A DNA stretch of 64,000 nucleotides, from the NCBI GenBank assembly GCA_045645645.1, contig JAZRJE010000017.1, positions 3,707 through 67,706 on the forward strand, given 5' to 3'. Below, piece after piece: positions 1 to 64,000 of the stretch. The notes beneath the pieces were generated by a model, which searched no databases, was not told the origin of the DNA, and was given only the letters and a program-made list of their open reading frames with translations. Source of the DNA: Candidatus Enterousia sp. (GTDB lineage Bacteria; Pseudomonadota; Alphaproteobacteria; Rs-D84). A program made the position numbers and the translations under genes. Positions within the stretch are counted from its first letter, which is position 1; each line of letters begins with the position of its first letter.

Positions 1-518
1 TAGAAATGGTATTGTGTATGAAGAAAACAGGACATGATTGTCTGAAGAAAAGTGGGATTACATTTTGTTTGTTTCTAGCATGGCTTTTTGTTATGTTGGC
101 GGCAATTAATGTTGTTGGAACCCGTCCTCAGATTGTTTTGCAACTGTTGTTAATTATTTGTTCGGCAGATATTGGTGCGTGGTTGTTTGGTCGCATGATT
201 GGCGGTGATAAAATGTGGGAGCGCATTTCTGCGCACAAGACATGGTCTGGACAAATTGCAGGTATTATTTGTGGTGCATTGGTATATGTGTTGTACGGAA
301 TGATGCGTGGTTTACCGATTTCTTCTGCGTTTGGCATGATTTGGACAGGTATCAGTATTGCGTTATTATCACAATATGGTGATTTAACTGCCAGTTGGAT
401 TAAACGAAAAATGGGAATCAAAGACTTTGGCAATATATTACCTGGTCATGGCGGGATGTTGGATAGATTTGATGGCTGGATTTATGCGTTGCCCTTAGTT
501 TGGCTAACGATGTTGTAA
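1..518 (+). CDS. cdsA: phosphatidate cytidylyltransferase, C-terminal part; the gene begins upstream of the window
   Basis: C-terminal CdsA signature (SWIKRKMGIKDFGNILPGHGGMLDRFDG) and multiple TM helices; the ORF runs into the window edge. Confidence 0.8.
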   Translation, partial: EMVLCMKKTGHDCLKKSGITFCLFLAWLFVMLAAINVVGTRPQIVLQLLLIICSADIGAWLFGRMIGGDKMWERISAHKTWSGQIAGIICGALVYVLYGMMRGLPISSAFGMIWTGISIALLSQYGDLTASWIKRKMGIKDFGNILPGHGGMLDRFDGWIYALPLVWLTML

Positions 519-548
519 GTTGTTTGTAGAAGGAAAAGGAAGAAAGAC

Positions 549-1619
549 ATGCAAACTATTTTTACCATTATCGCGTTACTTGTCGTTTTGGGCGTTGTGG
601 TTTTTGTTCACGAACTGGGACATTTTTTAGCAGCACGTTGGGCTGGTGTACGGGTTGATACTTTTTCAATTGGATTTGGTCCAGCGATCTTTAAGTGGAC
701 AGATAAGCGTGGTACTGTATGGAAGATAGCATGTTTGCCATTGGGTGGGTATGTTTCCATTTACGGTCAGGAAGATATGTTCAATCGAAAAAAATATGCA
801 GCACTTGATTCCGAACAGAAGAAAGGTCACTATCTATCTGCCCCAGCATGGAAACAGTTTATAATAATTGCTGCTGGTGTTACGATGAATTTTGTATTGG
901 CATGGATAATATATACTTCATTATTCATGTTTCAACCACGTCTGGTTGGAAATTCTCAACTGCCAGTTGTTGGTCAAGTTATCCAAGAATCTGTCGCATT
1001 CAAAGCAGGTGTAAAGCCTGGGGATATGATTGTAAAGATAGATGATGAAAATATTTCTAACTGGGGTGATTTAATTTTGGCCAAAGAATTATCGTCAAAT
1101 CGTGATGCGAATGTTATAATTGCGCGAGGGGATAATTTGGTCCAGGTAACTTTAAGTCCTGCTGAACGTTGGGGTATGGTTGCTGATGGCAGTAAAAAAG
1201 CAGATCCAGCACGTCAAAATCTTTTTCGTGCAATGTATTCAGGTGCACGAAAAACATACTATGAGTCTAAGACATTGGTTGTTGTTTTAAAGCAAATCAT
1301 AACAGGCGAACGGTCCTCGAAACAGCTGGGGTCTTTTATAACGATTGCTCAATATTCTGGGGCAGCAATGCTGGCAGGTTTCTTTGCGTTTATCTCGCTT
1401 ATTGCGATGTTGTCAGTGAATTTAGCTATTATTAACTTGTTGCCTCTGCCTGTTTTGGATGGTGGGTATTTGTTGATATTGATGATCGAAGCGATTACGC
1501 GTCGCAAATTGCAGGGACGAGGGATGGAAATCGCGATAATGCTTGGTTGGCTGTTGATATTAGGATTGTTCATATTAACAATGTGGAATGATTTAGCACG
1601 TGTATTTGGGTGGAATTAA
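549..1619 (+). CDS. rseP: RIP zinc metalloprotease (site-2 protease) RseP
   Basis: HELGHF zinc motif near the N-terminus; PDZ-like middle region; C-terminal LDGG motif; follows cdsA as in many proteobacteria. Confidence 0.9.
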   Translation: MQTIFTIIALLVVLGVVVFVHELGHFLAARWAGVRVDTFSIGFGPAIFKWTDKRGTVWKIACLPLGGYVSIYGQEDMFNRKKYAALDSEQKKGHYLSAPAWKQFIIIAAGVTMNFVLAWIIYTSLFMFQPRLVGNSQLPVVGQVIQESVAFKAGVKPGDMIVKIDDENISNWGDLILAKELSSNRDANVIIARGDNLVQVTLSPAERWGMVADGSKKADPARQNLFRAMYSGARKTYYESKTLVVVLKQIITGERSSKQLGSFITIAQYSGAAMLAGFFAFISLIAMLSVNLAIINLLPLPVLDGGYLLILMIEAITRRKLQGRGMEIAIMLGWLLILGLFILTMWNDLARVFGWN

Positions 1620-3892
1620 GAATGAAGTATAGAAATAGTGTTTTATTTGCGTCTTTGTTATCGTTGGTTTCTCCTGTCTATGGTGCAACAATATCACGTA
1701 TTGATGTTTCTGGTAATCAGCGCATGGATGCAGAATCAGTTCGTATTTTAGCAGATGTCAATGTTGGAGATAATGTTGGAACACATCGTGCGAATGAAAT
1801 TGCAAAAAAACTACAGACATCTGGATATTTTTCCAAGATAAATGTACACGTGTCAGGAAATGTCTTGAAAATAGACGTCAGCGAGGCACCTATAATCAAT
1901 ATGGTGACAGTTGAAGGCAATGATGAAATATCTACAGATGATTTAAAAAAAGAAATAAAAACCAAAGAACGTGCCTCGTATGATGAGTCTATTATTGGTG
2001 CAGATGTTCAGCGCATGCTGACAATATATCAGCGACGTGGTTTCTTTGGTACAAAAATAGAACCTAAAAAAATCGAATTAGATGAAAATCGCGTCAATGT
2101 CGTTTATGAAGTAGTCGAAGGGCATCCAACATGGATTACAGACATAAGATTTGAAGGAAATAAAAAATTTAGTGATCGCACTTTGCGGGGTGAAATCTTG
2201 TCACGCGAACACGCATGGTGGCGCTTTATGACGCAGTTTGATACATTTGATGAAGACAGAATACAATATGATGCGCAAATGCTGCGTCAGTTTTATCTGC
2301 GTAATGGTTACGTTGATTTCGCAGTATCAGAAACAAATGGTGTTTTTACACCAGACCGACAGTATTATTCTGTCACATTCAATGTTAATGAAGGGCCAAA
2401 GTATAAAATTGGAAAATTGACTATTGATAATCCATTTCAAGATATCCCAGATGATGTATTAAATGAAACAATTGTTATGAAATCTGGTGATACATATAAC
2501 GTTGATGAAGTTGAAGAAACACTGATAAATATGCGCAGTCGGATTGCAGATTATGGTTACGCATTTATTAATATTGAGCCAATACCACAGAAAAACACAG
2601 ATGACAAAACAATCGATTTAAAATTCCAAATTCAAAAAACAAATCGCATATATTTAAATTCGATAAATATATTGGGAAATGTTCGTACGTTTGATTCTGT
2701 TATTGAACAGTTGATGCCAATGCGTGCGGGTGATCCGTTTTCATTACAGACAATCGAAGAAGCGCGTCAAAAGTTGATGCGTACACGTTATTTTAAAAAT
2801 GTTCAGATGGTTCCCACACGTGTTGCTGGTGAAAACATGATGAATCTGGATGTGCGTGTTGAAGAACAGCCTACTGGTGAATTATCGGGTGGTTTTGGTT
2901 GGTCAAACATCAATGGTTTTATGGTTGATGCTGGGATTACCGAAAACAACTTTATGGGGCGTGGTCAGGTTGTTCAAATTCGTGCATCGCTGGCAGAATA
3001 TCAGAAACAAGCCTTATTTAGTTTTACTGAACCTTACTTGTTTGGACGTCAATTATCTGGTGGTTTTGATGTTTCGTACACGATGTATGATTATTCATCG
3101 CTTGGTGGATTTGGGTATGATCGCGATTCTCTGATGTTGGCGGGGCGTATGGGGTGGCGATTGACTGATCACTGGACACAGTCTGTACGCTTATCTGCAT
3201 CGTTTGACCAGAACTATGATATCCAAGCCGAAGATGGCTGGCAAGATGCGACCTTGTTTACGTTGGGTACCAGTCTGCGTTATCATAATTTGGATACAAA
3301 TTTTGAACAGAATACTCACACAGGGGTTGTTGCGAATTTGGGTCTGGCATATACTGGTTTTGGTGGCACAGAAACGTTTATGCGATACAGTGGTGACATT
3401 ATTGGTATGGTAAAGTTCTGGAATGATAGATGGCAGTTGCGTTCATCATTGGATTTCGGTTACATTCAGCCACTGGATGATAATTATGTTTCTCGTGTTT
3501 ATCGTTATTTCTTGGGTGGGGAATCATTGCGTGGCTTTGATGTTGCGGGTGTTGGTTCACGAAATTGGTTTTATAGCACATATGCGCTGGGTGGCTTGTG
3601 GAAGATTAATGGGTCAACTCAACTGAATTTTCCAATATTTATTCCTGACGAATACCAGGTTAAGGGTTTTGTGTTTGCAGACTATGGCATGTTGGGGAAA
3701 CCGCCAAAGAAGGAATATACTTTTGCAGGTCGTCCAAATCACATTGATGACAACATTCGCACATCGGTTGGTGTTGGTATTTACTGGAACACCCCAATGG
3801 GGCCAATGAATTTCAGCTGGGGCTGGCCGTTAAAGATGACTGAATATGATCGGGAACAAAGATTCTTGCTGTCATTTGAAACCCAGTTTTAG
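1610..3892 (+). CDS. bamA: outer membrane protein assembly factor BamA (Omp85)
   Basis: 760 aa with signal peptide, POTRA-like repeats and a C-terminal beta-barrel ending in an aromatic residue (ETQF); immediately follows rseP. Confidence 0.9.
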   Translation: MELRMKYRNSVLFASLLSLVSPVYGATISRIDVSGNQRMDAESVRILADVNVGDNVGTHRANEIAKKLQTSGYFSKINVHVSGNVLKIDVSEAPIINMVTVEGNDEISTDDLKKEIKTKERASYDESIIGADVQRMLTIYQRRGFFGTKIEPKKIELDENRVNVVYEVVEGHPTWITDIRFEGNKKFSDRTLRGEILSREHAWWRFMTQFDTFDEDRIQYDAQMLRQFYLRNGYVDFAVSETNGVFTPDRQYYSVTFNVNEGPKYKIGKLTIDNPFQDIPDDVLNETIVMKSGDTYNVDEVEETLINMRSRIADYGYAFINIEPIPQKNTDDKTIDLKFQIQKTNRIYLNSINILGNVRTFDSVIEQLMPMRAGDPFSLQTIEEARQKLMRTRYFKNVQMVPTRVAGENMMNLDVRVEEQPTGELSGGFGWSNINGFMVDAGITENNFMGRGQVVQIRASLAEYQKQALFSFTEPYLFGRQLSGGFDVSYTMYDYSSLGGFGYDRDSLMLAGRMGWRLTDHWTQSVRLSASFDQNYDIQAEDGWQDATLFTLGTSLRYHNLDTNFEQNTHTGVVANLGLAYTGFGGTETFMRYSGDIIGMVKFWNDRWQLRSSLDFGYIQPLDDNYVSRVYRYFLGGESLRGFDVAGVGSRNWFYSTYALGGLWKINGSTQLNFPIFIPDEYQVKGFVFADYGMLGKPPKKEYTFAGRPNHIDDNIRTSVGVGIYWNTPMGPMNFSWGWPLKMTEYDREQRFLLSFETQF

Positions 3893-3947
3893 TCTTGACG
3901 ATATGTGTGGATTTTTCTTATAATCCAAAAAAAGGAAGGAGTGCTTT

Positions 3948-4094
3948 ATGAAAAAAGTATTACTGGGATTGTTTGTAGCATTGTGTTTAGCTGGATGTGG
4001 TCAGGTTTATGATCGTGAACCTGTTGGCGTTGGATATGACAACAATGAATTGAAGCTAAGTCCATGTGCATGTATCATGGTTTATCAGGCATAG
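3948..4094 (+). CDS. small putative lipoprotein (48 aa); not in the ORF track because it is under 60 aa
   Basis: ATG preceded by AAGGAAGGAG; MKKVLLGLFVALCLAGCG lipobox signal peptide. Confidence 0.4.
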   Translation: MKKVLLGLFVALCLAGCGQVYDREPVGVGYDNNELKLSPCACIMVYQA

Positions 4095-4127
4095 TATGCT
4101 TTCCACCGGACAAATAACGGGGGGAAA

Positions 4128-4823
4128 ATGCTGAAATATCCGGACAATTTTAACACACCAACATTTCCTGCAGGACCACGCATTGCGTTGACGCGTACGA
4201 TGGCGATTTGCGTGATGGTTGTTTTTGCATTAATTATGGTTGTGGGTGGGTTAATTTTATGGGCATCTCGTTCTCAACAGATTCATCCTTTTTTAGTATC
4301 AATTGATAAATTTACGGGTGCATGGCAGGTTGTTGGGCATGACCATGGTGAACGCACAATTACACGTAATCGTGCAATGCAGGAATCTGTTGTGGCCAAG
4401 TTTACGTCTGATTGGTTTACAGTGTCTGGTAATAATGATGAAAACAATGCGCGCTGGAATAGCCTTGCAGATAAAACCGAATGTAATTCAGATAATGCGC
4501 CACAGAACAGTCAGCTGTATTGTAATTCATCTGACGATGTTTATATGCAGTTTTCAGAAACAAAGATGCCTGAATATCAATTGCGCGCATCGAATGGTGA
4601 AACATGGTCTGTTGATGTTGATGATATATATGTTCATGCAACTGGTGATGTTAATGATAATGGTGGTACGTGGCGTGTAATAACAGAAATTGAATCTAAT
4701 ATGCAGCAAACGATTCCTGTTATCATTTATGTTACTTTAGGACGTAACAGCGAACAGTATCCACGCAGTATGGGATTTTATGTGACTGGCTTTTATGCAT
4801 ACAAAACAACAAGTGAACTATGA
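4128..4823 (+). CDS. bitopic membrane protein of unknown function (N-terminal TM helix plus ~185-aa periplasmic domain); paralog of the next gene
   Basis: One TM helix (AICVMVVFALIMVVGGLILWA). Shares the E-x-V-V-x-KF-x-[ST]-[DE]-[WY]F-x-V segment with 4820..5461. A 4-bp overlap with the next gene suggests an operon. Confidence 0.5.
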   Translation: MLKYPDNFNTPTFPAGPRIALTRTMAICVMVVFALIMVVGGLILWASRSQQIHPFLVSIDKFTGAWQVVGHDHGERTITRNRAMQESVVAKFTSDWFTVSGNNDENNARWNSLADKTECNSDNAPQNSQLYCNSSDDVYMQFSETKMPEYQLRASNGETWSVDVDDIYVHATGDVNDNGGTWRVITEIESNMQQTIPVIIYVTLGRNSEQYPRSMGFYVTGFYAYKTTSEL

Positions 4824-5461
4824 AAAAACTGATAATGTTTTTTGCTGGGTTAGTTTTATTATGCCTGACATGTGGCATGATAGTTATTAGTGCTGCGATG
4901 TATGATACTGCATCACAGCAAAGTATTGACACATTCTTTTTTCAGCCTGCAAATTTGTCTTCGCAACGCATTGGTGTGCCTGCTGCCATCAGCGATTTAA
5001 GTGACGATAAAATACGTCAGATGTTGGTTGAAAAGTTTATCACAGAATATTTTTATGTAATCCCAGATATGGTTAATGTCACCCAGCGCCTGGCTGGTGA
5101 AATAGGATTACGAAAAATGGTTTCAGAATCAGTATTTAAACAGTGGCTAAACACCGTTGGGAAGGAAATTTCGCAAATGGCATCAAACAAGTCTATGCGC
5201 ATGGTACGGGTTATTGACATGTACCTTCCTGTGGGCAGTGAAGATTGGTGGACAGTAACATATGAATTAACAACTTGGGAAAAACCAAATGAATTGATCC
5301 AAGATCCAGTGATTACACGTGGTCAAATGTCTGTTAATATGCGATACGAACATGGTTTTTGGAAAGATTCCAATGGTCATGACATTGATATTGGTGCACA
5401 ACTAGAAGCAGGTGTAGATCCATCGACACTGTTTAAGTTCAGGGTATACGGCATAGAGTAG
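4820..5461 (+). CDS. bitopic membrane protein of unknown function; paralog of 4128..4823 (a VirB8/DotI-like fold is possible but not demonstrated)
   Basis: N-terminal TM helix plus ~185-aa soluble domain; translationally coupled to the upstream gene. Confidence 0.5.
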   Translation: MKKLIMFFAGLVLLCLTCGMIVISAAMYDTASQQSIDTFFFQPANLSSQRIGVPAAISDLSDDKIRQMLVEKFITEYFYVIPDMVNVTQRLAGEIGLRKMVSESVFKQWLNTVGKEISQMASNKSMRMVRVIDMYLPVGSEDWWTVTYELTTWEKPNELIQDPVITRGQMSVNMRYEHGFWKDSNGHDIDIGAQLEAGVDPSTLFKFRVYGIE

Positions 5462-5476
5462 GGATATAAGCAAACG

Positions 5477-6247
5477 ATGATTAAAAAGATAGGAATTTTT
5501 TTTATAGCATTTTGTATTACACAGAATCTGTGGTGTGATGATTTTGATTTCAGTGAATTTGCTATCACAGACAGCGGTGATACAGATTTCTTATTAGAAG
5601 GTTTAGATATCAACGCTGGGGCAGAACCTATTGCAGTTTCTGGATTTGATATTGCTGGTGTAATGTTGGGGATGGATTTTGGTGATGTTCAAACATTATT
5701 TCTAGATTCTGGTGGACTATATGCATTGCGTCCTAAGAACAGTATTGTTTACGCCATACACAAAGATTGGAGATATAATTTAGACTATGAATGTCGTCAA
5801 AGTGGAATTTTTGTGCCTGCTGAATTGGAACAGTGTGTGCGCACTTTGGCAAAAAATCGTGGTTTATTATATGCATCTGAAATGCATATGATACGTGAAA
5901 ACACTGGTGAAACACTGGATATATATTTTACCAGCAATGCCACAGACAACGTTGTTTGGCGTGTTGTTTATAAAAATGATGTTGACGTCCTAGAAGGTGA
6001 TAATGAGAAATTCATGAATCAGCGAAATAAAAAAATATTAGCATTTTGGCAAAGTGTTTTGGATAAGTATGGCACACCTAATTCTGGTTCAGACAAATGG
6101 GCGTCGTCTGATAATGCGTATGATCCGATGATGACGGCATATTATGGTGCACTAGATTTGGTTGATAATGGTCGTAATGCAACTGACGAATCGCAAAACA
6201 TTCAACAGGCACGTGAAAACTTTAAAGCAAAACCATATGCGTTCTAA
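5477..6247 (+). CDS. secreted protein of unknown function
   Basis: Clear N-terminal signal peptide (MIKKIGIFFIAFCITQNLWC); no recognisable domain; third gene of the putative 4128..6247 operon. Confidence 0.5.
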   Translation: MIKKIGIFFIAFCITQNLWCDDFDFSEFAITDSGDTDFLLEGLDINAGAEPIAVSGFDIAGVMLGMDFGDVQTLFLDSGGLYALRPKNSIVYAIHKDWRYNLDYECRQSGIFVPAELEQCVRTLAKNRGLLYASEMHMIRENTGETLDIYFTSNATDNVVWRVVYKNDVDVLEGDNEKFMNQRNKKILAFWQSVLDKYGTPNSGSDKWASSDNAYDPMMTAYYGALDLVDNGRNATDESQNIQQARENFKAKPYAF

Positions 6248-6590
6248 GCAAAATTCTTATAAAGCGGGTCTGTATGCGGAATTTATTGCCAGACTGTTTT
6301 TGCGTCTGCATGGATTTAGAATAGTTCATAGTCGTTATATTACTGGTCGAAACACAAATCGTGCAGAAATAGATATTATTGCTAAGCGTAAAAATCTACT
6401 TGTTTTTGTTGAGGTTAAAAATCGTCCAGATATACAATCTGCTTGGGATGCGATAACTTTGGCGCAGATAAAGCGTTTGCGTGCTGCTGCAAACTCATAT
6501 TTATCAAAAAATCAGTGGGCTGGTGATGCACGGTTTGACGTTATTTCGGTATGTGGCTGTCGTATTAAGTGGTTTAAAAATTCGATATAA
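6237..6590 (+). CDS. yraN: YraN/UPF0102 family putative endonuclease
   Basis: AGLYAEFIARLFLRLHGFRIV...EIDIIAKRKNLLVFVEVKNR matches the UPF0102 (PD-(D/E)xK-like) pattern; start chosen at the internal ATG at 6237. Confidence 0.65.
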   Translation: MRSKQNSYKAGLYAEFIARLFLRLHGFRIVHSRYITGRNTNRAEIDIIAKRKNLLVFVEVKNRPDIQSAWDAITLAQIKRLRAAANSYLSKNQWAGDARFDVISVCGCRIKWFKNSI

Positions 6591-6661
6591 AGATTTGCAT
6601 ATTGTTTAAACCTGATTTATAATGGGTATGTTTTCATAGAAAAACAAAAAAAGGAGACATT

Positions 6662-6811
6662 ATGAAAAAAGTATTATTAGCATTATTTGCTGTTATGACA
6701 TTGGCTGCATGTACAGGTTCATACAAATCTGGCAATTGTGAATATGATTTCTTGTTGCACAAAGATATTTCAGTTTCAAAAATCATTGGCAATATGACTG
6801 GTGGTTGTTAA
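6662..6811 (+). CDS. small putative lipoprotein (49 aa); under 60 aa so absent from the ORF track
   Basis: AAAGGAGACATTATG RBS and start; MKKVLLALFAVMTLAACTG lipobox; followed by a terminator hairpin. Confidence 0.4.
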   Translation: MKKVLLALFAVMTLAACTGSYKSGNCEYDFLLHKDISVSKIIGNMTGGC

Positions 6812-6842
6812 TAAAAATCCCCCAAATAAGGGGGATTTTTAT
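6812..6842. terminator. bidirectional intrinsic terminator (ATCCCCC stem family)
   Basis: aaaaATCCCCCaaataaGGGGGATtttt hairpin flanked by A and T runs, between the small lipoprotein gene (+) and tRNA-Leu (-). Confidence 0.6.
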
Positions 6843-6853
6843 TGTTAAAAACT

Positions 6854-6938
<85 letters not shown>

Positions 6939-7057
6939 TTTATCGATGTATATTATAACACAAAAAACGTACTTTTTACATTTTATGATAAAATTTACTT
7001 GATTTCCAGTAAAATTTAACATAAAATCAGGCGCAGAATAATTAAAAGGCGAATAAA

Positions 7058-7237
7058 ATGGCATCTAAAAAAGGCAGCAAAGAAGTTGTAAAGCTGGAAA
7101 ACAAGGAAACTGGCTTCTTTTACACAACTACTAAAAATACCAAGTCAGAAAGAACAGCTGGCAAAATGAAATTCCGCAAATATGATCCAAAACTGCGTAA
7201 GCATGTTGTGTTCACAGAAGCGAAAATGCCACACTAA
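7058..7237 (+). CDS. rpmG: 50S ribosomal protein L33
   Basis: 59-aa product MASKKGSKEVVKLENKETGFFYTTTKNTKSE...KFRKYDPKLRKHVVFTEAKM matches L33 (HFYTTTKN, RKYDP). Absent from the ORF track because it is under 60 aa. Confidence 0.9.
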   Translation: MASKKGSKEVVKLENKETGFFYTTTKNTKSERTAGKMKFRKYDPKLRKHVVFTEAKMPH

Positions 7238-7256
7238 TGGCGTTTGCAGGTATTGA

Positions 7257-7290
7257 TAAAAATCCCCCAATTGGGGGATTTTTATTTTTT
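7257..7290 (+). terminator. intrinsic terminator after rpmG (ATCCCCC stem family)
   Basis: aaaaATCCCCCaattGGGGGATttttattttttt. Confidence 0.65.
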
Positions 7291-7296
7291 TACTTC

Positions 7297-8010
7297 TTAT
7301 TTCTGTTTCTGAATCATATTCTTTAAAAACATATCTACAGGAACTGGTGCGGCGACCGTTGGTCCCATCTGTCCATTATAGTGGCTGGTTGGATTTTTGT
7401 CATATGGTTTACGTACACCTGTAAACTCCTTAAAGTATATTTGGCCGATGCGCATATACGGATACACAACCGTTGGATACAATACATGTATTTCCAATGT
7501 CCATTGACCACAGAATCCATCGTCACCACGACCTGCAGTGTGATGGTTTAATATAAAATTGCGTCCAATGCTGGATTTACCGTCGATTTCCGGGAACAGG
7601 TTGCGCGTTTCTGTATATTCAACTGTTGACCCCAGATATCCAACGTCTGGTGATAAAATCAGTCCAGTTTCTGGGATTTTTATATCGACTGTTTCATGGT
7701 GCGCAGGGTTTGTCGGATCAATCAAATAACGTGGATTTCTGATATCGTATTCATTTGGGTTTGTACGATACATTTCATAGCGTGTGCTATACTCGAACCA
7801 GTCTTTCATTGAGTGCAGACTTGGGGCGCCTTTATATTCAATAGCAGGTTTCATTCCAAACGGAATGGTGTGCTTGTAAACCTTTAAAGTATCTGCTAAA
7901 TGCAAATCATAACTATTAGAGCCCAAACATCTTTCATCAAAGGGTTGAATTACAATATCAGGGTTATCTCCTTGCATTCTTTTTTGAATTTCTGGTCCGG
8001 TTAACAGCAT
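7297..8010 (-). CDS. dcd: dCTP deaminase family protein (long form)
   Basis: GKSSIGRNFILNHHTAGRGDDGFCGQWTLEIH resembles the Dcd motif GRSSLARLGL..H.TA..IDPG..G..TLE. Start set at the internal Met (MLLTGPEIQ) at 8010; the longer ORF start would overlap the era promoter region. Confidence 0.6.
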   Translation of the reverse strand: MLLTGPEIQKRMQGDNPDIVIQPFDERCLGSNSYDLHLADTLKVYKHTIPFGMKPAIEYKGAPSLHSMKDWFEYSTRYEMYRTNPNEYDIRNPRYLIDPTNPAHHETVDIKIPETGLILSPDVGYLGSTVEYTETRNLFPEIDGKSSIGRNFILNHHTAGRGDDGFCGQWTLEIHVLYPTVVYPYMRIGQIYFKEFTGVRKPYDKNPTSHYNGQMGPTVAAPVPVDMFLKNMIQKQK

Positions 8011-8121
8011 TTTGAATCCTTTTGTGTTGTCAGCCCTTCCTACATCAACATTATGAAAAAACACACATATAAAAGCAAGATTTTTGTTCACTTTTGATTT
8101 TGGTGTGCTATGGTTTTTCAC

Positions 8122-9018
8122 ATGACAGAAAAAACATATTCCGGCTTTATTGCCATTATCGGCCCGACCAATGCGGGCAAAAGTACATTATTGAACCAAA
8201 TCATGGGACGCAAGGTATCCATTGTCTCGCACAAGGTGCAAACAACCAGAACTCGTTTGCGTGCGGTGAAAATGGTTGGCGCGCGCCAGTTGATATTTGT
8301 TGATACGCCAGGCGTTTTTAAGCCGTCACGTCGTCTGGACCGTGCTATGGTTGCGGCTGCAATGGATGCTGTGTCCGATGCAGACGCTGTATTGTTGCTG
8401 GTTGACGCACAAAAGGGGATAACCGAAACAATTCGTGCGCTGTCAGAAAAGGTCAAGGATTGTCCAAACATATTTGTTGCCTTGAACAAGGTTGATGCAA
8501 TCGCAAAATTGGAACTGTTGCCGATGGTAGCAGAATTGAATTCATTGGCGCCATGGCGTGAAATATTTATGATTTCTGCGCTGAAAAATGATGGTGTGGA
8601 AAAGATGTTGCATGCATTGGCAGATGTTATGCCAGAAAGCCCATACCTGTTTGATACAGTTGACGCACCTGACGTGCCAGATGAATTATATTTATCTGAA
8701 TTGACCCGAGAAAAGGTTTATAAATATATTCACCAAGAATTACCATACCATATTAACGTTGTCACCGAACGTGTTGATGTTGATAGCGATGGGGTTTTGG
8801 ATATATACCAGAAGATTGCTGTACAAAGTGACGCACATAAAAAGATAGTAGTAGGCAAGGGGGGCGAACAGTTAAAGCGTATTGGTACTGCCGCCCGTCA
8901 TGATATCCAAGACCAGTGGGACGTCAATGCACGCCTGCATTTGTTTGTGCGTGTCGAACCCGACTGGGAAGAAAAGGCCGAAAACTATATCGACCAGGGT
9001 CTGGAATTTAAGAAGTAA
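8122..9018 (+). CDS. era: GTPase Era
   Basis: GFIAIIGPTNAGKSTLLN G1 motif, DTPG, NKVD, C-terminal KH domain; the ORF could alternatively start at 8110. Confidence 0.9.
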   Translation: MTEKTYSGFIAIIGPTNAGKSTLLNQIMGRKVSIVSHKVQTTRTRLRAVKMVGARQLIFVDTPGVFKPSRRLDRAMVAAAMDAVSDADAVLLLVDAQKGITETIRALSEKVKDCPNIFVALNKVDAIAKLELLPMVAELNSLAPWREIFMISALKNDGVEKMLHALADVMPESPYLFDTVDAPDVPDELYLSELTREKVYKYIHQELPYHINVVTERVDVDSDGVLDIYQKIAVQSDAHKKIVVGKGGEQLKRIGTAARHDIQDQWDVNARLHLFVRVEPDWEEKAENYIDQGLEFKK

Positions 9019-9030
9019 AAGAGGATTTAA

Positions 9031-9453
9031 ATGAAATTTTACAAAAAAGTATTACTAACATTATCTTCTGCAGGTATCATGACCGCATGCAGCAACAAAG
9101 AAGACGACGCAAAAACATTGCCCCAGGTTAAAGCAGTGATTGTACAACAGGCTTACGATGCAGGCCGTTTTTACGGGGTCTATTGCGATATTGACGGAGA
9201 TGGCCTGATTGATAGAGAGGTTCGTATCACAAGAACCATTTTTGATAATTATTATCAATCCTTGGGAAAAGCGATACGTATTGGCGACACGATAAAGTAT
9301 TATACTGCAACGCCAGATAAGTTGCATATTAAAATTAGGCATTCAGAAAAATATCCAGCTACTATAAACAATCGTTCAATTGACCAGATTGCAGATAGCT
9401 TAAAGTATCAACGTAAACTTGCCGAATTACGTCAAAAAGCCAAAGTACACTAA
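9031..9453 (+). CDS. putative lipoprotein, unknown function
   Basis: Signal peptide with lipobox (GIMTACS); 140 aa; no recognised domain. Confidence 0.45.
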   Translation: MKFYKKVLLTLSSAGIMTACSNKEDDAKTLPQVKAVIVQQAYDAGRFYGVYCDIDGDGLIDREVRITRTIFDNYYQSLGKAIRIGDTIKYYTATPDKLHIKIRHSEKYPATINNRSIDQIADSLKYQRKLAELRQKAKVH

Positions 9454-9455
9454 AC

Positions 9456-10496
9456 ATGCTAACTACATCGGATTTTGATTTTGAATTACCAACCGAATTA
9501 ATTGCGTCGCGTCCATTGGCACAGCGTGATGCGTCGCGCATGTTGGTTGTTGGGAACGGTGGCGCAGTTTCTGACAAACATGTCCGCGATTTCCTGGATA
9601 TTTTACGTCCGGGCGATGTTGTTGTCTTTAACAATTCGCGTGTTATACCGGCGCGCTTTATGGCTGACGGTAAACATGAAATCACATTACATACCGCTGT
9701 TGATGAGCGAACCTGGTGGGGAATGTGCAAAAAATTCAATAAAATACCAGATGGTACAATATTGACACTGGACAATGGTGCGCAGATACGCGTTTTGGCA
9801 CACGATGACGACAGTGGTCTGAAATTAGAATTTTTATGTGAAAATGTTTTTGAAACCCTGGACGCAGTTGGCAAAATGCCGCTGCCACCATACATGAAGC
9901 GTGACGCCCAGGATACAGATCGTGAACGTTATCAAACGGTATATTCGTCCCCATTGGGGTCGATGGCGGCGCCGACGGCGGGGTTGCACTTTACAAATGA
10001 ATTATTGGATGAGATTCGTGAGCGTGGCGCCCAGATTGTAAACGTCACATTGCATGTTGGGGCAGGAACATGGTTGCCCGTTAAAACCGAAGATTTATCG
10101 ATGCACAAAATGCACAGCGAATGGTGTTGTATCACCGAAGAACAAGCAGACATAATAAATAACGCAAAACGTGTAATTGCCGTTGGAACAACGTCAATGC
10201 GAACACTGGAAAGTGCGGCAATGCACAACGGTGAATCTGGTAAATACAAGCGTGTTAGTCCGTTTTGTCAAAATACAAATATTTTTATCACACCAGGATA
10301 TAAATTCAAGGCAGTTGATGTATTACTGACTAATTTTCACCTGCCGAAATCAACACTGTTTATGTTGGTGTCTGCATTTTCTGGGCTGGACGAAATGAAG
10401 TGTGCATACAAACATGCGATTGATGAAAGATACAGATTTTTCAGCTATGGTGATTGTTGTTTGTTGTTTAAGAAGGGGACAACCGATGAAATATAA
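9456..10496 (+). CDS. queA: S-adenosylmethionine:tRNA ribosyltransferase-isomerase
   Basis: N-terminal DFDFELPTELIASRPLAQRDASRMLVV is the classic QueA start; length 346 aa. Confidence 0.9.
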   Translation: MLTTSDFDFELPTELIASRPLAQRDASRMLVVGNGGAVSDKHVRDFLDILRPGDVVVFNNSRVIPARFMADGKHEITLHTAVDERTWWGMCKKFNKIPDGTILTLDNGAQIRVLAHDDDSGLKLEFLCENVFETLDAVGKMPLPPYMKRDAQDTDRERYQTVYSSPLGSMAAPTAGLHFTNELLDEIRERGAQIVNVTLHVGAGTWLPVKTEDLSMHKMHSEWCCITEEQADIINNAKRVIAVGTTSMRTLESAAMHNGESGKYKRVSPFCQNTNIFITPGYKFKAVDVLLTNFHLPKSTLFMLVSAFSGLDEMKCAYKHAIDERYRFFSYGDCCLLFKKGTTDEI

Positions 10497-11817
10497 TCCG
10501 ACGCTTCACAAGTTATCAAATGGTGTGACGGTTATCCTGGATCCAATGGATATTGAAACAACGCATGTAAAGATCTGTTTTAATACTGGCTCACGTGATG
10601 AATTGCCAAGCGAATATGGCATAACGCACTTCTGTGAACATATGTTGTGCAAGGGGACTCCGCGTTTCCCGACACGCAAAGATCTTAACAACTTTATCCA
10701 TTCACATGGCGGAACGTTCAACGCGTTTACAAGTCCCGAAGAGTTGTGTTTTCATGGTCGTATTTTGGGTGATAATTTGGATAAATTATTAGATTTGTTG
10801 TCGGATCTGCTTTGTAATTCCTTGTTCATGCCAGAACGAATAGAATTGGAACGTATAGTTATCTTGGACGAATTACGTCGTGCCCAAGACAATAAGGGTA
10901 GGAAGCAAACCGATTTTATAACACGTACGCTAATGAATAAATCTTCATATCAAACATTGGGTACAGAAGAGAATATAAAATCTTTCACGCGCGACCAACT
11001 ACTGGGGTGGCTGTCAAAGCGTCTGTCTGCAAAAAATTGTACAATTGTTATATCTGGCAAAATAGCAAATTCTGATGCTGTGTTAAGTCAGCTAGAATCC
11101 TGTTTCGCATTTTTGCCAACGCATGACGTACCAGAAAACAAAACGTTTAATTATCGCCCTGCAATCGCACATCATTCATCTAATGAGACTAAAAATGTAA
11201 ATATTTTTATTGCCATTCCCAGACGTTTTGATAGAAGCGAGCAATATAAGTTTGAAAGTTTGTGTGAGCAGCGTTTTAAAAAGTATTTACAAGATGAATT
11301 ATTTGAAGAGATACGTCAAAAACATGGACTGGTTTATGGGATTACTGTTAAAAGCATCGGATATGAACAGGGTATGCATTTTATAGAAACAGAATGCCAG
11401 CCGCAGCATGTGGCAAAGGTTGTGGAACTAATCGCCAGCACATGCTCTAATGTTTATAATAAAAAACCGATTACAGACAAATGGTTGAAACAATATTTTA
11501 GTATGTGCCAGCTTGGTGATGCAGACTGGTTGGATTCATGGGACAAAAGAAGTTGTGATTTGTTGTATACCTATCGCGATACAGGCAAATTATACGATCG
11601 ATTTGGTGTTATAGAAACTGTTCGGGGTATAACTGCTGCAGATGTACAAAAGCATACACTTGGTTTTTTTGATGTTCCTATATCTATTGTCACAGACGGT
11701 CCAGATTTTAATGCGGATTTAGGTGCTATTTGGAAACAAAACTTTCCAAATTCTAATATCTCATTAACGGCAAATGATATTATAAGTCAAATACATAGTG
11801 GTAAAACCAGCAGATAA
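10486..11817 (+). CDS. M16 family (pitrilysin/insulinase-like) zinc peptidase
   Basis: Inverted zinc motif HFCEHM (HxxEH) near the N-terminus; length and layout typical of an M16 peptidase subunit. Start chosen at the ATG after AGAAGGGGA at 10486. Confidence 0.7.
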   Translation: MKYNPTLHKLSNGVTVILDPMDIETTHVKICFNTGSRDELPSEYGITHFCEHMLCKGTPRFPTRKDLNNFIHSHGGTFNAFTSPEELCFHGRILGDNLDKLLDLLSDLLCNSLFMPERIELERIVILDELRRAQDNKGRKQTDFITRTLMNKSSYQTLGTEENIKSFTRDQLLGWLSKRLSAKNCTIVISGKIANSDAVLSQLESCFAFLPTHDVPENKTFNYRPAIAHHSSNETKNVNIFIAIPRRFDRSEQYKFESLCEQRFKKYLQDELFEEIRQKHGLVYGITVKSIGYEQGMHFIETECQPQHVAKVVELIASTCSNVYNKKPITDKWLKQYFSMCQLGDADWLDSWDKRSCDLLYTYRDTGKLYDRFGVIETVRGITAADVQKHTLGFFDVPISIVTDGPDFNADLGAIWKQNFPNSNISLTANDIISQIHSGKTSR

Positions 11818-13294
<1,477 letters not shown>

Positions 13295-13325
13295 TATTAC
13301 ATAAAACAAGCGAAAGGGGGAACAT

Positions 13326-14309
13326 ATGGCAAAAAAACAAGTCAAAGTTATCGAACGTGATGGTGCAAAAACAGTTGCAAAAAAAGCGTCATTTGTCACA
13401 TGGACAAAACGAACTTTTACGATTATAACAATTGTGTGGTTGGTTTTGGTCGCGTGGTTGCCATTACATATAAAAAACACATATTCTCAGCCTATTAAAA
13501 AATCAATCGTTGTATCTATGTTTTTTGATTTGCAACGCGGGATTGTAAAACAGTACGAAGCTCTGCTAAAAGGGGTTGCGGATTCTATCAATCTGGAAAA
13601 GCCAATTGCAGCTGCAATCGATACAGTAAAAATGGCAGAAGGGGCAGTTGATAAAGTAACAGATGCCACCGCAAAAGCCAAAGAAAAAACAGCCGCAGTC
13701 ACTGAAAAAACAACAGGTGTAAAAAAACTTACTGGTATTGCAGGCAAGTTTGGCATTAAGACAGACGGTGTTGATAAAGCGGTTGCCGAAGTAGATAAAG
13801 GTGTCGCCAAAGCAAATGATGCAATCACATCGGTTGATAAAACAGCACAATTAGTAAATGAAAAATTGGACAAGATTCAGGGAAATTTGACCCGTGTTGC
13901 GCAAACGGAAATTGATAAGGCGCTGGATGCGGCGGTAAAGTCTGCGCTGGATAAAAATAGTGGCGGTTTGGGTACAACATTGCTGACAAACTACGGAATT
14001 GAACATGTGTATGCGTGGCGTCCGTCCAGTTGGTCTGTTGCAACAAAAATCTATGATGACTTATCAAAATCAGATGTGGATACGATAACAGTTATCACAC
14101 GTACAGTTGATACATACTTTGGTTATGTTGCGTGGGGGTTGGTAATTGCTGTATGGGCAGTTGGGTTGTATATTTGGTGGTTTATGTCCAAGAAGGTAAA
14201 AGCGATGATAAAACCATTTAATGTATGTCCACGCTGTGGTCATACATATGCAGATAAACGCACGGCCTTGGGATTATTAAAAGTATTTCAACCATGGACA
14301 TGGTTTTGA
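13326..14309 (+). CDS. hypothetical membrane protein with a low-complexity Ala/Lys/Val-rich helical region and a C-terminal CPRCGH motif
   Basis: GGGGGAACATATG RBS; N-terminal TM helix, repetitive (V/A)DK(A/V) region, second TM helix near the C-terminus, then CPRCGH. Confidence 0.45.
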   Translation: MAKKQVKVIERDGAKTVAKKASFVTWTKRTFTIITIVWLVLVAWLPLHIKNTYSQPIKKSIVVSMFFDLQRGIVKQYEALLKGVADSINLEKPIAAAIDTVKMAEGAVDKVTDATAKAKEKTAAVTEKTTGVKKLTGIAGKFGIKTDGVDKAVAEVDKGVAKANDAITSVDKTAQLVNEKLDKIQGNLTRVAQTEIDKALDAAVKSALDKNSGGLGTTLLTNYGIEHVYAWRPSSWSVATKIYDDLSKSDVDTITVITRTVDTYFGYVAWGLVIAVWAVGLYIWWFMSKKVKAMIKPFNVCPRCGHTYADKRTALGLLKVFQPWTWF

Positions 14310-14354
14310 TTAATTGTTCGCAATATGTCAGGAATTCGGAGTGTTAAAACCCAA

Positions 14355-14390
14355 CAAAAAACACCGCTTCGTGCGGTGTTTTGATTTTTG
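14355..14390 (+). terminator. intrinsic terminator (ACACCG stem family)
   Basis: aaaaaACACCGcttcgtgCGGTGTtttgattttt. Confidence 0.55.
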
Positions 14391-14495
14391 GCAGGGCCAT
14401 CTGTGCAATTCACGAACAAGGTTTATTCATGATTTGTTGATGTTTGGGAAAGAAGTTAAGGTGTTTTTGAATACAGTTTTAAGTTTATAATATTC

Positions 14496-15395
14496 TTGAA
14501 AAAAATACTGTGTTGGAATATTATCATAAAAAATGTGTTTAACAAAAAGGCAAAATCAATGGCGTTAGTGTGTATGATTGTTTTTTTAGTTATTTGTTGC
14601 GGGATAATGCTGTACAATATTTGTGGAGCAGTTTACACTTGGGCTGACCATTGTGGTTGGGAGGAAAATTCACTGCCAGATAAAAATGCAAAAATTCAAA
14701 ATATTACTTCTGAGCGCGTCCAGTATACGAGGAATGGTGCAAAATTAAAAACCAAAATAACTTTTTCAGATGGTTTTTATTTTATTACGTATAAAACTGA
14801 TAGAGATGACGGGGTTATTTCATACAAAATTTACCTTTCAGATGAACTTAGAGAAAAGATTATAAATTTGGCTATTGAAAAACATAATTTATCTGTTGAG
14901 CAATTTATAAATGACAAACAATACACAGGTAGTGCTGTTCGTACAGTTGATGCAAAAGTAAAAAAGGATATGACTCAAATTAAAATAGAAATTATAAATG
15001 ATGAAAAATATATAAATCTAAAAAAAGACGATAGAATTGCATATCTTTATACTCTAAAAAAACAAACAGTATCCGAATTAAACAAATTAAACGATGCTTT
15101 TATTGCAGAAAACAATAAAATACGAGACATTCCGGTTGATATCGCTAAATACATAAAGCCAGGCAATATTCCTTATTTAAAAAATAACGTAAAACAATTA
15201 GAAAACAAAATGTGTGTTATTGACGAATTAATTGCATTAGAACTCGTTGATAAGGAACAAAAAAAAGAATATGAAAAATTGACTAAAAAGTTAACGGCCA
15301 AAGCGCAAGACGACAAAGCTGAAAAGGTTTCTGTGTCTTCTGTTAATACAGAAAGTGAGCAAATTTATATAGAGGAAGATGATGACGAGTGGTGA
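14496..15395 (+). CDS. hypothetical protein, AT-rich gene, acidic C-terminus (EEDDDEW)
   Basis: Long ORF in a markedly AT-rich stretch; possible TM helix near the N-terminus; no recognisable domain. Confidence 0.45.
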   Translation: MKKILCWNIIIKNVFNKKAKSMALVCMIVFLVICCGIMLYNICGAVYTWADHCGWEENSLPDKNAKIQNITSERVQYTRNGAKLKTKITFSDGFYFITYKTDRDDGVISYKIYLSDELREKIINLAIEKHNLSVEQFINDKQYTGSAVRTVDAKVKKDMTQIKIEIINDEKYINLKKDDRIAYLYTLKKQTVSELNKLNDAFIAENNKIRDIPVDIAKYIKPGNIPYLKNNVKQLENKMCVIDELIALELVDKEQKKEYEKLTKKLTAKAQDDKAEKVSVSSVNTESEQIYIEEDDDEW

Positions 15396-15444
15396 TATTG
15401 GTGTGTAGTTTATTATCATTATATCGCAATTATTTTAAACAAAG

Positions 15445-15480
15445 GAAAAAGGTTAGAAATCTAACCTTTTTCTTTTTAAA
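15445..15480 (+). terminator. intrinsic terminator after the 14496..15395 gene
   Basis: aaAGGTTAGAaatcTAACCTttttcttttt. Confidence 0.55.
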
Positions 15481-15588
15481 AGTTCGTAAATGTGTGAAAT
15501 GGTGTGTGTTTTCAACCCCTAACTTACGAACTCGTAAAAGTATTGGAAATCCAACAAAAAAACCGCAAAAATGCGGTTTTATCAATCT

Positions 15589-15664
15589 TGGCAGCCCCAA
15601 CCGGATTCGAACCGGTGTTCTCGCCTTGAAAGGGCGGTGTCCTGGGCCTCTAGACGATGGGGCC
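15589..15664 (-). tRNA. tRNA-Glu (anticodon TTC)
   Basis: Reverse complement GGCCCCATCGTCTAGAGGCCTAGGACACCGCCCTTTCAAGGCG...GGTTCGAATCCGGTTGGGGCTGCCA is closely similar to the canonical bacterial tRNA-Glu. Confidence 0.85.
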
Positions 15665-15740
15665 ACAACTGCCTGTTCGTACTGAACGCTGGCAAATTAT
15701 ACATTTATTTTGGCCCCATGTCAAGTAAATATAAACTATT

Positions 15741-16163
15741 TTATTCGCTTGTGGCTGGGGTGGCCTCTGCTGGAATTTCTTCAACCTGGGTAAATATAAT
15801 TTCTGTGCCGTCACCAGATGTCAGAGTTAATACACCATCCTTTAATTCGTATGTTTCAACCGTTGGCATAAACTGAAAATATTCTGTTTCGGTTTGCATG
15901 GCGACAGGTTCACCCATCATCATTGTTGATGCAAAACCATCAAACTTGATTTTGTTACCGTCTGCAGTATACGCGCCATTATACAGATTTACAACTTTGC
16001 CATTTACGCGCATTTCATCTGGTGAAAATGACAACACGATTGTTGCCCCAGGTTGATTTGCAACAAAGTTTGCACCCTTTAACATTTCTGGGTTTTGTGC
16101 ATTGTCACCACATGCGGCAACCGCTAATACGCATGCGCCAATTGTTAACAGTTTAAATTTCAT
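15741..16163 (-). CDS. putative lipoprotein (possibly a META/HslJ-like domain)
   Basis: Lipobox signal (LAVAACG); 140 aa; the domain call is from memory of HslJ-like proteins and is weak. Confidence 0.45.
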   Translation of the reverse strand: MKFKLLTIGACVLAVAACGDNAQNPEMLKGANFVANQPGATIVLSFSPDEMRVNGKVVNLYNGAYTADGNKIKFDGFASTMMMGEPVAMQTETEYFQFMPTVETYELKDGVLTLTSGDGTEIIFTQVEEIPAEATPATSE

Positions 16164-16300
16164 CTGATTTCTCCTTTGCTTAGTATGTATCTATTATAAA
16201 GAATATTTTGCAATAGTTAATAAGAAAAAACACCGATAAATACTTATGCAGATATTTTCAAATACAAATAAAAACACCGTCATACGACGGTGCGAATAGC

Positions 16301-16377
16301 TGGCGGGATTGACGGGGCTCGAACCCGCGACCTTCTGCGTGACAGGCAGACGCTCTAACCAGCTGAGCTACAACCCC
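16301..16377 (-). tRNA. tRNA-Asp (anticodon GTC)
   Basis: Reverse complement GGGGTTGTAGCTCAGCTGGTTAGAGCGTCTGCCTGTCACGCAGAAGGTCGCGGGTTCGAGCCCCGTCAATCCCGCCA. Confidence 0.9.
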
Positions 16378-16461
16378 TTAAAGCGTTACATATAATATAT
16401 TGTTGATAGAATAAATGCAAGTACTTTTTTTAAAAAAAATAATCCCCATTCCTGGGGACTT

Positions 16462-16719
16462 TTATCGTTGTACTTGTTCGGATTGTTTTGTGATCTCAAT
16501 ATTTTTACGTGCAAATATTTTTTTTATTCCGTCTACAAATTTCTTGCGTCGTTCGGCACGTTTTAAATGGCGTTGCCATGAAGCTTCCAGCATTGCTTGC
16601 TCTTTTTCTTCAGCACGGCGCATGTTTTCCGCTTCGTGTTCTCTTAATTCTTGTTCTAATTGTGAATTAGTTGGTTCGCGATATGATGGGTCTGTAATTG
16701 TGATTCCGTCTTCGTCCAT
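16462..16719 (-). CDS. small highly charged hypothetical protein (85 aa), downstream of the VirB11-like ATPase on the same strand
   Basis: ORF 19 bp downstream of the ATPase gene; followed (on the minus strand) by a hairpin plus T-run terminator at 16440..16465; very charged/helical composition. Confidence 0.35.
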   Translation of the reverse strand: MDEDGITITDPSYREPTNSQLEQELREHEAENMRRAEEKEQAMLEASWQRHLKRAERRKKFVDGIKKIFARKNIEITKQSEQVQR

Positions 16720-16738
16720 AATATATCTCCTTTATTAA

Positions 16739-17698
16739 TTAAACTACTTCTGTTACTGCGCGCAATGCACCGTCACGTGACAATTGTACAACTCGGATCT
16801 TTTTTTTCATTTCTGCAATCAGGTCAGTTCTGTTGTATGCAGGCTGAGTGTGCAGTATGCGGTCGGCAAATGCTGCATATGCTGCTTCGGCACTTTCAGC
16901 ATGGATTGTTGTATAAAAATGATCGTGACCTGTTCCCAACATTTCCCATAAAACCGCCGCATTATCTGTTGAAATTTCACCACCAATGATAACATCTGGG
17001 GTCATTCGAACAACCAAATCCAATAATCTTGCATAATTCATATCGTTTGTTTGTTCTGTACGTGACAAAACAAAGTGTACACGATTCGCTTGCGGTACAC
17101 GGATTTCACGTGCGTCTTCAACTGTGATTACACGACTGTTTTTGTCAATCAGTGTTAACATGTGGTTTAAAAATGTGGTTTTTCCAGTTGCGGTTGCCCC
17201 ACTGATCAATATTGGACTGCCATCATTTATTGCGCTCATCAATCGTTCGTATGGATCGTCAGGGCGTACATTTTTGCGTGGTTTAATATTAAGCAGTTTT
17301 TGACCACGTTTTAGGTGGTAATTTTCAAAGCTAGTATCTGGTGCGCCACCGCCACGTATGTTCATGGCAACGCCCCCCGTTACATCGCGCTCATCATATT
17401 GTACATTTGGGCCTGCGATTGCTGTAAAGCGGTGGTTGCCAGGTAGTGTTGCGTATACCACGGGCATTCCATGTATTGGATCGAATGGACGTTCATAAAT
17501 GTTTGCAACTGTATGAATTAGGTCAATAAGATATTGTTTAGATAGCGTTTCTGCCTGATAAGAAACCCATGGGACACGTGCGCCATGCAGACGCATCCAA
17601 ACTTCGCCTGCGTGGTTTACAGCAATTTCTTCTACAAACGAAGGTGTGTAGAATTCTTTTAGTGGTGCCAACAAAGATTCCAATACTACATTAGACAT
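16739..17698 (-). CDS. VirB11/TrbB-family secretion ATPase (type IV secretion / conjugal-transfer ATPase family)
   Basis: Walker A (ILISGATATGKTTFLNHML), Asp box (VITVEDAREI), Walker B (PDVIIGGEI), His box (GTGHDHFYTTIHA); 319 aa, the size of TrbB/VirB11 rather than CpaF/PilB. Confidence 0.75.
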   Translation of the reverse strand: MSNVVLESLLAPLKEFYTPSFVEEIAVNHAGEVWMRLHGARVPWVSYQAETLSKQYLIDLIHTVANIYERPFDPIHGMPVVYATLPGNHRFTAIAGPNVQYDERDVTGGVAMNIRGGGAPDTSFENYHLKRGQKLLNIKPRKNVRPDDPYERLMSAINDGSPILISGATATGKTTFLNHMLTLIDKNSRVITVEDAREIRVPQANRVHFVLSRTEQTNDMNYARLLDLVVRMTPDVIIGGEISTDNAAVLWEMLGTGHDHFYTTIHAESAEAAYAAFADRILHTQPAYNRTDLIAEMKKKIRVVQLSRDGALRAVTEVV

Positions 17699-17779
17699 AC
17701 AATATCATTTTATCATAAATCGTGACTTGAATCAAAAAGGTTTATTTGATAAAATTAAAAAAAAGTGAGAGAAAAAGAC

Positions 17780-18337
17780 ATGAAAAAAACAATTCTTTTT
17801 GCAATGCTTTCTGGGATGGTTTTAGCTGGGTGTGGCGGAAATCTGCCGTATAACCAAGAAGATTTTGCTCAAGGTGGGCCTGATGCGCCTCTTTACAATG
17901 AGCGTACCAGTACGTTTATGCAGCCTGATAACCAATTTGCAAATATTGATTCGTATAAACCAAAGACGCCAGCAGAAAAAGAACAAACTGCAAACCGTTG
18001 GAATACATCACGTATGGAAACCAGATGGCAGGAATATCATGGAACGATGGTTCGTGTTCAGATATTGTTGGGAAATACAGATTTGCGTGAAATGCGTCTG
18101 CGTTTGATGCAGAATGCTGATGGTATGGATATAAATGGTGATGCACGTACGGTTTTAGCTGCAGTTGCGGATTATGAGATGAAGCGTATATGTGGGCGAA
18201 ATGCATCTAGTATCGTTATGGTATATGATAAGCCTTCTTTTGATGTGATGCGTCCGACACCGTACTTTGATTACCGTATCGAAGCGGAAGGGGCGACTAT
18301 GCGAGAATATGGTTTTCGATGCTTATACAATAATTAA
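17780..18337 (+). CDS. putative lipoprotein, unknown function
   Basis: [19 protein letters not shown] lipobox; the ORF-track start at 17765 is less likely than the ATG at 17780. Confidence 0.45.
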
Positions 18338-18357
18338 CAAAACAAAAGGAAGAATGG

Positions 18358-18681
18358 ATGAAAAAAATAATGATTGCATTGGGGATGTGCGGCATGTTGG
18401 CAGCGTGTGACAGCAATGCTGGTGCGCAAAATGGTGATACTGTTGTTATTAATTTTGCTGGTTTCTTGGATGGGGTTCAGTTTCCTGGTGGAACAGCAGA
18501 AGCTTTCCCATTAAAATTGGGCAGTGGTCAATTTGTTCCAGGATTTGAAGATCAGTTGATTGGCGCAGTTAAGGGTGAATCACGTGATGTGAATATTACG
18601 TTCCCAACAGATTATGTTCCAGAATTAGCTGGCAAGGATGTTGTTTTTAAGGTAACAGTTGTTGATATTATCGAAGAATAA
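18358..18681 (+). CDS. lipoprotein consisting of a trigger-factor-type FKBP-like PPIase domain
   Basis: Lipobox MLAACD, then ~85 aa about 50% identical to the PPIase domain of the trigger factor encoded in this same window ([35 protein letters not shown] vs [35 protein letters not shown]). Confidence 0.65.
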
Positions 18682-18690
18682 TAGTTGTGA

Positions 18691-18720
18691 AAAAACACCC
18701 TAGACAATGGGTGTTTTTTT
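18691..18720 (+). terminator. intrinsic terminator (ACACC stem family)
   Basis: aaaaaACACCCtagacaatGGGTGTttttttttt. Confidence 0.6.
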
Positions 18721-18763
18721 TTACTGTGGTAAAAATAAAAAATCCCCTTAACAGGGGATTACT

Positions 18764-20005
18764 TTATTTTATGAAAGAATAATTCATTTCCAAATGGTTT
18801 GGATTATATGTATTATTCATGATTGCTAGTGTGTCTTCAACAATGACTAATTCTTCATTTGTTGCAATCATCAAGATCTTAACACGGCTGTCGTCTGTGC
18901 TGATAATTGCTTCATCAACACCTTTGCGGGCCAGTGCTGTTGCATTTTTTTCTTTATCTAACTTAATACCTAATTCTTCTAAGCCTTCGCAGAATTTTTC
19001 ACGCAGATAATCGTCGTTTTCACCAACACCTGCCGTAAATACCAGTGCGTCAACATGGCCCAGTTCCGCCATAAATGCGCCAATATATTTTTTTACATTA
19101 TGTGCTTCCATATCAATGGCTAACCGGCACAAGTCGTTTTCATCTTTGTTGCCTTCGACATCACGACGATCTGCGAAACATTCTGTGATACCCATCAGAC
19201 CAGAATCCTTATTCAAGTGTTTTTGCATCTGATCTGCAGACAGTCCCAAACGGTTCATGACATATAATACAACACCTGGGTCTAAGTCGCCTGGTCGTGT
19301 TCCCATTGTTAAACCAGCCAATGGTGTCATGCCCAAAGATGTATCAACAGATACGCCGTTACGAATTGCCGTTGCAGATGCACCGGATCCGATGTGCAAC
19401 GTAATTAAATTACATTCATTTGCAGGCTTACCCAGCATCTTTGCGGCACGCTTTGAAACGTACAAATGGCTTGTTCCATGGAATCCATAGCGACGTACGC
19501 CTAATTCACGATACCATGCGCTTGGTACTGCGTAACGATATGCGTAATCTGGCATTGTCTGGTGAAATGCAGTGTCAAACACTGCAACCTGGGTTGCGTT
19601 TGGTAGCAACTGTTTTGCTGTTACAATACCCATCAACGCAGACGGGTTGTGCAATGGTGCAATTGCAGATAATTCATCAATTGTACGAATGACTTCATCT
19701 GTAATTTCAACACTGGATGCAAACTTGTCTCCGCCCATAACGACACGATGACCAACACCCTTGATTTCGTTCAAATCGATTGACGCTTCACGCAACATGA
19801 ACAGAACGACGTTCAAGGCTTCGTCATGATTTTTCATGGATGTTTCTTTTTTCTGTTTTGTGCCATCTGGATATTTTTGTGTGACGAAAGAATCTGGCAG
19901 GCCAATTTTTTCAACATTTCCGCCAACAACAGCCTGTTTAGAATCTGCGTCAAAAACCTGATATTTCAATGATGATGAACCACAGTTCAATGCAAGTATA
20001 TACAT
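18764..20005 (-). CDS. ackA: acetate kinase
   Basis: N-terminal ILALNCGSSSLKYQV, internal HLGNG-like segments, 413 aa. Confidence 0.9.
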   Translation of the reverse strand: MYILALNCGSSSLKYQVFDADSKQAVVGGNVEKIGLPDSFVTQKYPDGTKQKKETSMKNHDEALNVVLFMLREASIDLNEIKGVGHRVVMGGDKFASSVEITDEVIRTIDELSAIAPLHNPSALMGIVTAKQLLPNATQVAVFDTAFHQTMPDYAYRYAVPSAWYRELGVRRYGFHGTSHLYVSKRAAKMLGKPANECNLITLHIGSGASATAIRNGVSVDTSLGMTPLAGLTMGTRPGDLDPGVVLYVMNRLGLSADQMQKHLNKDSGLMGITECFADRRDVEGNKDENDLCRLAIDMEAHNVKKYIGAFMAELGHVDALVFTAGVGENDDYLREKFCEGLEELGIKLDKEKNATALARKGVDEAIISTDDSRVKILMIATNEELVIVEDTLAIMNNTYNPNHLEMNYSFIK

Positions 20006-20099
20006 TTTATCCCCTTTGATTAATTGACGGATGAAAGCATAGCAAAGGTTTTTATGTTTTTCAACCGCAAACTAAGTTGTCTTTTATGTGATATAACAC

Positions 20100-20130
20100 A
20101 TAAAAACACCGCCAATTGGCGGTGTTGATG
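20100..20130 (-). terminator. intrinsic terminator (ACACCG stem family) after the 809-aa gene
   Basis: On the minus strand: hairpin ACACCGCCAATTGGCGGTGT followed by TTTTTAT. Confidence 0.55.
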
Positions 20131-20141
20131 AATCAAAAATC

Positions 20142-22571
20142 TTATCGATATATGTAATTGTTTAATGTGTCTGCAATGATTGTGCCCTTTTCATTGTCGA
20201 AGCCCTTTTGTGCATCTTTCTTTTTTATAGGTTTCCAATTATACATTTTACCCATATGTGTATTGCGACCTGTTTCCAGCATGTCCCAATAAGCCATCAG
20301 CTCCTTGTATTTATCTTTGTGGTCATCGTCCCAGCTGTTTAAGACATTTGTTCGTTTATTAATACGGTCAGATAAAAAGTCGACAGTTTCTTTTGCGTCA
20401 GTCCATGTGTTCAGTCGTATTTCTGTGCGATGGTTTTCTTGTTGTTTTTGCACCAGTGCTTGTTGGCGTGCTTGAATAATTCCATCGATGTTATTGCTCA
20501 GGTTTTGTAATCTGCCCAGATAGTGCTGGCTAGATGTAATTTGGTTGCCTATATCATTTAGTTGCTGTTGTATACTTGGTAAAGCATTGTTTTGTAAATA
20601 TTGTAATTCGCTTTGGTATACAGGTATGTTTGCGGGCAATGTAGCTGGATTTGCGATTTCAGACGTTAGCCAGCGAATCCGCAATTGTATTTGGTTTTCT
20701 TGGTTCCTTAGGCCAGCCTGGTGGCGCATCATGTCCGTAATTTCCTGGTTGACTTCTCTAATTCTCGCTGGCAATTCAGCTTTTTTTTGAACTGCTTTAT
20801 CATAAGCTTGTTGCAGTTGTTGTTCAATGTTTTGATTGTTTGCATAGTCTTGTCTATGCAGGTCGATATTTGCTTCACTTATACCACCATGTGGGAAACG
20901 CGGATTAACCCTCATACTATTCAGTGTGGCTTGGTTGGCAGTAAGTATGCCTTGGTCTGCCTGTTGCTGCTGCTGCAAATCCTGGTATGCGTCCAGTGTC
21001 TGCTGTTCCCATGCGGTTTGGGCGGTTGTCATGCGACCACGTCTGCCCTTAAATTTGCTGCCCGACAGGTTTATTGCATTGCCCAGGGCTGTAATTCCAT
21101 ATCCAATTCCCATAAAGGCTGTTTTTATACTTTTGTCCAGGGCGGTTGTGACAAATTTGACGCCATCGGTTTTATTAAATGATAAACCTTTGTCAGAAAA
21201 TATCGTCATATCTGTCTTTTTAAAGGTGTCCATGATTTTGCTGGTTGTATATCCGTATTTGACAATAGATAAGACTTCCAATGCGGTTTTTGCCTCATCA
21301 ATTTTTCCATCACGAACAGCGATTAATATCATTTCTTCAATCAATACACGCAGCTGCCGACCATTACGTAATGCACCAGCAAAAGCCTTTGGCATTGTGT
21401 TTTCAAGTTCTTTCATTGTTTTTGTAAACCAATCAAAGTGTTTGCGCGCTGATGCGGATTTAATTTTTTCTTTGATTGTGTTGGCTGAATCTACAATCTT
21501 AGCCAAGCCATCTGTTGGTTTAATTTCTGCTTTATCAATTGCGCCAACGATGTTTTTTGCCTGGGGGGTAAAGAACAATGTGTCGCCACGAAGTTTTGTA
21601 TATTTTTCCAGACATTCTGAATATGTTGTATCCCACCAGTCAGATATTTGTTCAGGTAATGATAATTCGTCTGTACGTTTTGGCGGAACGTAATCGTCTG
21701 TGCCTGATTCGCCATAAGTCATGCGACTTTTGGCTTCTGCTAATTTTGATGAAATCTTACTGTGGTCATTGCTAGAAAAAACATCAAAAATGTCTTTTGT
21801 GCTATAAATTTCTTTTAATAAATCAGAATAAACGTCTTTAAATGAATCTAGTTTGCCAAGATTAATAGTGTCGACTTCAAATTTGTCACTATCAACTATT
21901 ACAGAAAAATCTATACTTGGTGGTAAATTACGTAAGTTGGCTTTAAAGTTTGGGTCGTATGTAATTCCAGATGATATACGTTGTGCAACACTTTGTAGCT
22001 TGCTTAAAAACTTTGGGCTTGTGTTGTATTTCTTGGAATTGATACCGTCCAGCAAATCAGACCAAGAAAAATCATCTGTCAAAATACCAGTCAAACGATC
22101 CGCTATTTCAGGATTGTCGCGCAACAGTTGTCCCAGTGCGCGAATTTGAGTTTCTGCTTCCGGGGTCGCTGTCGGGTGACTAAACATTTTAGAAGAATCA
22201 CCAAAATATTTGGCAAGAAACTTATTTGCCTTATCGTTATATTTGAAACTTCCTTTATTGGATTCCATTGCACGAAACGTGTTGCGAAACGCCTTGAACA
22301 ACTTTTTCCATTCATCATCTGTTAATTCCCATGCGCCACCAACTTCTTCTGGGTCGGGTAATGATTTTCGTATAAAATTTCCTGCACCGTCTTTTACAAA
22401 GTTTCCAGCTGCGTCCTTTTCCAGCAGATTGTCTGCCCATTCTTTCATATGTCCACTGTAATCTTTGTCCTTTACATAAGAACAAAATTGGACGAATTGC
22501 TCAATTGGCATATTGCGGAAATGCAATCTTTTAAAATATTCCAGCAAAAAATCATCCATTTTTACAGCCAT
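20142..22571 (-). CDS. large hypothetical protein (809 aa) with a Gln-rich predicted coiled-coil C-terminal half
   Basis: Single long ORF; no signal peptide; QQQQQ and Q/N-rich heptad-like stretches between residues ~530 and ~720; no enzymatic motif recognised. Confidence 0.55.
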   Translation of the reverse strand: MAVKMDDFLLEYFKRLHFRNMPIEQFVQFCSYVKDKDYSGHMKEWADNLLEKDAAGNFVKDGAGNFIRKSLPDPEEVGGAWELTDDEWKKLFKAFRNTFRAMESNKGSFKYNDKANKFLAKYFGDSSKMFSHPTATPEAETQIRALGQLLRDNPEIADRLTGILTDDFSWSDLLDGINSKKYNTSPKFLSKLQSVAQRISSGITYDPNFKANLRNLPPSIDFSVIVDSDKFEVDTINLGKLDSFKDVYSDLLKEIYSTKDIFDVFSSNDHSKISSKLAEAKSRMTYGESGTDDYVPPKRTDELSLPEQISDWWDTTYSECLEKYTKLRGDTLFFTPQAKNIVGAIDKAEIKPTDGLAKIVDSANTIKEKIKSASARKHFDWFTKTMKELENTMPKAFAGALRNGRQLRVLIEEMILIAVRDGKIDEAKTALEVLSIVKYGYTTSKIMDTFKKTDMTIFSDKGLSFNKTDGVKFVTTALDKSIKTAFMGIGYGITALGNAINLSGSKFKGRRGRMTTAQTAWEQQTLDAYQDLQQQQQADQGILTANQATLNSMRVNPRFPHGGISEANIDLHRQDYANNQNIEQQLQQAYDKAVQKKAELPARIREVNQEITDMMRHQAGLRNQENQIQLRIRWLTSEIANPATLPANIPVYQSELQYLQNNALPSIQQQLNDIGNQITSSQHYLGRLQNLSNNIDGIIQARQQALVQKQQENHRTEIRLNTWTDAKETVDFLSDRINKRTNVLNSWDDDHKDKYKELMAYWDMLETGRNTHMGKMYNWKPIKKKDAQKGFDNEKGTIIADTLNNYIYR

Positions 22572-22693
22572 TGGTGCATGCCTTTATCTTTCACTGCATA
22601 TTATAGTGCATTTTTCCCAAAATTTCAATCTTTTTGGTGTTAATTATCGATGTTATGGTGTATCATTATGTCATAATAGTTTATGGGGGACTT

Positions 22694-23869
22694 ATGCGAC
22701 GTTTGTTACTAGGAATTTATGGTTTTGCTTTTTTTAACAAATTTTTGTTGCTGACGCCTGTTTATGCGATTTTTATGCAACAGAATGGTCTGTCAGATAT
22801 GCAACTTTCAACAATGTTTATTATTTCTGCATTTGGTACTATATTGGCTCAAATGCCAATTACGTACATTACAAATCGGATTGGTCAGCGTGGATCTATG
22901 ACGGTTGGTCAATTATTAAAGGCGCTGGCAGTTTTGTTATGGATATTTTGTCCAAATTACGCAGGATTTGCAACAGGCATGTTTTTGTGGGGGATTCAGG
23001 CGGGATTTCGCAGTGTTGCATTCGAAGGGCTGGTTTACGATTCTGTGTCAGCATATGGATTGCGTAGCGAATATTCGCGTATTCTTGGCCGCAAGGCTAC
23101 TTATGAGTCTTTTGGTACAGCGCTATCAGCCTTTGGGTCGTTGTTGATGTTTATGGGCTATGATTGGGTGACGTGGGCGTCTGTTGCTGCTATATTAATA
23201 TCGATTGTTTGTTTGATGCTAGTGCCATATAAAACCGATAGTAAACAGATTTCTATTGCGTCAACCCGTCCCAGTAAATTGTTGCGCACAGGGCTGCGTG
23301 TATGTTTACAAACCCCATGTTTAATGTCGATAATGGTATTAACGCTTTTAATTATAAATATTCCATTTTTAGATGATTTTTTAAGTCCGATTGGATTGCA
23401 AATTGGAATCCCGACGGAATATGTTGGTGTTGTTCCGCTGTTCTTGCTTGGGTGTGCAACGATTGGTCAGCGATTTGCATATAAATTTGCCAACATATCG
23501 GATATTTTATTATACATATTAATAGGGGGTGTTGGTGGTCTGTTTATGTTGTTTGGGATTAAGTACGATATCAGTTCCTTGTGGTTAATGGGTATAGCAT
23601 ATACCATATTTTATGGTGTTTATACAATACTGTATTCTCGCTTTCAGCACATGATTCCGCCCAGATTTCGTTCAGTTGTTTTGTCGTTGTATACGACCAT
23701 AAACTATGTTTTGTATATGATTGTATGCGGGATTGTTGGCTTAGGGTCAATGTTAGGCAGTTGGCGTTTTAGTATAATTATTCTTGGTGGTTTAATGTTG
23801 TGTTTATGTATGTGGGCATTTGTGTTTTTGCGTCGTCAGTGCTCTGTTTTAGATGGACAAGAAATTTAG
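22694..23869 (+). CDS. polytopic membrane transporter (MFS-like), tandem paralog 1
   Basis: ~12 hydrophobic segments; start at the ATG after GGGGGA at 22694; ~45% identical to the next gene. Confidence 0.5.
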   Translation: MRRLLLGIYGFAFFNKFLLLTPVYAIFMQQNGLSDMQLSTMFIISAFGTILAQMPITYITNRIGQRGSMTVGQLLKALAVLLWIFCPNYAGFATGMFLWGIQAGFRSVAFEGLVYDSVSAYGLRSEYSRILGRKATYESFGTALSAFGSLLMFMGYDWVTWASVAAILISIVCLMLVPYKTDSKQISIASTRPSKLLRTGLRVCLQTPCLMSIMVLTLLIINIPFLDDFLSPIGLQIGIPTEYVGVVPLFLLGCATIGQRFAYKFANISDILLYILIGGVGGLFMLFGIKYDISSLWLMGIAYTIFYGVYTILYSRFQHMIPPRFRSVVLSLYTTINYVLYMIVCGIVGLGSMLGSWRFSIIILGGLMLCLCMWAFVFLRRQCSVLDGQEI

Positions 23870-23923
23870 TTCTGGGCTTTTAATCAAAAAAGGACTATAA
23901 TCCTTACTGAATAGGTAAGGTTT

Positions 23924-25165
23924 ATGAGAGTCAAAACATCTCTTCGTTGTTTTTTATCGAATGTTTATGCTTATATATTTTTCAATAAACTGTTGCTTTT
24001 GACACCAGTTTATGCGGTGTTTATGCAGTCGCATGGAATGTCTGATATGCAGCTGTCTGCATTGTTTATCATATTGTCTGTTGGGACATTTATGACCCAG
24101 ATACCAGTAACGTGGATAACAAATAAACTGGGGGCGAAAAATGCGATTAATCTGGGGCAGATTTTAAAAGCAATTGCTTTTGTTTTATGGTTGGTTTGTC
24201 CTACATTTATTGGGTTTGCGGTTGGGATGTTTTTATGGGGAATTCAATGTGCATTTTTTAATGTTGCGTTTGAAGGCATGTTATATGACGAATTGCGCGC
24301 CAGACGTCATCATGATATTTATGCACGTGTGCTGGGGACACGATACAATATATCTGCGGTTGCAGCTGCTTTTTCAGCGTTTGGATCGCTGTTGATGTTT
24401 GTTGGATATGAATGGATTACATTGGCATCATTGATTTCAGTTGCTGTTTCTATGGTATGTATAAATCGCATCCAATTGCGTGCGCGTCGCAAAAATGGCA
24501 AGACACATTTTAGAAAAACAAGTTTTATGAAATTATTTCGCTCGGGGACTAAGATTTGTATTCAGACCCCGTGTATATTTTTAATGTTGATATTGACGCT
24601 TTTAGTCAGCAATATTTGTTACTTGGACGATTATTTAAGTCCAATAGGGGTGGAAATTGGTTTGCCTGTTGTCTATGTTGGCTTGGTTCAATTTTTTGCA
24701 CTGGGGTGCAGTGTTTTTGGGCAAACATTTGCGCACCGATTTAAAAAGGTTCCAGATTGGGTTTTGTATTTATCGATAAGCATAGCTGGTGGTTTATATA
24801 TTGTTTTTTCTATTTTCTATTCTGTGTCAGGCTTATGGGCGCTTGGGGCGGCTTATGCGTTGTTTGCTGCATTATATATACTTCTTTATTCCAGGTTTCA
24901 AGATTTTTTACCATCCATATATCGATCTGTAATTTTGTCGTTGTACAGCATTGGTGATAACATAGTTTATATAATAACATGTTTGTTAGTAGGCTTAGGT
25001 GGTACAATGGGCAGCTGGCGGTACAGTATATTTATATTAGGAACCATATTGGTATTAGTTGGCTTATGGGCATTGTTATTTATCAAGAATAGATGTGCGA
25101 ATGCATATAATCCAAATCTTCGTGTTATAAAAACGGTGCATCCTACTGGCGATGATATTGTTTAG
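23924..25165 (+). CDS. polytopic membrane transporter (MFS-like), tandem paralog 2
   Basis: Same architecture and conserved blocks (FFNKLLLLTPVYA.FMQ..G.SDMQLS, FEG..YD) as 22694..23869. Confidence 0.5.
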   Translation: MRVKTSLRCFLSNVYAYIFFNKLLLLTPVYAVFMQSHGMSDMQLSALFIILSVGTFMTQIPVTWITNKLGAKNAINLGQILKAIAFVLWLVCPTFIGFAVGMFLWGIQCAFFNVAFEGMLYDELRARRHHDIYARVLGTRYNISAVAAAFSAFGSLLMFVGYEWITLASLISVAVSMVCINRIQLRARRKNGKTHFRKTSFMKLFRSGTKICIQTPCIFLMLILTLLVSNICYLDDYLSPIGVEIGLPVVYVGLVQFFALGCSVFGQTFAHRFKKVPDWVLYLSISIAGGLYIVFSIFYSVSGLWALGAAYALFAALYILLYSRFQDFLPSIYRSVILSLYSIGDNIVYIITCLLVGLGGTMGSWRYSIFILGTILVLVGLWALLFIKNRCANAYNPNLRVIKTVHPTGDDIV

Positions 25166-25213
25166 ACATATGTTCCTGTGTATGCGACGACAGAAAAAAT
25201 ATAAAATGCGGAT

Positions 25214-25888
25214 ATGAAAATAAATATTCGCAATTTTTTATTAAAGTCATTACCGTATCTGATGTCTATTGCTGGTGGATTGATATTATACACAGGTGCG
25301 ATAGATAATGCACCAAATCCAAATATTCGTGATTTGGTAATTAATGTTTCGGCTTCATTGTTATCAATCCCACTGGTGTTTCTGTTATATGATTATACAA
25401 ATTCACGTATAGCAAATCAGATGAAGAAGTCTGTTGCAAACAATATGGCTGACAAGTTAAACTCAGTTCTTGTAAATATTATTTTTATGCTACGTGATGC
25501 ATTGGGTGTTCGCAGCAAATTAAGCTTAGAAAGCTTAAATCGAATGTTGGTCTGGCGTACGCCTGAAATTTCTCGTCGATTAAATATAAGTCCACGTGTT
25601 TTGGAAAATTTACATACGTGTCATAATGACTTAGATACACTTTTATTTCGTAACAGTCAGACGAATATATTATCTGCTGATCAAACCCAGATATTATCAT
25701 CAATTGCACGATCTATGGCTCATTTGATAAACGAAAGTAAATTTCATAAAAGTCGTCGTATTTCTGCAAAATATGTTGAAAACATTATGACTCACATACT
25801 AGATTGGCTTGATATAGACAGTGTCGCTGTACTGGATTTAGCAAAACATTTATCTCCATCGAATGTGCTTGATGAACACAAAAAGTAA
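25214..25888 (+). CDS. hypothetical membrane protein
   Basis: Two N-terminal TM helices then ~150 aa soluble; no motif recognised. Confidence 0.4.
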   Translation: MKINIRNFLLKSLPYLMSIAGGLILYTGAIDNAPNPNIRDLVINVSASLLSIPLVFLLYDYTNSRIANQMKKSVANNMADKLNSVLVNIIFMLRDALGVRSKLSLESLNRMLVWRTPEISRRLNISPRVLENLHTCHNDLDTLLFRNSQTNILSADQTQILSSIARSMAHLINESKFHKSRRISAKYVENIMTHILDWLDIDSVAVLDLAKHLSPSNVLDEHKK

Positions 25889-25989
25889 ATTTTTATTATT
25901 TTTTCTTGATTTTTGTTTTTAAATATGTCAAAATTGCCCCCGACCCATGGAAAAAGGATTGCAAAATTCTTTCTTCCAGGTCCGGTTTT

Positions 25990-26065
25990 GGGGCTATAGC
26001 TCAGTTGGTAGAGCAAATGACTTTTAATCATTGGGTCCAGGGTTCGAGTCCCTGTGGCCCCACCA
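25990..26065 (+). tRNA. tRNA-Lys (anticodon TTT)
   Basis: GGGGCTATAGCTCAGTTGGTAGAGCAAATGACTTTTAATCATTGGGTCCAGGGTTCGAGTCCCTGTGGCCCCACCA. Confidence 0.9.
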
Positions 26066-26066
26066 G

Positions 26067-26097
26067 AATAACCTGCTGATTTCAGCAGGTTTTTTAA
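26067..26097 (+). terminator. intrinsic terminator after tRNA-Lys
   Basis: ACCTGCTGATTTCAGCAGGTtttttaa. Confidence 0.6.
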
Positions 26098-26221
26098 TGT
26101 GTTTTGCATCACAAATGTGGAAAACTTGCTAAGATTGCGCCTTAAAAACATTCCTTATGTTGAAACGTTGACTTGAATAATTAATATGTTGTATTATTAG
26201 CTGTATCAAAAAAAGGGGGGC

Positions 26222-26602
26222 ATGGGAATGAAATATTTAATACAATTTGCAATAATCATGCTTTATGTCTTGCTGGGAGAATTTCTGGCACATATTATCC
26301 CTTTTCCAATCGCGGGCAGTGTTTATGGAATGGTACTGTTGTTTTTATCTTTGGTTTTTGGTGTTGTTAAGTTGTCGTGGGTCGCAAATATTGCTGATTG
26401 GTTGCACAGTGTTATGGGGTTGTTTTTTATTGCGCCAGCGGTTGCAATCATAGATATCTGGTCTGAAATATCAGGAATTTGGCCAATATTGGTTGTCTTG
26501 TTAATTTTAACGTATTTAATATCAATATTGATGACAGGTGTTACAACCCAAGCAATGATAAACAAGTTTGATAAAAAGCATAACACAAAGGGGAAGAAAT
26601 GA
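26222..26602 (+). CDS. lrgA: LrgA/CidA family holin-like protein
   Basis: ~120 aa with 4 TM helices; 4-bp overlap with the downstream lrgB-like gene. Confidence 0.65.
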   Translation: MGMKYLIQFAIIMLYVLLGEFLAHIIPFPIAGSVYGMVLLFLSLVFGVVKLSWVANIADWLHSVMGLFFIAPAVAIIDIWSEISGIWPILVVLLILTYLISILMTGVTTQAMINKFDKKHNTKGKK

Positions 26603-27294
26603 TTGAATTTTTTTCAACTTCGGAATCGTTTGGTTTTGTTCTGACATTGGTTATGTTTTTGATAGCAAGTCTGATAAATCGCAAATATCCAAATCCATTT
26701 ACAACACCATTATTTTTAGGGACGGTGTTTGTCATTTTATTTTTGACTATGTTTGATGTTTCATACGCGTCATATAATTCCAGTGCGAAATATATTACAT
26801 ATTTTTTACTGCCTGTTACAGTGTGTTTTGCTGTTCCAATGTACCGTCATTTGACATTATTGCGCCGATATGCATGGTCGATTTTTTTTGGTATGTTAAT
26901 CGGTGTTGTATCATCTGTTTTGACAGTTGTTTTAGTTTGTATTTTGTTTGGTTTGGGGGATTTAGTTGCAAGATCTATGGTTTCGATATCTGTAACGACG
27001 GCAATCGCAGTTGATATTACTCAAGAATTAGGTGGTGTTGTTGCATTGACGGTTTCTTCGGTAATTGTTACTGGCATTTTAGGAGCGTCAGTAAGTGAAT
27101 GGATATGTCGTAAGATTGGATTAGTAAATCCGATTGCGCGCGGTTTGGCAATTGGAAATGCGTCGCATGCAGCTGGAACCAGTCGTGCGATGCTGATCAG
27201 CCCCCAAGACGGTGCGGCCAGCAGTTTAGCAATTGTTATATCTGGTATACTGACGGCTATTATTGCGCCACTGGTCATATCGATATATTTTTAA
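26599..27294 (+). CDS. lrgB: LrgB/CidB family membrane protein
   Basis: 231 aa polytopic membrane protein with LrgB-like Gly-rich segments (ASHAAGTSRA); paired with lrgA. Confidence 0.65.
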   Translation: MIEFFSTSESFGFVLTLVMFLIASLINRKYPNPFTTPLFLGTVFVILFLTMFDVSYASYNSSAKYITYFLLPVTVCFAVPMYRHLTLLRRYAWSIFFGMLIGVVSSVLTVVLVCILFGLGDLVARSMVSISVTTAIAVDITQELGGVVALTVSSVIVTGILGASVSEWICRKIGLVNPIARGLAIGNASHAAGTSRAMLISPQDGAASSLAIVISGILTAIIAPLVISIYF

Positions 27295-27328
27295 AATGTT
27301 ATTTTTTCCAATTGTGTTGTGTTTATGA

Positions 27329-29341
<2,013 letters not shown>

Positions 29342-29419
29342 GGAATTTTTGTTATTGCTTTCATTTAAAAAGGTTGTATAATCACTCCGCAATTTATTAG
29401 TAACTTTAGGGGAAAACAT

Positions 29420-30727
29420 ATGTTCAAAAAAGAAAAAATCAAAGATTTACATTATTCTGTAAACGGTTTGATTACCGCAGATGAATTACAGGCAGCGGCA
29501 GATGAAATTTTGTTGGAACATGGGAAAAAGGTTAAGTTGCCAGGTTTCCGCCAGGGCAAGGTTCCATTAAATATCTTGCGCCAGAAATATAATGCATCCG
29601 CATATGGTGATGCAATTGATAGAATGATAAATCGTGATCTAGAAGTGTATGCTGCAGAAAAGAAAATCCGCTTAGCTGGTGCACCAAAGGTTGATTTGTC
29701 TGGTTGGACAATTGGTCAAGATGCAGAATATTCTATGGAATTTGATATTTTGCCAACGTTGCCAGCCGTTGAATTGGATAAATTTACAATCACTAAAAAA
29801 GTTGCTGATTTAGATGAAAAAGAGATAGAAGCAGCGTTAAATAATATTCGCAAGTCACGCAGCACAGCAGAAAAACAAAGTGCGACATACAAGGCTGCAG
29901 AAGGTGACGTTGCAGTTATCGACTTCAAAGGTTTTGTTAACGACGTTGCATTTGAAGGTGGCGAAGCTAAAAAGCATCATCTGATTTTAGGATCTGGTTC
30001 ATTTATTCCAGGGTTTGAAGATCAGGTTATTGGTCACAAAGCTGGTGATAAATTTGATGTAAACGTCAAATTCCCAGAAAACTATCATGCCACAAATCTG
30101 GCAGGCAAGGATGCGCGTTTCGAAGTCTTGGTACACGATGTACGCAAGCATGTTTTGCCAGAATTAAATGATGAATTGGCAAAACAGGTTGGTCAAGATT
30201 CTGTTGAAGCATTGCGTGAACATATTCGCAAAATTTTGATGGAACAGTACGATGATGCAGCTAAACGTGAAATGCGTAACGAGCTGTTGGATGTACTGGC
30301 AGACAAGGTTAAGTTAGATTTACCAGAATCGTTGGTTGAACAAGAATACAACATGGCAAAATCTGAATTTGATCGCAAACATGCACATTGTCATGATGAA
30401 AAGTGTGATCATAAATGGGATGAAAAATCTGAACACAAAGATGCAGAACGTCGCGTTAAGTTGGGACTGATTTTGGCTGAATGGGGTACCCAGAACAAGG
30501 TTGAAGTCACACGTGAAGATTTGCAACAGGCAATCTGGGCTGAAGCATCTAGCTTCCCAGATCCAAAACAGGTGTTTGATTTTTATAACAAGAATCAAAA
30601 TGCGTTGGCAATGTTGCGTGGTATGATTTTCGAACGCAAGGCATTGGATGCAATGCTGACACACGTTAAGACCAAGGATAAAAAGGTTCCTGCTGACGAA
30701 TTGTTCAAACAGGCATCTGTTCGCTAA
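29420..30727 (+). CDS. tig: trigger factor
   Basis: N-terminal ribosome-binding region (GFRQGKVP), central FKBP-type PPIase domain, C-terminal helical arm; 435 aa. Confidence 0.9.
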   Translation: MFKKEKIKDLHYSVNGLITADELQAAADEILLEHGKKVKLPGFRQGKVPLNILRQKYNASAYGDAIDRMINRDLEVYAAEKKIRLAGAPKVDLSGWTIGQDAEYSMEFDILPTLPAVELDKFTITKKVADLDEKEIEAALNNIRKSRSTAEKQSATYKAAEGDVAVIDFKGFVNDVAFEGGEAKKHHLILGSGSFIPGFEDQVIGHKAGDKFDVNVKFPENYHATNLAGKDARFEVLVHDVRKHVLPELNDELAKQVGQDSVEALREHIRKILMEQYDDAAKREMRNELLDVLADKVKLDLPESLVEQEYNMAKSEFDRKHAHCHDEKCDHKWDEKSEHKDAERRVKLGLILAEWGTQNKVEVTREDLQQAIWAEASSFPDPKQVFDFYNKNQNALAMLRGMIFERKALDAMLTHVKTKDKKVPADELFKQASVR

Positions 30728-30732
30728 ACAAA

Positions 30733-30762
30733 TAAACGTCCCGATTGGGACGTTTTTATTTG
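30733..30762 (+). terminator. intrinsic terminator after tig
   Basis: aaACGTCCCgattGGGACGTttttattt. Confidence 0.6.
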
Positions 30763-30815
30763 ACTTAGATTTAATAAAATTCCAAACTAAATATAAATAA
30801 ACAAAGGGGACTAAC

Positions 30816-31781
30816 ATGCAGGCATATCTAGACATATTGGGCAATATTTATAATAACTGTTCCGACATGCGGCAAAATCGTACAGGAATTCCTGATATTG
30901 GTCTGGGGTATGGCGCAACGTTTGTTCATGATATGTCAATGGGTTTCCCACTGATTACAACCAAGAAAATGGGATTAAAGAATATTGCAACAGAACTAGA
31001 GTTCTTTATTCGTGGAATTACCGATAAAAAATGGCTACAAGACAGAAAGTGTAAAATTTGGAACGAATGGGCCAACCCAGTGAAGGTTGAACAAGAATAC
31101 AATATGAAAATCCACATGCTGGAAAAGAGCGGGGAGCTTACTGCAGCTCAGAAACAGGCAGTTCGTGACTATGTTATGGACTGTGAACGTGATTTAGGGC
31201 CGATTTATGGTTTTCAATGGCGACATTTCGGTGGTGAATACCAGTGGGATAAGGCCAGAATTGAAAAAGACCCAACGGATAACTTTAATCCAAAACAACC
31301 CGGTATTGACCAGGTTGCAAACGCAATAGATAAATTAAAGAAAAACCCCAATGACCGTCGGATAATTGTTTCTGCATGGAACCCTACAGAATTTTATCAG
31401 ATGGCGTTGCCACCATGCCACATGATGCACCAGTTAATTGTACGTGATGGTAAATTAAACCTTATCTGGACCCAGCGTTCATGTGATATGTTCCTGGGCA
31501 TACCGTATAATATTGCCAGTTATGCTCTGTTATTATTGTTGTATGCCAAAGAAGCAGGATTAACCCCTGGAATATTAAAGGGTGAATTGCACGATGCGCA
31601 TATTTACAGCAACCATCTGGACCAGGTTGCAACCCAATTAACGCGCACGCCACACCCATTGCCAACGGTTGAGATTCCTGATGAAAATTGGCGTGGTATG
31701 CTGAATTGGCACGCAGACGGCGGCTTTGTATTGCGTGATTATGTTTGCCATGAAGCATTGCGTGGAGCAGTTGCCAGATAA
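30816..31781 (+). CDS. thyA: thymidylate synthase (long form with insertion)
   Basis: RTGIPD, FPLITTKK, DRRIIVSAWNP, catalytic Cys in LPPCHMMHQ, and DMFLGIPYNIASYALL. An FQWRHFGGEY block and ~35-aa insert resemble long-form TS. Confidence 0.9.
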   Translation: MQAYLDILGNIYNNCSDMRQNRTGIPDIGLGYGATFVHDMSMGFPLITTKKMGLKNIATELEFFIRGITDKKWLQDRKCKIWNEWANPVKVEQEYNMKIHMLEKSGELTAAQKQAVRDYVMDCERDLGPIYGFQWRHFGGEYQWDKARIEKDPTDNFNPKQPGIDQVANAIDKLKKNPNDRRIIVSAWNPTEFYQMALPPCHMMHQLIVRDGKLNLIWTQRSCDMFLGIPYNIASYALLLLLYAKEAGLTPGILKGELHDAHIYSNHLDQVATQLTRTPHPLPTVEIPDENWRGMLNWHADGGFVLRDYVCHEALRGAVAR

Positions 31782-31788
31782 ATAGTTG

Positions 31789-31817
31789 TTGACAATATGA
31801 ATATTTTGTCCTAGTAT
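31789..31817 (+). promoter_or_regulatory. sigma70-like promoter (TTGACA-N17-TAGTAT) immediately upstream of the 31828 ORF
   Basis: Near-consensus -35 and -10 hexamers with 17-bp spacing; the -10 ends 10 bp before the ATG, implying a very short or leaderless 5' UTR. Confidence 0.45.
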
Positions 31818-31827
31818 AGCGCATGCT

Positions 31828-32499
31828 ATGCATGGACAAGATAAGCATTTTGAACAACAAAAATCGTTTTTTAACAGCCGAATAGTTGGTAATTCTCGGC
31901 CATTGTCTACTTATATGAAAGTGTTTCAGATTTCGCGTTGTGACATAAAGAAGTTATTAGAAGGCAAAAAATTATTATTAGTTGGTGGTGGACATTCACA
32001 GATTCAGCGTACACTTGATTTTGTTAAGATTAATTGCGATGTCACAAACGTTGACCCGTATATTAAAGATTCACGTTCTGCGCGCACAGTTATAAACAAA
32101 GATTTTATCGACACAGATTTTGAAAACGAATTTGATGAAGTTTGGGCGTTGTATTCATTGCCACTGTATTCGCCTGATATTCAACATGCTGTTAGATTTT
32201 ACAGACGTGCAGCAGTTGCGCTGAAACCTGGTGGCACATTGCGTATTGGCGGACACCCAAAATGGGTAAATGGCGCATTATTAGCCCCTGTGCACTTTAT
32301 TCGTGACAGTATGAATTTTATGGTTCTCGATATGAAGATTGAAGAGACGTTCTCGTTACCATATACACTGCCACCGCATCATAAATTTAATATCAATTAT
32401 ACACTGCTTCCAGAATCTCGTCATTGGGAAATGTGGACTGCGCCAACCATTCCCGCAATTAAACGGGCATTAAATGATCATATAAAAAGATTAAGATAA
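31828..32499 (+). CDS. putative class I SAM-dependent methyltransferase-like protein
   Basis: Rossmann-like LLLVGGGHS (motif I-like) and LKPGGTLRI (motif III-like); the true start is uncertain (an alternative Met lies at 31915). Confidence 0.4.
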   Translation: MHGQDKHFEQQKSFFNSRIVGNSRPLSTYMKVFQISRCDIKKLLEGKKLLLVGGGHSQIQRTLDFVKINCDVTNVDPYIKDSRSARTVINKDFIDTDFENEFDEVWALYSLPLYSPDIQHAVRFYRRAAVALKPGGTLRIGGHPKWVNGALLAPVHFIRDSMNFMVLDMKIEETFSLPYTLPPHHKFNINYTLLPESRHWEMWTAPTIPAIKRALNDHIKRLR

Positions 32500-32511
32500 A
32501 GGAAATAAGCT

Positions 32512-32967
32512 ATGACAACAGAATTGGCACCAATTTTTAAGCTGCGTGAATTATGCTTGGCATTGGTTAATCCGAAGTTTTATGCAAAGAACGCAGACTT
32601 AATTCATCGGTCATCATTAGCGGCGCAGGACTATATTTTTTCTGGTGCCGCACGTGAATACCAATCATATATGAAATCATCCTTTCATGCGTTGCCAGGG
32701 TATGTTGCGGTTCATCACAAATATAATTTAAAGGATAATGTTAATCCTAATTTAGTTATGGATTTGACGTGGAGTTTTAAAAATGACTGCATTAATGGTA
32801 TTATTGATGTGCATGGCAACATCAAAAATTATGCAACGTTGTACAATTCTAGATTTATGAGAATATATCACAACACCGATTTATCGGGCATACCAATAAA
32901 TGCATTCAGATTATATCCAGAACAGATCGAAAGATTATTAAAACAAGCAGAACAGAAAACAAGATAA
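32512..32967 (+). CDS. hypothetical protein, tandem paralog 1 (151 aa)
   Basis: Shares blocks with the next gene (F.....L......FY..N...I..SSLAAQD..FSG; SGIP..A). Confidence 0.45.
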   Translation: MTTELAPIFKLRELCLALVNPKFYAKNADLIHRSSLAAQDYIFSGAAREYQSYMKSSFHALPGYVAVHHKYNLKDNVNPNLVMDLTWSFKNDCINGIIDVHGNIKNYATLYNSRFMRIYHNTDLSGIPINAFRLYPEQIERLLKQAEQKTR

Positions 32968-32984
32968 AACAAAGGGCTTCAGAT

Positions 32985-33464
32985 ATGAAAACAAAATTAG
33001 TTGCTATTTTTGAAATGCGTAATGCGTTATTAAAACGCTGTAATTTGAGATTTTATAAACAAAATGAGCAGGTTATCAAAAATTCTTCTCTGGCTGCCCA
33101 AGATTTTTATTTTTCTGGTGATTTATCAGATTATGATGATATCAGTTTGTCAGAATTATCACATGATGCCTTGTACGCCAGTTTGCATGCCGAGTATAAC
33201 GTACCATATAATTCTTCAGATGTGCTTTGTGTAAATTCAGGTCTGGTTTTGGATTTGGCGCGCGCATTGCGTTCTGATATTGATACGGGTATTCTGGGGG
33301 CAGGTGGAGATATTATAGTCCCCGAAAGATTATCCAAGTCCCAAGTTTTGCAAACGTTTCATAATTCTGAAGATTCTGGTATCCCAGTATCAGCATTAAA
33401 ATGTATGACAGCATGTGCATATAAAAAATTCTTAAATGAATATTACAAGCGTAGAAAGCGTTAA
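32985..33464 (+). CDS. hypothetical protein, tandem paralog 2 (159 aa)
   Basis: Paralog of 32512..32967 (SSLAAQDFYFSG, SGIPVSAL); followed by a terminator. Confidence 0.45.
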   Translation: MKTKLVAIFEMRNALLKRCNLRFYKQNEQVIKNSSLAAQDFYFSGDLSDYDDISLSELSHDALYASLHAEYNVPYNSSDVLCVNSGLVLDLARALRSDIDTGILGAGGDIIVPERLSKSQVLQTFHNSEDSGIPVSALKCMTACAYKKFLNEYYKRRKR

Positions 33465-33495
33465 CAAATCCCACCACATGGTGGGATTTATTTTG
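33463..33495 (+). terminator. intrinsic terminator (ATCCC stem family)
   Basis: aaATCCCACCacatGGTGGGATttattttg. Confidence 0.6.
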
Positions 33496-33505
33496 TTGAA
33501 AAAAC

Positions 33506-33534
33506 TTGCGTTTTGTCAAAACAGGGTATATAAT
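33506..33534 (+). promoter_or_regulatory. sigma70-like promoter (TTGCGT-N17-TATAAT) upstream of rpsA
   Basis: Consensus -10 with 17-bp spacing to a -35-like hexamer; ~100-nt leader before rpsA. Confidence 0.4.
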
Positions 33535-33638
33535 ACCCCTGATTTTGCGGGTGGGCGCAGAATCAATCCGATTAACCCCACAAGACCTCGCAGTTTTTAT
33601 AAAGCATTAGCGATGGCAAACTTTGATTAAAATTTCTT

Positions 33639-35327
33639 ATGAAAGATTTATCCAAAGACTTATTTAATCCTGTATCCGGCGAAGACTTTGTCCAGATGTT
33701 CGATGCGAACTATGGTGCACAAGAAACTTTGCAGGGCTATGCAACAAAAGGTACTGTAAAAGACATTCGTGGTGATTTCGCAATGGTTGACGTTGGTCTG
33801 AAATCAGAAGGTCGCGTACCATTAAAAGAATTCGGCGCATCTGTTCCATCTGTTGGTGATATCATCGACGTTTTTGTTGAACGTTACGAATCCCGCGAAG
33901 GCACAGCCGTTCTGTCTTATTCTAAGGCACGTGCAGAAAAAGCATGGAAAGAACTGGAAAAAACAGTTGCCGAAGGTATCGACCCAGAGGGTACAATTAT
34001 TGACGTTGTTCGCGGTGGTTTCACAGTGGACATCAATGGCGTATTTGCATTTATGCCATCATCTCAGGTTGATCACAAACCAATTCGTGATGCAAAATCC
34101 TTGATTGGCTTAAAAGACAAATTCCGTGTATTGAAAATGGATGCTTTGCGTACAAACGCAATCGTATCACGTCGTGCGATTCAGTCTGATACAATCGCAG
34201 CTGCACAAAAAGAAGCGATGAAAAACATTTCATTGGGTGCGGTTGTCGAAGGTACAGTCAAAAACATCACAGATTACGGTGTATTCGTAGATTTGGGCGG
34301 TATCGATGGTTTGTTGCACGTCACAGACCTGTCATGGAAACGTGTAAATCATCCACGCGAATTAGTTCACGTTGGTGAAAAGATTCAGGTCAAGGTTATC
34401 CAATTCGATCCAGAATCCCATCGTATTTCATTGGGTATGAAACAATTAGAAGAAGATCCATGGGAAACAGCGTCACGTGCATTCAATGTTGGCGACACAG
34501 TTTCTGGCAAGGTATCATCTTTGACAGATTACGGTGCATTCATTGATCTGGGTAACAATATCGAAGGCCTGGTTCACATGTCTGAATTGTCATGGACAAA
34601 CAAAAATATCCACCCAAGCAAAGTACTGCAAAACGGCCAGGATATTGATGTTGTTGTTTTGGGGATTGACCAGGACAAACGCCGTATTTCATTGGGTTAT
34701 AAACAGCTGCAACCAAATCCATGGAAACAGTTTGCTGAAAACCACAATGTTGGTGACGTTGTAACAGGTCCAATCAAGAACACAACAGAATTTGGGCTGT
34801 TCGTTGCATTGACACCTGAATTGGACGGTATGGTTCACATTTCTGACTTGTCATGGAACAAGCTGGACGAAGAAGAATTGAAAAAATTCGTTCGCGGCCA
34901 GGAAGTGACAGCCAAGATTTTGGACATCAATCCAGAAAAAGAACGTGTCACACTGGGGATCAAACAGTTGACAGAAAGCGCAGAAAACAACGCTGTTTCA
35001 TTAAAGAAGGGCGCAGTTGTATGCGGTACTGTTTCTGAAATTACACCTGATGAATTGATTTTGACATTGGCTGGTGATGTACGTGGCGTTATTCGTCGTA
35101 CAGACCTGTCACGTGACAAATCTGAACAGGACACATCTAAATTTAACATTGGCGACAGCGTAGAAGCATCTGTTGTTTCCGTTGAAGACAATACAGTTAA
35201 ATTGTCTGTTCGTGCATTGCAGGTGACATTGGAAAAGCAAGCGGTCAAAGAATTTTCAAACGAAGCTGATTCTGGCTCTGTATTGGGTGATATCTTGGGC
35301 GCTGCAATCGAAAACAGCAAAAAATAA
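33639..35327 (+). CDS. rpsA: 30S ribosomal protein S1
   Basis: 562 aa with six S1-domain repeats (recurring GxV.G.V........G.FV.L..G..GL.H.S.LS blocks). Confidence 0.9.
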   Translation: MKDLSKDLFNPVSGEDFVQMFDANYGAQETLQGYATKGTVKDIRGDFAMVDVGLKSEGRVPLKEFGASVPSVGDIIDVFVERYESREGTAVLSYSKARAEKAWKELEKTVAEGIDPEGTIIDVVRGGFTVDINGVFAFMPSSQVDHKPIRDAKSLIGLKDKFRVLKMDALRTNAIVSRRAIQSDTIAAAQKEAMKNISLGAVVEGTVKNITDYGVFVDLGGIDGLLHVTDLSWKRVNHPRELVHVGEKIQVKVIQFDPESHRISLGMKQLEEDPWETASRAFNVGDTVSGKVSSLTDYGAFIDLGNNIEGLVHMSELSWTNKNIHPSKVLQNGQDIDVVVLGIDQDKRRISLGYKQLQPNPWKQFAENHNVGDVVTGPIKNTTEFGLFVALTPELDGMVHISDLSWNKLDEEELKKFVRGQEVTAKILDINPEKERVTLGIKQLTESAENNAVSLKKGAVVCGTVSEITPDELILTLAGDVRGVIRRTDLSRDKSEQDTSKFNIGDSVEASVVSVEDNTVKLSVRALQVTLEKQAVKEFSNEADSGSVLGDILGAAIENSKK

Positions 35328-35348
35328 TTTGTGGATTCACAGATTGTT

Positions 35349-35380
35349 CCACCGTCCGCTTTGCGGGCGGTGTTTTTTAT
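35349..35380 (+). terminator. intrinsic terminator after rpsA
   Basis: CACCGTCCGCtttgGCGGGCGGTGtttttta. Confidence 0.55.
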
Positions 35381-35394
35381 GGTATAATCAAATT

Positions 35395-35967
35395 ATGAAA
35401 AGCAAAAATAAAATGATTGTTATGATGGGCGGTCCAGGTACAGGCAAAGGGACTTTTGCCCGTATGTTACGTGATATCCATCCTGAATATACACATATTG
35501 AAACTGGGGCTATTTTACGTAGCCAACCTGACGGATCACCAATTCGTATTGCAATTGCAGAGGGAAATCTGATACCAGACGAAAAGGTGTGCGATTTAGT
35601 TGCGAAAACCATAGCACAAACTTCGGGTGATATAATCCTAGATGGTTTCCCACGAACGCTGGTTCAAGCACAGTGGCTGGTTGAAAAATACACTAATAAG
35701 TATGATGTTCAGGTAATTTATCTGAACGTTCCTGATGAAATAATGATAAAACGCATAAACAAACGCAAATCGGCTGGCAGTACCCGTAAAGACGACGGCA
35801 GCATCGATATTGTTCAACATCGCATAGACGCATTTCATAAAATTACAATGCCTGCAATACAGTGGTTGTCGGGGGTTGGTTGTATAACATTTTCCGACAT
35901 TGATTCCAGCGAAGAAGAATCTGCAAACTTTGCTCGTATCCGTATGGCGTTGAAAGACAAAAGATAA
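35395..35967 (+). CDS. adk: adenylate kinase family protein (short form)
   Basis: P-loop GGPGTGKGT and ILDGFPRT NMP-binding motif; start at the ATG at 35395, 6 nt after an extended -10 (TGGTATAAT at 35380..35388), suggesting a leaderless or near-leaderless mRNA. Confidence 0.7.
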   Translation: MKSKNKMIVMMGGPGTGKGTFARMLRDIHPEYTHIETGAILRSQPDGSPIRIAIAEGNLIPDEKVCDLVAKTIAQTSGDIILDGFPRTLVQAQWLVEKYTNKYDVQVIYLNVPDEIMIKRINKRKSAGSTRKDDGSIDIVQHRIDAFHKITMPAIQWLSGVGCITFSDIDSSEEESANFARIRMALKDKR

Positions 35968-36000
35968 AATCCCCCGATTGGGGGATTTTTTATTTTTTGT
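35966..36000. terminator. bidirectional intrinsic terminator between convergent adk and the RelA/SpoT-like gene (ATCCCCC family)
   Basis: aaaATCCCCCgattGGGGGATtttttatttttt. Confidence 0.65.
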
Positions 36001-37387
36001 AATAACGTTGAATTTCTTTCATTACAAAATTAAACAATTTACCCGCCTGGGTTGTTTGTGGCATTGCCCAGTCTCGTTGCATATATGGCATTGCAGATAC
36101 CAGCACAAATCGTGCCATAAAGTGGAAAATTTTAGATTGCTGATGTGGGCTCAGCTTTGTTGGTGCATTTTCAACACGAAAAACTTCATTTTCAATAGCG
36201 TCATCTAACTTTTCATTTATATTGTCCAGAATCTTTTGTGGATAATACAGTTTGCATTCATGTGGGAAGCCTTCGAACATGGATTTTCCATTGTCTTGGG
36301 AATAAAGAATGTTCCAGCCAACGCGCTCGAACAGGGCTTCCAGACATCGACAAATCATACGGTTATAAGACTTTACGCCATCTTCCATAAATGTTGCCAA
36401 TTTGCTTTCCATATTGTCGGATTTTGCATTTTTGCTTTTGCGCGTTGTTTCGTACACTTCGTGTGTTTTGCGTTCGAATTCAAAGAATGTACGAACCTGG
36501 CAAATAATTTCCATTGGAATGACTGTTTTGCCATGACCAATATTTAATATAATTTTTGCATCACGATAATTTCGTGGATTTGCCATGTCATAGAATTTGT
36601 CGCGACTGGATATGATTCGTTCTGGCATTTCTGCATACAGGCGTTCTATGAACGTACGTGCTTGTGGAATTAAATCGAACAAGCACTTTACGCGCCAGAC
36701 ATCTTGCAATCTGTGGTGTGGCTTTTCAATTTTGTCCAATGCGCGTACCATTTCAACTGCAATTTTTTCATGACCACGACCAATTATAGTCAACACAGTT
36801 TCAGATGCGTTTGTGATATACTTTTCTGCGAAAATTTCATGGATTTTATCTGAAATTGCACGTGCAGATGCGTCACGTCCATCGGCGCTTAAAACCCGAT
36901 ATGCAGCACGTGCCACTTCGTTCACATAGTCATGATAGTATTTGGCTGTAATTTTATCTAAGGCGCGTTCTATCTTCTTTTGCGCGGCAACGATGACTGT
37001 CACGATTGACGATACAGACAGCTCAATCTTGTGCCCTGGCAGACTTGTAAAGAATTGATTTCTCATTGGGTCTGCGTCCAGACGATGTTGAACCAAATAT
37101 GGCGACAGCGGGTGAATATCTGATATTTTCATTGGTTCATCGATTGCGGAATCAGTGGCATAGTCATATTTTACAACTGGTGCTTTTGGTGCGCCAAATG
37201 ATTTGCCTAATACGTGAAATATTTCGCGAAACCATACCATGCTGTCGCTGTACAGTGTGCACAAATAATCGGCTGCTTCTTCATTTATGCGGCCTGATTC
37301 TAATGCGCGCTCAATTGCGGTCAAGTTTTTTCTGTCTTTATCCAGTGTTAAAGTTTCCGCATAGCCATCTGGCATGCCATCAATCAT
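35990..37387 (-). CDS. RelA/SpoT-fold nucleotidyltransferase domain protein (465 aa); not a canonical Rel/SpoT
   Basis: Central region matches (p)ppGpp-synthetase-fold motifs: IIGRGHEK (GR.K), QDVWRVKCLFDLI (QDI.G.RI.C.F.D.I), YDMANP, EIICQVRTFFEFERKTHEVYE (EIQIRT....W...H..YK). No HD hydrolase, TGS or ACT regions. Lies 13 bp downstream of lysS on the same strand. Confidence 0.55.
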   Translation of the reverse strand: MIDGMPDGYAETLTLDKDRKNLTAIERALESGRINEEAADYLCTLYSDSMVWFREIFHVLGKSFGAPKAPVVKYDYATDSAIDEPMKISDIHPLSPYLVQHRLDADPMRNQFFTSLPGHKIELSVSSIVTVIVAAQKKIERALDKITAKYYHDYVNEVARAAYRVLSADGRDASARAISDKIHEIFAEKYITNASETVLTIIGRGHEKIAVEMVRALDKIEKPHHRLQDVWRVKCLFDLIPQARTFIERLYAEMPERIISSRDKFYDMANPRNYRDAKIILNIGHGKTVIPMEIICQVRTFFEFERKTHEVYETTRKSKNAKSDNMESKLATFMEDGVKSYNRMICRCLEALFERVGWNILYSQDNGKSMFEGFPHECKLYYPQKILDNINEKLDDAIENEVFRVENAPTKLSPHQQSKIFHFMARFVLVSAMPYMQRDWAMPQTTQAGKLFNFVMKEIQRYYKK

Positions 37388-37399
37388 GACTTTCCCCCT

Positions 37400-38875
37400 T
37401 TACTTCATTATCGGGAATAATATCACATCACGCAGGGTTGGTTGGTCGAATATAATGCTGGCCAAACGGTCAACACCCATACCAACACCAGAAATAGGTG
37501 GGAAGCCATGTTCCATTGCACGAACAAAGTCATTGTCTGGATTAAAGGCTTCTTCATCACCATCTGCGATATTGCGTGCCTGTTCTTCAAATGCTGCTAA
37601 TTGCTGAATTGGGTTTACAAGTTCTGAATATCCTTTGCATATTTCTGCGCCGCATACCAGCAATTGATACATATCAATTCTGCGTTCGTCAGAATCACTA
37701 CGACGTGCCAATGGCACCATATATGCTGGATAGTTGTACAAGAACGTTGGATTTACAATGTCGTTGCGGATTTTGCGTTTGTATACATAGTCTACCAATG
37801 TTGGGATAGATTTTAAATCTTCCAGTTCTGCCATTGGGAACATGCCATTGTCAACCAGTTTCTGACGCAGGGCATCAACATCATCAAAATCTAAGATGTC
37901 ACAACCAAAGAATTCATTCATCTTTGCTGTATAGTCAATCATTTCATATTTACTGAAATCCAATGGTGTACCCTGGTATTCAATCTGTAATGTGCCACGA
38001 CATTTCATCAGTAATTCTTGGATTAATTCCCATGTAAATTTGATGTTGTCGTTAAAATCCCAATATGCAGCATACCATTCAACCATTGTGAATTCTTGCA
38101 GATGCATTGCATCCATACCTTCGTTACGGAAGTCTTTTGCCACTTCATACACGCGGTCAAATCCAGCACCGATTGCTTGCTTTAAGAACAACTCTGGTGA
38201 GATACGCAACTGGAAATCAGCATCCAGTGCATTGTGGTGTGTTGTAAATGGACGTGCCGCTGCCCCAGATGCAATATTTTGCATAATTGGTGTTTCTATT
38301 TCCAAGAATCCATTACGGTTCATATATTCACGCCAATACTGTGTCATTTTAAAGCGTCCCAACAGTGCATTACGTGCCTCTGGGTTTGATATAATATCCA
38401 AATAACGCTGACGATACCGAGTTTCCATATCTGTCAAGCCATGATATTTTTCTGGCAGTGGACGCAAAGCCTTGGCCAGAATTTCGTATTTTGAAACTTT
38501 AACTGTCAGTTCACCAGCTGTTGTGTGGTACAGTTCCCCAGTGATACCAATGAAGTCGCCCAGATCAACATTTGCTTTCATAAACTTGTACGTTTCTTCG
38601 CCCAGTTCTTCACGTGACATAGAAAATTGAATTTCGCCATCAATGTCATATATGCGACCAAACATCAGTTTCCCTAACCAGCGCAATGCAGTCACACGCC
38701 CCGCCAAGCGCACCTGTGTCCCATCTGCCAAGTCGCGTGCGCCAACAATCGTATGCGTGCGATCAAATTTGTCTTTCCATACAACGCCGTCACGTGCACG
38801 AATGTTTTCAGCTTTTTGCAAGCGTGCTGTCAATTCGTTTGTTGAAATTTGTGTATTTGTTGTATTTTCTGACAT
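37400..38875 (-). CDS. lysS: lysine--tRNA ligase (class II)
   Basis: OB-fold N-terminus, class II motifs (FLEIETP, RNEGMDAMHLQEFTMVEWY, GVGMGVDRL); start at the internal Met (MSENTT). Confidence 0.9.
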   Translation of the reverse strand: MSENTTNTQISTNELTARLQKAENIRARDGVVWKDKFDRTHTIVGARDLADGTQVRLAGRVTALRWLGKLMFGRIYDIDGEIQFSMSREELGEETYKFMKANVDLGDFIGITGELYHTTAGELTVKVSKYEILAKALRPLPEKYHGLTDMETRYRQRYLDIISNPEARNALLGRFKMTQYWREYMNRNGFLEIETPIMQNIASGAAARPFTTHHNALDADFQLRISPELFLKQAIGAGFDRVYEVAKDFRNEGMDAMHLQEFTMVEWYAAYWDFNDNIKFTWELIQELLMKCRGTLQIEYQGTPLDFSKYEMIDYTAKMNEFFGCDILDFDDVDALRQKLVDNGMFPMAELEDLKSIPTLVDYVYKRKIRNDIVNPTFLYNYPAYMVPLARRSDSDERRIDMYQLLVCGAEICKGYSELVNPIQQLAAFEEQARNIADGDEEAFNPDNDFVRAMEHGFPPISGVGMGVDRLASIIFDQPTLRDVILFPIMK

Positions 38876-39010
38876 TTTATAAAATCCCTTGGTTGTGATA
38901 TAAAAAAACGGACGCATGCAAAGTGCGCCCGCAGTTTATTACTGTTGGTCGCACAATCAATTAAAGCGTTTAATTAAACATTTCATTTTTTTTATGCGCC
39001 TTTTTACCAT

Positions 39011-39032
39011 AAAACCGCCTCAAGGGCGGTTT
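39011..39032 (-). terminator. intrinsic terminator following tRNA-Gly (minus strand)
   Basis: On the minus strand: AACCGCCCTTGAGGCGGTT followed by TTATGGTAAAAA. Confidence 0.5.
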
Positions 39033-39039
39033 CGAATCC

Positions 39040-39116
39040 TGGTGCGAGCAAAGGGGCTCGAACCCTCGACCTCAACCTTGGCAAGGTTGCGCTCTAGCCA
39101 ACTGAGCTACGCTCGC
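39040..39116 (-). tRNA. tRNA-Gly (anticodon GCC)
   Basis: Reverse complement GCGAGCGTAGCTCAGTTGGCTAGAGCGCAACCTTGCCAAGGTTGAGGTCGAGGGTTCGAGCCCCTTTGCTCGCACCA. Confidence 0.85.
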
Positions 39117-39184
39117 ATTGCGTGGTATATATTGGCATATATTTTATGGTATTGCAAGTATTTTTTTGAATTTTTTTCGTGCTA

Positions 39185-39213
39185 TAAAAAAGCCCCGAAA
39201 AATGGGGCTTTTT
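39185..39213 (-). terminator. intrinsic terminator after alaS
   Basis: On the minus strand: AGCCCCATTTTTCGGGGCT followed by TTTTTAT. Confidence 0.55.
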
Positions 39214-41292
39214 TTATTCTGCCAATGTGCCAACAGACATCGTGATACGACGAATGCCACTGCTGATAGATTTTTCCTTGTTAATCTTGGCTTTTAATAT
39301 TTCACCTGTATGATAAACATGTGTTCCACCGCACAGCTCGCATGATACATCGCCTGCTGTAATTACGTTTACTGTGTCGCCATATTTTTCGCCAAACAAT
39401 GCCATTGCGCCTTTTTTAACAGCTTCGTCCATACTCATCTCTTCATGTGCAACAGGCATGTCCGCTGCGATCCACGTGTTGACCAGATCTTCAACCGCTT
39501 GTTTTTCTTCGGCAGTCATTGCGCGACCAAAGCTAAAGTCAAATCTAACAGAATCTGGGCTTACTTTGGAACCACGCTGTTCTACGTCATCATTCAGGAC
39601 ATGACGTAGCGCAGCCTGTAACAAATGGGTTGCTGTGTGTGCACGTGCTGTCTGATTGCGCACAGCCATATTAATAACTGGTACAACAGAATCACCGACA
39701 GCTACATCTGATTTTAATACACCTTTATGTATTACAATGTTATCTACACGTGCTGCTTCTGTTACCGTCATAACTGTATTATCGCCGATTTTAAGCTCTC
39801 CGCTGTCGCCAACCTGTCCCCCTTGGGTTCCATAAAAGGTTGTTTTATCTAATGCAATTTCTACTTCGTCACCATCTTTAGCAGACTGAACAAATTCACC
39901 ATTGTGCAATATAGATAATACACGTGACTCCATTGTGGTTGGGGAATATTTTGCAGAATCGTCAGTTGCGGACAAATCTGTCTGAGATTCCCAGAAGATA
40001 CGTGTGCCTTTTGTATTGGCGCGTGAACGCTCTTTTTGTTCTGCCATTGATTTTTCAAATCCTGCAACATCAACGTCTATATTTTTGTCTCGCAGAATCA
40101 TCTGGGTTAAGTCCAGCGGAAATCCATACGTATCAAACAGCTTGAATGCGACATCGCCTGGTAAAATTTTACTGTTCAGTTTTGGAAGTTCACTTTCCAA
40201 TAACTTCATACCATTTTGCAACATATCTGCGAACGAGTTTTCTTCATTTTGAATAATTTCAATAACGTGTTTTTGGTTCGCCGCCAGTTCTGGGTAAGCT
40301 TCGCCCATTTCAGTAATCAGGGCAGGGTACAGCTTAGACAACAGTGCCCCTTTATGTCCCAGAATCTGACCATGACGCATTGCACGTCTCAGAATACGAC
40401 GAATTACATAGCCCCTGTCTGTATTTGAAGGGATTACGCCATCTGCAATCGCAAAGCCAACAGAACGCAAATGATCCGTAATAACTTTAAAGCTTGCGAT
40501 ATTTTCTGCTGTTTCTGCAACGCCAGTAATATCAGATACAGCCTTTTTAAGATTTACAAACAAATCTGTATCATAATTATCTGTTTTGCCCTGTAATATT
40601 GATGCAAAGCGTTCCAATCCTGCGCCTGTATCAACATTTTGTTTTGGCAGTGGTGTCAGGTTTCCATTTGCATCTCTATCGAACTGCATAAACACATCAT
40701 TCCAAATTTCAACGAAACGACCACCATCTTCATTTGCAGACCCTGGCAAGCCACCTGGTAAATCGGCACCCATATCATAATGCATTTCTGTACATGGGCC
40801 ACATGGGCCCGTGTCGCCAGCAGACCACCAGTTATCTTTGTCCCCCAAGCGAATTGCATCTTTGCCAGTTATTTTTTTCCAAATAGCGGTTGCTTCTTCA
40901 TCACTATGATGTGTTGTCACAACAATGCGTTCTGGGTCCAATCCGAATACCTTGGTAAGCAATTCCCAAGACATTTCAATTGCACCTTCTTTAAAGTAAT
41001 CGCCAAACGACCAATTGCCCAACATTTCGAAAAAAGTATGATGTCGACCATCAAACCCCACGTCTTCCAAGTCGTTATGTTTGCCGCCAGCGCGTATACA
41101 TTTTTGTACGTCTGCTACACGTGGCGCAAATGCAGGTTCTGTGCCCTGCAAAATTCCTTTCCATGGAACCATACCTGCAACTGTAAACAATAACGTTGGA
41201 TCGTTTGGTATCAATGATGCAGACGGTACAATTGTATGTCCATGTGATTCAAAATACTGTAAAAAAGCTTTTCTTATATCATTATATTTCAT
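39214..41292 (-). CDS. alaS: alanine--tRNA ligase, short form lacking the C-terminal C-Ala domain
   Basis: N-terminal catalytic core (RKAFLQYFESHGHTIVPSASLIP), editing-domain zinc motifs (HTATHLLQAALRH...CGGTHV). Only 692 aa versus ~875 aa for typical AlaS. Confidence 0.85.
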   Translation of the reverse strand: MKYNDIRKAFLQYFESHGHTIVPSASLIPNDPTLLFTVAGMVPWKGILQGTEPAFAPRVADVQKCIRAGGKHNDLEDVGFDGRHHTFFEMLGNWSFGDYFKEGAIEMSWELLTKVFGLDPERIVVTTHHSDEEATAIWKKITGKDAIRLGDKDNWWSAGDTGPCGPCTEMHYDMGADLPGGLPGSANEDGGRFVEIWNDVFMQFDRDANGNLTPLPKQNVDTGAGLERFASILQGKTDNYDTDLFVNLKKAVSDITGVAETAENIASFKVITDHLRSVGFAIADGVIPSNTDRGYVIRRILRRAMRHGQILGHKGALLSKLYPALITEMGEAYPELAANQKHVIEIIQNEENSFADMLQNGMKLLESELPKLNSKILPGDVAFKLFDTYGFPLDLTQMILRDKNIDVDVAGFEKSMAEQKERSRANTKGTRIFWESQTDLSATDDSAKYSPTTMESRVLSILHNGEFVQSAKDGDEVEIALDKTTFYGTQGGQVGDSGELKIGDNTVMTVTEAARVDNIVIHKGVLKSDVAVGDSVVPVINMAVRNQTARAHTATHLLQAALRHVLNDDVEQRGSKVSPDSVRFDFSFGRAMTAEEKQAVEDLVNTWIAADMPVAHEEMSMDEAVKKGAMALFGEKYGDTVNVITAGDVSCELCGGTHVYHTGEILKAKINKEKSISSGIRRITMSVGTLAE

Positions 41293-41376
41293 GTTAATAT
41301 TCCTTGTTTTCTTGGGGTATTGTATAAATATTACCCCTCCGTTTCAATCATATATTTGTAAAAGTATCAAGTTTTT

Positions 41377-42189
41377 TTATTCGTTGCCCCACAGGGCGGC
41401 ATCAACAATGGACATGACACGTTCTAACATAGCTTGTATTTGGCTATCTGTAGCATGTAGTGTGCCATTTAACTTTGTCATCAGATAATTAGTTTGATTC
41501 ATATAGATTGGTGACATTGCGGGATAATTTACACGCATATATTCAACTAATATATGCCACATTATCAGGTCAATCGGTGGAACAAAATGCGTATTTGATA
41601 TAGTTTCTTGCAGTTTTTCGGTAATATGTTTTAAAAATTCTGCATAATCCAACATTATATCAAATTTTATAAAGGTTCCTGCCATACCTATATTAGGTGC
41701 CTTTAAAAAATTATCGGCATTATCAATTGTATAGTCCTGAGCATTTTCCATCAAACGTAAAATGTCTAATAGATTTGACGAAATAACTACGCTATTCCCC
41801 ATGATTGCAAATGTGCTATCGGCAATATCAATTACTTTGGTGTTCAATATAATGTCGTCATCATTAGCAAACATAATCCATTTGCTTGAAATTTTGTGCG
41901 TTTTTATGTGTTCGATTGCGGCAATTCGTGTCTGTAAAAGTCCTAAATTATCAGGGTTGTTTATTATAATTAATTTTCCATGATATCCCAGCTTGCGAAC
42001 ATGCTTTTTTGTAAGCTTTTTACATGGATTATCGTTATGTATGATCAGCAATGTCTTTTTGTTTATGCCACGTAACCCTGAAACTGACAGCTTCAAGAAT
42101 TCGTGATGAAACGTGGTTAAACAAACTATCAAATCATACTTATGACGCATCATAAAATGAATTGTAAATAAAAGTTTATAAAATTGCAA
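41377..42189 (-). CDS. hypothetical protein, possibly a GT-A fold glycosyltransferase
   Basis: AT-rich 270-aa ORF with a DxD-like motif (FANDDDIIL) and an upstream LLIIHNDNP segment; the assignment is weak. Confidence 0.35.
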   Translation of the reverse strand: MQFYKLLFTIHFMMRHKYDLIVCLTTFHHEFLKLSVSGLRGINKKTLLIIHNDNPCKKLTKKHVRKLGYHGKLIIINNPDNLGLLQTRIAAIEHIKTHKISSKWIMFANDDDIILNTKVIDIADSTFAIMGNSVVISSNLLDILRLMENAQDYTIDNADNFLKAPNIGMAGTFIKFDIMLDYAEFLKHITEKLQETISNTHFVPPIDLIMWHILVEYMRVNYPAMSPIYMNQTNYLMTKLNGTLHATDSQIQAMLERVMSIVDAALWGNE

Positions 42190-42237
42190 TGTATTAGTAT
42201 TTTATGCTATAATATAACGTGGATACAGGGGGAAGTA

Positions 42238-42717
42238 ATGCAAAAAAGAATGGTTACAGCGATTTGTTTGTTAACTGCAATCATAATTATCTCTTCATTC
42301 GGATTGCAGCTTGCGCCAGTCGACACTGTGTCTCAGGTTCCCGAAGCTGTATCTGCGAATGTTTTGTATATTTGTCCTGTTGCCAGCTCTATATGGGATC
42401 CGATTGCTGCAGGATTTAGTCAGTTTTCAAGGTTTTTTAAAGTGTTATTAGCAGGTTGTTTAATTGTGCTGTCTTTTTCTTGGGGTTGGGCTTTATATCA
42501 AAACCTGTTAAAGGATAAATTTGATGGTGACAAATATAAGCAGCCATGGGGATTGACCAAGTTGTTGTTTTGGGCTGCGGTTATAATATTTATGATGATG
42601 ATGACACCAAACTATTTTAGAACAGTTCATGTCCAAGGGATTGATGCTCCATACGTATTGTGTGAGGTTGGTGAAACTGGCGCGCGCGCTGTCCGTGCAG
42701 ACGTAATTAGGTATTAG
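42238..42717 (+). CDS. hypothetical membrane protein
   Basis: AGGGGGAAGTAATG RBS and start; signal/TM at the N-terminus, two further TM helices; divergent from the preceding gene. Confidence 0.4.
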   Translation: MQKRMVTAICLLTAIIIISSFGLQLAPVDTVSQVPEAVSANVLYICPVASSIWDPIAAGFSQFSRFFKVLLAGCLIVLSFSWGWALYQNLLKDKFDGDKYKQPWGLTKLLFWAAVIIFMMMMTPNYFRTVHVQGIDAPYVLCEVGETGARAVRADVIRY

Positions 42718-42761
42718 AATTAAAAAAAAAGCACTTTTTTTCGACTTTTTTAAATATGGGC

Positions 42762-42790
42762 TTGACATAAAGTGCGGATTTCTCTAGGAT
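42762..42790 (+). promoter_or_regulatory. sigma70-like promoter (TTGACA-N17-TAGGAT) upstream of hupB
   Basis: Consensus -35 hexamer, 17-bp spacer, TAnnnT -10; gives a ~150-nt leader containing a 13-bp perfect inverted repeat. Confidence 0.45.
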
Positions 42791-42944
42791 TTGATTAAGC
42801 AGGTCGGGCAATGTCTATATAATTCAAGACTTTGCTGTGGCTAGAATTCAGAAAATCGCACAAAATTGCGTCTTTGGATTCTATAGACATTGCCTATATA
42901 CTGCGGGACACCTTTGTTATAAAAATCTATGAAAGGAGAAACAT

Positions 42945-43217
42945 ATGAACAAAGCTCAATTGATTGAAGCAATCGCAAACGATGTAGATATTACAAAAGC
43001 AGCAGCTGCTGCATGCGTAGATGCGTTCATCAACAACGTAACAAAAGTTCTGAAAAAGAAGGGCGAAGTTCGCTTGGTTGGTTTCGGTACATTTGCAACT
43101 GCAAAACGCAAAGCAACAACAGGTCGCAACCCACAGACAGGCGAAGCTATCAAAATCCCAGCTTCTGTTCAGCCTAAGTTCAAACCAGGTAAAGCATTGA
43201 AAGAAGCTTTGAACTAA
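42945..43217 (+). CDS. hupB: DNA-binding protein HU
   Basis: MNKAQLIEAIA...GFGTF...RNPQTGE...KFKPGKALK: canonical HU/IHF fold signature; 90 aa. Confidence 0.9.
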   Translation: MNKAQLIEAIANDVDITKAAAAACVDAFINNVTKVLKKKGEVRLVGFGTFATAKRKATTGRNPQTGEAIKIPASVQPKFKPGKALKEALN

Positions 43218-43235
43218 ACATTTCGTTTGATAACA

Positions 43236-43262
43236 AAAATCCCCCAATTGGGGGATTTTTGT
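43236..43262 (+). terminator. intrinsic terminator after hupB (ATCCCCC family)
   Basis: aaaaATCCCCCaattGGGGGATttttgtt. Confidence 0.65.
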
Positions 43263-43350
43263 TATGCTTAATAAAACGGGCGTTCCTTTGGCAAAATCAG
43301 TAAGTTCTAAAAAATAACAAATATTCATTTTGCGTTAATAATGCATTCGA

Positions 43351-45978
43351 TTACATAGACACGCCTTCTGGAATTTCTGTATCAGATCCAATAACTGTAT
43401 CACATGTTGCTTTATCTGGAATTTGATATTGTTTATTATCTTGCGTCTTATATCGAACAGGACACACTTGGTTGTCACTTGAAAATATAGCGCGTGTACA
43501 CCATGCAGTTTCATCATTAACTAATTCTGGATCTGGTGCAGCGTATGTGCACAAACTTTCTTCCGCTCCCTTACGTTGTGGCAATACTGCCAGACATTTT
43601 GCGGATTTTCCATTTTTGCTGCGACGCGCCCCATTTTCCCAACAAGAACATGTGCCCCATGATGGTGTGTCAACGGACAGTGTATAATTTCTAGGACACA
43701 TATCTTCATTATATGCGACACCATAATAATATTCTATCAAACTTCCTTCACCGAAATCAAATTGAGCTTTACACAGGTTTGTTGGATCGTAATTTGTGTT
43801 TATGTATTGGCGTTCGACAAACAAGCCCTGAACGTTAGAGCACTGGGTTGTTAAAATATCGATTACCTGATTATATACCTCAGTAGCAACGCCTGTTGGT
43901 CGTAATCTGCGATCGGAAAATTCATGCTCCTTAGCAGAATACATGCCGTACATTTCAGAATATGAGACCCCTTCTTTATTTGGTTTTTTGCCGACTATTG
44001 TACGTTTTTTTCCATCTGCACTAACATCTTCATACACGTACATTCTATCCAGCCCACCAAAAGCAGTTTCTATGATAACTGGGTCATTACAAGATTCGAT
44101 ATTTTTTAATTGTTTTGCACATGTTGAAACGTATCTTACACGTCCACCATTAAGCACAGATTCATTCGTAAAGAATTCAGTATGTTTCGGATCGTATTCA
44201 TCACTTGATTCATTGCTTATGATGTCGTATCTCTCTTTACTGATGACTTCGTATAATGTGAACCAGTCTGGTGCATTTCCAACGTTTGGTGTAAATATAC
44301 CACTGTAGGGATAATAAAAGTTTTCATATCCAGATCCACCAAAACTATCAAAGCACTGTTTTGCAACTGCGCGACATGCTGTTAGTACATCTGTTTCTTG
44401 CCTACGTTCTATATATTGAGATATGATATTGTCGTTAAACATATTATTACACGACTGTACATAGTCTGTACACATAGCGCTATTCAATGCAACACGATCT
44501 GGTTGAATTGACAGACCACTGTCGTCCAACAACTCTTTCATTGCATCAGTCATAGATTTATCGCCATTCATATAGCATGCAGATACAAAATCAAAGCAAC
44601 CTTGTCGTATTTCTGCAACTTTAGATTTTTGAGCATAATATATTGATAACATGGCTTTATCCAGATACTCTGCCCAGACGTCGTCAGCGATTTCAACACA
44701 TTTATCCAATGCATCAGATGCAAATTTCTTTGTTTTATTTTCAAAGTTTTGAACAAATTTTCGATTGTTTATAATTTTAGATAATTTTTGATTAGCAGCT
44801 TCGACACCAGATGAAAAAGTCAGCAATTCTTCCAATTTATAAAAATCGGCCACGCCAGCAATAGGTTTGCCTGTGGTTAAGTCTATGTATTCGCCGTTGT
44901 CCAGACATTTATGATATCCTGCGCCACAAACTTGTTCGCTAAGAATTGCTTTTTCGACGTCGTTCAAACAAGTTGTAAAATCAGAAGAGTTATGCTTTTG
45001 ACGATTCTCGACACGTGCCAAATCCAGCATGGCGCTGCCTTCACGTATTGTAGATTTCATTTGTTTTTGTTTGTTTTCGATTGCTGTTTGAACAGTGTTA
45101 CAGTCTTGTTCGACTGCCATTAAATATGCGGTAACTGCACGTTGTAATGAGGCATTATTACAGTCTGTGCGAACCGCATCACGGCACTGTGGATAAATGG
45201 CATTATACAGGTTTTGTCCATTATAGGTTGCGATTGCTTGTCCTGCATCCATGTTGCCAAACGCATTTGCTGTATCAAAAGACAGATTTATTGAATTTAA
45301 TTCTGTAAATTTTCCCCCAACATTTGTGTCTTTGCCTTTTATAGAATTCATTATGGCTTGCAACAGTGCTTTTGATGCGGATTTGTCATCTGTTAAGGCT
45401 TTTTCACCATCTGATGCCGTTTTCATTGCTGACGCTTGTGCAGCAGTCATGCCGACCACTGTTAAATTTTCATTAAATACAGTCAGCTTATCTCCTGCTT
45501 CATTCAAAACTTTACGTGAATCCATCAAATCAAAAACACGGTTGCTGCAAGAACATCTTCTGTAGTCATCATTTTTTAAACCACAAAATTGATCCATGCA
45601 TGTAAAATAAGAATTTTTGCAGCGCTCATATTCTGCCCCAGTGCGTGTTTGCGTTGTGTCTACTTGTGATGATGCGGAACGTGCGGATACGCGTTGAACA
45701 ACAGGTGTTATTGTTTGCTGGCTGGTGTCCAGTGAAACAGGTGTTTGTCTTGTTGTTGCTGTACGGGCAGGTGCAGTTTTTCTGGCAGTTGTTTTAGAAG
45801 CTCTTGATGAAACGGGGGCTGGATTTTTATTTGTGCGTGCATTAATTGTGCTTACACGTTGACTGGTTTTTGCTGCGGGATTTTTTGCACGCACAGCCAC
45901 ATTACCGTCACGTGTTGCGGCATCAGCCCTGCATATAAACAGCAGGCAATACATAGCAAAAATTGCAATCCTTCTCAT
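43351..45978 (-). CDS. large secreted cysteine-rich protein of unknown function (~876 aa)
   Basis: Start at the internal Met with a signal peptide (MRRIAIFAMYCLLFICRADA). Ser/Thr/Arg-rich low-complexity linker, then >40 Cys spread through the sequence. Confidence 0.55.
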   Translation of the reverse strand: MRRIAIFAMYCLLFICRADAATRDGNVAVRAKNPAAKTSQRVSTINARTNKNPAPVSSRASKTTARKTAPARTATTRQTPVSLDTSQQTITPVVQRVSARSASSQVDTTQTRTGAEYERCKNSYFTCMDQFCGLKNDDYRRCSCSNRVFDLMDSRKVLNEAGDKLTVFNENLTVVGMTAAQASAMKTASDGEKALTDDKSASKALLQAIMNSIKGKDTNVGGKFTELNSINLSFDTANAFGNMDAGQAIATYNGQNLYNAIYPQCRDAVRTDCNNASLQRAVTAYLMAVEQDCNTVQTAIENKQKQMKSTIREGSAMLDLARVENRQKHNSSDFTTCLNDVEKAILSEQVCGAGYHKCLDNGEYIDLTTGKPIAGVADFYKLEELLTFSSGVEAANQKLSKIINNRKFVQNFENKTKKFASDALDKCVEIADDVWAEYLDKAMLSIYYAQKSKVAEIRQGCFDFVSACYMNGDKSMTDAMKELLDDSGLSIQPDRVALNSAMCTDYVQSCNNMFNDNIISQYIERRQETDVLTACRAVAKQCFDSFGGSGYENFYYPYSGIFTPNVGNAPDWFTLYEVISKERYDIISNESSDEYDPKHTEFFTNESVLNGGRVRYVSTCAKQLKNIESCNDPVIIETAFGGLDRMYVYEDVSADGKKRTIVGKKPNKEGVSYSEMYGMYSAKEHEFSDRRLRPTGVATEVYNQVIDILTTQCSNVQGLFVERQYINTNYDPTNLCKAQFDFGEGSLIEYYYGVAYNEDMCPRNYTLSVDTPSWGTCSCWENGARRSKNGKSAKCLAVLPQRKGAEESLCTYAAPDPELVNDETAWCTRAIFSSDNQVCPVRYKTQDNKQYQIPDKATCDTVIGSDTEIPEGVSM

Positions 45979-46120
45979 CTTCTTTGGAATGTTAGCAAAT
46001 TTATAAAAATTAGAGCAAGTGAAATATGCAAGTTTAAATACGATTATTATCTTTTTTATACATATGTTTAATTTTTCTTGTTGCATTGAGCAGATTTTTA
46101 ATATAATATATCAGACACCT

Positions 46121-46207
46121 GCGGATATGGCGGAATTGGTAGACGCGCTAGTTTCAGGTACTAGTGGTGGCGACACCTTGGAAGTTCGAGTCTTCTTATC
46201 CGCACCA
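46121..46207 (+). tRNA. tRNA-Leu (anticodon CAG)
   Basis: GCGGATATGGCGGAATTGGTAGACGCGCTAGTTTCAGGTACTAG...TTCGAGTCTTCTTATCCGCACCA; long variable arm. Confidence 0.85.
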
Positions 46208-46212
46208 TATTT

Positions 46213-46288
46213 GGGGTTGTAGCTCAGCTGATAGAGCGCTACGTTCGCATCGTAGAGGTCGTGGGTTTGAGTCCCATCAGCTCCACCA
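46213..46288 (+). tRNA. tRNA-Ala (anticodon read as CGC)
   Basis: GGGGTTGTAGCTCAGCTGATAGAGCGCTACGTTCGCATCGTAGAGGTCGTGGGTTTGAGTCCCATCAGCTCCACCA; G3:U70 Ala identity pair is present. Confidence 0.75.
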
Positions 46289-46308
46289 GTTTTTGCAGAA
46301 AAGTCTTC

Positions 46309-46395
46309 GGGGATATGGCGGAATGGTAGACGCTGAGGACTTAAAATCCTTTGGTCATTGCGACCGTGTGGGTTCAAGTCCCACTATCCCCACCA
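46309..46395 (+). tRNA. tRNA-Leu (anticodon TAA)
   Basis: GGGGATATGGCGGAATGGTAGACGCTGAGGACTTAAAATCCTT...GGTTCAAGTCCCACTATCCCCACCA. Confidence 0.85.
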
Positions 46396-46451
46396 CTATT
46401 TATCTTTGTGGTTTATGGTGTGTCCAATTCGCCCGTTGGCGTTTTTTTTTA

Positions 46452-46528
46452 GGATGAATAGTTCAGTTGGTTAGAGCATCACGTTCACATCGTGGGGGTC
46501 GCTGGTTCGAGTCCAGTTTCATCCACCA
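46452..46528 (+). tRNA. tRNA-Val (anticodon CAC)
   Basis: GGATGAATAGTTCAGTTGGTTAGAGCATCACGTTCACATCGTGGGGGTCGCTGGTTCGAGTCCAGTTTCATCCACCA. Confidence 0.85.
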
Positions 46529-46535
46529 ATCAAAA

Positions 46536-46562
46536 AAATCCCCGTTCAGGGGATTTTTTAAT
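46536..46562. terminator. bidirectional intrinsic terminator after the tRNA cluster and after comM (ATCCCC family)
   Basis: aaaaaaATCCCCgttcaGGGGATtttttaat. Confidence 0.6.
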
Positions 46563-46565
46563 ATT

Positions 46566-48098
46566 TTAAGATTTTACACCATATTTACCGCGATTAATTG
46601 GACGATATGATAAAGCCTCGGCTAAATCGGGCATTTCAATATTTATACTGCCACGTAAATCAGCAATTGTTCGTGCCAATCGTTTAATTCGATTATAGCC
46701 ACGGGCCGACATACCCATTTTTTCTGCAGCGGTATTTAAAAATATTGTTAATTCATTGTCTAGTGCGGCAACTTGTTCCAGTTCTGGTCCGTCTAGTGTC
46801 GCGTTAATATGTCCTTGTCGGCTGATTTGTCGATTTCGTGCTGCAACAACACGTTTTCTAATCTCTGCACTTGTTTCACGTGACGACATATCATCTTTCT
46901 TCATATCCCATGGGTTTACTGCATCGACGTCGACATGTAAATCTATTCTGTCTAGCAGTGGGCCAGATATTTTGTTTTGATACGCTTCTGCGCAACGTGG
47001 TGCACGTGTGCAAGACATTGCTGCATTTCCCAGATGTCCACATGGGCATGGGTTCATTGCTGCAATCAGCTGAAATCGTGCAGGATACGTAGCATTACGT
47101 TTAGCACGAGATATTAAAATTTTGCCACTTTCCATTGGCTGACGCAAAATTTCTAATGTTGCACGATTAAATTCTGGTAACTCATCCAGAAACAGTACCC
47201 CGTTATGCGCCAATGAAATTTCACCCGGTCTCGCATCAGAACTGCCCCCAGCCAGCGCAACAGGACTGGATGTATGATGAACGCTCCTGAACGGTCTGAC
47301 AGAAACCAAGGAACGATTATTTAGTTGTCCTGCAATGGAATATATCATGGATGTTTCCAAAATTTCTTCGGCAGTCATTTCTGGCATAATTGTTGGCAGG
47401 CGTGACGCCAGCATTGTTTTCCCTGATCCAGGGGGACCGACCATAAGCATTGCATGACCACCTGCAGCGGCGATTTCTAAGGCGCGTTTAGCAGCGGCCT
47501 GACCATGAACGTCGCTCATATCAATATTTGTAATGTGTGATTCTGTTTCGGTACTATGTTGTGTTGTATCTGGTGTTTGTAAAACAGATGTACCATTAAA
47601 GTGATTAATTAGTTCCAATACATGACTTGGTGCTAAAATATCATTGTGGCCAGAAAGTTGAGCTTCTGCTCCTTGGGCTGCGGGACATATCAGTCCCAAA
47701 TTATTTTTTTTCGCCCAGACGCCAGCTGGCAAAACCGCATCCGTTTTAACTATTGCGCCATCTAATCCGACTTCGCCCAGAATCAGATACTGTGATAATT
47801 TGTCTTCTGGCAGAATACCAATCGCACACAGTATCCCACATAAGATAGGCAGGTCAAAATGTGAGCCACTTTTTTCTACGTCTGCTGGTGATAAATTAAC
47901 AGTCAGACGTTTCGGAGGCAGGGACAAGTTTAATGCGGACAGCACATTGCGAATACGTTCAGCAGACTCCTTAACGGCTCTATCTGCTAAACCAATTATA
48001 TTAAATTCTGGTTTTGATAGCCCTGATGCTAATTGTACTTGGACGTCAATGTGTGTTGCATCCAAACCATTAAAAATAATTGAGCTTAAAGATATCAT
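46566..48098 (-). CDS. comM: YifB/ComM family Mg-chelatase-like AAA+ ATPase
   Basis: N-terminal Lon-like domain, AAA+ Walker A (MLMVGPPGSGKTML), C-terminal ChlI-like region; 510 aa. Confidence 0.85.
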   Translation of the reverse strand: MISLSSIIFNGLDATHIDVQVQLASGLSKPEFNIIGLADRAVKESAERIRNVLSALNLSLPPKRLTVNLSPADVEKSGSHFDLPILCGILCAIGILPEDKLSQYLILGEVGLDGAIVKTDAVLPAGVWAKKNNLGLICPAAQGAEAQLSGHNDILAPSHVLELINHFNGTSVLQTPDTTQHSTETESHITNIDMSDVHGQAAAKRALEIAAAGGHAMLMVGPPGSGKTMLASRLPTIMPEMTAEEILETSMIYSIAGQLNNRSLVSVRPFRSVHHTSSPVALAGGSSDARPGEISLAHNGVLFLDELPEFNRATLEILRQPMESGKILISRAKRNATYPARFQLIAAMNPCPCGHLGNAAMSCTRAPRCAEAYQNKISGPLLDRIDLHVDVDAVNPWDMKKDDMSSRETSAEIRKRVVAARNRQISRQGHINATLDGPELEQVAALDNELTIFLNTAAEKMGMSARGYNRIKRLARTIADLRGSINIEMPDLAEALSYRPINRGKYGVKS

Positions 48099-48172
48099 AC
48101 GTGCATATTATAACTTGCGTTAATAGAATTCAAGGTCTAAAATACCCCCGTAAAGATGAAGGATTATTAGAA

Positions 48173-49126
48173 ATGCCAGCAAAAAATAAAAATGTCGCAC
48201 GAGAATGGTTTAATACAATATTTTATGGTGGATTAATTGCAATTATTTTTCGTAGTTTATTGTTAGAACCGTTTAATATTCCATCTGGCTCTATGATACC
48301 AACGTTACATGTTGGTGACCATATTTTTGTTACTAAGTGGTCCTATGGTTATTCTCGGTATTCATTTCCGTTTGGTTCTTGGAAGTTATGGAATGGGCGT
48401 TTTTTTGCATCAGAACCAGAAATTGGTGATGTGGTAGTGTTTCGCAATCCTGTTGATGAAAGTCAAGATTATGTTAAGCGTTTAATTGGTAAACCTGGTG
48501 ATAAAATTCAGATGATGAATGGTCGTTTGCATATAAACGGCGAACAGGTAAAGCGCGAAAATCCACGCCCGTATGTTTGGGCTGTTTTGCCCAAAGAACC
48601 AAAGCGTGGTGAATACGAAAACGGTAATTTTGAAATCAGCGGCAACAAAATATTTATTGATAATATGCCTGCAGATTTTAATTATACTATTCAGTACAGT
48701 CCAATGTGCAGCAACCAGTATAAGCGGGTGGTCAATTTTTACAATGGACCAGGTGCAGATAAACTGCCTGTGTCTGAGGGGAACTGGAAACCGACCGAGG
48801 AACAGTGTGGTATATTTATCATGACTGAGTATACCGAGACACTGCCTAACGGTGTTGTGCACAGTATAATTGAAACGTCTGATAATGAAATGTATTCAGA
48901 TAACACGCCATTATTCACTGTACCCGATAATCATTTCTTTTTTATGGGTGACAATCGTGATAACAGTGGCGACAGCCGTATGCATGTTGGATATGTCCCA
49001 CGTGATAATATTTTAGGTAAAGTATGGTTTACATGGTATTCGCATAATTATTATGCGCCAATGCTGGCATTATGGTCCTGGGGGCAGAAAATGCGCTGGA
49101 ACAGATTTGGAATGGGTATAGACTAA
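48173..49126 (+). CDS. lepB: signal peptidase I
   Basis: Catalytic Ser in PSGSMIPTL, VKRLIG, GDNRDNSGDSR boxes; start at the internal ATG at 48173. Confidence 0.9.
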   Translation: MPAKNKNVAREWFNTIFYGGLIAIIFRSLLLEPFNIPSGSMIPTLHVGDHIFVTKWSYGYSRYSFPFGSWKLWNGRFFASEPEIGDVVVFRNPVDESQDYVKRLIGKPGDKIQMMNGRLHINGEQVKRENPRPYVWAVLPKEPKRGEYENGNFEISGNKIFIDNMPADFNYTIQYSPMCSNQYKRVVNFYNGPGADKLPVSEGNWKPTEEQCGIFIMTEYTETLPNGVVHSIIETSDNEMYSDNTPLFTVPDNHFFFMGDNRDNSGDSRMHVGYVPRDNILGKVWFTWYSHNYYAPMLALWSWGQKMRWNRFGMGID

Positions 49127-49127
49127 A

Positions 49128-49760
49128 ATGAAAGAATTAAATTATAAATTTAAGAATGAAAAATTGTTGGATTTAGCACTAACACAAAGTGGTGCGGATT
49201 CAGAACATAATAATGAACGTCTGGAATTTGTTGGTGATCGGGTGTTGGGTTTGACTGTGGCGATTATGTTGTACGATATGTTTCCATTTGAACCAGAAGG
49301 TGACTTAGCGCGTCGTCATGCCCAGTTAGTTTCAACCAGTACATTGGCAACAATTGCTACAGAAATTGGGCTGGAACAGCGGGTGCGTCATGGTCACATG
49401 ACAGGTGGACGGATTCAGCATGTCTTGGCGGACGCAATGGAAGCTGTTTTAGGCGCTATCTTTATTGATGGTGGTTGGGATGTAGTACGTCAAATAATAG
49501 TTGATTTGTGGACAGATATCGCACGTCAAAATGTGTCTGCACCGAAAGATCCTAAGACAAAGTTACAAGAAATTGTTCAAAAGAACAGTAATGGCAGGTT
49601 GCCTGTATATGAATTTTTAGAACCTACTGGGGCATCACATTGTCCTGTTTTTCGTGTTCGTGTAACTGCGATGGATAAAAGTGCCACAGGCAGCGGTGCC
49701 TCAAAAAAAGCAGCCAGTATTGACGCAGCAGAAAATTTGCTGAAAATTCTTGCAATTTGA
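49128..49760 (+). CDS. rnc: ribonuclease III
   Basis: RNase III signature ERLEFVGDRVLG, C-terminal dsRBD; lepB-rnc adjacency. Confidence 0.9.
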   Translation: MKELNYKFKNEKLLDLALTQSGADSEHNNERLEFVGDRVLGLTVAIMLYDMFPFEPEGDLARRHAQLVSTSTLATIATEIGLEQRVRHGHMTGGRIQHVLADAMEAVLGAIFIDGGWDVVRQIIVDLWTDIARQNVSAPKDPKTKLQEIVQKNSNGRLPVYEFLEPTGASHCPVFRVRVTAMDKSATGSGASKKAASIDAAENLLKILAI

Positions 49761-49807
49761 CAAATAGACCTATAGAATTCATTTTGAAAAAAGATAAAGG
49801 AAAAAAT

Positions 49808-50149
49808 ATGTTTTCAATTTTATTAGTTTTGTTAATAATCGTAGCTGTATTTATGATTGGTTTGATTTTGTTGCAGAAATCCGAAGGTTCTGGTATGTCT
49901 GGTTCATCTGCTGCAGCAATGTTTGGTGGTGCATTGACTGGTGCTGCTGCAGGTAATTTTTTGACACGTGCAACGGCATGGTTGGCCACAATGTTCTTTA
50001 TTTTGTGTGCGGCGTTGGCGTTGGTCGCAGCCAAGACAGATATGGCGACACAACAAAGTCACTTGCGTCAAGAAATATTAGAGCAGGGTGACACACCTGC
50101 GGCGTCTGTTCCTGTGCAACCATCGACAGATGCGCCAGATGCAGAATAG
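49808..50149 (+). CDS. secG: preprotein translocase subunit SecG
   Basis: MFSILLVLLIIVAVFMIGLILLQKSEGSG is the SecG N-terminal helix/Gly-rich signature; start at 49808 after AAAGGAAAAAAT. Confidence 0.8.
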   Translation: MFSILLVLLIIVAVFMIGLILLQKSEGSGMSGSSAAAMFGGALTGAAAGNFLTRATAWLATMFFILCAALALVAAKTDMATQQSHLRQEILEQGDTPAASVPVQPSTDAPDAE

Positions 50150-50162
50150 TTTTTTGATACTA

Positions 50163-50195
50163 AAAAATCCCGCAAAATAGCGGGATTTTATTTTT
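50163..50195. terminator. bidirectional intrinsic terminator between secG (+) and groEL (-)
   Basis: aaaaaATCCCGCaaaataGCGGGATtttatttttg. Confidence 0.65.
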
Positions 50196-50203
50196 GTTTG
50201 TTT

Positions 50204-51823
50204 TTACATCATTCCTGGCATTGCGCCACCCATTTGTGGTGCTGTTTGCTTTTCTTCTGGTATTTCTGTCATTACCGCCCCAGTTGTTAACATAACCCCT
50301 GCTGTTGATGCAGCTGCTGCAATAGCTGTTTTTACAACCTTAGCTGGGTCGATAATTCCTGCACGCATCATGTCTACATATTCATCTGTTTGAGCGTTAT
50401 AGCCAAAATTATATTCATCTGATTCCATAACTTTGCCTACAACAATTTCGCCTGACTTTCCAGCGTTTTCTGCGATTTGTGCGCATGGTGCGATGATTGC
50501 TCGACGAACAATGTCAATACCAACATCTTGATCTGAATTTTCACCATGCAAATCTTTTAATGCATTTACTGCACGAACTAATGCGATGCCGCCCCCTGCA
50601 ACAATGCCTTCTGCGACAGCGGCACGTGTTGCGGCCAGCGCATCATCAACTCTATCCTTTTTTTCTTTCACTTCAACTTCTGTCATGCCACCAACTTTGA
50701 TGACAGCGACGCCACCGACTAATTTCGCTAAGCGTTCAGACAGTTTTTCACGGTCGTATTCGCTGGTTGTTGTTGCGATTGCGTTTCGGATTTCGTCTGC
50801 ACGTGCTGCAATTGCTGATTTATCCCCAGCGCCATGTGCCAACAATGTTGAATCTTTGGATACAACAACTTTTTTCGCAGAACCCAAAACGGCTGGGGTG
50901 ATGTTATCAAAAGTCATGCCCATGTCATCAGAAATTACAGTTGCGCCAGTAACAATAGCGATATCTTTCAACATTTCCTTGCGGCGATCGCCAAATCCTG
51001 GTGCTTTGACGGCACATACTTTCAGACCACCACGTAAACGATTTAACACCAATGTTGCCAAAGCTTCTGATTCCACATCTTCAGCGATAATTAATAGTGG
51101 TTTTCCTGCCTGTGCAATTGGTTCCAGAATAGGCAACAAAGCCTGCAATCCTGTAATTTTCTTTTCAGACACCAAGATTTGAGCACCGTCTAGTTCGGCT
51201 AACATTTTTTCACTGTTTGTGACAAAGTATGGTGACATAAATCCCTGATCAAATTGCATTCCTTCTACAACATCTATTTCTGTATCCAGACCCTTGGCTT
51301 CCTCTACGGTAATAACGCCTTCCTGACCAACACGTTCCATTGCATTAGCAATTTTTTCACCGATGTCAGCGTCTGAATTAGCAGAAATTGTTGCAACCTG
51401 AGCGATTTCTGCGCTGTCTTTAACTGGGCGTGCATGTTTTTCAATGTCTGTGATAACCGCATTTGTTGCTAAATCTATACCACGTTTGACATCCATTGGG
51501 TTCATCCCAGCTGCAATTACGCGACGTCCTTCACGTATTAATTTTTGTGCCAATACAGTTGCAGTTGTTGTGCCGTCTCCAGCATCATCGCCAGCTTTCT
51601 TAGCGACTTCTTGAACCATACGTGCACCAATATTTTCTGTTGGGTCTTTTAAAGATACGGCTTTAGCTACTGTAACACCGTCCTTTGTTGCAACTGGTGT
51701 CCCATAAGATTTTTCAATAACGACTGTACGTCCTTTGGGGCCCATGGTAATTTTTACAGCATTTGCCAGTTTGTCTACGCCTGCTGCCATTTTATCTGTA
51801 TCAAAAATAATTTCTTTTGCCAT
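50204..51823 (-). CDS. groEL: chaperonin GroEL
   Basis: 539 aa; [21 protein letters not shown]-terminal GGM-type tail (GGAMPGMM). Confidence 0.95.
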
Positions 51824-51841
51824 TTATGCTTCCTTTACTTT

Positions 51842-52129
51842 TTATTCTAATATTCCCAAGATATCCGTTTCTTTTATTAAAACATAATCACAACCGTTAA
51901 TTTTTACTTCGTTAACCGATGATGCCCATTTTGCGAATAAAACCACATCGTCTTTTTTTACTGTTACAGGAATTAATTCGTTGCCACTGTATATTCCAGG
52001 GCCAGTTGCAATAACACGGCCACGAGAAGGTTTTTCTTTTGCGTTGTCTGGTATAATGATTCCCCCCGCAGTTTTTGTTTCTTCTTCTAATCTTTCTAAC
52101 AGAACAAAATTGTGTAATGGTTTAAACAT
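51842..52129 (-). CDS. groES: co-chaperonin GroES
   Basis: 95 aa; MFKPLHNFVLLERLEEETKTAGGIIIPD pattern; immediately upstream of groEL. Confidence 0.9.
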   Translation of the reverse strand: MFKPLHNFVLLERLEEETKTAGGIIIPDNAKEKPSRGRVIATGPGIYSGNELIPVTVKKDDVVLFAKWASSVNEVKINGCDYVLIKETDILGILE

Positions 52130-52213
52130 ATAAAATCTCCTTAAAAATTAAACCGACTGTATGCATGATATAGTCTAAAATTTGTTGATTTCAAGTATAC
52201 ATTTTAATATGCT

Positions 52214-52624
52214 GTGAATGAAAAACAAGGGGGATTAATACCGATGTATGATAAAAATAATGTTTTTGCTAAGATGATACGTAATGAAATTCCAACGAAC
52301 AAGGTATCTGAAAATGAATATGCCATGTCATTTTATGATATTAATCCTATGTTCGACACGCATGTCCTTGTTATTCCAAAGGGTGAATATAAAAACATTT
52401 TGGATTTTACAAAAAATGCTACTACAGAAGAGGTTATAGGTTTTTGGGAATGCTTTAATAAAACCGCAGAAAAGTTAGGTGTTTCATGTGAATTCAATTG
52501 TGTTGCAAACGCAGGTGCAAATGCACCGTTTATTAAACAAAGCGTTTTTCATTTTCATTTGCATTTGGTTTCTGGGGAACGTAAACCTGCGTTTCATGAA
52601 CAATTGGCGGCGGAATTTAAATAA
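52214..52624 (+). CDS. HIT family protein (HinT-like)
   Basis: Histidine triad HFHLHLV near the C-terminus; the likely real start is the internal Met at 52244. Confidence 0.75.
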   Translation: MNEKQGGLIPMYDKNNVFAKMIRNEIPTNKVSENEYAMSFYDINPMFDTHVLVIPKGEYKNILDFTKNATTEEVIGFWECFNKTAEKLGVSCEFNCVANAGANAPFIKQSVFHFHLHLVSGERKPAFHEQLAAEFK

Positions 52625-52839
52625 TGAGAATAAATGTTCGTGTTATTCCGCGTGCAAAGATAAATCGGGTTGAAATTCAACCCGATGGTGTTGTGCGCGT
52701 TCACACGACGACTGCACCAACAGATGGCAAAGCGACAGCAGAAGTAATAAAAATGCTGGCAGAATATTATAGTGTGCCAAAAAACAGTGTTAAACTGGTA
52801 CGTGGTGCCACATCACGAAACAAGGTTTTTGAGTTTTAA
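52624..52839 (+). CDS. DUF167/YggU family protein
   Basis: 71 aa; RVIPRAKINRV...PTDGKAT resembles the UPF0235 pattern (from memory). Confidence 0.55.
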   Translation: MRINVRVIPRAKINRVEIQPDGVVRVHTTTAPTDGKATAEVIKMLAEYYSVPKNSVKLVRGATSRNKVFEF

Positions 52840-53387
52840 ACACCCAAAACTAACTTCATCAAATCATCAACAGAATTAGCGTTATGTATCTTATAGTCAT
52901 CCAGACTTTCTATAAAACCACAATCTATCATATGTTTGACTAAATCGCCAAAAGGTGCCCAAAAGTTTTCTATATTTAGAAAGAACAAAGGCTTTTTTGT
53001 TTCGCCAATTTGTTGCATTGTCATGATATCGGTCAGTTCATTCAATGTGCCGATTCCACCTGGCATAATAATAAATGCGTCAGATAGCTCAAACATACGC
53101 TGTTTACGTTCGTTTACACCGTCCACGATTTCAACGTCAATTTCTGTATGTGCGGGTTCTTGACGGGCAATAACATCATCTGTTGATACGCCGACCACAT
53201 GTCCCCCAGCACGTAATGCAGCTGTTGATACTGCGCCCATTAATCCAACGTCACCTCCACCAAAAACGATTTGAATATTATTTTTTGCTAGTTGGGTTCC
53301 GACTGCAATTGCAGCTCTACTAAATTCAGGATTGTTACCAAATTGATGACCACAATATACTGCCACTGTCTTTAAAAACTTGCTCAT
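52836..53387 (-). CDS. LOG family protein (cytokinin riboside 5'-monophosphate phosphoribohydrolase-like)
   Basis: VFGGGDVGLMGAVS and PGGIGTLNEL motifs; start at the internal Met (MSKFLKTVAVYCG) at 53387. Confidence 0.75.
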   Translation of the reverse strand: MSKFLKTVAVYCGHQFGNNPEFSRAAIAVGTQLAKNNIQIVFGGGDVGLMGAVSTAALRAGGHVVGVSTDDVIARQEPAHTEIDVEIVDGVNERKQRMFELSDAFIIMPGGIGTLNELTDIMTMQQIGETKKPLFFLNIENFWAPFGDLVKHMIDCGFIESLDDYKIHNANSVDDLMKLVLGV

Positions 53388-53436
53388 TCTCTTTTTTCCT
53401 TTATTTTCGAAAATTATAGCATAAAATACCAGAACA

Positions 53437-54411
53437 ATGAATGAAAATTTTAAGGATTTTGTGTCTGCATACACGCAACAGCCAGTGGCCGTTGCGGTCA
53501 GTGGCGGTGTTGATTCGGTATGCTTGTTATGCTGGCTAGTAAAGTGTGGATTAAATGTGACAGCGTTACATGTAAATCATGGGTTGCGTACAGCTGCAAA
53601 TAAAGAAAGCGAGTATGTTGCGAATTTATGCTCGCAATTACATGTTCCTTGTAAAATTTTCTATTGGACAGGTGATAAGCCGACCACAGGCATTGAAGCC
53701 GCTGCACGTAATGCCAGATATAAATTTATGACAGATTGGTGCCATGAAAATAGTGTGTCAATCTTGATGCTGGCGCACCAAGCAGACGATCAAATAGAAA
53801 CCTTTCTTATGAATCTTGGTCGGGGCAGTGGGCTGTATGGTTTAGCTGCGATGGCCCGTGAAAGTTATCGTGACGGTATAAAAATAGTTCGACCGTTGTT
53901 AGGCATTTATCGCGAAGAATTACGAAAGTATTGCGAAGAAAATAAAATAAAATATTTTTCAGATGAAATGAATGATGATTTACAATATACACGTGTTCGT
54001 ATTCGCAAGAATCGTCATTTGTTGTCAGAAAAACTAGGAATAGAAGATGGGCGTATTTTATTAGCGATTGAAAATCTTGGTCGTGTACGTGATTCTATTA
54101 CATCCGATATAGACACAATGGTTGAATCTGTCATGTGCCGTGGCGGTGCAATATTTTCTGATTCTTTTCTATTTGACCAATCGCCCGACATTAGATTAAA
54201 ATTCATTGGTACGCTAATTAAAAAAATTGGGGGGGATGATTATCAGCCGCGCTTGAAATCGTTACAAAGCGCACTAGATAAACTATCAAGCGATTGTAAG
54301 TTTACACTGGGACATTGTACTTTACGGCGCTTAGGGGCCAGGATTTTAATAGTACCCGAAGGGGCAAAAACAACATTCAGGAAGCGAAATGAGAAAATTA
54401 AAAAACAATAA
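53437..54411 (+). CDS. tilS: tRNA(Ile)-lysidine synthetase, short form
   Basis: PP-loop SGGVDS; 324 aa short form; immediately upstream of ftsH. Confidence 0.85.
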   Translation: MNENFKDFVSAYTQQPVAVAVSGGVDSVCLLCWLVKCGLNVTALHVNHGLRTAANKESEYVANLCSQLHVPCKIFYWTGDKPTTGIEAAARNARYKFMTDWCHENSVSILMLAHQADDQIETFLMNLGRGSGLYGLAAMARESYRDGIKIVRPLLGIYREELRKYCEENKIKYFSDEMNDDLQYTRVRIRKNRHLLSEKLGIEDGRILLAIENLGRVRDSITSDIDTMVESVMCRGGAIFSDSFLFDQSPDIRLKFIGTLIKKIGGDDYQPRLKSLQSALDKLSSDCKFTLGHCTLRRLGARILIVPEGAKTTFRKRNEKIKKQ

Positions 54412-56311
54412 TAAACTAGAAAATAAGATAAATAACATAAATTCAAGACCAAAGCGTAGCAATAATGCGGGGTGGTTCTTGGGTGTGTTTGCGGCATTGT
54501 TCATAATGGTAATTGGTCGGGCCTTTTTGGTTGGCAGTGCGCCTGTTCTTAGCGTGCCTGGTGTAAACAATAACAACCGTCCAGTAGTGTTAAATTTTTC
54601 TGATGTTTTACGTCGTGCAGATGACATACAAACAATGGAAATTCGTGGAAATACTGCTCATGGAATGCTAAAAGATGGTACAAAATATACGGCAACAATT
54701 ACGTATGATCCAGAATTATTAACCAAGTTATCAGAGTCTGGCGCAAATGTTTCTATTGATGCATCACGCAGTACGGTTGATGTTTTGGGGACTTGGTTTC
54801 CAATAATTATAGGTTTGTTTTTCATTTGGTGGATTTTTCGTGGGCTTCGTGGCGGGGCAGCTGGCGGACTGGGACGCAGTTTGGTCAGTCAAAATCCAAC
54901 AAAGATTACAACGGGGAAACCTGGTACAACATTCAAGGATGTTGCAGGGATTGAATCTGAAAAACAAGAGCTGGCAGAAGTTGTTGATTTTTTAAAGAAT
55001 AAAGATAAATATCAAAGTGTTGGTGCACGTGTTCCACGTGGTGTGCTGCTGTCTGGCGAACCTGGCACAGGAAAAACATTATTGGCACGTGCGATTGCTG
55101 GTGAGGCAAACGTTCCGTTTTTTGCGACATCTGGTTCTGATTTTTCTGGTATTATCGTTGGGTTAGGGGTTGCAAAAATTAAAGAAATGTTTGAAATGGC
55201 TAAGCGTAATGCACCATGTATATTATTTATTGATGAAATAGATGCAATTGGTCAGCGTCGCAGTGCACATTCTTTTAACGACCAAGACAGGGAACAGACA
55301 TTAAATCAATTGCTGATTGAAATGGATGGCTTTGCCAACAATACAGGTATTATTGTAATTGGTGCAACAAATCGCCCTGATATGTTGGATTCAGCATTGT
55401 TGCGCCCAGGGCGTTTTGATCGCCAGGTGCATATAGAATTGCCAGATATGGCTGGAAGAAATGAAATTCTTAATTTATACGCAGGTCGGGTAAAAATGGA
55501 TAAATCTGTGAATTTGCACGATGTTGCGCGTGGTACAACTGGATTTTCTGGTGCAGACCTAGAAAACCTGTTAAACGAAGCCGCCCTGCATGCTGTACGC
55601 AATGGTCGCAAAGAAATTTCACCTGCAGATATTGATGAAGCACGCGACAAGATTATTATGGGGCCACGTAAATTGCGTAAAATGCGTCCAGAAGACATTA
55701 AATTAACTGCATATCACGAAGCGGGACACGCATATGTAAGCATGATGTATTCTGATATCACAGATCCAATTCATAAAGCGACAATTATCCCACGTGGACG
55801 TGCATTGGGGATGGTTCAACATTTGCCAATTGATGATAAGGTATCTATGACTTTGGCAGAAGTTCGTGCTAATTTATCAATTGCCATGGCTGGTCGTTGT
55901 GCCGAAGAATTGTTTTTTGGGGCAGACAAAATAACTACTGGCGCCGAAGGCGATATTGCAATGGCAACACGTTTGGCACGCTATTCAATAACGACGGCTG
56001 GTTTGTCACCAAAATTAGGATTGGCTGCGATTAATCAGGTGTCTGTAATTGGTACACGTGGTGCGCTAGAAAACGCATCAGAAAAGACTGCAGAACTGGT
56101 CGATGCGGAAATACGTTCATGGTTAGATGCTGCACACAAAGACGCTGGAAAGTTGTTAACAAAAAATCGTAAAACTGTAGAGAAGCTGGCAAACGAGCTG
56201 TTAAAGCGTGAAACATTAACTGGCGAAGAAATTCGTGAAATTGTTTTTGGTGCAAAAAAAACGGCTTCTAAGAAAACAATAAAAAAGACAGATGAAAAAT
56301 CCAAACAGTAA
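54389..56311 (+). CDS. ftsH: ATP-dependent zinc metalloprotease FtsH
   Basis: Two N-terminal TM helices, AAA+ Walker A (GEPGTGKTLLA) and B (ILFIDEID), SRH region, HEAGHA zinc motif. Confidence 0.95.
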   Translation: MRKLKNNNKLENKINNINSRPKRSNNAGWFLGVFAALFIMVIGRAFLVGSAPVLSVPGVNNNNRPVVLNFSDVLRRADDIQTMEIRGNTAHGMLKDGTKYTATITYDPELLTKLSESGANVSIDASRSTVDVLGTWFPIIIGLFFIWWIFRGLRGGAAGGLGRSLVSQNPTKITTGKPGTTFKDVAGIESEKQELAEVVDFLKNKDKYQSVGARVPRGVLLSGEPGTGKTLLARAIAGEANVPFFATSGSDFSGIIVGLGVAKIKEMFEMAKRNAPCILFIDEIDAIGQRRSAHSFNDQDREQTLNQLLIEMDGFANNTGIIVIGATNRPDMLDSALLRPGRFDRQVHIELPDMAGRNEILNLYAGRVKMDKSVNLHDVARGTTGFSGADLENLLNEAALHAVRNGRKEISPADIDEARDKIIMGPRKLRKMRPEDIKLTAYHEAGHAYVSMMYSDITDPIHKATIIPRGRALGMVQHLPIDDKVSMTLAEVRANLSIAMAGRCAEELFFGADKITTGAEGDIAMATRLARYSITTAGLSPKLGLAAINQVSVIGTRGALENASEKTAELVDAEIRSWLDAAHKDAGKLLTKNRKTVEKLANELLKRETLTGEEIREIVFGAKKTASKKTIKKTDEKSKQ

Positions 56312-56936
56312 ATTTGAATTAGTTAGCATGCCACCACAGAATACAAATTCTGTGGTGGTTTTTAATGATGACAAATGTATTGTTTTTGATCCGTGGGGAC
56401 GGCTTGATGATTGGATACAATATTTTTCAGATCGATCTTTGAAGCCTGTTGCAGTGTATGTAACACATGGGCACTCAGATCATATATCCGCCGCTGCAGC
56501 GATTGCATCGTATTTTGATATAGATTGGTACATGTCGCATAAAGATTTAGATTTGATTGATTGGGGAAATAGTCTGTTGGAATATTTTGGGTTGCCTAAA
56601 TTATCCACAAACGACAAGGCACCAGTTAATTTGGCATCTGGTGAATATACAGTGTTGTCTGACACAAAAATGCGTGTTTTAAAATTGCCAGGGCACACAC
56701 GTGGTGGAATGGGTTTTTATTTCCCAGAAGATGGTGTGTTTATTGTTGGGGATACATTGTTTCAGAATGCATATGGTCGCACAGATCTTCCTGGTGGTGA
56801 TGAAAAGATATTATTTGAATCTATTGCGCAGATTTACGATATGCATCTGCCAGATACCACAGTTGTTTTGCATGGTCATGGAATGCACACAACTATTGGG
56901 TGGTTGCGTCAAAATAATCCGTTTTTTAAATCATAA
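56292..56936 (+). CDS. MBL-fold metallo-hydrolase (glyoxalase II-like)
   Basis: HxHxDH motif (THGHSDH) and downstream GH/DT metal ligands; 214 aa. Confidence 0.7.
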   Translation: MKNPNSKFELVSMPPQNTNSVVVFNDDKCIVFDPWGRLDDWIQYFSDRSLKPVAVYVTHGHSDHISAAAAIASYFDIDWYMSHKDLDLIDWGNSLLEYFGLPKLSTNDKAPVNLASGEYTVLSDTKMRVLKLPGHTRGGMGFYFPEDGVFIVGDTLFQNAYGRTDLPGGDEKILFESIAQIYDMHLPDTTVVLHGHGMHTTIGWLRQNNPFFKS

Positions 56937-56971
56937 TTGCGAATTGAAAAAATATATGTCATGATTGTTTC

Positions 56972-58246
56972 ATGTCATTAGTTGCACCAATTTTAAATGA
57001 AGTTCAGCTTTCAGCGTTTAATGCGATTGAGTATACTAATTCTAATATTCTAATTTTAGGTCAGGCAGGAACAGGTAAATCAACGTTTATAAACTATTTG
57101 AAAAGTGCAACAAAAAAAAGAATTGTATGTGCATGTCCAACAGCAGTATCTGCATTAAATGTTGGGGGACAAACAATACACTCACTTTTTCAGATACAAC
57201 CACGTGATTTCATTATGCCAGAATTGTTAAAGCTAAAAGCGAAACCACGTAACATATTAAATGCGACAGATGTTTTGGTTATTGATGAAATTTCTATGGT
57301 GGCGCCAGATTTGTTAGATGCAATTGATATCTTGGCACGCATGGCTCGTCACAACAATGCGCCCTTTGGTGGAATTCAAATTGTTGCTATTGGCGACCTG
57401 TTTCAGTTACCTCCAGTTATAACACGTGATGCAATGGGATACTACCAAGAAGCATATGGTTATTCAAATGCCTATTTTTTTGACAGCAATGTTTATAAGC
57501 GTTTAAATATTGTTCGTTTTGATTTTGATACGGTATATCGCCAAAAAGATGACGAATTACTTAATAATCTTACACGATTACGCAATCGAGATATTGGTGC
57601 GCTTGACTTTTTTAATAGCTGTAAGATACAAGATGAAGAACGTCGTTCAAATGCAGTTTTAATAACCCCATTTCGTGATACAGCCGAACGGATAAACGCA
57701 TCAAGGCTAGCACAGATAAATGCGCCAGAAATTACATACACAGGTATTTTGACTGGGACTTTTTCTGAGCGAGATGTTCCTGCACCTATGAATTTGACTT
57801 TAAAGATTGGTGCGTTGGTAGTATTTGTAAAAAATGGTGATAAATGGCACAATGGATCAATGGGAATAATTCGTATGATGACTGCTCGTGACATAACGGT
57901 ACAGCTGCTATCAGACAGTCGTGAAATAGTTGTTGTAAAACCCGAAAAGTGGGAAAAGATTGAATATAGTCGCGATGAAAATGACAGAATTGTTGAAAAC
58001 GAAGTCGGTGGGTATAAACAGTTTCCACTAAATTTAGGATATGCCATGACCATACACAAGGCTCAGGGTAAAACATTAGATGCGGTTGTTGTTGATATGT
58101 CACGTGGTGCATTTGCACATGGGCAAACATATGTTGCGCTATCACGCACGCGTGGTGCCACAGATATTCATGTGACATCAGCATTGCGACCACGTGATGT
58201 TATTTTTGATAATCGTGTACTAGGGTTTGTGGACTCTGATAAGTAA
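56972..58246 (+). CDS. SF1B helicase of the RecD/Pif1/Dda family
   Basis: Walker A (LGQAGTGKST), Walker B (VLVIDEISMV), GDLFQLPPV, and C-terminal HKAQGKTLD...YVALSRTR motifs; 424 aa. Confidence 0.7.
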   Translation: MSLVAPILNEVQLSAFNAIEYTNSNILILGQAGTGKSTFINYLKSATKKRIVCACPTAVSALNVGGQTIHSLFQIQPRDFIMPELLKLKAKPRNILNATDVLVIDEISMVAPDLLDAIDILARMARHNNAPFGGIQIVAIGDLFQLPPVITRDAMGYYQEAYGYSNAYFFDSNVYKRLNIVRFDFDTVYRQKDDELLNNLTRLRNRDIGALDFFNSCKIQDEERRSNAVLITPFRDTAERINASRLAQINAPEITYTGILTGTFSERDVPAPMNLTLKIGALVVFVKNGDKWHNGSMGIIRMMTARDITVQLLSDSREIVVVKPEKWEKIEYSRDENDRIVENEVGGYKQFPLNLGYAMTIHKAQGKTLDAVVVDMSRGAFAHGQTYVALSRTRGATDIHVTSALRPRDVIFDNRVLGFVDSDK

Positions 58247-59261
58247 TGCGCATAAAATCAATTGCGTTATTTGTTAGTTCTGAAACTTTAACCCCACGAC
58301 CAGAAATAAGATTGGTTGGAATAGGGGCATGCAATATTGCCGCTGATGCAGATTTTACAATAGCGTTTCGTTCCGCCGCAAATAAAATTTTGCCATATTC
58401 ATTTAGTTTATAGTTATTCTTGTCGCCTAAATCGAATGTAGAATGTTCGTCTGTTTCTGCGTCTGGTATTTCATCTCGGACATTTGGTACAACCATCGTA
58501 TGTTTGGATTTAAAAAACATTGGTTTAATACGACCTGCATTTTCTAATAATACATCATCAAACATTCCGTTGTTGCGTAATACTGCATCATGTATGTACA
58601 TGAATGAGACAGTTGTCGTTTTCAATTGGTCTATTGGTCCCAATGGTTCGTGATTGATTACGATAATATTTTTTAAGAATAAGTCGATTTCACTTTGTGT
58701 ATAGCCTGCGGTTTTCATGTTTTGTTGCAGCTTGTCCTGCAACATCAACATTGTTGATGCACCCTGACAGTGTGTAAAAAATATCGCGTTTCTTGCATGC
58801 TTTATAGCGGTATTAATTTCGTATCTGGTTCCATATTGATTTACAATTCTGGGTTTGAATATTTTATCAAACAGAATCTGAATAAATATCGGCTGTGGTT
58901 CAAGCTTATCAACAGCTGATATTTGTGCATTACGTTTTTCATTATCTGCTTCTAATTCAATAATACGTTTTCCTGCTTTACGAAACAGTTGGGCCCGATC
59001 GTGTGATGGGATTCTCGATCCAAAAGCATAAAACACAGAATAAAAATCAAAATTAGTTATATTGTTTTTTTCCAGTATTGTACGAATATATCGACCATAA
59101 AATCGTGCTTTGAATTCGTCAATTGTTTCTTCGCCACCAAGTATAAAAAAGGCAGGTTTTCCCACAGGAATAACAGATGGATTACGTATAAATTCATTAT
59201 CATTTTGTCCCTTTGGAACAATCTTTATAATCTGTGCGCTGCTACGTTGAAATGGGTGCAT
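58200..59261 (-). CDS. hypothetical protein (353 aa)
   Basis: Long ORF 1 bp downstream of rimI on the same strand; no recognised motif (the HCQGAS segment is not a convincing GxSxG). Confidence 0.45.
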   Translation of the reverse strand: MHPFQRSSAQIIKIVPKGQNDNEFIRNPSVIPVGKPAFFILGGEETIDEFKARFYGRYIRTILEKNNITNFDFYSVFYAFGSRIPSHDRAQLFRKAGKRIIELEADNEKRNAQISAVDKLEPQPIFIQILFDKIFKPRIVNQYGTRYEINTAIKHARNAIFFTHCQGASTMLMLQDKLQQNMKTAGYTQSEIDLFLKNIIVINHEPLGPIDQLKTTTVSFMYIHDAVLRNNGMFDDVLLENAGRIKPMFFKSKHTMVVPNVRDEIPDAETDEHSTFDLGDKNNYKLNEYGKILFAAERNAIVKSASAAILHAPIPTNLISGRGVKVSELTNNAIDFMRITYQSPQTLVHDYQK

Positions 59262-59262
59262 T

Positions 59263-59649
59263 CTATATGTCCTTTTTCATGGTTATGGCGTCTTCTCCAT
59301 CATAGTACTTTGGACGAATTCCGATTTCCTTATATCCGTTGTTTTTGTACAAAGCGCGTGCAGGTGCGTTCTTTTCGACCACTTCCAAGAATATATGTTT
59401 TATGCCGCGTTTTTTCAAGTCGCCTTCTGCAATTCCTAGCATTGCTGCCGCTATACCAGTGCGTCGTGCTTCAGGTGCGACACCAATAGTAATTATTTCT
59501 GCTTCGTCACATGTTGCACGATATACAATAAAGCCATTTTGGCTAGCAATAATTTCACACCCCGAATTTTGCAGGTCCTTAAAATCATTTGCAGACCATG
59601 GTTTGTGTGGAAAGCATTTTGCATGCAAAACTGCCAAATTATCTAACAT
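59263..59649 (-). CDS. rimI: GNAT acetyltransferase, RimI-like (ribosomal-protein-alanine acetyltransferase)
   Basis: 128 aa; acetyl-CoA binding segment (GVAPEARRTGIAAAML); in the tsaB neighbourhood. Confidence 0.75.
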   Translation of the reverse strand: MLDNLAVLHAKCFPHKPWSANDFKDLQNSGCEIIASQNGFIVYRATCDEAEIITIGVAPEARRTGIAAAMLGIAEGDLKKRGIKHIFLEVVEKNAPARALYKNNGYKEIGIRPKYYDGEDAITMKKDI

Positions 59650-59992
59650 TGTGTGTGTCCAAATATTTATTCTTCATTTTGTTATAGATTTTTTCTGCGA
59701 ATTTAGAATTAAGCTGTATCTCTTGATATGGAATAGGTGATGCAGGTCTGTTATCTTCCATGTACAAGCGATATGATACGCGGGGCAGGGTTGATTCGTT
59801 ATATGAACAAGTCGCACATATAAAGAATTTTTTGTCGCGTACAGAATATGATTTTTCTGAACACCTAGTATCACGTGCGCTTTCTAAAATTATCCATTCG
59901 TCATGTCTATGATGAACATCATAATTTTTCACTATATCAAAAATTAAACATTGATATTCTGGATAAAAGATTCGTTGAAACAAATTTGCCAT
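59639..59992 (-). CDS. hypothetical protein, tandem paralog A (117 aa) of a three-member family
   Basis: Starts MANLFQRIFYPEYQ; conserved N-terminus MANIFQKIF.P.YQW.ILDM..KYD and C-terminal FA.K.YNKM.NKY shared with B and C; overlaps the rimI start by 11 nt. Confidence 0.5.
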   Translation of the reverse strand: MANLFQRIFYPEYQCLIFDIVKNYDVHHRHDEWIILESARDTRCSEKSYSVRDKKFFICATCSYNESTLPRVSYRLYMEDNRPASPIPYQEIQLNSKFAEKIYNKMKNKYLDTHNVR

Positions 59993-60005
59993 CGTTCTTG
60001 TCCGT

Positions 60006-60353
60006 CTACCACGAGAATTGTTTTGCAGCAAGATTTTTATCAAAAAAACGTCTACGCATTATATGAAATAAATGACATGCAAAGTGTGTGTTGCGTTCTT
60101 CCCAAGATGGATTACGTATATCTCCTTCTTTGCGTTTACGATTAAGATATAGATTATATTTAGCAAAAGGTGCTGAATTTTTATCAAAGCGCCTTTCTGC
60201 ACGAATGTCGGTATCATCCGTTGTTATAGAATATGTATAAACTAAAGAATCTACAGATTCATGTCTATCTTCTTTGATGTCATACTTTTTTACCATATCA
60301 AGTATTTTCCATTGATATGTTGGTAAAAAGATTTTCTGAAAAATATTTGCCAT
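60006..60353 (-). CDS. hypothetical protein, tandem paralog B (115 aa)
   Basis: Starts MANIFQKIFLPTYQWKILDMVKKYDIKE; more divergent C-terminus. Confidence 0.5.
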   Translation of the reverse strand: MANIFQKIFLPTYQWKILDMVKKYDIKEDRHESVDSLVYTYSITTDDTDIRAERRFDKNSAPFAKYNLYLNRKRKEGDIRNPSWEERNTHFACHLFHIMRRRFFDKNLAAKQFSW

Positions 60354-60367
60354 TGTTTACCTTTTTG

Positions 60368-60742
60368 TTACCAAGTAAATTCGCGCTCACGCATGTATTT
60401 GTTTAGCATTTTATTATATGCTTTATATGCAAATTCTGTATCTGTTTCAGTATGTACACGCTCACGCTTGTCGCCGTCCTTACGTTCGCGTCTTACGTAC
60501 AGATCAACAGATATTGGGTGCGCTAATGTTGAATCGTAATTACGTGTAGCGATAATAGAAGCCTCCTCGGCATTTATGCTGTATTGTCTTGTAGAACCTT
60601 CGCCAAACACAGGATGACCACATGGTGTAATATGATCCGTATTAAAAGTACGTACTTCTTCTTTTATATCATATTTGTCTATCATATCTAATATGCGCCA
60701 TTGATATTCTGGTCTGAATATTTTTTGAAAAATATTTGCCAT
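60368..60742 (-). CDS. hypothetical protein, tandem paralog C (124 aa)
   Basis: Internal start MANIFQKIFRPEYQWRILDMIDKYDIKE one nucleotide after the tsaB stop; ends FAYKAYNKMLNKYMREREFTW. Confidence 0.5.
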   Translation of the reverse strand: MANIFQKIFRPEYQWRILDMIDKYDIKEEVRTFNTDHITPCGHPVFGEGSTRQYSINAEEASIIATRNYDSTLAHPISVDLYVRRERKDGDKRERVHTETDTEFAYKAYNKMLNKYMREREFTW

Positions 60743-60743
60743 T

Positions 60744-61286
60744 TTATTTGCCTTTTGGTTGTTCTGCATAGCTGGGACGTAGATACATTGGTACCACAGG
60801 ATCTGTTGTCCCAAATGTTAGCCTGTCTTTAACGATGTTTACTCCCAACCTCAAATCAAAAGGTTTGTGTCCAACGGTGCGTGGCCATTCCATTTGTTTT
60901 GTCTCTAATTCTTCTATTTCCATTGTACATGGGTTTAATCCAGGTGCGGCAACAAAAAAATCTCCACGACCTGAATCTATTGCTACAAAAGCATCAGGTG
61001 TTGCGGCCAAGTATAAATCAAATAAACTTATACCAATTAGCGGGATTTTTAATCCCATTGCTAATCCTTTTGCATACGCTATCCCCAGACGTATTCCTGT
61101 AAAGCTGCCAGGACCAACAATTACACCAGCAGCAGTTAAATCAGACCATTTTGCTTCACATTCTGCAATAAACTTTTCACATTCTGTTGGCAGTGCAATC
61201 GATTGTTTTTCAACATCAACAGATTTGTATTTGTCGTCCAATACAAATTCCAGATTTGCCCCTGATGTGTTAATAATTAAAATCAT
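60744..61286 (-). CDS. tsaB: tRNA threonylcarbamoyladenosine biosynthesis protein TsaB (YeaZ)
   Basis: MILIINTSG...GPGSFTGIRLGIAYAKGLAMGLKIPLIG matches the YeaZ/Kae1-like inactive homolog; 180 aa. Confidence 0.8.
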   Translation of the reverse strand: MILIINTSGANLEFVLDDKYKSVDVEKQSIALPTECEKFIAECEAKWSDLTAAGVIVGPGSFTGIRLGIAYAKGLAMGLKIPLIGISLFDLYLAATPDAFVAIDSGRGDFFVAAPGLNPCTMEIEELETKQMEWPRTVGHKPFDLRLGVNIVKDRLTFGTTDPVVPMYLRPSYAEQPKGK

Positions 61287-61654
61287 TTTTGTTTAGCCTT
61301 TAACTCGTTTAGCAAATCCCAAAAATAATGCGCAATCGTACCGTAGCATATTTTTGGTTCAAATGTTTCCTTGTTTATAACTGTCGCAAAGTATCTGGGT
61401 TGACAGAACAATGCGGGGATGCCAGGGAACTTTTCTTCCATTACACCTATGTCGTATTTGTCGTTTTTTCCAATAATTAGTTGTTTCTGCATTCCCTTTG
61501 TTCTTGAAACTAGGCCGTCAACTGTTTGTATTTTTAATTGTTTTTCTCTTACATGTGCTGCAACAGTGTTAAATAAATCAATTTGCTCTTGTCCATCACC
61601 AAAGACAACGGTGTCCACATCTTTGCCATTTATGGTGATTGTAGTCTTTTTCAT
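61283..61654 (-). CDS. small protein that looks like a degenerate remnant of the Lon protease domain
   Basis: [31 protein letters not shown] aligns with the Lon P-domain [44 protein letters not shown] sits where PKDGPSAGIAM is expected (catalytic Ser replaced). The ORF ends before the catalytic Lys region. Confidence 0.45.
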   Translation of the reverse strand: [123 protein letters not shown]

Positions 61655-63408
61655 ACACGTACCCCAAATCCAATCTTTTTAGAAAAACCAGCTGTTTGAC
61701 GTACAGATAGCAGCTCATCAATTTTTTCAGTTGTAAAGTCTGTTCTTACATCTTCGGCGTTGTTTTCTAATAACGCCCGACGCAGAATAGCGACAAATTG
61801 ACGTTGTAATTGGCGTACGCCTTGTTCAGATGTATAGTTTTGAATAATATGTCGAATTGCATCATCTGAAATTATTATATTATCCATGTTCCAGCCAGTA
61901 TCACGTGCTGCGCGTTCAATTAAATGTTCGCGTGCTATGCGTACTTTTTCATCAATTGAATATCCAGGAATTTCAATTATTTCCATACGATCTTTCAGTG
62001 CATTGGATATATTTAAGCTATTTGCAGTTGCAATGAATAAAATGTTAGACAGGTCAAAATCAACTTCCAAATAGTGATCGCGGAACGATTTATTTTGTTC
62101 TGGGTCTAATATTTCCAACAGAGCCGATTCTGGATCGCCTCTCCAATCTCGTCCCATTTTGTCAATTTCATCCAGAACGATTACAGGATTATTTGACTTA
62201 CAACGTTTCAGCGCATCCATAATACGTCCTGTTTGTGCCCCAATATAGGTTTTGCGATGTCCGCGGAAATGTGCTTCATCTGATACGCCACCTAACGATA
62301 TTCGCTGATATTTTCGTCCCAGTGCGGTTGCGATTGACTTTCCAAGAGATGTTTTACCGACACCTGGTGCCCCAACAAAACATAAGATAGAACCTTGGTT
62401 TGACTTTGTCTTTTTCATTACAGCAATATGTTCCAGTATTCGTTCTTTGACACCACGCATACCAGAATGTTCTGAATCCAGAACTTTTCGTGCCACATCT
62501 AAATCAATCTGCGCTTTGTCTGATTTGTTCCATGGCATAGCCAATAATTCGTCCAGATAGGTTTTTAATAACCCGCCTTCATTCGACATTGGGGACATAG
62601 ACTTCATGCGTTTCCATTCACTTAAAGCTTTTTCTTTTGCTTCGCGTGGCAGGTGTGATTTCTCAATACGCTTACGAATATTTTCACTGTCTGCTTCTAT
62701 ATCATCTTCACCCATTTCACGCTGAATAGCGCGCATTTTTTCTTGAAGTATCGCTTCCCTGCGTCCTTTTTCCATTTGTTGGTGAATGCGCTTATTAATA
62801 GATTCTTCGATTTTAGCTGTTTCTGCCATCAGGTTAACTTGTTCCATCAAAATAATCAGCTTTTCTCGCCATGAAGTAGCGCTTAAAATTTTTAGTGCAG
62901 GTTCCGTATCTATTTCCAGTGTCTGAACCACATAGTCGATAAATGCGGGCAGGGGATAATTCTGGACCACGTTACGAAGTTTTTCTATCTTAAATTTACG
63001 TGTGCCAGCTAAGATTTGCATGTTTTCTGCGATTTTGTCACGCAATGCGATTGTTTGTTCGTGTTTTTCGTCATCCTGAATGGCAATTGATTCAACATTT
63101 CCGACAAACAGTCCGTCTGCGATTAAAACATCAGTTATTTTTACAGCATCTGTTGTGCGCACAATGGCGTGCACTGCACCATCTGGTGTTCGTAATACTT
63201 GTACGATATCACCGATTGTTCCAACGTCATAAATATCATTTGCAGACACAGGATAGTTCCATGTTCGTTGCGCAACTAATACCAAGCGTTGTCCCATCTT
63301 AGCTGCAGATTCAATACATGCAATTGATGTTTTGTTATCTATGTACACTGGTACCGTCAGGCCTGGGTGTACTACAAAATCCCTAAAAGGTAGAATATAA
63401 TGTTTCAT
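61651..63408 (-). CDS. lon: Lon protease N-terminal plus AAA+ module, lacking the C-terminal S16 protease domain
   Basis: LON substrate-binding N-domain and AAA+ motifs (GAPGVGKTSLGKS, VIVLDEIDKM, RGDPESALLEILDPEQN). The ORF ends at 585 aa, exactly where the protease domain should begin; tsaB starts 365 nt later. Confidence 0.8.
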   Translation of the reverse strand: MKHYILPFRDFVVHPGLTVPVYIDNKTSIACIESAAKMGQRLVLVAQRTWNYPVSANDIYDVGTIGDIVQVLRTPDGAVHAIVRTTDAVKITDVLIADGLFVGNVESIAIQDDEKHEQTIALRDKIAENMQILAGTRKFKIEKLRNVVQNYPLPAFIDYVVQTLEIDTEPALKILSATSWREKLIILMEQVNLMAETAKIEESINKRIHQQMEKGRREAILQEKMRAIQREMGEDDIEADSENIRKRIEKSHLPREAKEKALSEWKRMKSMSPMSNEGGLLKTYLDELLAMPWNKSDKAQIDLDVARKVLDSEHSGMRGVKERILEHIAVMKKTKSNQGSILCFVGAPGVGKTSLGKSIATALGRKYQRISLGGVSDEAHFRGHRKTYIGAQTGRIMDALKRCKSNNPVIVLDEIDKMGRDWRGDPESALLEILDPEQNKSFRDHYLEVDFDLSNILFIATANSLNISNALKDRMEIIEIPGYSIDEKVRIAREHLIERAARDTGWNMDNIIISDDAIRHIIQNYTSEQGVRQLQRQFVAILRRALLENNAEDVRTDFTTEKIDELLSVRQTAGFSKKIGFGVRV

Positions 63409-63582
63409 GGTAATGATAAATATAATACTTTTTATACATAATTCAAGAACTATGAAATCTTAAAAATAGTATTTGCATAGTTATTTTTATTCCCCTTGCG
63501 TTAGGGCGATAAAACTGTCACAATAGTATCAGGTTCTTACGGGACTTACAGAACCATAACAAGCATAAGAAAGGATAGGATT

Positions 63583-63924
63583 ATGCGTCAGGGAAAAGTA
63601 AGATGGTATAACGGCAAAAAGTGCTTTGGTTTTATCATGCCAGACACGCCGAATGAAGATGGTAATACAGACGATGTATTTGTTCATTCCAGCTCTTTAA
63701 AGGCAGCGGGTATTCGCTTCTTGAATGAAAACGATATCGTAGAATTCGAAGAAGAAGTTAGAAATGATAAATTATCTGCCACAACAATTAAATTGATTCA
63801 GCGTGACGAAGAATCTGCACGTCGTTTCCAAGAACGTCGTGCCGAACGTCGTCGTGCTGCCGAAGACAGAAAACAACGCGAAGAAAAATCTGCACGTCGT
63901 GGGTTTGCGTTTTGGAAAAAATAA
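63583..63924 (+). CDS. cold-shock domain protein with a Lys/Arg/Glu-rich C-terminal tail
   Basis: CSD motifs (KVRWYNGKKCFGFI, VFVHSS); 113 aa; preceded by a ~170-nt untranslated leader. Confidence 0.85.
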   Translation: MRQGKVRWYNGKKCFGFIMPDTPNEDGNTDDVFVHSSSLKAAGIRFLNENDIVEFEEEVRNDKLSATTIKLIQRDEESARRFQERRAERRRAAEDRKQREEKSARRGFAFWKK

Positions 63925-63952
63925 AAAAATCCCCCATCTGGGGGATTTTTAA
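63922..63952 (+). terminator. intrinsic terminator (ATCCCCC family)
   Basis: aaaaaaATCCCCCatctGGGGGATttttaat. Confidence 0.65.
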
Positions 63953-64000
63953 TAGATGTATTGAAAAAATTGGTTTTTGTACTATATTAACCTTGTCGCA

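Follow-up and report, generated by a model that had tools for sequence, protein, structure and literature searches.

RSH enzymes form the core of bacterial starvation signalling and have lately also been seen as tRNA-blocking toxins. The locus described here raises the question of what a protein of this kind would do beside a lysyl-tRNA synthetase gene. It lies in a stretch of 64,000 nucleotides from Candidatus Enterousia sp. (the window), in which a 465-aa predicted RSH-fold protein, here called X, is encoded next to lysS. The genomes of Enterousia, which belongs to the order Rs-D84, measure approximately 0.75 to 1.0 Mb with about 900 genes and are devoid of amino-acid, nucleotide and lipid biosynthesis, and these bacteria are regarded as obligate symbionts or parasites (PMC12306168).

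The lysS-X locus

The features of the window on which the analysis rests are the following:

31828-32499: ORF without Pfam match
32512-32967: ORF without Pfam match
32985-33464: ORF without Pfam match
35392-35967, plus strand: adk-like P-loop kinase of 191 aa, convergent to X (Pfam ADK, 91.6 bits)
35966-35989, both strands: bidirectional intrinsic terminator AAAATCCCCCAATCGGGGGATTTT, directly 3' of the X stop (terminator scan and sequence)
35990-37387, minus strand: X, 465-aa predicted RSH-fold protein, ATG start, stop codon at 35990-35992 (six-frame ORF list)
37388-37399, minus strand: lysS-X junction of 12 nt, TAA-AGGGGGAAAGTC-ATG
37400-38917, minus strand: lysS, class II lysyl-tRNA synthetase (NCBIfam NF001756, 522.9 bits; cut-off, 468)
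41377-42189: ORF without Pfam match
42927-43328: ORF without Pfam match
43351-46086, minus strand: ORF of 911 aa without Pfam match

The minus-strand reading frame of X, which starts with ATG, agreed exactly in its coordinates with the original prediction. A search of 5.8 billion proteins returned 612 clusters of homologues; the best 120 of them were about 466 aa long, showed 71 to 90% identity and, where a name was given, were called "hypothetical protein" of an uncultured Alphaproteobacterium. When one genome per GTDB species was scanned, X was found encoded in 276 species genomes, all of them "Candidatus Enterousia" or other gut Alphaproteobacteria MAGs, with ruminants and other animals as hosts. 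Close pairs showed dN values of 0.05 to 0.19 with saturated dS, and omega, where computable, was approximately 0.02 to 0.08, similar to that of LysRS (some LysRS dN/dS values were left out as artefacts of gapped tblastn segments). The GC content of X was typical of the window. Thus, with 612 homologous clusters, 276 genomes and a dN far below dS, X is a real gene under selection and not a chance ORF. When 1.84 billion representatives were searched exhaustively with HMMER, only 49 proteins were recovered, many of them fragments, so the superfamily is narrow; it comprises intermediate relatives with 34 to 58% identity and a distant branch with about 20%.

The lysS ORF (505 aa) carries the Pfam tRNA-synt_2 and anticodon OB domains. 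That X directly follows lysS, as had been predicted, was borne out, at a distance of 12 nt by sequence rather than 13 bp. The junction is too short for a promoter and contains a strong Shine-Dalgarno sequence, AGGGGG, 6 nt 5' of the X ATG. Of the 80 loci retrieved, 79 have a co-oriented lysS immediately 5' of X, separated from it by about 6 to 32 nt, and the flanks of the pair vary between species; the lysS-X operon structure is fixed in Enterousia. In the 80th locus (L036, an Enterousia MAG), N- and C-terminal remnants of lysS (5726-5953) precede an intact X, which is either a real internal deletion or an assembly artefact. Mean identity to the window across the loci was 75% for X and 87% for LysRS. 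One further MAG, JAZSNY01, carries a lysS-X pair on each of two contigs (L019 and L065), with 88% and 74% identity to X of the window, and more likely owes this to two species binned together than to a duplication.

From this arrangement (lysS, Shine-Dalgarno sequence, X, terminator), lysS and X would be carried on one transcript, with X probably translationally coupled to lysS. The terminator is common to X and to the convergent adk-like gene, which reached none of the NCBIfam adk equivalog cut-offs (best score, 105 bits versus 168). At the other end, the longest lysS ORF starts at 38917, and its 5' end runs into a hairpin (38908-38932) that has a U-tract and resembles a terminator. Since, in addition, M15 at 38875 has a better Shine-Dalgarno sequence (AAGGGA) and the LysRS proteins of relatives are called at 488 to 492 aa, M15 is probably the true lysS start. 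On the minus strand, the upstream order is alaS with a terminator, a promoter-like site, tRNA-Gly (39040-39116) with a hairpin, and then the hairpin at 38908-38932, about 25 nt 5' of M15, where transcription arriving from tRNA-Gly may be terminated or attenuated. The promoter scan gave no enrichment (12 sites found versus 12.0 expected in shuffled sequences), and no promoter is claimed. Around lysS-X, Rfam (E≤1) returned tRNA-Gly and sub-threshold noise only, with no T-box, riboswitch or leader.

The neighbourhood further comprises ligA, tig, thyA, rpsA, alaS, a comM-like gene and the six ORFs without Pfam match, which are further lineage-specific proteins of this genome of about 900 genes. 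A cluster of four tRNA genes (Leu-CAG, Ala-CGC, Leu-TAA and Val-CAC) occupies 46121-46528 on the plus strand, and the 64 kb hold nine tRNAs.

Fold and domain layout of X

Profile searches failed to classify X. It had no Pfam match of any kind at an E value of ≤1, in agreement with the predicted lack of HD, TGS and ACT regions. The RelA_SpoT profile (PF04607), in which the original prediction had expected support, gave no match in X, in any of the 49 family members (Pfam, E≤10) or in 10 distant relatives; judged on this HMM check alone, the prediction would not stand. Nothing meaningful was obtained for X from NCBIfam, PADLOC or PHROGs, and no RSH was found among PDB sequences either with X (phmmer) or with the profile of its family. 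X has drifted out of the range of sequence HMMs. As the published RSH census relies on HMMs (PMC7229694), it would have missed the X family. The family profile did produce an HU/IHF-type match to PDB 2ndp in residues 77 to 136 (36977-37156), a stretch that in the model forms a long hairpin with a disordered tip; as the match was not significant (E, 0.53) and the distant branch has only a short version of this region, it was dropped as evidence.

Structure prediction, on the other hand, yielded the RSH synthetase fold that had been predicted. An AlphaFold2 model built on the 49 family sequences was of medium confidence (pLDDT, 77.8; pTM, 0.70), and its top 50 Foldseek matches were exclusively RSH synthetases (E, ∼1e-3; probability, ∼0.7 to 1.0), Tas1 showing the highest pairwise identity (19 to 21%). 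The model conforms to the RSH synthetase three-dimensional fold, as distinct from generic Pol-beta NTases. On this model the RSH assignment is well supported, and X is a predicted structural member of the RSH synthetase superfamily, stand-alone and restricted to the order Rs-D84. The fold had been placed in the central ∼140 aa of the protein; its nature stood, and its modelled extent proved larger, corresponding to nearly a whole small alarmone synthetase. The parts of the model, all on the minus strand, are these:

37196-37363: residues 9-64, N-terminal, three helices; N21, I25, I34, Y46 and M50 superfamily-invariant
37007-37192: residues 66-127, beta-rich insertion with a long hairpin, shorter in the distant branch
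36941-36988: residues 134-149, donor-site strand and helix, AAQK137-KIER141-ALDK145, proposed equivalent of the RSH RxKxxxSxxxK motif
36722-36931: residues 153-222, clade-specific helical insertion between donor helix and beta2, helices at 149-218
36428-36721: residues 223-320, catalytic core of sheet and helix, placed by the hhalign register and 65/65 invariance
35993-36427: residues 321-465, C-terminal part, a long helix to about 362 and then a helical domain at about 373-465

The three N-terminal helices are probably the counterpart of the N-terminal helices of small alarmone synthetases. At the tip of the hairpin, residues 101 to 113 (HRLDADPMRNQFF; nt 37049-37087) are invariant in the Enterousia family and have a pLDDT below 50, and segment 109-125 likewise has a low pLDDT; the tip is a candidate partner or substrate interface. 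The donor-site region as a whole spans residues 128 to 152, and the insertion that follows it (∼70 residues) is gapped in 44 of the 65 superfamily sequences. No family or fold match of its own was found for the C-terminal part (Pfam and structure search), whose helical domain is basic (pI 9.1). The core and C terminus have pI values of 9.1 to 9.7, and residues 1 to 65 a pI of 4.6. Five cysteines (C235, C296, C346, C348 and C378) are invariant in the Enterousia family and not in the distant branch, and could form a metal or redox site.

This layout sets X apart from the known enzymes. RelQ/SAS1 and RelP/SAS2 (PDB 5dec, 5ded, 6fgk and 6ewz) are about 210 aa long, with no HMM similarity to X detectable, and they have neither the hairpin insertion (66-127), nor the helical insertion (153-222), nor the extra C-terminal helical domain; X, unlike them, is confined to one uncultured order and sits in a fixed lysS operon. 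The long RSHs (Rel, SpoT and RelA) carry HD, TGS, helical, ZFD and RRM/ACT domains, all of which X lacks, and about 145 residues align. Judged by its model, X therefore appears to represent an RSH subfamily specific to its lineage, marked by insertions and paired, in a minimal genome, with a tRNA-synthetase gene as its constant operon partner. In a literature search, no publication turned up that connects a lysS operon with a small alarmone synthetase.

Active-site residues

The superfamily alignment contained 65 sequences, 44 of them from the distant branch, and eleven residues were invariant in all 65: K137, R141, K145, D229, R232, Y274, K278, E293, H309, Y312 and R316. The core motifs in which most of these stand are LQD229VWR232VK, ANPR272NY274RDAK278 (the G-loop), ME293IICQVRT and H309xxY312ExxxR316. 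For the register, the superfamily profile was compared by hhalign with a template of five RSH sequences: Bacillus subtilis RelQ (essentially identical to PDB 5ded on checking), two streptococcal SASs, and Escherichia coli RelA and SpoT, both taken from an annotated genome. The probability was only moderate (71 to 81%), and D229 was paired with RelQ D72, Y274 with Y116 and E293 with E139. The catalytic Asp and Glu can thus be aligned with those of RelQ. In FaRel2 and RelP structures, the corresponding Asp holds Mg2+, the G-loop Tyr stacks on the acceptor base and the Glu belongs to the EIQ motif (PMC11782079). By this alignment, the catalytic residues are retained in X.

All the motif strings quoted in the original prediction are present in the translation of X, and three of its four assignments were correct. 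The fourth, IIGRGHEK read as the GR.K motif, was misplaced, lying as it does in the insertion 153-222 that 44 of the 65 sequences lack. A better candidate for motif 1 is the segment carrying K137, R141 and K145. In FaRel2 the ATP triphosphate is bound by R64/K66/S70/K74/R77, on beta1 and the next basic helix (PMC11782079), and in the X model strand 128-136 leads straight into helix 139-147, matching the beta1/alpha3 topology. A135-Q-K137-xxx-R141-xxx-K145 is spaced like RxKxxxSxxxK, with all three of its basic residues invariant; at position 135, Enterousia has Ala, and 35 of the 44 distant-branch sequences have K or R. Because hhalign did not fix the register of motif 1, with or without the insert, we infer that this segment is the true ATP triphosphate-binding motif.

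Several positions depart from the consensus. At DxxGxR the Asp is kept and the Arg stands at i+3 (R232) rather than at i+5. The distant branch has the Gln of EIQ, which in Enterousia is replaced by Ile295. Compared with the RelA G-loop (ANPKPNGYQSIH), that of X, ANPR-NYRDAK, lacks two residues, and of GYxSxH the Tyr is the invariant Y274, with invariant Lys278 at the position of the His. The donor site is remodelled, RelQ R46 (FaRel2 R64) being Ala135 in X and RelQ S52 an Arg, so ATP binding or the identity of the donor could differ.

Proposed activity and alternatives

We put at about 0.42 the probability that X is a catalytically competent, co-expressed alarmone synthetase with an RSH fold, specific to Rs-D84. 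From the retained residues we infer that X has enzymatic activity, and a mechanism can be proposed by homology with RelQ, RelP and FaRel2. ATP-Mg2+ would be held by the basic helix (K137/R141/K145), by D229 as the Mg-binding residue and by R232, which together make up the donor site, and the purine base of the acceptor would stack on Y274 of the G-loop, flanked by the basic residues R272 and K278. E293 would take part in moving the beta,gamma-pyrophosphate from ATP onto the ribose 3'-OH of the acceptor, with release of AMP. Made from the LysRS transcript, X would have a dosage that tracks a tRNA synthetase, and it would work without hydrolase domain or antitoxin. If the acceptor is a purine nucleotide, X would be a minimal, constitutively co-expressed (p)ppGpp or (p)ppApp synthetase, serving an organism that presumably imports amino acids and nucleotides, and regulation or partner binding may fall to the C-terminal domain and to the insertions specific to the clade.

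The acceptor is the least certain step of this mechanism, and a purine nucleotide has, in our estimate, slightly worse than even chances. It is favoured since the characterised SASs needing no antitoxin (RelP and RelQ) are nucleotide enzymes (PMC7229694), and since X keeps the basic residues around Y274, which alarmone synthetases have and FaRel2 largely lacks (PMC11782079). No canonical RSH was detected by tblastn with RelA, SpoT and SAS sequences, either in the window or in 1.13 Mb of Rs-D84 loci, DNA that is redundant and makes up too little of any genome to establish absence. It counts against an alarmone synthetase that no alarmone hydrolase was seen; the neighbourhood of X in the window is free of HD and Nudix hydrolases.

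A tRNA acceptor is the strongest alternative, possible and somewhat less probable. X would then be a pyrophosphokinase of the tRNA 3'-CCA end, chemically like CapRel, FaRel2 and PhRel2, but resident in the cell and slowing aminoacylation in a regulated, housekeeping manner. Its target might be tRNA-Lys, or it might work in a complex with LysRS, its insertions and C-terminal domain serving tRNA recognition, autoinhibition or both. Besides the fixed lysS-X operon, the surroundings of related genes speak for it. In the distant branch the X-like gene is divergent from ybaK, about 150 bp away (L009 6370-6843, L010 6096-6566 and L011 3028-3498), and this ybaK encodes a Cys-tRNA(Pro) deacylase (TIGR00011, 154.8 bits versus a cut-off of 153.25). 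In another branch (L095), a U32 gene whose best, sub-threshold match is the tRNA hydroxylase TrhP lies 2 nt downstream of the X-like gene. Three of six independent contexts (lysS, ybaK and TrhP-like) are thus tRNA related, a suggestive but weak pointer to a tRNA acceptor, weak because a genome of 900 genes has many translation genes. Further, RNA could be bound by the extra modules at the N terminus, in the hairpin and at the C terminus, and by the core and C-terminal part, both of them basic, much as toxSASs contact the acceptor stem via variable accessory regions (PMC11559606). CapRel(SJ46) (PDB 7ztb) provides a precedent for a single polypeptide that carries its own inhibitor: like X, it has an RSH domain followed by a C-terminal domain, no separate antitoxin and a thematic tRNA link. 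It differs in having a C-terminal pseudo-Zn-finger antitoxin (pZFD), a YXXY switch and a prophage or defence-island context, none of which was found for X.

A bolder variant, which we consider rather doubtful, makes X a housekeeping pyrophosphokinase cooperating with LysRS, physically or in function, marking the tRNA 3' end (perhaps that of tRNA-Lys) or using a LysRS product, and so tuning aminoacylation in a minimal-genome symbiont that would have given up the classical ribosome-dependent stringent factor. Loop 101-113 would be the LysRS or tRNA interface; it is Enterousia specific, invariant but disordered, and found in the very clade in which linkage to lysS became fixed. PANGU type I Pag1B/GRel also joins an RSH domain to a C-terminal accessory domain, in a two-gene operon with an activating protein partner (bioRxiv 10.64898/2026.04.06.716658), and thus sets a precedent for regulation of X by its operon partner, LysRS. 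The PANGU partner is a nucleoid-associated protein in a mobile anti-phage module, whereas the partner gene of X is lysS.

Less probable still, X may be a dead RSH-fold pseudoenzyme, that is, a nucleotide-sensing or scaffold partner, for instance of LysRS, or it may use another acceptor or donor nucleotide. The altered donor-base pocket (R to A135, G to R232, R to K234 or T, and Q to I295) would fit, as would the shortened G-loop, the extreme divergence and the large insertions. The pseudoenzyme version is nevertheless hard to uphold, because the Mg Asp, the catalytic Glu, the stacking Tyr and the three basic donor-helix residues are strictly kept across branches of about 20% identity.

Very unlikely is a toxic effector or anti-phage protein, be it a CapRel-like fused toxSAS or a Tas1-like (p)ppApp synthetase aimed at the partner or host of a putative symbiont, given that X occurs in essentially every species at the same locus and shares an operon with an essential gene, shows only a slightly higher evolutionary rate than LysRS and a dN far below dS, has an N terminus without obvious signal peptide or secretion-associated domain in its sequence, is followed directly by a terminator and the convergent adk-like gene with no immunity or small antitoxin-like gene in its neighbourhood in the window, is negative in PADLOC and PHROGs, and has a distant relative (P0153) for which tblastn of phage and plasmid collections found no homologues. 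The toxSASs FaRel, FaRel2, PhRel and PhRel2 have a co-oriented antitoxin neighbour and a patchy, mobile distribution, neither of which applies to X. Tas1, a T6SS (p)ppApp synthetase effector (PDB 6ox6), and the exported SaSAS (8vx3) share the RSH fold with X; they differ in having a secretion signal or T6SS domain and an immunity gene, neither of which was found with X, with its acidic, hydrophilic N terminus and housekeeping context. The suggestion of a host-directed effector or toxSAS in the original prediction is accordingly disfavoured, while its remark that the layout differs from those of toxSAS and CapRel holds: having neither antitoxin gene nor pZFD, X fits no described RSH architecture. 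X is a core housekeeping gene and not a toxin-antitoxin, defence or secretion module.

The fold assignment is a confirmation rather than a surprise, and it is the lysS context that makes a housekeeping role testable. A predicted RSH enzyme with apparently intact catalytic residues has been kept across a lineage of about 900 genes and tied to the gene of a lysyl-tRNA synthetase. Should X make an alarmone, as we prefer, it would stand for a stringent system reduced to a minimum, with neither hydrolase nor ribosome-sensing domains; should it act on tRNA, it would be the first housekeeping, non-toxin use of tRNA 3'-pyrophosphorylation. Either way, a conserved "hypothetical" core gene of abundant uncultured gut bacteria of livestock and other animals would gain a testable function.

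The neighbours of X-like genes elsewhere in the superfamily include ruvB, in two intermediate branches (L094 and L096), and transporters, in another branch (L012 and L013). In L094, whose X-like protein is a 34%-identical relative, ruvB and the X-like gene are separated by a gene (5379-5732) for a protein of 117 aa in which a CdiA_C toxin domain was recognised (64.6 bits).

Follow-up and report, generated by a model that had tools for sequence, protein, structure and literature searches.

A new family of small proteins at the tsaB-rimI junction of Candidatus Enterousia and related gut Alphaproteobacteria

The three consecutive genes between tsaB and rimI in the 64-kb window, the whole stretch of Candidatus Enterousia DNA that we analysed, are functional protein-coding genes (paralogs C, B and A in operon order). 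Their products belong to an orphan family whose members are small, soluble and mostly basic. The family is restricted to reduced-genome gut Alphaproteobacteria (Candidatus Enterousia/order Rs-D84), where the comparison of loci presents it as a clade-wide fixture of the tsaB-rimI slot, because all related loci that we fetched already hold one to four members there. It matches no known family, fold or system, and we class it as new on that ground alone. We are highly confident in this descriptive part as a whole, namely the genes, the family, its predicted fold, its clade restriction and its fixed operon slot. The mechanism that we propose, in which the proteins would be partners or substrates of RimI through their N-terminal tail (Ala-Asn-Ile-Phe-Gln-Lys-Ile-Phe), is a guess and by itself fairly unlikely; description and mechanism together form what we tentatively regard as the best explanation. 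Dispensable genes are rarely retained in genomes of less than 1 Mb. Yet in this clade, with genomes below that size, an unclassified small protein is kept, duplicated and diversified at the exact tsaB-rimI junction. The analysis thus describes a new protein family whose predicted fold is probably new, whose subfamilies are clear and whose genomic signature is well defined. Tandem arrays of paralogs that are specific to one lineage are ordinary genomic phenomena, and we claim no new mechanism.

The ORF listing and the sequence bear out the original prediction of three minus-strand genes (117, 115 and 124 aa) between tsaB and rimI, including their spacing. The stop codon of tsaB (60744-60746) is separated by one nucleotide from the start of paralog C (60742), C and B lie 14 nt apart, B and A 13 nt apart, and paralog A overlaps the start of rimI (59649) by 11 nt. 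No junction of the operon exceeds 14 nt, and the arrangement supports the proposal that the paralogs share one operon with tsaB and rimI. For paralog C, an upstream ATG gives 133 aa and the MANIF start 124 aa; the public annotation of the copy next to tsaB is hereby corrected from the former start to the latter. Pairwise identities by BLASTP are 38% between C and B (E = 1e-24), 33% between C and A (E = 3e-16) and 32% between B and A (E = 3e-13), and paralogy of the three is far above chance. Both the common N-terminus (MANIFQKIF.P.YQW.ILD) and the common C-terminal block (FA.K.YNKM.NKY) are seen in the alignment, as described initially. We searched for an additional family copy elsewhere in the 64-kb window and found none. 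The GC content is 0.33-0.37 in the family genes and 0.35-0.41 in their neighbours, with no sharp boundary.

The flanking genes are a true tsaB (79.3 bits against TIGR03725, cut-off 69.3) and a true rimI (89.1 bits against TIGR01575, cut-off 86.4), as had been assumed, and the best PDB matches of the window RimI are the E. coli and Salmonella RimI proteins (5isv, 2cnm). The Lon-like protein aligns to positions 2-567 of the 795 positions of its model (TIGR00763) and comprises the N-terminal substrate-binding, AAA+ and lid domains, without the S16 protease domain; the length of its gene is identical across all relatives. The 123-aa orphan overlaps its neighbours by 4 nt at each end, and the 353-aa orphan starts 1 nt past the rimI stop codon. 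We considered the 123-aa orphan as a member of the array family and rejected it (hhalign probability 0.6%). The features are collected in Table 1.

Table 1. Features of the operon and its array, with positions in the window
Feature	Position	Strand	Description	Basis
Sigma-70-like site	63419..63446	-	5' of the Lon-like gene; candidate operon promoter	consensus match only
Lon homolog	61651..63408	-	585 aa; first gene of the operon	TIGR00763
Orphan gene	61283..61654	-	123 aa; between the Lon-like gene and tsaB	ORF list, profile scans
tsaB	60744..61286	-	180 aa; t6A complex dimerisation subunit	TIGR03725, PF00814, PDB TsaB matches
Paralog C	60368..60742	-	C-type subfamily; 124 aa from the MANIF start	ORF list and sequence
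Paralog B	60006..60353	-	115 aa	ORF list, alignment
Paralog A	59639..59992	-	A-type subfamily; 117 aa; rimI-proximal copy	ORF list, alignment
rimI	59263..59649	-	128 aa; S18-alanine N-acetyltransferase	TIGR01575, PDB matches
Orphan gene	58200..59261	-	353 aa; last gene of the operon	ORF list, profile scans
5'-end direct repeat in C	60657..60743	.	87 nt; holds the L023 breakpoint	
5'-end direct repeat in B	60268..60354	.	87 nt; with its counterpart in C, putative substrate of recombination	
5'-end direct repeat in A	59907..59993	.	87 nt	

The original prediction had described the proteins as unlike any recognised family, and this stands: assignment to a known family had been set beforehand as its refutation, and the searches came out negative. 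Scans with Pfam, NCBIfam, PHROGs and PADLOC profiles gave no match for C or B, paralog A gave only noise in the curated profile scans (E 0.02-0.06, 14 bits), and 32 family members scanned singly against curated families gave 12 different noise matches, each to a single member. A PDB sequence search returned no match to the family. In a profile search of 1.84 billion proteins, 25 representatives were matched, all of 49-141 aa except one of 640 aa (P0050), matched in short stretches only. No relatives were found on viral contigs (IMG/VR), and we rejected an origin as phage or mobile-element cargo on this ground together with the lack of a PHROG match, the lack of a compositional island and the clade-wide synteny. 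TsaE, the t6A ATPase and the usual small neighbour of tsaB, was rejected as an identity because no member contains a Walker A or SPTF motif or matches PF02367. An identity as a DUF1778/RHH antitoxin was rejected on the lack of a profile match, the different predicted fold and a partner that passes the rimI cut-off.

The AF2 models of C (pLDDT 84.7) and A (pLDDT 89.7) are confident and have the same topology, in which a short N-terminal tail is predicted to lead into a helix, followed by an antiparallel sheet of five strands and a long C-terminal helix. Foldseek searches against PDB and BFVD returned nothing significant (E at least 0.02, TM at most 0.44), and the predicted fold is probably new. 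The p32/gC1qR, CapZ subunit and StARkin/START-like folds resemble the models in their N-terminal helix, antiparallel sheet and long C-terminal helix and recur among the weak matches, which are insignificant (E at least 0.1, TM 0.2-0.43). The proteins are hydrophilic and lack a signal peptide or TM segment, as first noted. With dN/dS values of 0.07-0.20 for C and 0.07-0.3 across the family, at saturated dS, the family genes are under purifying selection. The conserved parts are the two helices and the N-terminal tail; the sheet is variable and no polar residue is conserved family-wide. The family members are thus most likely binding proteins without enzymatic activity, in which a constant part is combined with a diversifying surface.

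In every related locus that we fetched, down to a RimI identity of 75%, the tsaB-rimI slot contains one to four family genes, in the operon order protease-less Lon, (123-aa orphan), tsaB, family genes, rimI, (~350-aa orphan). The first family gene lies directly 3' of tsaB (1-16 nt) in all loci, and the last one usually overlaps rimI by 11 nt (ATGYTARATRA), which is kept in nine of 11 architectures. Locus L019, a minimal four-gene operon without both other orphans, retains the family and the Lon-like gene, and in locus L010 the ~350-aa orphan is duplicated. The most distant locus examined (L026) still has a single copy at the same position, with a weak match to the family profile (p about 5e-6). 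A RimI search for an outgroup with an empty tsaB-rimI junction found none, the best 120 matches all being at least 75% identical. Two family-bearing loci from a profile scan of a genome collection are labelled Candidatus Enterousia sp., and genomes of this group are 0.75-1.0 Mb in size (PMC12306168). The description of the array as inserted into a conserved gene pair was thus misleading, because the slot is occupied in every relative examined and never seen empty in the clade; the interval, compared across relatives as originally suggested, holds one to four copies and never zero, as an old fixture and not a recent insertion.

Neither does the term triplication hold. Orthologs of C (60-70% identity; L001, L006, L008 and L013-L016) and of A (53-64% identity; L010, L015, L016 and L017) occur across species, whereas A and C themselves are only about 33% identical, so that the split between A and C long predates the split between the species. 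The preferred order of subfamilies in the array is X, D, C or C-like, and then A; the window array has lost X and D and carries an extra C-like copy, B, which groups as sister of the C-type clade and is confined to the species of the window. The X-type is a remote family member (hhalign probability 85%, E = 6e-6), and the divergence within the family reaches below 20% identity.

The 87-nt 5' ends of C, B and A constitute a three-copy direct repeat with 69-79% identity. On contig L023, which is about 99% identical to the window, C is missing and tsaB is joined directly to B, with the breakpoint of the deletion within the 5' stretch common to C and B (ATGGCAAATATTTTTCA). Copy number varies from one to four among loci and, as this contig exemplifies, within the species, and it appears to be still shifting through recombination between the conserved 5' ends. 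We rejected an explanation of the 5'-end conservation at the nucleotide level, whether by an RNA element or by recent gene conversion alone, as the peptide is retained despite synonymous codon changes. Among the 20 motif-bearing copies, Ala2 is present in 19 and Asn3 in all, with codons varying synonymously, and the tail is selected as a peptide.

The constant co-expression with TsaB and RimI expected from the shared operon suggests that the family proteins work with one of those enzymes. About one in five bacterial genomes cluster rimI with t6A genes, for a reason still unexplained, and in vitro the RimI of M. tuberculosis acetylates N-terminal peptides of proteins encoded next to it (PMC4926160); a protein with a conserved free Ala-tail and translational coupling to rimI bears on the reason for this clustering. 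Nineteen of the 20 motif-bearing copies (Ala) and the X-type copies (Thr or Ser) have the small residue 2 that allows removal of Met in NatA/RimI-type substrates, and the N-terminal residues have low pLDDT, in line with a flexible N-terminus; the L026 copy is an exception. In the AF2 models, the tail has low confidence or forms a short helix only, which in the A model is amphipathic (H4-9) and might just pack against the rest of the protein or serve in oligomerisation. The known RimI peptide ARYFRR is bound through contacts between Arg2 and Glu103 and between Phe4 and Trp27 (PMC9079301). The window RimI keeps the residues aligned to Trp27 and Glu103, and mature position 4 of the family tail is Phe or Leu. 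In the proposed mechanism, removal of Met would expose the tail, which is flexible and reads Ala-Asn-(Ile/Phe)-(Phe/Leu)-Gln-(Lys/Arg)-(Ile/Leu)-Phe. This tail would enter the peptide groove of RimI, either to be acetylated there or to serve as a docking peptide or decoy similar to ARYFRRRKF, the N-terminus of S18. A second partner would be bound by the variable sheet. The more specific version, a dedicated RimI partner (substrate, decoy or specificity adaptor) that docks through its S18-like tail and physically connects RimI with TsaB/TsaD or with the protease-less Lon, we consider unlikely. If true, it would be the first bacterial accessory protein of an N-terminal acetyltransferase and provide a handle on the clustering of rimI with t6A genes.

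The family tail (ANIFQK) shares an initial Ala, an aromatic residue 4 and a basic residue 6 with the N-terminus of bS18, the classical RimI substrate, and the family is encoded directly 5' of rimI and overlaps it. However, there is no homology to bS18, with identity at two of six positions only, nor to EF-Tu (SKEKF...). The confinement of the resemblance to Ala1 and Phe4 speaks against the RimI idea. The tail is, moreover, missing from the X-type copies, which start with MTKEF, MSQDF or MTNAF (Thr/Ser at position 2), and from the L026 copy, which starts with MQENIK and would keep its Met, unlike a NatA/RimI-type N-terminus; any single common function therefore cannot depend on the tail. S18, EF-Tu and TsaE were sought in the 64-kb window and the fetched loci, and none was found. 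To our knowledge, there is no bacterial RimI partner of the kind of eukaryotic Naa15 and HYPK. The analogy with these would lie in a non-catalytic protein that is co-expressed with an N-terminal acetyltransferase and could steer or limit its activity, and such auxiliary partners have been raised for rimI neighbours (PMC4926160); they have no sequence or fold similarity to the family.

Two further orphans, both fast-evolving (123 and ~350 aa), reside at other junctions of the operon, which may be a landing place for lineage-specific genes. This observation speaks against the RimI idea and for hitch-hiking orphans, with a function unrelated to t6A or N-acetylation such as partner or host interaction or stress. 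In a small genome with few promoters, a constitutive housekeeping operon would be the easiest place to express new genes, and the tandem copies would provide varied binding surfaces against external targets that change. Such hitch-hiking, which we consider possible if doubtful, is in line with a dN 2-4 times as high in the family as in tsaB and the Lon-like gene, with the copy number of one to four that is polymorphic within the species, and with the presumed dependence of Rs-D84 bacteria on partner organisms (PMC12306168). Against it, the proteins are hydrophilic and lack a signal peptide or TM segment, and the position and the 11-nt coupling to rimI are kept clade-wide, even in L019 where the other orphans are absent, which is more than a random landing site predicts.

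A t6A partner that binds TsaB or TsaB-TsaD, as an accessory or a replacement of TsaE with paralogs tuning the complex, would account for the position immediately 3' of tsaB in all loci and accords with the compact tsaB here (180 aa). We regard it as quite improbable, as the family has neither a P-loop/TsaE motif nor enzyme-like conserved residues, and t6A enzymes are highly conserved whereas the family diverges below 20% identity. Known Lon degrons are rich in aromatic and hydrophobic residues, and small Lon regulators with terminal degrons exist, e.g., LarA and HspQ. The tail ANIFQKIF has such a composition and could be a recognition tag for the Lon N-domain, in which case the family would regulate the protease-less Lon, serve as its adaptor or be its substrate. 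The Lon-like gene is present in every locus, the minimal operon of L019 among them. The chances of this reading appear slim, given that the family never adjoins the Lon-like gene and that X-type and L026-type members lack the tail.

Like TacA-TacT, AtaR-AtaT and KacA-KacT, the array places a small upstream gene in overlap with the start of a GNAT gene, and like poly-immunity arrays (e.g., SUKH) it consists of tandem, fast-diverging small paralogs in variable number with a conserved framework. Antitoxin or immunity genes are nevertheless very improbable: the GNAT passes the rimI equivalog cut-off in a housekeeping synteny with tsaB found in many bacteria, the family has no DUF1778/RHH or other antitoxin or immunity profile match, its predicted fold (helix, five strands, helix) is not ribbon-helix-helix, it is fixed in its operon clade-wide, and toxin genes, mobile elements and compositional islands are absent from its surroundings. 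Even though B is species-specific with a diverged C-terminus and C is missing from one contig, spurious or decaying ORFs, as duplication debris heading for loss, are scarcely credible, with dN/dS well below 1, all frames intact, orthologs conserved across species, confident AF2 folds and high coding density in a genome of about 0.9 Mb.

The divergence of the C-terminal helix of B, pointed out initially, is visible in the alignment. A frameshift origin was rejected, since the other two frames, read by eye, hit stop codons and contain no YNKM-like motif. The C-terminus of B is not a relic: with a four-residue insertion, the helix keeps its F-A...M hydrophobic pattern, and the B protein is identical on two other, independent contigs (L022 and L023).

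Three minus-strand paralogs of one small-protein family, designated C, B and A, lie between tsaB and rimI in an operon running from 63408 to 58200 in the order Lon homolog, 123-aa orphan, tsaB, C, B, A, rimI and 353-aa orphan, where each junction is an overlap or a gap of ≤14 nt. Between the tsaB stop and paralog C there is a single nucleotide; the gaps are 14 nt from C to B and 13 nt from B to A, and the end of A shares 11 nt with the beginning of rimI. The three proteins can be aligned end to end (BLASTP: C-B 1e-24, C-A 3e-16, B-A 3e-13), and the first 87 nt of their genes form a three-copy direct repeat with 69–79% identity. The family profile found no fourth copy in the 64-kb window. The ORF list, sequence, alignment and BLASTP thus agree in every detail with the original prediction of consecutive paralogous genes with these spacings. 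The flanking genes, also named there, score above the model cut-offs (tsaB, 79.3 bits against TIGR03725, cut-off 69.3; rimI, 89.1 bits against TIGR01575, cut-off 86.4), and their nearest solved structures in the PDB are TsaB and RimI; judged by these matches, both assignments are genuine. Paralog C could start at 60742 (124 aa) or at an upstream ATG at 60769 inside tsaB (133 aa, as in the public protein P0001); the family alignment points to the 124-aa start at MANIF, as do the internal copies, in which stop codons lie a short distance upstream of it. A sigma-70-like site, recognized by consensus match only, lies upstream of the Lon-like gene.

Coordinates of the operon genes and of other features in the window
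Feature	Position	Strand	Length	Remarks
Lon homolog	61651-63408	-	585 aa	N-terminal substrate-binding, AAA+ and lid domains
123-aa orphan	61283-61654	-	123 aa	4-nt overlaps with Lon-like gene and tsaB
Paralog C	60368-60742	-	124 aa	ORF list and sequence
Paralog B	60006-60353	-	115 aa	ORF list and sequence
Paralog A	59639-59992	-	117 aa	ORF list and sequence
353-aa orphan	58200-59261	-	353 aa	directly after rimI
PIF1-like helicase	56972-58246			convergent on operon end; 47-nt overlap with 3' end of 353-aa orphan
tRNA genes	46121-46525	+		four genes within about 400 nt
Large orphan	20142-22571	-	809 aa	no Pfam match at E <= 1e-5

The window is chromosomal, with 39% GC and genes for GroEL, FtsH, TilS and tRNAs. 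The nearest matching loci were assembled from gut metagenomes of animals and humans and bear the labels 'Alphaproteobacteria bacterium' or 'Candidatus Enterousia sp.'. Candidatus Enterousia, of the uncultured order Rs-D84, has genomes of 0.75–1.0 Mb without the TCA cycle and respiration and probably relies on partner organisms (PMC12306168).

Neither single proteins nor the 32 family members scanned individually matched Pfam, NCBIfam, PHROGs or PADLOC. The family has no sequence relatives in the PDB, Foldseek returned nothing significant from the PDB and BFVD, and we found no relative on viral contigs. Only weak structural look-alikes recurred, namely p32/gC1qR, CapZ and START-like folds (TM 0.2–0.43). 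A profile search of all 1.84 billion representative proteins gave 25 matches at E <= 0.001, which are 49–141 aa long save for one of 640 aa (P0050) aligned on short stretches only; all matches with readable context lie between tsaB and rimI. GC content revealed no compositional island. The initial impression that these proteins resemble nothing recognized has therefore held: no known family, fold or system could be matched to them, and they are regarded here as a new protein family. Tandem lineage-specific paralogs as such are a common genomic phenomenon.

We fetched 26 related loci by exact-protein look-ups and a scan of a genome collection, and used the window's proteins and the family profile for annotation. 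In every locus spanning the region, the Lon-like gene, tsaB, one or more family genes and rimI are present, with the PIF1-like helicase facing them. The family genes number one in L013, L017, L019/L020 and L026; two in L001 and L014 (X + C in both), L006/L008 (C + D) and L010 (X + A); three in the window (C + B + A), L024 (X + C-like + A) and L018; and four in L015 and L016 (X + D + C + A). In the distance tree, A, C, D and X form distinct clades, and each of these includes orthologs from several species. Window A shares 53–64% identity with its own orthologs and window C 62–70%, versus about 33% between A and C. B falls next to the C clade, alongside P0043 of L024, and was seen only in the window's species, including the contigs L022 and L023. 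X-type copies lack the N-terminal motif but are remote family members (hhalign probability 85%, E 6e-6, 107 columns); the single 108-aa copy of L026, also without the motif, occupies the same position and matches the profile with 13.7 bits (p about 5e-6). The array is therefore old, its composition reflecting differential loss and occasional gain. Hence, the orphan paralogs first noted are real, whereas the proposed triplication inserted into a conserved pair is, by these comparisons, an ancient, clade-wide array of one to four genes, with B as the only newcomer.

In nine of the 11 architectures, including the most distant ones (L018, L019 and L026), rimI and the family gene before it share the same 11-nt overlap (ATGYTARATRA), a pattern that argues for conserved translational coupling of the two. 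Where a C-type copy is last, as in L001 (rimI 6676-7077), L013 and L014, rimI apparently starts with GTG or TTG inside the 3' end of that copy, giving an overlap of 17–26 nt as opposed to the ATG with 11 nt elsewhere.

Copy number probably also varies within the species, between two and three copies, as suggested by a single short contig, L023 (ena:ERZ27316845:k141_861216). Compared with window positions 60353-60743, L023 joins tsaB (about 99% identical) straight to an identical B, so that paralog C is gone and the contig is exactly one repeat unit short. The junction falls inside ATGGCAAATATTTTTCA, a 17-nt exact match common to the starts of C and B. Since the minimum k-mer in assembly is usually longer than 17 nt, a deletion or duplication polymorphism is likelier than an assembly artefact.

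Between species, synonymous sites are saturated. The dN/dS ratios are 0.07–0.20 for C, 0.12–0.32 for X and 0.18 for A where computable, and dN is 0.20–0.37 for the family, 0.07–0.13 for tsaB and 0.05–0.17 for the Lon-like gene. The family is accordingly under constraint, yet evolves 2–4 times faster than its neighbours. The AlphaFold2 models built with family alignments for C (pLDDT 84.7, pTM 0.75) and A (pLDDT 89.7, pTM 0.79) are confident and share one topology: the tail is poorly ordered and is followed by a helix (about residues 11–23), five strands in antiparallel arrangement and a 17–19-residue C-terminal helix; in A, the tail contains a short helix at 4–9. The proteins are hydrophilic and mostly basic (pI 6.4–10.1), and family members have no signal peptide or TM segment, as had been anticipated. 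At the C-terminus of B, where divergence was originally seen, the F-A...M pattern of the last helix is kept with a 4-residue insertion. As other reading frames offer no alternative, B is diverged and not broken.

Across 32 members, Met1, Ala2, the helix-1 Asp and the last-helix Phe and Met are invariant or nearly so, and the sheet and its loops vary most. As the conserved positions contain no polar constellation of the active-site type, we infer that the proteins act by binding and not by catalysis. Some distant subfamilies (P0054, P0058-P0064, L018 2368-3186) have Cys-rich inserted loops, e.g., CxxxCxxxxC, and a C-terminal HGCPC(G/E)R motif, which suggests metal binding, a feature that the window's copies lack. 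The feature that stands out most is the tail, with the consensus M-A-N-(I/F)-(F/L)-Q-(K/R)-(I/L)-F; Asn3 is present in all 20 copies and Ala2 in 19 of them. Synonymous codons are interchanged freely in it (GCA/GCT/GCG, AAT/AAC, CAA/CAG, AAA/AAG/CGA/AGA) while the peptide is kept, pointing to selection on the peptide and not on the DNA. Despite this conservation, no part of the models is less ordered than the tail.

The mechanism we favour, as a doubtful proposal, is docking into RimI via the tail. After removal of Met, the conserved, exposed tail would start with Ala and offer a free alpha-amino group; the family would dock into RimI as substrate, decoy or adaptor, and the variable sheet would bind something else. 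We favour it because of this tail, the coupled gene for an N-alpha-acetyltransferase, the likeness to the S18 peptide and the precedent of acetylated peptides from rimI neighbours. The classical substrate peptide ARYFRR contacts RimI through Arg2-Glu103 and Phe4-Trp27 (PMC9079301), and the window's RimI keeps both residues at the positions aligned to Trp27 and Glu103. Mature family proteins carry Phe or Leu at position 4 and Lys or Arg at position 6. In E. coli, RimI also acetylates EF-Tu. The M. tuberculosis enzyme acetylates N-terminal peptides of its gene neighbours in vitro, and the grouping of rimI with tsaB, tsaD and tsaE is recognized as a puzzle (PMC4926160). Docking would link the family specifically and testably to RimI and to this unexplained clustering. 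The evidence against it is substantial: the tail is missing in X-type copies and in the sole L026 copy, which starts with MQ, not a RimI-type N-terminus, and the likeness to ARYFRR is confined to two positions, Ala1 and Phe4. The tail could instead be an amphipathic helix that packs on its own protein or mediates oligomerisation.

An unrelated function, with the family hitch-hiking in a constitutive operon, is less likely than not, yet somewhat more probable than docking into RimI; the two other orphans of the operon support it. The 123-aa orphan has no family match, shares 24–67% identity among relatives and is missing in L019/L020; hhalign ruled it out as a member of the tandem family, to which it is unrelated. 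The 353-aa orphan, without a Pfam or NCBIfam match, occurs as two divergent types (28–33% and about 72% identity), both in tandem in L010/L011 (344 + 354 aa), and is missing in L019 and L026. A partnership with TsaB/TsaD is improbable, and slightly more so is a role as adaptor or substrate of the protease-less Lon homolog. This homolog has AAA+ motifs (Walker A GAPGVGKTS, Walker B DEIDK) and no S16 protease domain, and TIGR00763 covers only model positions 2–567 of 795, below cut-off. Its constant length (585–587 aa) and 77–92% identity in all relatives indicate an ancient, maintained truncation, and it may serve as an unfoldase or chaperone. That the genes form a GNAT toxin-antitoxin or immunity array is very improbable, and decaying ORFs, set against the constraint described here, are the least credible reading of all.

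Beyond the operon, relatives (L001 9520-13995; L006 from 9293 onward) carry a giant gene of 1491 to >2500 aa, in some with Flg_new repeats, between the PIF1-like helicase and a metallo-beta-lactamase-fold gene; in the window (56936-56972), the giant gene is missing and these two genes adjoin.
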